The notes beneath the pieces are model-generated. The model did not search any database and was not told the DNA's origin. It saw only the letters and a list, made by a program, of their open reading frames with translations. From assembly GCA_951406725.2 (NCBI GenBank), contig OX597821.1, forward strand, positions 5,456,001 to 5,520,000: a stretch of 64,000 nucleotides of DNA. Direction: 5' to 3'. Source of the DNA: Octopus vulgaris. Lineage: Eukaryota. Shown piece after piece: positions 1 through 64,000 of this stretch. Each line of letters starts with the position of its first letter. Within the stretch, counting starts at the first letter, position 1. The position numbers were made by a program, and so were the translations under genes.

Positions 1-24879: not shown

Positions 24880-25530
24880 TTGGTGTCAAAAAGTTCATGG
24901 ACAAGTTATCTTTAATAAAAAAAAATAACTTATTTATCTTACATTGACATCAACTCTTTGGAAATAGTTTTAACATCATCTCATTCGAAATAGTCACCTT
25001 GCGCAGCAATACACCGGTCCCAGGGTTCCTGCCCCTTTTTAGAATCTGGCTTGGAATTTGATTTCCGCAAACGAGCGGTGGACCTTCTATGATTTACCCT
25101 GAACCTCGATAAAGGTGTTAAAACGGCGACGTTTGAGCTAAATTTTCATCCTGGGAAAAAGATGGAAGTCTGCAAGTGCTAAGTCTGACGGATAGCGCAG
25201 ATGCGGAAACGATACTCAGTTGTTTTTGGCGAGGAACACACACGTGATGAGACCTCGGTGACAGGGTATCGTCGTTAAGAATTCAATTCTTCACGCTCTA
25301 CATACCTGGTCACTTTCGTCGAATGTCTTCTCACATATATTTCAAAACGTCGCAGTTAAACTCTTCATTGAGCCTCTGACCCGATGTGGGGGTAGAATTA
25401 TCAATGCACAATACCACACACGTCGCAAAACAGGATAAGCATGCGCTTGATTGAGCTGCGGTTTTTTCGTGCCTTATTCGCCCATGTAGGTGAAGGGATC
25501 TTCCATTGTGACGACTACTCAGGGTCGTAT
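24880..25530 (-). mobile_element. Mariner element, 3' half
   Basis: Minus strand PHLRYPSDLALADFHLFPRMK and WDRCIAAQGDYFE (YSPDLAPxDF motif, mariner C-terminus). Confidence 0.8.
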
Positions 25531-25534
25531 TTTG

Positions 25535-27228
25535 TTAATCAGGAATACAGTTACTGAACGGATTGATGACATGTCAGGTGATTTGAAACAACAGTTGAAA
25601 GCCGCATCATCAAGATTTGAACATTATTCTATTGCTACTGATGAGACCGTTGACATCACTGGAATAGCACAGCTCGCGTTTCCACCAGAGCCTGTGAGAG
25701 TGAATTTAATATTTATGAAGAACTGATTGAACTGATCCCCATTCATGGCATCTTTGAGAAAGTCGAACAGGTTCTGCATGACTATGGTTTAGATTTGAGT
25801 AAACTTGCGTGCTTATCTAGCGATAGCGCTGCCAATATGGTTGGCAGACATAATGGTGTTGCTGACAAATTACGAACAAAAATGGACAATTTGCATCGAG
25901 ATTCATTATTTGCACATTTTCACTGCATTATTCATCAGCAAAATTCGCGTTCAAAGATTTTAAAATTGGATCATGGGATTAGTTTGGTCACAAAGACATT
26001 GATCTATATCGGAAGCCATGTTCTTAACCACAGTCAATTCAGTGAGTCGTTGGAAGATATGGAGGGTCAGTTCACTGATGTTCCATTCTACACAGAATCC
26101 GGCGGTTGTATTGCCACAAAGTGCTGAAAAGATTTTATTTGTTGAGACAAGAAATAATTACGTTTTTGGAGATGAAAAGTCAAAACACAGATGAAATAAA
26201 AGATGAGAGTTGGCTCCAGGATCTGGCTTTTGCTGTGGACATTACTGTACAATTAACTGATCTCAATTTGAAATTACAATCATCGCTCAGTGGTATGATA
26301 ACATCAAGTACTTTATTACAAAATTAAGCTTATGGAAGTTACAGTTGTCAAATGAAAATTCAGTTCATTTTCCTAAGTGCAAAGGGCTGAAAAACAGTGC
26401 TAATGCTGAGTCTGTACTTAGCTTTGCCAAGTTTGACACTCACCTAGAATTGTTGTCAAAGAAATTTCTTGAAAGATTTCGTGATTTCTCGTCTTTTAAA
26501 CATCCGTTTACATTATTCTCAGCACAATTTGCCTTTGATGTTGCTAAAGCAGAATAAAGCCTGGAGATGGAAAAATGCAGTCAGATTCTTCACTCAGAGC
26601 AAAGTATTTTGAAGTAGGGATACCTGGTTTATTTTCATACCTTCCTGAAAACTTTAAAAACTTCAGAAAGTTTGCCACAAGGGTTACAGCAATGTTTGGT
26701 TCTACCTGTGTGTAAGAAAGTTATTTTCCTTCATGAAACCAGCAAAAACTTCTCAGAGGACAAGACTGACTGATGGACACTTGTCATCTGTGATCAAACT
26801 GGAACCACACAGACATTTCAACCAGACATACCAAACATTGTCAGCAAAAAGGTGTGTGAAGCCTCAGGACAAAACATTAAAAATGTTTGAATAATCGTAA
26901 ATAAGTGTTCATTTTGACTACTGTAATTTTTGTACTATGTATTTGTTGCTGTTGCATTCAAATCTATGATGCCGTTTACAATTTCGTTTTTTTGGGGGGG
27001 AGGGTTCACTATTTTTTTTTGTTTCGGTTTTTTTTTTCTAAACTACTTCCTTACTTTGTATTCTTGAATTTAGCAAAACCCTAGTACATTTCTAAGATTA
27101 AGTAAGGAAAATATTCTGCAATAATTTCTATTAAATGACTTCAGTTATAATTGAAGCTAGTGCAACCCTCATAACAAAACAAATATGACCCATATTCCCC
27201 TCGGGGAACCCTCATTTTGACATACCTG
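25535..27228 (+). mobile_element. 5'-truncated hAT (SPIN/GTF2IRD2-like) transposon, decayed transposase
   Basis: RNTVTERIDDMS..YSIATDETVDITGIAQLA, HCIIHQQ, WLQDLAFAVDIT..LNLKLQ, MFGST..RTRLTDGHL dimerisation domain; 3' TIR TTTGACATACCTG. Confidence 0.92.
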
Positions 27229-27459
27229 CTGTATCAGATGTTTTTAAACCGACCGTCATTATGTGCCTGGACCAACACTCACCAAAAAAGGTGACCCGTG
27301 ACCAAACTACTGGTGTTTAGATTGGTTCTATTACAATAGTATACGCTTCATATTGATATACATACACACATACATACATACATCCAGATTACAAGTTCAG
27401 ATTTATACCTGTAATTATTGAGGCACTGGGATATGTAACACACATTCAAGCCAGCGCTA

Positions 27460-27570
27460 GTAGAAAAATGACCATGTTTGGTTTCAAGACGAAAGGTGTT
27501 CTTCCATCAGGATAATGCTCGGCCACATCCAGTGAGGATGACATTCTAAAGGCTGGAGCAGTTTGAATTA
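27460..27570 (+). pseudogene. Short mariner transposase fragment
   Basis: KVFFHQDNARPH motif. Confidence 0.65.
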
Positions 27571-28116
27571 TTTAATATATCTACTACGAAAATAAGATCG
27601 TCTATGTGTTCGCTGGACTTGCTAAAAATAAGAGTCAAATCATCGTCAGAATACACTTCATGATGTGAAAAATCAAAATGACAAGGTGAGTAATGTATCA
27701 TAATTGGATAACATAATCCAGCGAATGACTGAAATAAAATGATGTGAAATGTCATGGCTGCAATAATTTTTCTCGAGGCAAGTTAAATCAGGATTAAATA
27801 ACAACAACAGCAACAACAGATCATCTTCTGTCATCGTTTTGTAGATCAGTGCTCTCAAATATGGTGTTTGCGAACTCTTTGAAGCATACAAATGGAGTAT
27901 TGGGTTTTCGGTCAGATGAGTTCTGAATTTGTTGATGAGACAGAATCTTTTGATGAAGTGCTAAATTTCTGTGACGTAAATAAACAAACATCGGCTGTCA
28001 AGCTGTGGGAGGAGACAAAAACGACACACACATAGTCACACACATACGCACACAAACAAATAGGTAGATAGACAGATAGATAGATATGTATGTAAATAGG
28101 TAGCTAGGTAAGTAAG

Positions 28117-28170
<54 letters not shown>

Positions 28171-30387
28171 AGCGTGTGTGCATATATATATATATATATT
28201 TAAAATTTAATAAGGGTAGAAATTGATATTAATCAATTAAAACCAGTGGCCCAGCATATTAAAAAAATCCGAAGATTAAAATATTTTTACATTTTTAGTG
28301 GTCAGTCCTTTAAATTTTGTATATATATATATATTTATATATATATATATCAATGATATCAATACGACAGCTTGTTTTTGTACGTACGTACCTGAGGCGT
28401 GTGTCACACATATTTCAAAGGAAGAAGTGTGACAAAGCGGGAGAGGACAGAAAGGAAATGAGAGAGAGACAGCGGGTGGTGACGGCGTTTGTTTTGTGTT
28501 TTTAAATGTTTATCGTTATTTTCAGAGTAGATTGATACATAGATCGCAAGAAAAGTAGATACATAGACACGTACACATATTGTTAAATTAAAAGCGGGAG
28601 AGAGGAGGGACATAGTGAAAGTGAGAGAGAAAAAGAGAAAGCGAGAGAGACAGTAGATACATCCATCGAAAGAAAAGTGGATGCATAGATACATAGACAC
28701 AATGTTAAATGAAAGACAAATATTAGATGTCACTTCCACTTTTCATTGTCACACAAGGATAAAATTAACTCGGAAGTTAATTAATACAGCGCGCCGCCGA
28801 GAATTGTACTCATTATTTTACGATCATGGGCCGAATGTCCCTAACCACTGAGTCACGCACCTTCACACTCTTAACCGTAGATAAAAGGAGTGAAGCGATA
28901 GAGACAGAGAAAGGAAAGCCTCAGTCATTTGAAATGACAATTAGACAGAAATATGATCGATCTTTTCTGGCTTTTTTTTACTTTTAACAATGAAGAAGAG
29001 GGAAAGACATTTAGTAATGAAAAGAGGGAAAGTCTTTCAGGTGTTTGCATTTTTATTCTGGGAATTCTAGAACAATCGAGTGTTAGTTTCCTTCACTCCC
29101 GATACTTACTTATTCGCCTCGTTTCATAGTTCTCCATGTCTTTTACTTGGTGGCGGGAGAGGATTTTGTTTCAGGCACGTTTAACGTTTTCTCTACAAAC
29201 TACAAACAGGCCCCCTTCTAAACACGCTGGCCTAAAACTTCTTCAAATATGGAGGGGCAAATGCCTCGCTATAAAGGTAAACAATAAGTGATTACTTCCC
29301 TTTGCCATTTGCTATTGAGTTTCGGCCGTGCCACCATTTGCGGTCACCAAAAAACCCCGAAGGTAAAAGTTTATCTCCCCTCGGCCTTGGTTATTGTCTT
29401 CAGCTTGTGGCGTCGCTTTGCGGACTTCAAAAGGCCAGCAGGAATCTTCTAAAATGACCGGAGCTGTAGTAGAAGACATTTACCCAAACTTTTCACACAG
29501 TGAAATTAAACTCAAAACCACTTTGTTACAAACCGAGCTTCTTACCTAAACAGGAACACCTACTCCTATATAGCTACATCTGAACATTTTTGTTTCGTGT
29601 ATTTCAACTGAATAAAAAATTGGATAGACTTAACCAGAATGCTTCAACCAAAGGTTTGCTTATTCAGGGACGATGTTGTGTCTAGAGAAGACCTTTAAAA
29701 GAAAAGAAAAGGAAAGCGTAATACTTGAAGAGAATTTCGAAAATGTGAAGTATTTCCAAGTGCGTATCGAAACTGTAATGTTAGGAAATCATTCTGCTAG
29801 GAGTTCATGTTCTAACTCCTCAGTTTTTTAAATAAATATATTTTTTTATCTATTTTATGTTCAGATAATGACTGAAAATTATATATCAAAAAGGAAACCG
29901 CGAAACATATGCAATATGGCTGAAGAAATAATGTACGTTGAGACAACAATTACGTAGAGATACCTCTCTATACTGCCTTGCGATAGTAGTATTTTAACGT
30001 TCCTTGATCAGAAGAAACTGTCTCAGACAAACTTGTTTTACATATTGCTACAGCTTCTTGGAGCAAATGGCTATAATTACCATTTTTTATGTGTATTCCT
30101 TGAGATAAGTCTTATCTTATTTAGAAGTTTTGTTGTCCATTTCCAACGAATCCCTTGTAATTAAGGTGGAAATCTCCATTTATTTACTAAATACACTTGC
30201 GTAGATTCTAAGCCGCTTTTGCAAAGAGTTAACTACAGCAATTACTAAGAAAACGAAGAAATGAGAGGACTTAGAACGAAGGAGATGTCTTTATAATATT
30301 TCCTTCAGTTCTTCTCTTTCTTGCCGATAACGTGGTAGCTGTCTGGGGCGATAACTTAGCTGTCCAAAACAGTAAAAAGGAAAACAA

Positions 30388-30447
<60 letters not shown>

Positions 30448-30682
30448 ACTACAGTGTGTATGTTAGTGTGACAAGTAGACTATATAAAAGTATATATGAA
30501 CATCGCCGAAACAATGACGATGACGACGATGACTATCTATTCAGAAAACGAAGACAGAAGAAAGAGGAAGAGGAGGAGGAGATTGAAGGGGAGGGGGAGA
30601 TATGAAAAGAATTTTTTGCTTGTTTTAGTTAATAGTCCATTTATTGTTTTTTTTTTATATTTTCTCCTATTAACTAAACAGA

Positions 30683-30724
<42 letters not shown>

Positions 30725-32567
30725 CATATATATAAATATACGCATATATATATAAATATGTTTATATTTATATATATGTATTTTATATATGTATATATAT
30801 ATATGTATATATATGTATATATATGTATATATCTATATATATATGCATATATATATATGTAAATTACGTATGCACATATATATGTATATATATGTATATA
30901 TATATATATATATACATACTTACATACATACCTACCTGTGTATGTACATACATACCTGTGTGTATATAAATATATATATATATACATACATACATACATA
31001 CATACATACATACATACATACATACATACACACACACATACCTGTGTGTGTGTGAATCAGATATAATCATATCGTCATTATGTTCTTCTTCTTCTTGTTC
31101 CCGTCATCATAGTCTCGGTATTGTTATTATTGTTTGTATTTATAACCATCATTTTTTTCTATCACACTTGTTCTTCTTGTTATTGCTGCTGTTGGTGACG
31201 TTTAAATTATGCTTAGATTTTCTATGATTTTTTCTTTTAGTATTTCTTCTCTAAATTTTTGTTCCTATATATTTTACTGCTTCATCTATTATTTTCTTTT
31301 TTTTTACTTACTAGTTATTTTTGTTGTTGTTACCTCAGCGTTTTTATTATTGCTAGAGACTGATAATGAAAACGGTGAGGAGGAGGAGGGGGCTAAAAGT
31401 AAATGAGGTGGAGGTAAGAGGAACAGAATGGGGATGGTTAATAATGTAGATGATACAATAGCCGACATATTTTACTCATGTTTTTTAAAGGAATGAGTTT
31501 GGTTTTGATGGGAAAAAAACTGCCCGCGGCTTTACATATTTTCATTGATTAGGAACAGAAATACCTGCGTGAGACCAAGGACAATCATTATTCAGATGTA
31601 GTTTATATGATGTCATTGATGTAGTTATTGTTGTTTTTGTTTAGATACAGGTCAGCCACGATCGAAGACACTCCATAAGTGGCAATCTCCTCTTTTTTCT
31701 AAACAGAATACAGCTACAAATCACATTTCCTTCTGTGCTGGTTACTCTGAAACCTTCAAAATTATTCGAGATTCTTTGAGGATTCATTGAGAATTTTTTT
31801 TATATCTCATACATCGTTCCCGAAACTTTTTTGGGGTGTTTTTGAAATTTGTGAGTCTATTAAATTCTCCACTCACACACTTACTTGTTTTTTTTCAAAT
31901 TTTTATTTTCCAGTTTTTCATTATTTCCATTTTTTCACCTTCTCTTGTTTTGTTCTTAAGTACGTTTACCTTTTCTAAACTTCTCTTAACTCAACTCCCT
32001 CTGATTTATTCAGTAACAATGCTTCCTCATCAACCTTTAACATCCTAACATCTACCACCAGCATTACTCTGTTATCCTTTTTCTATACATTTTCTACTGT
32101 TCGTTTTTTAATTTGATAATATTATTTGTCATATCTGAAATATGCTTTATCTTCATTTACCTATGATGAAGGAAGCCTTGACCATGAGGAATTGATATTT
32201 ACAAATAGTGTCCAACAATCGTTGAGTGTGTTCACTCTGAACCATAACACCCTCCCGTTGGTGGGTCGGCACCGGTGACCGAATTGCTGCTCGTCGTGTC
32301 ATACCGACTTCCGGTTTAACTGCTCATTCGTCTTCCATATCCACCAAAAGCTTCTTTCTGCTTCCTCTTGCAGGTTGTAGACGTAAGGAAAATTTGGCTA
32401 ACATCTTTAACTGGTGGGGATAACTTGCAAAATTATATACACATATAAGTTTTGACAAATGTGTGAACACGAATTTCCAAATCAATCAGGTACAACCCTT
32501 TAGCAATACATGCATCTTCATATCGTGCAGTGGAGTCTTGAAATTAATATATTTCTATATATTTATC

Positions 32568-32772
32568 TAAAGCAGCAGAAAATTCAACAAAACCTGTTAC
32601 TCTGAGTTTCCCGTTGCCGTTCATCGGACAGTTTTTGCTGAACGGCAACGGGAAACTCAGAGTAACAGGTTTTGTTGAATTTTCTGCTGCTTTAAATAAA
32701 GCATATTACTCTACCACTGGTATTTGAGTACTCTTTTTTCCACCTTGTTTCACATTTATGTGTTTACTCCGG
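32568..32772. mobile_element. Inverted PLE pLTR fragment (perfect 56-bp hairpin) with HHR variant
   Basis: Arms 32568-32623 and 32639-32694; minus strand 32589-32636 reads ctgt-CCGATGA-acg(gcaa)cgg-GAAA-ctc(a)gag-TA-acag. Confidence 0.8.
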
Positions 32773-32867
32773 TATATATTTATCTAGAAATATACAAAAT
32801 ATATTATAATAGAAAATAATAATAGTTCAGTTTCAGGGATTTATCAATAAGCGCATGGGTGGTTATA

Positions 32868-33029
32868 GGCGCAGGAGTGGCTGTGTGGTAAGAAGCTTGC
32901 GTACCAACTACGTGGTTCCGGGTTGATTCCCACTGCGTGGCACCTTGGGCAAGCGTTTTCTACTATAGCCTCGGGTTGGCCAATGCCTTGTGAGTGGATT
33001 TTGGTAGACGGAAACTGAAAGAAGCCCGT

Positions 33030-33084
<55 letters not shown>

Positions 33085-33310
33085 GTGTAAATGTTTGTAC
33101 GTCTGTGTTTGCCCCCCACCTCCAACATCGCTTGACAACCGATGCTGGTGTGTTTACGTCCCTGTAACTTTGCGGTTCGGCAAATGAGACAGATAGAATA
33201 AGTACTAGGCTTCCAAGGAATAAGTCCTGGGTCGATTTGCTCGACTAAAGGCGGTGCTGCTCCAGCATGGCCGCAGTCAAATAACTGAAACAAGTAAAGA
33301 GACAAGAGTA
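32868..33310 (+). mobile_element. SINE family A, full length
   Basis: Head GGCGCAGGAGTGGCTGTGTGG, internal (TA)n, tail CTCCAGCATGGCCGCAGTCAAATAACTGAAAC. Confidence 0.92.
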
Positions 33311-34439
33311 TTCTATTTCAGATTATGCAAAAAATAACATGACGAGAATATCTTAAGGAAAAACTCTTGGTATCTATAGACATATCAAGAAATAATACTT
33401 AAAGGATTACATTACCTCTTACATTCGATTCCATGTTTTCGATATCTTATACGTATCCACCCACAATGAGGATAATCCTTGTTTTGTTTTAATATATACC
33501 ATGTACTCCGACTCAGATGATAATTTAATTCAATTATATTCATGGTGGAATGGTTGTATCATGGCCGCTTAATATACTTAGAAAAGATCTTATGAGCTTT
33601 CTTATATATATTAAAGTATGCCATTATTAGGTTTTAAGTTTAATTTCCATTCTTTTCCTATATACTGATTAAATGTTTTTCTATATTTAATATAATAAAC
33701 TTGCTAAGTTATAAATTACTACATCCCGTGTCCTTCCCGTATCCCTCAATTTTAATTCCGACCCTTAAAGCTTATATTACTTATCTCTTTTTTTTTTTCG
33801 TTATATTCCCCATTTATTTGATAAACTAAACAAGTACTGACTAGCCCTATCCTTCCTCTTCGAGTTATTACCTCTTCCCCATCTGTCATTCTCTTACTAG
33901 CAGCTCTGAGACATATCCTTTTATGTAGATAATGCTAGATGTATAGTTCCAGTAAAATAAGGGTCTGGGAGATTGTCTGACATAAATTGATTTATCACCT
34001 TCATCTAGAACACAGTTGACATCTTGCAATGGAATTAATTCTAAATGGTTGTAGACTGCATAAAACCTTCTAAATATAAATAACTATCTCACCACTCCCA
34101 TATCTTGACCCCACTATTTTCCTCTGCTACTCTCTAAATTATAATATACTTAATAAAATATACATTATTTTCTAAACTCATTCTGCCATAAATATAACAT
34201 AAGGAAACAATGTAACTATTTCAGTTTCTAGGATTGATATAAATTCTTTTTAATGGTTTATCCTTTATGTTGCAACTTATATGGTCATCTACAAGTGATG
34301 AGAGCGGTTTCTTTCAAACTGATGTAATGATTTTATTGATCAATTAAATGGAACGAAGCGTCCGTAATGTATTGATACCTGGAAATCCTTGTTACATATT
34401 AACATTATATATGTATACACACACACACACACACACGTG

Positions 34440-34640
34440 TATCGTTGGCGATTTTCTTTCTCCTTCCCTCTCCGTCTTCCCTTCCTGGGACCTTTCCGCT
34501 TTCTATGTTTCTCAGGAAGAGCTCCGCTCGAAACGTTAAATTATCCTTTCTTTCCTTTCCTGAGCATCCAATAACACTATACTTGTTCCACGTCCTCACG
34601 TTCTTGTGCTCTCTCTTTGTACATGTTAGGATTGACTATA
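34440..34640 (+). mobile_element. PLE pLTR-like remnant with minimal HHR (G5 mutated)
   Basis: ttt-CTCAGGA-a-gagc(tcc)gctc-GAAA-cg-TT-aaa at 34508-34540, same architecture as 2948-2983. Confidence 0.6.
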
Positions 34641-35074
34641 TATATATATACGACAGACTTCTACACAATTTCCGCTTGCTAAATGCACTCACAGGTACCC
34701 CAGCTGCCAAGCAGTAGGATTGAGCCCGAAGCCACAAGGTTGCAAAGCAAGCCCCTTAACCACACGTCCGTACCTACGCTTATAAAGAAATAAATTACTA
34801 AAGTTGTCTCTTAGAATCGACAATAACCTGATAGTTTGCATCAATCGTCGCTTAATTATTTTAGATGCATATGTAATCACGAGTAGACATAGTCACCCTC
34901 TTAATATCCTAATAAACATTGCCAAGCAGAACCCGCTGGATATGTTGGTGACGATAGCGGCACTACTGTTCGTGATATCTTGTTAATGGAGCAGGAGTGC
35001 CCGAAAAGAATGACAGGTAAAGTTGGCCTCAGCGGGATTTGAACTCAAAGAGCAAAAAGCCGAAATACAAATCA

Positions 35075-35290
35075 TCTTTAAATTTTGACACAAGGCCAGC
35101 AATTGTAAGCGAAAAGCAAAGTCGATTACATCGACCCTTATATGCAACTAGTACTTACTTTATCGACCCGTAAAGAATAAAAAGCAAAGGCAGCCGCGAC
35201 GGAGTTTGAACTCAGAACGTAAAGATTGACGAAATACCATTAATTATTTCGCCTGGCGTGCTAACGATTCCACGAGCTTGCCGCCTTAAG
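35075..35290 (-). mobile_element. SINE family D monomer
   Basis: Ends GAGCTTGCCGCCTT (reverse complement of head); GGAGTTTGAACTCAGAAC. Confidence 0.8.
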
Positions 35291-35702
35291 GCCTATTTAA
35301 ATACCATAACGCGTTGTATCTACGGTTATAGTGACTCAACCAACTTATTCACGAACAAGGTTCTGCAATTTTTGCTGATAGAGACCATCGTTAGTTTCTT
35401 CGTTTCATTTCATTTTAACTTATAAAATGTGTGATAGGCCAGTTATTTGATAGGCAAATTCTGGTAACAGCCTCTAGTGTTAATTGCATTCGTTCAGTAA
35501 AGCCAGAATTCCTTTCTCAGACAGCCAAGTTTGCGATTAACCCCTACTAACACCTACAAACTAGCATTATATGATCGTCACGCAATTTTCGTACGAGAAT
35601 TTAAAGGCAGTTTCATGTCTTTTTACTCAGGTAAATAACATAAAACACCATTTTGTTAGTTAGGTACAGCAAAAATTCGCCATGGATGTGCTATATATGC
35701 AT

Positions 35703-35757
<55 letters not shown>

Positions 35758-35841
35758 AACACAAGGTGTATTTATATATATGTGTGTATATATATTTAGA
35801 AATGTGTGTGTATATATGTAGAAATGTGTGTGAATATATAT

Positions 35842-36064
35842 ATTCTTTTATTTGTTTCAGTCATTTGACTGCGGCCATGCTGGAGCACCGCCTTTAATCG
35901 AATAAATCGGCCCCAGGACTCATTCTTTGTAAGCCTAGTATTTCTTCTATCGGTCTCTTTGGATAAACCGCTAAGTTACGGCAGACACAAACACACCAAC
36001 ATCGCTTGTCAAGCGATGTTGGGGAACAAACACAGATATACAAACATATGTATATATATATATC

Positions 36065-36121
<57 letters not shown>

Positions 36122-36164
36122 GACAGACGTCTTTCAGTTTCCGTCTACTAAATCCACTCACAAG
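35842..36164 (-). mobile_element. SINE family A lacking its head (abuts the maT element)
   Basis: Tail and body match family A up to CCACTCACAAG. Confidence 0.85.
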
Positions 36165-36916
36165 ATCCGATTCAGTCTGCCAGAATTTTGGAAACGACAT
36201 GCTGTACTGCTTGGCATTCGCGCCAGAAGTTCCATTATGGACATTTCAGAGTGTTTGGGAGTCAACCTGAGGACAGTGCAATCTGAGGATATGTGCGGAG
36301 AGCGATAAAGGTCAAACAGCCACTCAACGTCATGGTGTTTGGAGTAACCACTGGTTATGGTGACGTTATGCCTCCATTCATCTTCCAACACGGCCTCACA
36401 CTAAACACAGAGGCCTACATCATATGCCTGGAGGAGGTAGTACTACCCTGGGTCAAGAGAGTGGCTGCTGCAAGACCCTATATCTAGCCACAGCACTCTG
36501 CCCCATGTCACACAAGCAGAAGAACCCAGTCATGGCTGTCAGACAATTTCTGCAACCACATCACCCCCAACATCTGGCCACCTAACTCCCCGGACTGCAA
36601 CCCCCTTTATTTTTATGTGTGGGACGAAGATGAGCGAGAGACCAAGAAAACTCCTTGTAATACCAAAGATTAACTGAAGGCAAGGATTAAGGTAGCATTC
36701 ACTAACTTAAACATGGAGATTGTCTAGAGGAGTTACAGGAGATTATGAAGTTGTGTGGAAACCGTGGTTGAAGACAATGGCGAATTTATTGAATAAATTT
36801 ACTCCTTAGTATTTCAATATATTTTTATGTAATTTTGGTAAATATATCTGTTAAAATGTCAGTGTTATTTTCATTTTTTGCGTAATTTAGGCAACAGTTT
36901 ATTCACTGCACTTTGT
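36165..36916 (+). mobile_element. DD37D (maT/Bmmar1-like) transposon remnant
   Basis: VMVFGV...PPFIF...YIICLEEVVLPW...(Q)HSAPCHTSRRTQSWL...WPPNSPDCNPL(Y)FYVW...VVEDNGEFIE*; 37 residues between the positions of the 2nd and 3rd catalytic Asp (both mutated). Confidence 0.85.
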
Positions 36917-37640
36917 GTATATGAATGAGAGAGAGAGACTGAGATAGCATTCGATGTGTTACGAAACAACGAGTTTACAGGGTAGGGCATTCACCCATCA
37001 AGTTTTCGTGGCCAACAAACAAGCGAGAATAAAACCGTCCGTTTCCTGAACGGGCGCCATTTCGTTGCAGTATGCATGCACACATGCAGAGGGACAGACT
37101 GACATACACATACATGTATATTCGACGAGCCTATGCTGCACAACTATTGGCTACCAAATTCCATTTACGACATTTTTCTCACCGTGTAGTTTAAAATCAA
37201 AAACATTTGTCTAAAAACACGCAATCTGGAATCGAAGTCGCATCTATGGGATTGGCTTTGCAAAGTTTTCGAAACAAACTTGTTAACCGCATGGCTCCGC
37301 TTATACACATGCATTTCCATTTCTTCCCGTTCTTTTATATTTGTCATATGAATGTGAACACACAGGACAGGTTAGTGAGACCTGATGTTGTAAAGTTTGA
37401 CAAAGAAATGTAGTTAAGTTGACCGAAGTTAAAATAACGACGATATTTATATAAAGAATTAATACAAAATTCGAAACGAGATGCAGGAGGTATGATACAA
37501 GGAGGTCCATTCTGGAGAGCTGAATGAATATTTGTCAAAGAATATCTGATTAAATAAGTGAATGGAGTTGTGAAGAGGAAGGAAAGATGCTGGATAACGA
37601 TCTGGATAGAGACAGCATGAGGGGAAAAGCAAAACTAATG

Positions 37641-37700
<60 letters not shown>

Positions 37701-38446
37701 TAAAATAAAGTAAAATGAAATAAAAGATAGAAAAGAAAAGAGCCAGAATATAAAAGCAGTAGATTATAGTGAATGAGCTTTCCGATTGTACCGTTCAGGA
37801 AACAATGCTGTCAGTTCTCCTGTGAACTGTCACGAACTTCACAGCGTGCAAGTTAGTTATGACACAATACAATTGAGTGTCATTAATTTTCTCAAAGAAT
37901 CAGCGACTGCACATACACCGTTTGACACATCCCAATGTACTTAGAAAACTCGAAAACTCGAAAACTTGAAAATTCGTAGGAAAGAAAAGTTAAAGGAAGG
38001 AAAACAAATTAGTATTGTTCGATAGATCAGAATTGAATTGTACTCTGCTCCTTTGGTCAATCAATATTTGTGTAGCCAAAGGAGGGCTATGTCTAAAAAG
38101 GCATGACATTTTCAAGTGAATATGTTCAGGTTGCGGCCATGATCTTTTGTTTGTTTTTGTCATTGTATTGAGGAGAAGGAGGAGGAGAAGAAGAAGAAGA
38201 AGAAGAAGAAGAAGAAGAAGAAGAAGAAGAAGAAGAAGAAGGTAGAGGAGGAAGAAGAGGAGGACGAGCAGGAAGTAAGGGCTTTTGGCAGAAAGATTAT
38301 CGAAATGACATTACAGGTGAAAGAGATTGCTTATTCGGTTATGGTTAGTCGTGATTGACCGTGATATGTCATGATTGCGTGTGACTAAATGCTCGACAAT
38401 ATGAATTAATAAGAAACTTTTACGTTCGTAGCAAAGTCGATTCTTG

Positions 38447-38507
<61 letters not shown>

Positions 38508-38511
38508 GATA

Positions 38512-38875
38512 GTGGAGGCGCAATGGCCCAGTGGTTAGGGCAGCGGACTCGCGGTTTCGATTCCCAGACCGGGCATTGTGAGTGTTTATTGAGCGAAAAC
38601 ACCTAAAGCTCCACGAGGCTCTGACAGGGATGGCGGTGATCCCTGCTGTACTCTTTCACCACAACTTTCTCTCACTTTTACTTCCTGTTTCTGTCGTACC
38701 TGTATTTCAAAGGGCCGGCCTTGTCACTCTCTGTGTCACGCTGAATATCCCCGAGAACTACGTTAAGGGTTCACGTGTCTGTGGAGTACTCAGCCACTTA
38801 CACGTTAATTTCACGAGCAGGCTGTTCCGTTGATCGGATCAACCGGAAACCTCGTCGTCGTAACCGACGGAGTGC
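38512..38875 (+). mobile_element. tRNA-derived SINE, head B + tail X
   Basis: Full-length counterpart of 8893-9257. Confidence 0.9.
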
Positions 38876-38911
38876 TTCCTCCTAAAATAATAATGATAAT
38901 AATAATAATAT

Positions 38912-52494: not shown

Positions 52495-52566
<72 letters not shown>

Positions 52567-53543
52567 GTATGTATATGTATAAATTAAGGGAAGAGGAAAA
52601 ACAAAACCAAGGCAGGACAAGCTTATCAGAGAGTTTAACTTATTTTAATTATTATGATGGTGAATCGAAGTAAGCAAAAGTAAAATATAAAATCTTATAG
52701 TTGTTTCTGAGATTTCCCAGGTAATGGATCAATGTGTTGATCCACATTTCTATATACTGGCTATTCCGCCACCGGAGACAAGATATTTATATGCAGGAAT
52801 CTTCTATGTGGAGATGTAGATTGAGTATTTGGTGTAGGAAAAAGTGTGCAAGCTTCATAGTCATCCACTTGCGGAAGGAATGTGGATTTATGCATACTTC
52901 CGTAGAGGTGTCTTTCCTTACGTATTATCCCCGGTAAGTCCATAATTCAGAAAGCGAGTTGAGTAATGCATCCAGTTGTGAAAAGAGATTTAGCAAATTA
53001 ATGCTCATGAAGATAATGGAAGAAAAGTCAATGTGGATCAATAGATTTATCCTTTACCTGGGATATTCTAGAAACAGCTGTAAGACAATATTATTTACTT
53101 CTGTTTACTTCGATTTAGCATTACAATGATTTTAACAATCTGATAAGCTCGTCCTTCCTTTGGTTTGTTTTCATCCTCCTTTAATCTATAACCACTGGCT
53201 CAGAAATAGGCTACGGATCCCAAGCTCCAGTCCCCATTACGATCTTGGATCCTAAGAGCCTATAACTTGGAGCACTCACACAGCGTACCTGTTAGTTTGG
53301 ATCACCAGTGGCCTTAACCCTTCCTAGTCTGTATATATATATATGTATATATATACTTACATATATATATATTTATATTTATATATAGAATGTATATACA
53401 TATATATATGTACATATATATATATTCATACACACATACAAACATACATGTTTTTTGTGCTTTCTTGTTTGGATTAACTATATATATATATACATTCTAT
53501 ATATAAATATACATGTATGTATGTGTGTATGAATATATATATA

Positions 53544-53589
<46 letters not shown>

Positions 53590-54398
53590 TACATGTATAT
53601 AATGCATATATACACATACATATATATGCATACGTAGAAATATTCATATGTGTGTAAGTGTGCGTGAATGTATATATATATGTTTGTGTTTGTGTGTGGG
53701 TGGGTGTGAGTGTGTGTGTAGTTTTTGTGCATCTTACATCATTGTTGTATGGTAATATTGGTCTCACGTTATTCTTCCGCGCAAAGAAAAAACCGAGAGA
53801 GACTATTATCGATGTACAGAAAAGTTCAGTTTCAAGTTATAATGGCATATAAAGTTTTACACACACACACACTTATACACACAAACACGCACACACATAC
53901 ACACAAACACGCATACACATATACACAAACACGCACACACATTCACATGCCGATGCACGTAAATATATATATATATATAGTTATACATAACGCTTATAAA
54001 TATATGATCACTATTTAGATGTGTGTGTGAGTGAGAGTGTGTGTTTGCGCGCATATGTGTGTCTGTGTGTATAGTCATATATAACGCTTAGAAAAATATG
54101 ATTACAACTAATTCTTTGTTCTCAAATCACTTTTATCGAATATTATCTGTGAAACTAAATCTAACTTTGAAACATTTTCTTTTTATTTTATTTTTCGCCT
54201 CTGCTAGACGATATTCAACCTCGTTGTGACATTTTCTGAACAAAGCTCACCGGAAGTTCATGAGTCGAATCTTTTATATTTTCCGCCATTGACTCTCACT
54301 TCGAAAACTAATATTCATACATCATTATATTAAGTTATTTTATATTTTCAATTATACATATATATATATATACATGTATATACGCATACATCTATATT

Positions 54399-54447
<49 letters not shown>

Positions 54448-54524
54448 TTGTTTTTGTTACATTTGTGCTCACTTCTGGCAAGGGTAACAGTCATTCTATT
54501 TGATGATATAAGTATTGTTGATGC

Positions 54525-54590
<66 letters not shown>

Positions 54591-54859
54591 CATTATTATT
54601 ATATGGAGTGTAGTATAGCGGTGGGGTGGTGGACAAAGCGCTATGCAGTATTTTGTAGCTTTCCTTTACATTTTGATTTCATATCCAGCCGGAGGAGATG
54701 TTGTATACACATAAGAGTGTGTGTGTTTGTGTGTGTGCGTGCATGTGTGTGTGTCCGTGCGAGCGTGCATGCGTGTGTGTGTATATGCCTCTGTGTGAGT
54801 GTGTGAATGGGTGGGTGATATGGTTTTATTTATGTATATATATATATATATTATATATA

Positions 54860-54898
<39 letters not shown>

Positions 54899-54927
54899 TG
54901 TATGTATATGTGTGTGGGTGTTTTATA

Positions 54928-55020
<93 letters not shown>

Positions 55021-55727
55021 TGGTTTTAGTAGAACGTGTATCATCTGATTTCATCTACACCATCTACTTTCTGTCTGTCTAGTTCAATATATCTATTTCC
55101 TCTCTGGCATTTTTACTGACATCTGTGTGTGTGTGTATGTATCACATATTATGTGTATGTGTATTTACATCTTCAGTAGTTTATATTCGCATGTTCTGTG
55201 AATAGATTTATTAATATTGACAATATTTATTAATTTATTAATATGAAGTCAGAATTAGTGACCTTTGCCTCTGATATTCATGGATGGCCGTTTCGAAACA
55301 CTACAAGGAAATTTAAGTGGAAACTTTCGAGAATAAAGTTTAAAACGAAACGAAAACCATTTTCGTATTTATTCAATGGAGAGAATCACTTCAAATCTTC
55401 ATTTCAATATTTATGCATGTAATTCTAACAATGGACTACAATAATCGGTGACACTTTCGCATGAAAAAAACGCAATACACAAAAATTTATATGGAAAAAC
55501 GTTGGCTTAATAGTCAATAGTTTAGTCAAGTATGGGAGATAACTTCATATCTGCATCACCTCACAGAACCCTTTACAGCGAAGCACAGACTTCAACGTTC
55601 GTTCTTGCAAAATGCCTGATGGAAGTATCGCTAAGTAAATATATATTAATGTACACATTTTTGGTGTAGAATAATAGAATTCTTCATAGGTTAATCAACT
55701 ACTCTGCATTGTAAATTATACTTCAGT

Positions 55728-55786
<59 letters not shown>

Positions 55787-55791
<5 letters not shown>

Positions 55792-56233
55792 TCAATATAG
55801 GTGGCAAGGAAAATTTTGTAGAATTTTTTTGCCACCAGCGGCCCAGTGGGAAAAAATTAAATAGTCATAGACCATTTTTAAGTTCAACATTAACAATTAA
55901 GGAACGGCCATAATAGGCCATTCACCCACTAGAAATAACAGCCAAAGCTTCTACCGCAAATAAAGATCAATTCCGTAAACAGAGAAAATTAAAAACATTT
56001 ACCCTGTAATTTCTTGTACGGTATACCGTTTCATCTGCTGTTTAATGGTAAACTAACCTGATTAAATTAAATCAAGCCAATCTTCCATAAGCCCTCAGAT
56101 TCTTCAGCAAGAAATAGCTCAAGTCCAGATATTTACACGAGGCATACCCAATCCTGCAAGGCAATATCTGACCTAAAATTTTCAAATCGTCGCACTCGCG
56201 CCAAATTTATCGGCAGCAAATAAATCGTCGATT

Positions 56234-56236
<3 letters not shown>
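55787..56236 (-). mobile_element. About 450-nt non-coding HHR element inserted in (TA)n
   Basis: Flanked on both sides by (TA)n; canonical HHR; terminal hairpin 55800-55836. Confidence 0.8.
56009..56115 (-). ncRNA. Type I hammerhead ribozyme with long stem II
   Basis: auuucuug-CUGAAGA-aucug(long insert)cagau-GAAA-cggu(au)accg-UA-caagaaau; perfect 8-bp stem I. Confidence 0.9.
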
Positions 56237-56272
<36 letters not shown>

Positions 56273-56334
56273 AGAGCACTAAAACAAGCCAACAATTATA
56301 ACGGATGTATTCTAAAACTATTGTCTGTGTTTGA

Positions 56335-56379
<45 letters not shown>

Positions 56380-56405
56380 TGTCTGTATGTATATATATGT
56401 ATATG

Positions 56406-56452
<47 letters not shown>

Positions 56453-56470
56453 TCACATGTGCGCATCTAT

Positions 56471-56508
<38 letters not shown>

Positions 56509-56509
56509 G

Positions 56510-56547
<38 letters not shown>

Positions 56548-56834
56548 TATATGTATGTATATATATGTGTGTGTATGTGGGCGTGTGTGCGTGTGTGTGT
56601 GTATAGATACATACATGTGCATATATACACATTCACACACACATACATACGTGCATAAGCAAAGTGCACCTGGGCGGTATTTGAATTCAGAACGTGAAAA
56701 CAGACGAAATGCTGCTAAGCATTTTATCTGTGATGCTAACGATTATGCCAGCTCGCTACTTTTCGCTATATATACATAATATAGATGCATATACATACAC
56801 ACATACACACATACAAACACACACACACGCACAT

Positions 56835-56882
<48 letters not shown>

Positions 56883-57178
56883 GTATACACTTACTCAAAA
56901 CGCACGAAAACACAAACATATGCATTTACACATATGTACATATATATATATATATATATATGATTATAGGTATACATTTATAAGCATATTATATATGAGT
57001 ACGTATTTATATGCATACATATATATAAATATATACTTGCGTGTATATATATATATATATACATATCTGTGTGTACATATACATACATATGTACCTATAT
57101 ATGTATATATAGGTATATACATATATATACATTCACACGCGTACCACACACGCATTTGTATATATACATACATGCGCG

Positions 57179-57241
<63 letters not shown>

Positions 57242-57591
57242 CTCCAAATTCACTTCCGCCCCTGTACATCTGTACATTTTAAGTCTAACTTGATCTTTAA
57301 AGTCCAAATTGCTCGCATGAATATTCAATTTCCCTCTCAATGCGAAAACTGAAACCGCCTCACTTTCTCTATGTCTATTCATAATACACATTACGAAGCA
57401 AACATAGACATCACCTATAAAGTACCCGTCCACCTTTCACATTTCATTAATTAAACATTCAATTCAGTGAACCATTAACCCATTCCTTGCTGTTCTATCA
57501 GTCATTTCTGCCTTGTTCCTCTTTTCATCTTTTATCGAAGTGTCTACTCATTTTTCCCTCTCTGCGTGTCTCCGACGTAATAAATTTAGAT

Positions 57592-57622
<31 letters not shown>

Positions 57623-57896
57623 CACGCGCGTGTGAGTGTTTGTGTGCTGGTGTGCGAGTGTGTGTATGTGTGTGTGAGTGTGTGTGCGCACGTACGATTT
57701 TATATACACACATATTCATATATATTCATATATAAGTATATTCATATGTATATACACTTATATATTCATACCAATATAAATAACTTATACGGATATATAT
57801 ACACATATATTCATCACATATTCATATACATTATATGCATATGTATTTATACATATGTATACATGGACGTAAGCATGTAATACATATGTGTGTATG

Positions 57897-57957
<61 letters not shown>

Positions 57958-58884
57958 ATAGTAATGTATGTATATATATATACATATATATATAATACAT
58001 ACATACACATATATATATAGCACGTATAACTGTTTCCGTTTAGAAAACTTTTATTTGGAAGAATTAAATAAGTAGAAACTTATTTAATTCTTTCTTCATA
58101 ATACATTGCAACTTAGAGTCTCGTACTCAGCTAATACTAAACGCTCATCAGACGAGGAAATAACCAGCCTGCAAAATATCTGTGACTATACCTGTTTTTA
58201 TGTGTACGAGGGCAGTTCGTCTGTTTGTATGTGATTATGGAAGCAGCAACTCTGCGCAACGACAGGCAAATAGGCCGATGAACAGACGGGCCAACAGACA
58301 GACAGGCCGACAAACAGGCCAACCGACCGACAGTCAGACAGATACACGTATACACGTATATATCCATGTGCATCCAGGGCATGCGACTTGACTGAACTAA
58401 TGTACCGCTTTTGTGCCAGCTGTGCCGTCGAGTGATCAAGCATGTATTGTAGGTTTATCGAAGCTGTTGAAATGCTTTCTGTTAATCCGCTTAGAATCCA
58501 GATATTCACCATTGTCTCCATATGTTCTGCAACAGAAATAATCTATATCCATGGTGATGCATCCCAGGATTCCATCGTAACCTGACTCGCATTATTATGT
58601 GTTGTTTAACCCATAACTGGGATCCTGCTGAATCTCGGGCTCATGTCGTCATGTGGTGAAGTGGTCATGTGACGAAGTGGTCATGTGGCGAAGTGGTCAG
58701 CGGCGAAGATGTAGTTCCACACTCTTCAAAGCTCTACACTTTTTCATCCAGGAGCTCGCGATCGGAAGCATTTTAAAGTCATACCCAGTATAATATATAC
58801 ATACCCACAACAAACACACACACACATGCATGTGCACACATACATACATACATACATACATACATACATACATACATACATACA

Positions 58885-58918
<34 letters not shown>

Positions 58919-58972
58919 CACGCATGCGTATTCATGTACATATTCACAGATATATGCAAATGCATGTATATG

Positions 58973-59332
58973 TGCATGGATGTGCGGCAAGAAACTCGCT
59001 TCCCACATGGTTCCGGATTCAGTACCACAGCGTAATACCATAGGCAAGTATCTTCTACTATAGCCTAGGGCCAACCACTGTCCTGTGAGTGGATTTGTTA
59101 GACGTAAACTGAAAAAAACCCGTCCAATACATATATATGTGTGTGTGTGTGTATGTGTATGTGTGTGTGTGTGTGTGTGTGCGTACGTGCTTTGGTCTTT
59201 GTATTAGTCCTCCCCCGCTCGACAACCGTAGTAGTTGTGTTTACGTCTCCGTAACTTAGCGGTTCGCCAAAAGTGACAGATAGAATAAGTAGTAAGCTGA
59301 AAGCCAAAGTCCTGTTGACGATTTATTCGACT
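58973..59332 (+). mobile_element. Diverged SINE family A copy
   Basis: CACATGGTTCCGG..CTACTATAGCC..GTAACTTAGCGGTTCG. Confidence 0.8.
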
Positions 59333-59476
59333 ATACATAGAGAGACAAAGAATATGAACTAATTATTTTGGGGAATGTATCGAAGCACATATGTAAAGCT
59401 ATATATAATAGCAAATGATATTTAACTGTTAATTTATTGTTTTATGTATTTGCTTCGACATATATGTATGTATGTG

Positions 59477-59512
<36 letters not shown>

Positions 59513-60906
59513 CTAGCATTATGACCCGTCGTTGCCGGGTCATAGTGCTAGTGCATGTATATATGTGTATACATATGTGTACATATTACATGTACATCTA
59601 TATATATGCATCTGCACATAAAATACAAAATACAGTTATATCTTGATATCGCTAGTGATAACAATACTCAAAATATAAAACAGACTGGAATTGTAGGCCC
59701 GTCTCTTGCAATTTCGATCAATGGTATCTTGTTCTCCCTCTTGTATTGAAGTGTGGCTACAATCCAGCCTACCTCTACTTCTGAGTACATTTTAAATTTT
59801 TATCCGGGACGTCCTATATCCCAGATATAAAGGTGAAAATAAAATATTTCCACTTTGCAAGGTTCGAGTCGAGTACTCCCTTGCACACTCCGTTGACTCG
59901 AACCTTGCTTCTATTGTTGCGTATTTCCCGCGAATATAGTCGCACCAAGACACTTTTCGATGGTGCTTTCCTCCAGGTGTTCAAATCTTTTTTTTTTTCT
60001 CTACATTGTATAGACAATAGTCTTTTTCTTTAATTTATTTTTTTATTTCGTTTGGTGGTGTTATCCTAGATTCACCGTCTTTGTCGGTAATCAATCCGAA
60101 ATAGGTTTGTATTTCTTCCATTTTAATTTTAATGAGTTCGCTCCCACCGACGGCTGCAGCGAAATTCATTTTTGGACTTTCTTCTATCGAAGGCATTCTA
60201 ACAAAAATGCTTCCGTGTAAACGGTGAAAATATTGTCAATTTCCCCAAACAGGGATACAATTCAATTTTTAAACAATAACCAAAGCTCCTTCTCCCAAAG
60301 TGGGAGGGTTACAGTTTACAATTATTTAACAAATGCAACACAACAACGTTTCCCTTACGAGGAACCAACAAACGTGATAACAATAGTTAAGCAGTAATAA
60401 TAATAACAACAGTACGCAGTTAAAGCTATAGTCCTTTATGTATAATAGTCCATCTGGACTATTCCATTTCTGCACGCTAATTTTATTTTCAATTTATTCC
60501 CATTCATGTGAAACCACTTATTCATTGATGCAATTTTATACCAATTGCTATTTTTACTTTTGTTATGCTACGATTATATTATACTTTAGTTTGATTTTAA
60601 TTATTACTTACTGCATATAATTCAATTGTTATTATTATCTCTAATTTTTATTGTTAAAGTGAAAGTATCTGACGTAAAATAGAGAGATGTTTTTGTTTCA
60701 CTTTTAACACGCAATACTGAAATAGTGGAGAAGATATGATATTGCTATGGGCTCACCGTAGGCAAGAGGTTGAACATTTCTTTTGCCGATGACGCTCCAT
60801 GGACCCTAAGTAAGGCATGTGTAAAATTTGAAGGAAATTGGTTGTGTAGTTCTCAAGTTTTAGGGAAACACAGACAGACAGAGAGACAGACACACGTTCT
60901 CAGCTT

Positions 60907-60915
<9 letters not shown>
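59513..60915 (-). mobile_element. Probable non-autonomous Helitron
   Basis: Minus-strand 3' end: GC hairpin CCCGGCAACGACGGG then TCATAATG-CTAG|T; minus-strand 5' end ATAAAGCTGAGAACGTGTGTCTGTC with (GTCT)n, typical of Helitron-N; no TSD. Confidence 0.6.
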
Positions 60916-60960
<45 letters not shown>

Positions 60961-60963
<3 letters not shown>

Positions 60964-62093
60964 AAAAGAGGAAAACAGATGGTGTAGACAACAAACAGCT
61001 GTATTAGTTTAACGCTCGGAAAGTGAAAATGTTTTAACTTTTCGAGCCTACGCTCTTCTACAGAAAGGAACACAAAAGGAAGCAAGGAGAGAAAATAAAG
61101 AATGTGTAGTGGCTCGCGATCTATCATGGCGAGTGCCGGACACAAAGGTCACATAGGAGTGCTAGGAAGAAGGGGAGATAATAAAGTTGTGGTGATTTCA
61201 AAATGAGGGTGTGCGTGCGTAAGTATAAGAGAGTAGGTATGTTCGTGTGGAAGAGGGCTGGTGACCTTGATGCGTGCGTGCGTGTGTATGTGTAGGTGTG
61301 ACGCTATGGGGCTGAGAAATGGTCAGTGCTAGTGTTTACGTGGTGGTGTGATGTGATGTGTTGTGTGATATGGTGGTGTACAGTGGTGTGTAGTGTGATG
61401 GTGTTAGGAGGTGGAGGAGGCGAGAATGAGGAAAGCAAAGATGGGGTATGGGTTAGGCTAAGGGTGGGAGTAGAGGTTGGGTATGTGAGTTGGTTGAGGG
61501 TGGGGGTAGAGGTGGTGTATGTGGAAGTGGGTGTAAGGGATGAGGTAGGGTAGGAAGAGAAGGATAGGGAAGGTGGGGGTAGAATCTGTAGGGGTAGGTA
61601 GGGTTACGAGGGAGGGGAAGGAGAAGGTGGGTAGGAGTGAAGAGAAGAGAGAAGGAGAGTAGGAGTGAAGAGAAGTATGAGTTGGAGCAAGAGAAGAGAG
61701 GTGGGTGTGAGGAAGTAGGTGTGACGGGGAGAGAGGCAAGGGGAGGAGTTTAGATGAAGAGGGCAGGAGAGTTGAGCCCATATGGCGCAAAAGAGCGAAG
61801 ATAGAAGGTAAATCCCCGCTCACGGCGCAAACGGTAGTCCGGATGGCACCTGTGCAAAGACAATCTGAACACTGACAGGTGTTGCAAAGAGTGACCGGTT
61901 GGGCGAAAATGGCGCGAGACCGGGGTGTCATTGCCAGTCGGATGTCTCGGAGGTGTTCCGCGAACTGGTCAGCGAAGCGGCGTCCCGTTTTCCCGATGTA
62001 TAGAGAAGGGCAGAGACAGCAGGAGATGTAGTAGATGACATTGATAGAAGTGCAGGTGAAAAACTCGGTGATGTGATAGGGTCGATGATGGGT
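60961..62093 (-). mobile_element. Penelope-like element 3' remnant: GIY-YIG, pyrimidine-rich 3' region, pLTR with HHR variant
   Basis: FTCTSINVIYYISCCLCPSLYIGKTGRRFADQFAEHLRDI; HHR cttt-CTGTAGA-a-gagc(gtag)gctc-GAAA-ag-TT-aaaa at 61032-61067; 3' end abuts (TA)n. Confidence 0.92.
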
Positions 62094-62224
62094 ACCACTC
62101 ACAAGGCTTTGGTCGGCCGAGGCTATAGTAGAAGACACTTGCCCAACGTGCCACACAGTAGGACTGAACCCGGAACCATGTGGTTGGTAAGCAAGCTACT
62201 TACTGCACACCCACTCCTGCACCT
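62094..62224 (-). mobile_element. SINE family A head
   Basis: Near-consensus 5' 130 bp, cut at the PLE junction. Confidence 0.85.
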
Positions 62225-62268
62225 ATATATATATATATATATACATATATATATAGGTATATAGATAT

Positions 62269-62309
<41 letters not shown>

Positions 62310-62337
62310 TATATATATATATATATATATAAATTTA

Positions 62338-62808
62338 TATATAGAGGGCATTATTATACATACATGCCACACGCTAAGACGGACAATTAGTCATTTCTAC
62401 CAAAAATTTTACTAATCCCACCGAATGCAATTTTTCAAAGTAAGACATTTAAAAATATAGACTTGTATCACCTGTGATTTCATACCTCTGTATTCATCAG
62501 CAAGCCTGAACGTATCATAAATAAACGACCCTACCTCGTCTAAGCCGAGCAGCTAACTGATCAACATCAACGAAGCACATGGGTGAGTTTACATATATTA
62601 CATCCGGTAAATGGCAGACTTTTACGAATTGCATTTCGGGAAAGAAAAGTTTTTTCGGAATAAAAATTTAGCAATTAAGGACAACTTCTAAATAAGGAAA
62701 ACTTAACAAGAAATTATCAGGTAGATAGCGTGAAAGACCTGATAAGAGAAAAATTTTTTTCTTATTGAACATATTAATATATATATAGAGGGCATTATTA
62801 TACATACA
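62338..62808 (-). mobile_element. Terminally redundant 444-nt non-coding HHR element in (TA)n
   Basis: Direct repeat TATATAGAGGGCATTATTATACATACA at 62338-62364 and 62782-62808; canonical HHR inside. Confidence 0.85.
62460..62506 (-). ncRNA. Type I hammerhead ribozyme, canonical core
   Basis: ggcuug-CUGAUGA-auac(agag)guau-GAAA-ucac(ag)guga-UA-caaguc. Confidence 0.92.
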
Positions 62809-62990
62809 TATATATATATATATATACATATATACCTCTATATATACCTATATATATATACATATATACCTCTATATATACCTATATATATGAATATATA
62901 TATATATATGCAAATATATATATGCATATAGCTATATATATCTGTATGTATATAGGTATATGTATATCTGTGTATATATGTATATATATC

Positions 62991-63052
<62 letters not shown>

Positions 63053-63188
63053 CATATGTATATATATATAATGTATTTATATTTTTTTGTGGCGGGATAT
63101 ATTTGTCTCTCTCACTTTTTCTCCTTTTCTCTCTATCTACCTATATATGTATATATATGTGTGTGTGTGTGTGTATACATATATATCC

Positions 63189-63233
<45 letters not shown>

Positions 63234-64000
63234 AGCACTCACACACATCCGTAATATATGTATGCATGTACGTACGTGTGCATCTATGCGTATGTGTAAG
63301 TGTGCGTATAATTTATGTACTTCGACGCGTTACTCTAAACTGTTAACACGTGATGCTCTACAGACCGACCAACCAAAACATCCAATATTTCATTACTAAC
63401 ATCAATCAGTAAATAATATAAATCGAAGAACAATTCTCAAAATAATCACAGCACTTATCTAGAACAAAAGTCATATTTCTGACATATTCTGGACATTTCC
63501 ATTTAGTAAGACTTCATTGAAACACACCTTATGTTTCACACTTATTTCCAAGCGGAGTTCCTGTTGAAATATGTTCAAAGATACAACCCCCTCCTCCTCC
63601 TCCAAGCTGCCAAAAACATGAACTCAGCAGCAAGGATTGGTTCTTTATGACATGTCCAAATGATTATAATGGAACCAGACAGACAGTTTTGTCCACCTCA
63701 TGACAAAACTGCAACTAAAATAGAACATAGATTTTTCTTTCTTTCTCTCTATACTTTACCTATTTCCTTCCTACTCTCATTCTTTCTTTCTTGCTCTCAA
63801 TATATATATATTCATTAATTTTCTTCTATATTTCTTCTTTATTTCCTTGTCTGTCTGTTAGTCTCTCTTAGTCGGTCTGTCGGTCTGTTCGTTTGTCCTT
63901 ATATAATTTATTTCGTTTTTTATCTTATATTTTTATATTGCTTTCATTATTTTTTATCCTGTCTGTTTTTCTTACTTCTCGATACTCGTGCCTCTTTTTC

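Follow-up and report, generated by a model that had tools for sequence, protein, structure and literature searches.

Introduction

Two kinds of described element lie closest to the locus analysed here. For the non-LTR retrozymes of animals, Li 2026 (10.64898/2026.07.22.740005), in the sections available, takes two consecutive units with complete hammerheads as the criterion of activity, reports cleavage for one of the nine predicted elements tested and treats the mechanism of mobilisation as open. For Penelope-like elements, the available text of Craig 2021 (PMC8557442) gives 5´ truncation, partial tandems, an inverted arm and a bias towards microsatellites as marks, along with a 30-40-bp tail that is often found at one end only, a rule stated there in words. 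The accessible part of Frangieh 2024 (PMC11167929) adds that a Penelope-type protein cuts AT-rich DNA and extends both strands, and that two internal RNA start sites delimit the tail.

We followed up a hammerhead-bearing repeat near the end of a 64-kb stretch of Octopus vulgaris DNA (the window, to which plain coordinates refer). Set beside these systems the locus is in itself ordinary: its type of element is known, and the copy is probably spent.

The window copy is a single arm between TA tracts

The copy is a single 483-nt arm on the minus strand (62327-62809), made up of a 444-nt unit plus 39 nt (1.09 units, not an array), and it matches the natural unit of another member of the same non-coding retrozyme family (L006) at 94.6%. 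Its RNA-sense 3´ end lies on the left, at site A, and its truncated 5´ end on the right. As the first-pass annotation had reported, (TA)n flanks the copy on both sides (target tracts 62224-62326 and 62810-63082); the 2-kb bin that holds it has a GC content of 0.30. Site A (62327-62338, minus strand), the commoner of two fixed 3´ ends in the family, reads ..CUAUAUAUAAAU followed by (AU)n and is a putative start of reverse transcription. Adjoining it is a GGCA..TGCC hairpin (62347-62368, minus strand) common to the sister families, which had been placed correctly but called terminal; it lies within the unit. The second fixed 3´ end, site B (62660-62672, minus strand), is read through in the window copy.

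A 444-bp period with a 27-nt redundancy had been noted. The offset is real, as a direct repeat that is exact over 30 nt (62336-62365 = 62780-62809) and reaches 39 nt with mismatches (62327-62365 versus 62771-62809), so that the length first given was too short. The family unit, however, is 459 nt, and the 444-nt length arises from changes private to the window copy, a 12-nt deletion and 3 nt of small gaps. The deletion junction (62743-62773, plus strand) has one match genome-wide, the window copy itself, and the 444-nt form shows no spread. The internal hairpin TTATCAGGT/ACCTGATAA does lie where it had been located (62714-62745, with 9-bp arms at 62714-62722 and 62737-62745), and is perfect in the window copy only, the family carrying a mismatch: the private C-to-G change needed for the perfect form gives ACCTGATAA in 1 of the 78 unit passages in the 91 loci described below, with ACCTCATAA in the other 77. 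Several rare or private substitutions are also found in the window copy.

The redundancy is the place where the arm stops, 39 nt into a second unit (62771-62809, minus strand), with TA microhomology at its end. Across sister families the genome contains 1713 matches to a motif that spans the repeated segment and 0 to the reversed control, and the redundancy therefore belongs to the element, as had been supposed. A target-site duplication is ruled out for this repeat, which is internal to the family unit; true target-site duplications are unreadable inside (TA)n. The TA tracts (62224-62326 and 62810-62890) carry reverse-complementary interruptions, TAGGTA on the left and TACCTA on the right, together with a 34-nt duplication that contains CCTCTATATATA, a sequence identical to the A end of the element; the pieces of this sequence in the right tract may be a candidate minute inverted arm.

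The copy belongs to a dispersed non-coding family

The family to which the copy belongs is dispersed and non-coding, with a unit of 459 nt. The retrozyme-like nature proposed for the locus was borne out, in that copies sit head to tail. A DNA search of the 2.8-Gb genome gave at least 124 matches with 40 of 1817 candidates scored, full-length rows being 91-96% identical, and a 35-nt ribozyme core had 114 exact genome matches. We fetched 108 loci and dropped 17 duplicates, leaving 91 loci in which 152 arms were mapped. A full unit or an intact core was required for inclusion, and stops at the first cut site are therefore under-sampled among these loci. The longest ATG frame in the unit is 67 aa, with no RT + GIY-YIG ORF, and no unique body between repeats was seen in the mapped arms. 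Two intact cores are present in 15 of the 152 arms, and one in the window copy. Contigs from four sequencing runs that we guessed to be RNA, compared with a dimer of the L006 unit, contained pieces of the family, although strand, ends and circles are unreadable from contigs; some of these contigs share a short duplication of a sister subfamily.

A sister subfamily with a 481-nt unit is represented by a two-armed locus (L203+L204, G000:C1:64639700-64655250), at which 411 of 442 aligned bases are identical to the window unit. One of its arms is A-ended and about one unit long; the other is B-ended and holds 31 units (15 kb) with about 0.1% unit divergence, or 0.58 substitutions per unit pair. 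Variant blocks recur in units 10-16 and 27-29, and later duplication or assembly effects may contribute to these. If any locus is a young source, this one is the best candidate, and the subfamily, with its near-identical 31-unit arm, is a better candidate for a circle than the window copy. Shorter arrays of the 481-nt subfamily occur at L205, L206 and L208. Older sister families (L143-L172, L177, L182, L192, L201), with a unit of ~510 nt where seen, keep the A and B ends, and their hammerheads have a lengthened stem II and the triplets AUC, AUA and AUU.

Insertions end mainly at two sites, usually one per arm

In RNA sense, 80 of the 152 arms from the 91 loci have their 3´ end at site A (unit positions 1-12) and 58 at site B (unit positions 336-349), with 14 ending elsewhere. 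Site A lies ~135 nt past the predicted cut and site B 120-123 nt further. The 5´ ends are scattered, occupying all ten tenths of the unit, and most insertions are non-integer, at 0.3-2.2 units. (TA)4 was found within 30 nt of 133 of the 138 A or B ends, as compared with 216 of 2730 flank positions.

In more than half of the loci (54 of 91) two arms lie in inverted orientation, with their 5´ ends joined. Both ends are at A or B in 45 of these, and 43 of the 45 combine one A with one B (1 AA, 1 BB), where independent choice would give 22.5 (p 3e-11); the remaining 9 two-armed loci have an end outside A and B. The one-armed loci comprise 28 A, 7 B and 2 other. We considered whether B arms are blocked by an A arm. 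The data do not support this: no more than 8 of the 43 B arms measure 125 nt or less, and the lengths of the arms show no correlation (r = -0.06). The overlap in sequence between arms rules out twin priming of the L1 kind, in which the arms do not overlap. The Penelope-like signature of 5´ truncation, partial tandem, inverted arm and microsatellite target bias is present, and the optional tail at one end is matched in kind (two ends, one per arm), at a length of 120-123 nt versus 30-40 bp.

Arms of one locus usually copy one sequence and cross the ribozyme site

Units within an arm differ at 59 of 7642 columns (0.8%) and arms of one locus at 144 of 12,983 columns (1.1%), as against 3.6% between loci. 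Rare alleles are held in common within arms (15) and across arms (14), and both arms thus usually copy one sequence. At one exceptional locus, L032, the arms differ at six subfamily-diagnostic positions, which may reflect two templates or later conversion.

The predicted cut site is crossed once by 98 arms, twice by 17 and not at all by 37. An enrichment of stops at this site was looked for and rejected, with 1 of 152 ends within 4 nt and 3 expected; the lone arm ending at the predicted cut (L054:1068) is within chance. An anchor search 3´ of the cut gave 728 rows, and inspection by eye of the first 100, many of them from one array, showed no stop at the cut. Since arms run through the ribozyme site, the template would be a ligated circle or an uncut multimer, with the chances about even between the two.

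The predicted hammerhead is supported by covariation but is not the minimum-energy fold

The minus strand of the window copy contains the type I hammerhead (62459-62507) described in the first-pass annotation, with its AUA triplet and a predicted cut between 62466 and 62465. Stem I has 7 bp (62507-62501 with 62465-62459) and is followed by the core CUGAUGA (62500-62494), a 4-bp stem II with an AGAG loop, GAAA (62481-62478) and a 4-bp stem III. A search with Rfam at gathering score gave 0 matches in the whole window, and the hammerhead call therefore rests on the motif together with covariation. Across 46 distinct variants from the family and its sister families, each stem position is paired in 41-46. 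Stem III is nearly invariant, whereas stem I (G-C/A-U, U-A/C-G and U-A/G-C) and stem II show compensatory pairs. Since best pairing decided the register of stem I, and since no more than a handful of lineages stand behind the 46 variants, the covariation is supportive and not a formal test. Given that stems I and II covary across sister families, ribozyme cutting appears to be selected.

Folded as a circle, the window monomer has z = -4.5 relative to 60 dinucleotide shuffles; folding stronger than that of shuffled sequences is a reported trait of retrozyme RNAs in the literature available. The hammerhead is not the minimum-energy fold: the catalytic fold lies 3.4-7.6 kcal/mol above the minimum in predictions by a program that ignores tertiary contacts, and in the predicted minimum the partner of the core is the 5´ strand of stem III. 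The predicted probability of stem I is 0.13 for the window monomer and 0.94-1.0 for the sister circle, in which the core is still mispaired.

Elsewhere in the window, positions 3501-3535 (plus strand) hold a minimal type I hammerhead motif with a GUA triplet, from a different family, and 45428-45459 (plus strand) and 25938-25918 (minus strand) hold weaker hammerhead-like core motifs with poor stems.

Coding Penelope-like elements are present in the same genome

With 150 of 6136 GIY-YIG candidates scored, many intact RT + GIY-YIG elements were found in the genome. One coding RT + GIY-YIG element (781 aa) likewise terminates in AAA(TA)n, and its two 3´ ends differ by a ~35-nt tail, present at 4 of 17 ends; L121 has one arm with the tail and one without. 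These features agree with Craig 2021 (PMC8557442) and Frangieh 2024 (PMC11167929). This element is Neptune-like by the description in the available text of Craig 2021 (PMC8557442). A young coding Penelope-like family with pLTRs and a ~35-nt tail is found at L140-L142 (G000:C16:20.83 Mb, C16:33.68 Mb and C5:1.04 Mb). Its two ORFs are one of up to 479 aa (no Pfam match) and the 781-aa RT + GIY-YIG ORF with a CxxxCxxC linker, and it has a variant hammerhead-like core, UUGAUAA. A stretch in L141 is ~90% like a head-to-head two-armed piece of another hammerhead repeat in the window (41136-41425, core at 41191). The window also contains a broken coding Penelope-like fragment with an inversion (50313-52117), at 53-58% protein identity to the 781-aa ORF, and an old remnant (61908-62060, minus strand) that is 41% like the endonuclease region of that ORF and is separated from the copy at 62327-62809 by a common short repeat and a TA tract.

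We looked for a coding partner of the non-coding unit. Examination of 30 GIY-YIG loci and 24 extended loci, of 6136 candidates, gave separate non-coding insertions or short AT-rich matches only, and no pLTR likeness to the unit was found in these 30 + 24 loci, a small share of the candidates. A match at L116 was rejected as a coding partner; it is a separate sister-family insertion, with TA tracts and other DNA between it and the GIY-YIG fragment. A tblastn search with the 781-aa protein against the family and sister loci matched 6 loci; at L021, checked by position, where the match lies beside a family arm, it falls beyond the arm's end and in the opposite sense.

Discussion

We regard it as highly probable that the window copy is a 5´-truncated, single-ribozyme member of the 459-nt-unit family in a TA microsatellite, likely pasted there by a Penelope-like endonuclease/RT and likely a dead end. 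We read the family as a new one among the metazoan non-LTR retrozymes, with a Penelope-type enzyme as its likely mover, and by analogy with the coding elements the same Penelope-type route would mobilise it. Here anatomy, ends, targets and covariation are what we observe, and cleavage, enzyme and priming what we infer. RNA transcribed from loci with two or more ribozymes would be cleaved and then closed by ligation into circles of one unit. Once a Penelope-type protein had nicked (TA)n, reverse transcription would start inside the RNA at site A or B and continue past the ribozyme, its stopping point varying. With both nicked strands extended, an inverted two-armed insertion would result, with one arm from A and one from B, and the window copy would be one A-started arm that went 39 nt past a full turn. 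Several observations do not sit easily with this account. The A-B distance of 120-123 nt exceeds the 30-40-nt tail in the available parts of the published work, no coding partner was found in the 30 + 24 loci (150 of 6136 GIY-YIG candidates scored), the hammerhead is not the minimum-energy fold, with cleavage in Li 2026, as far as its text is available, in one of nine elements, and the six subfamily alleles that distinguish the arms of L032 are not explained by one template.

A more specific form of the preferred account, which we offer tentatively and think rather unlikely, has a Penelope-type dimer clamp one circle, with one of its two active sites firing from A and the other from B, each on its own nicked strand and each rolling round the circle, with pairing between the core UGAU and stem III AUCA keeping the ribozyme off. 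If it were true, its record in the genome would be the pairing of an A with a B end in 43 of 45 loci, along with the rare alleles that are shared.

The same element and enzyme could also have used an uncut linear multimer from tandem arrays as template, circles being a by-product, and we put the chance of this somewhat short of even. In the available sections of Frangieh 2024 (PMC11167929) ribozyme mutants had no effect on insertion and unprocessed RNA was the main in vitro substrate; homogeneous arrays, such as that of 31 units, could be the masters, the catalytic fold is disfavoured in prediction, and identical units and read-through fit equally well. Such a template is harder to square with the covariation of stems I and II across sister families, with the very long uncut transcript that a 15-kb arm needs and with the circles shown for coral, mussel and axolotl retrozymes (PMC7229834, as far as available). 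Were multimers instead products of unequal crossing-over at the DNA level after insertion of a monomer, tandems would be uninformative on the RNA template. The variant blocks in units 10-16 and 27-29 suggest local duplication or assembly effects, and local amplification is proposed in the available text of Li 2026, but most insertions are non-integer, with fixed 3´ and scattered 5´ ends, and the 1.09-unit window copy is not a product of exchange between full units; we find crossing-over improbable.

The unit might, alternatively, be the pseudo-LTR of a yet unseen coding Penelope-like element, with the copies as its truncated 3´ ends. The insertion marks are the same as those of the coding element, Li 2026 reports, in the part available, pLTR homology for 24 of 57 Xenopus families, and GIY-YIG scoring covered 150 of 6136 candidates. 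Arms longer than one unit, however, run into further units, up to 31 times, and of the 6 loci with a tblastn match the one checked by position, L021, has it outside the arm in opposite sense; the pseudo-LTR reading is distinctly improbable in our estimate. We think it extremely unlikely that the window locus is itself the source of an active 444-nt circular RNA, for which the first-pass annotation had judged it the best candidate. Its core is intact, its stems are perfect and its monomer folds strongly as a circle (z = -4.5). With one hammerhead, however, it has one cut site, and other copies are better candidates for an active circle; a single cut of a read-through transcript could release no unit. 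The unique 444-nt form, with its rare or private changes, has not spread, and Li 2026, in its available sections, looks for two ribozymes where this copy has one.

Comparison with known systems

The octopus family shares with the metazoan non-LTR retrozymes, as described in the available parts of PMC7229834 and Li 2026, an AT-rich non-coding unit of a few hundred bases with one type I hammerhead, an occurrence from monomers to long tandem arrays, strong predicted self-pairing and coexisting coding Penelope-like elements. One type I hammerhead per unit, head-to-tail units, the non-coding character and a GC content below 50%, which are among the criteria for a retrozyme, are found in its DNA, and on these features it belongs with the animal retrozymes. 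Its unit of 459-481 nt lies at or slightly over the 150-450 bp first reported for retrozymes and within the range of 51-972 in Li 2026, in the text available. Fixed double 3´ ends and two-armed insertions, both of which the octopus family has, are not described in the accessible portions of PMC7229834 or Li 2026. Some Xenopus families have pLTR homology (Li 2026, available text); none was found for the octopus family in 30 + 24 loci.

With endonuclease-bearing Penelope-like elements, going by the available sections of PMC8557442 and PMC11167929, the family shares 5´ truncation, partial tandems, an inverted arm, microsatellite targets, a hammerhead upstream of two internal, here putative, reverse-transcription starts and, in kind, an optional tail at one end. 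It differs from them in having no ORF, a tail of 120-123 nt (theirs is 30-40) and a fuller hammerhead, with a 4-bp stem III. Frangieh 2024 (PMC11167929, in the part available) found no strand difference in start site, whereas the two arms of an octopus insertion almost always use different starts. The Chlamys elements such as MRC1 (PMC8557442, available text) are likewise non-autonomous, Penelope-type and inserted as multicopy head-to-tail units. As described in that text, they resemble their own autonomous family at the 3´ end, in a clade without canonical hammerheads, and no such likeness was found for the octopus family in the 30 + 24 loci.

A search of the available literature found no description of the family or of a one-start-per-arm count; relatives of it may appear in the supplements of Li 2026 and Cervera 2020. 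What sets the family apart from known retrozymes is the long tail and the counted rule of one start per arm. The family carries a full Penelope footprint with rules that can be counted, namely two starts of which each arm uses one, a single template at each locus and no ribozyme stop, and such rules could be put directly to the test in vitro, using the intact RT-endonuclease elements that the genome contains.
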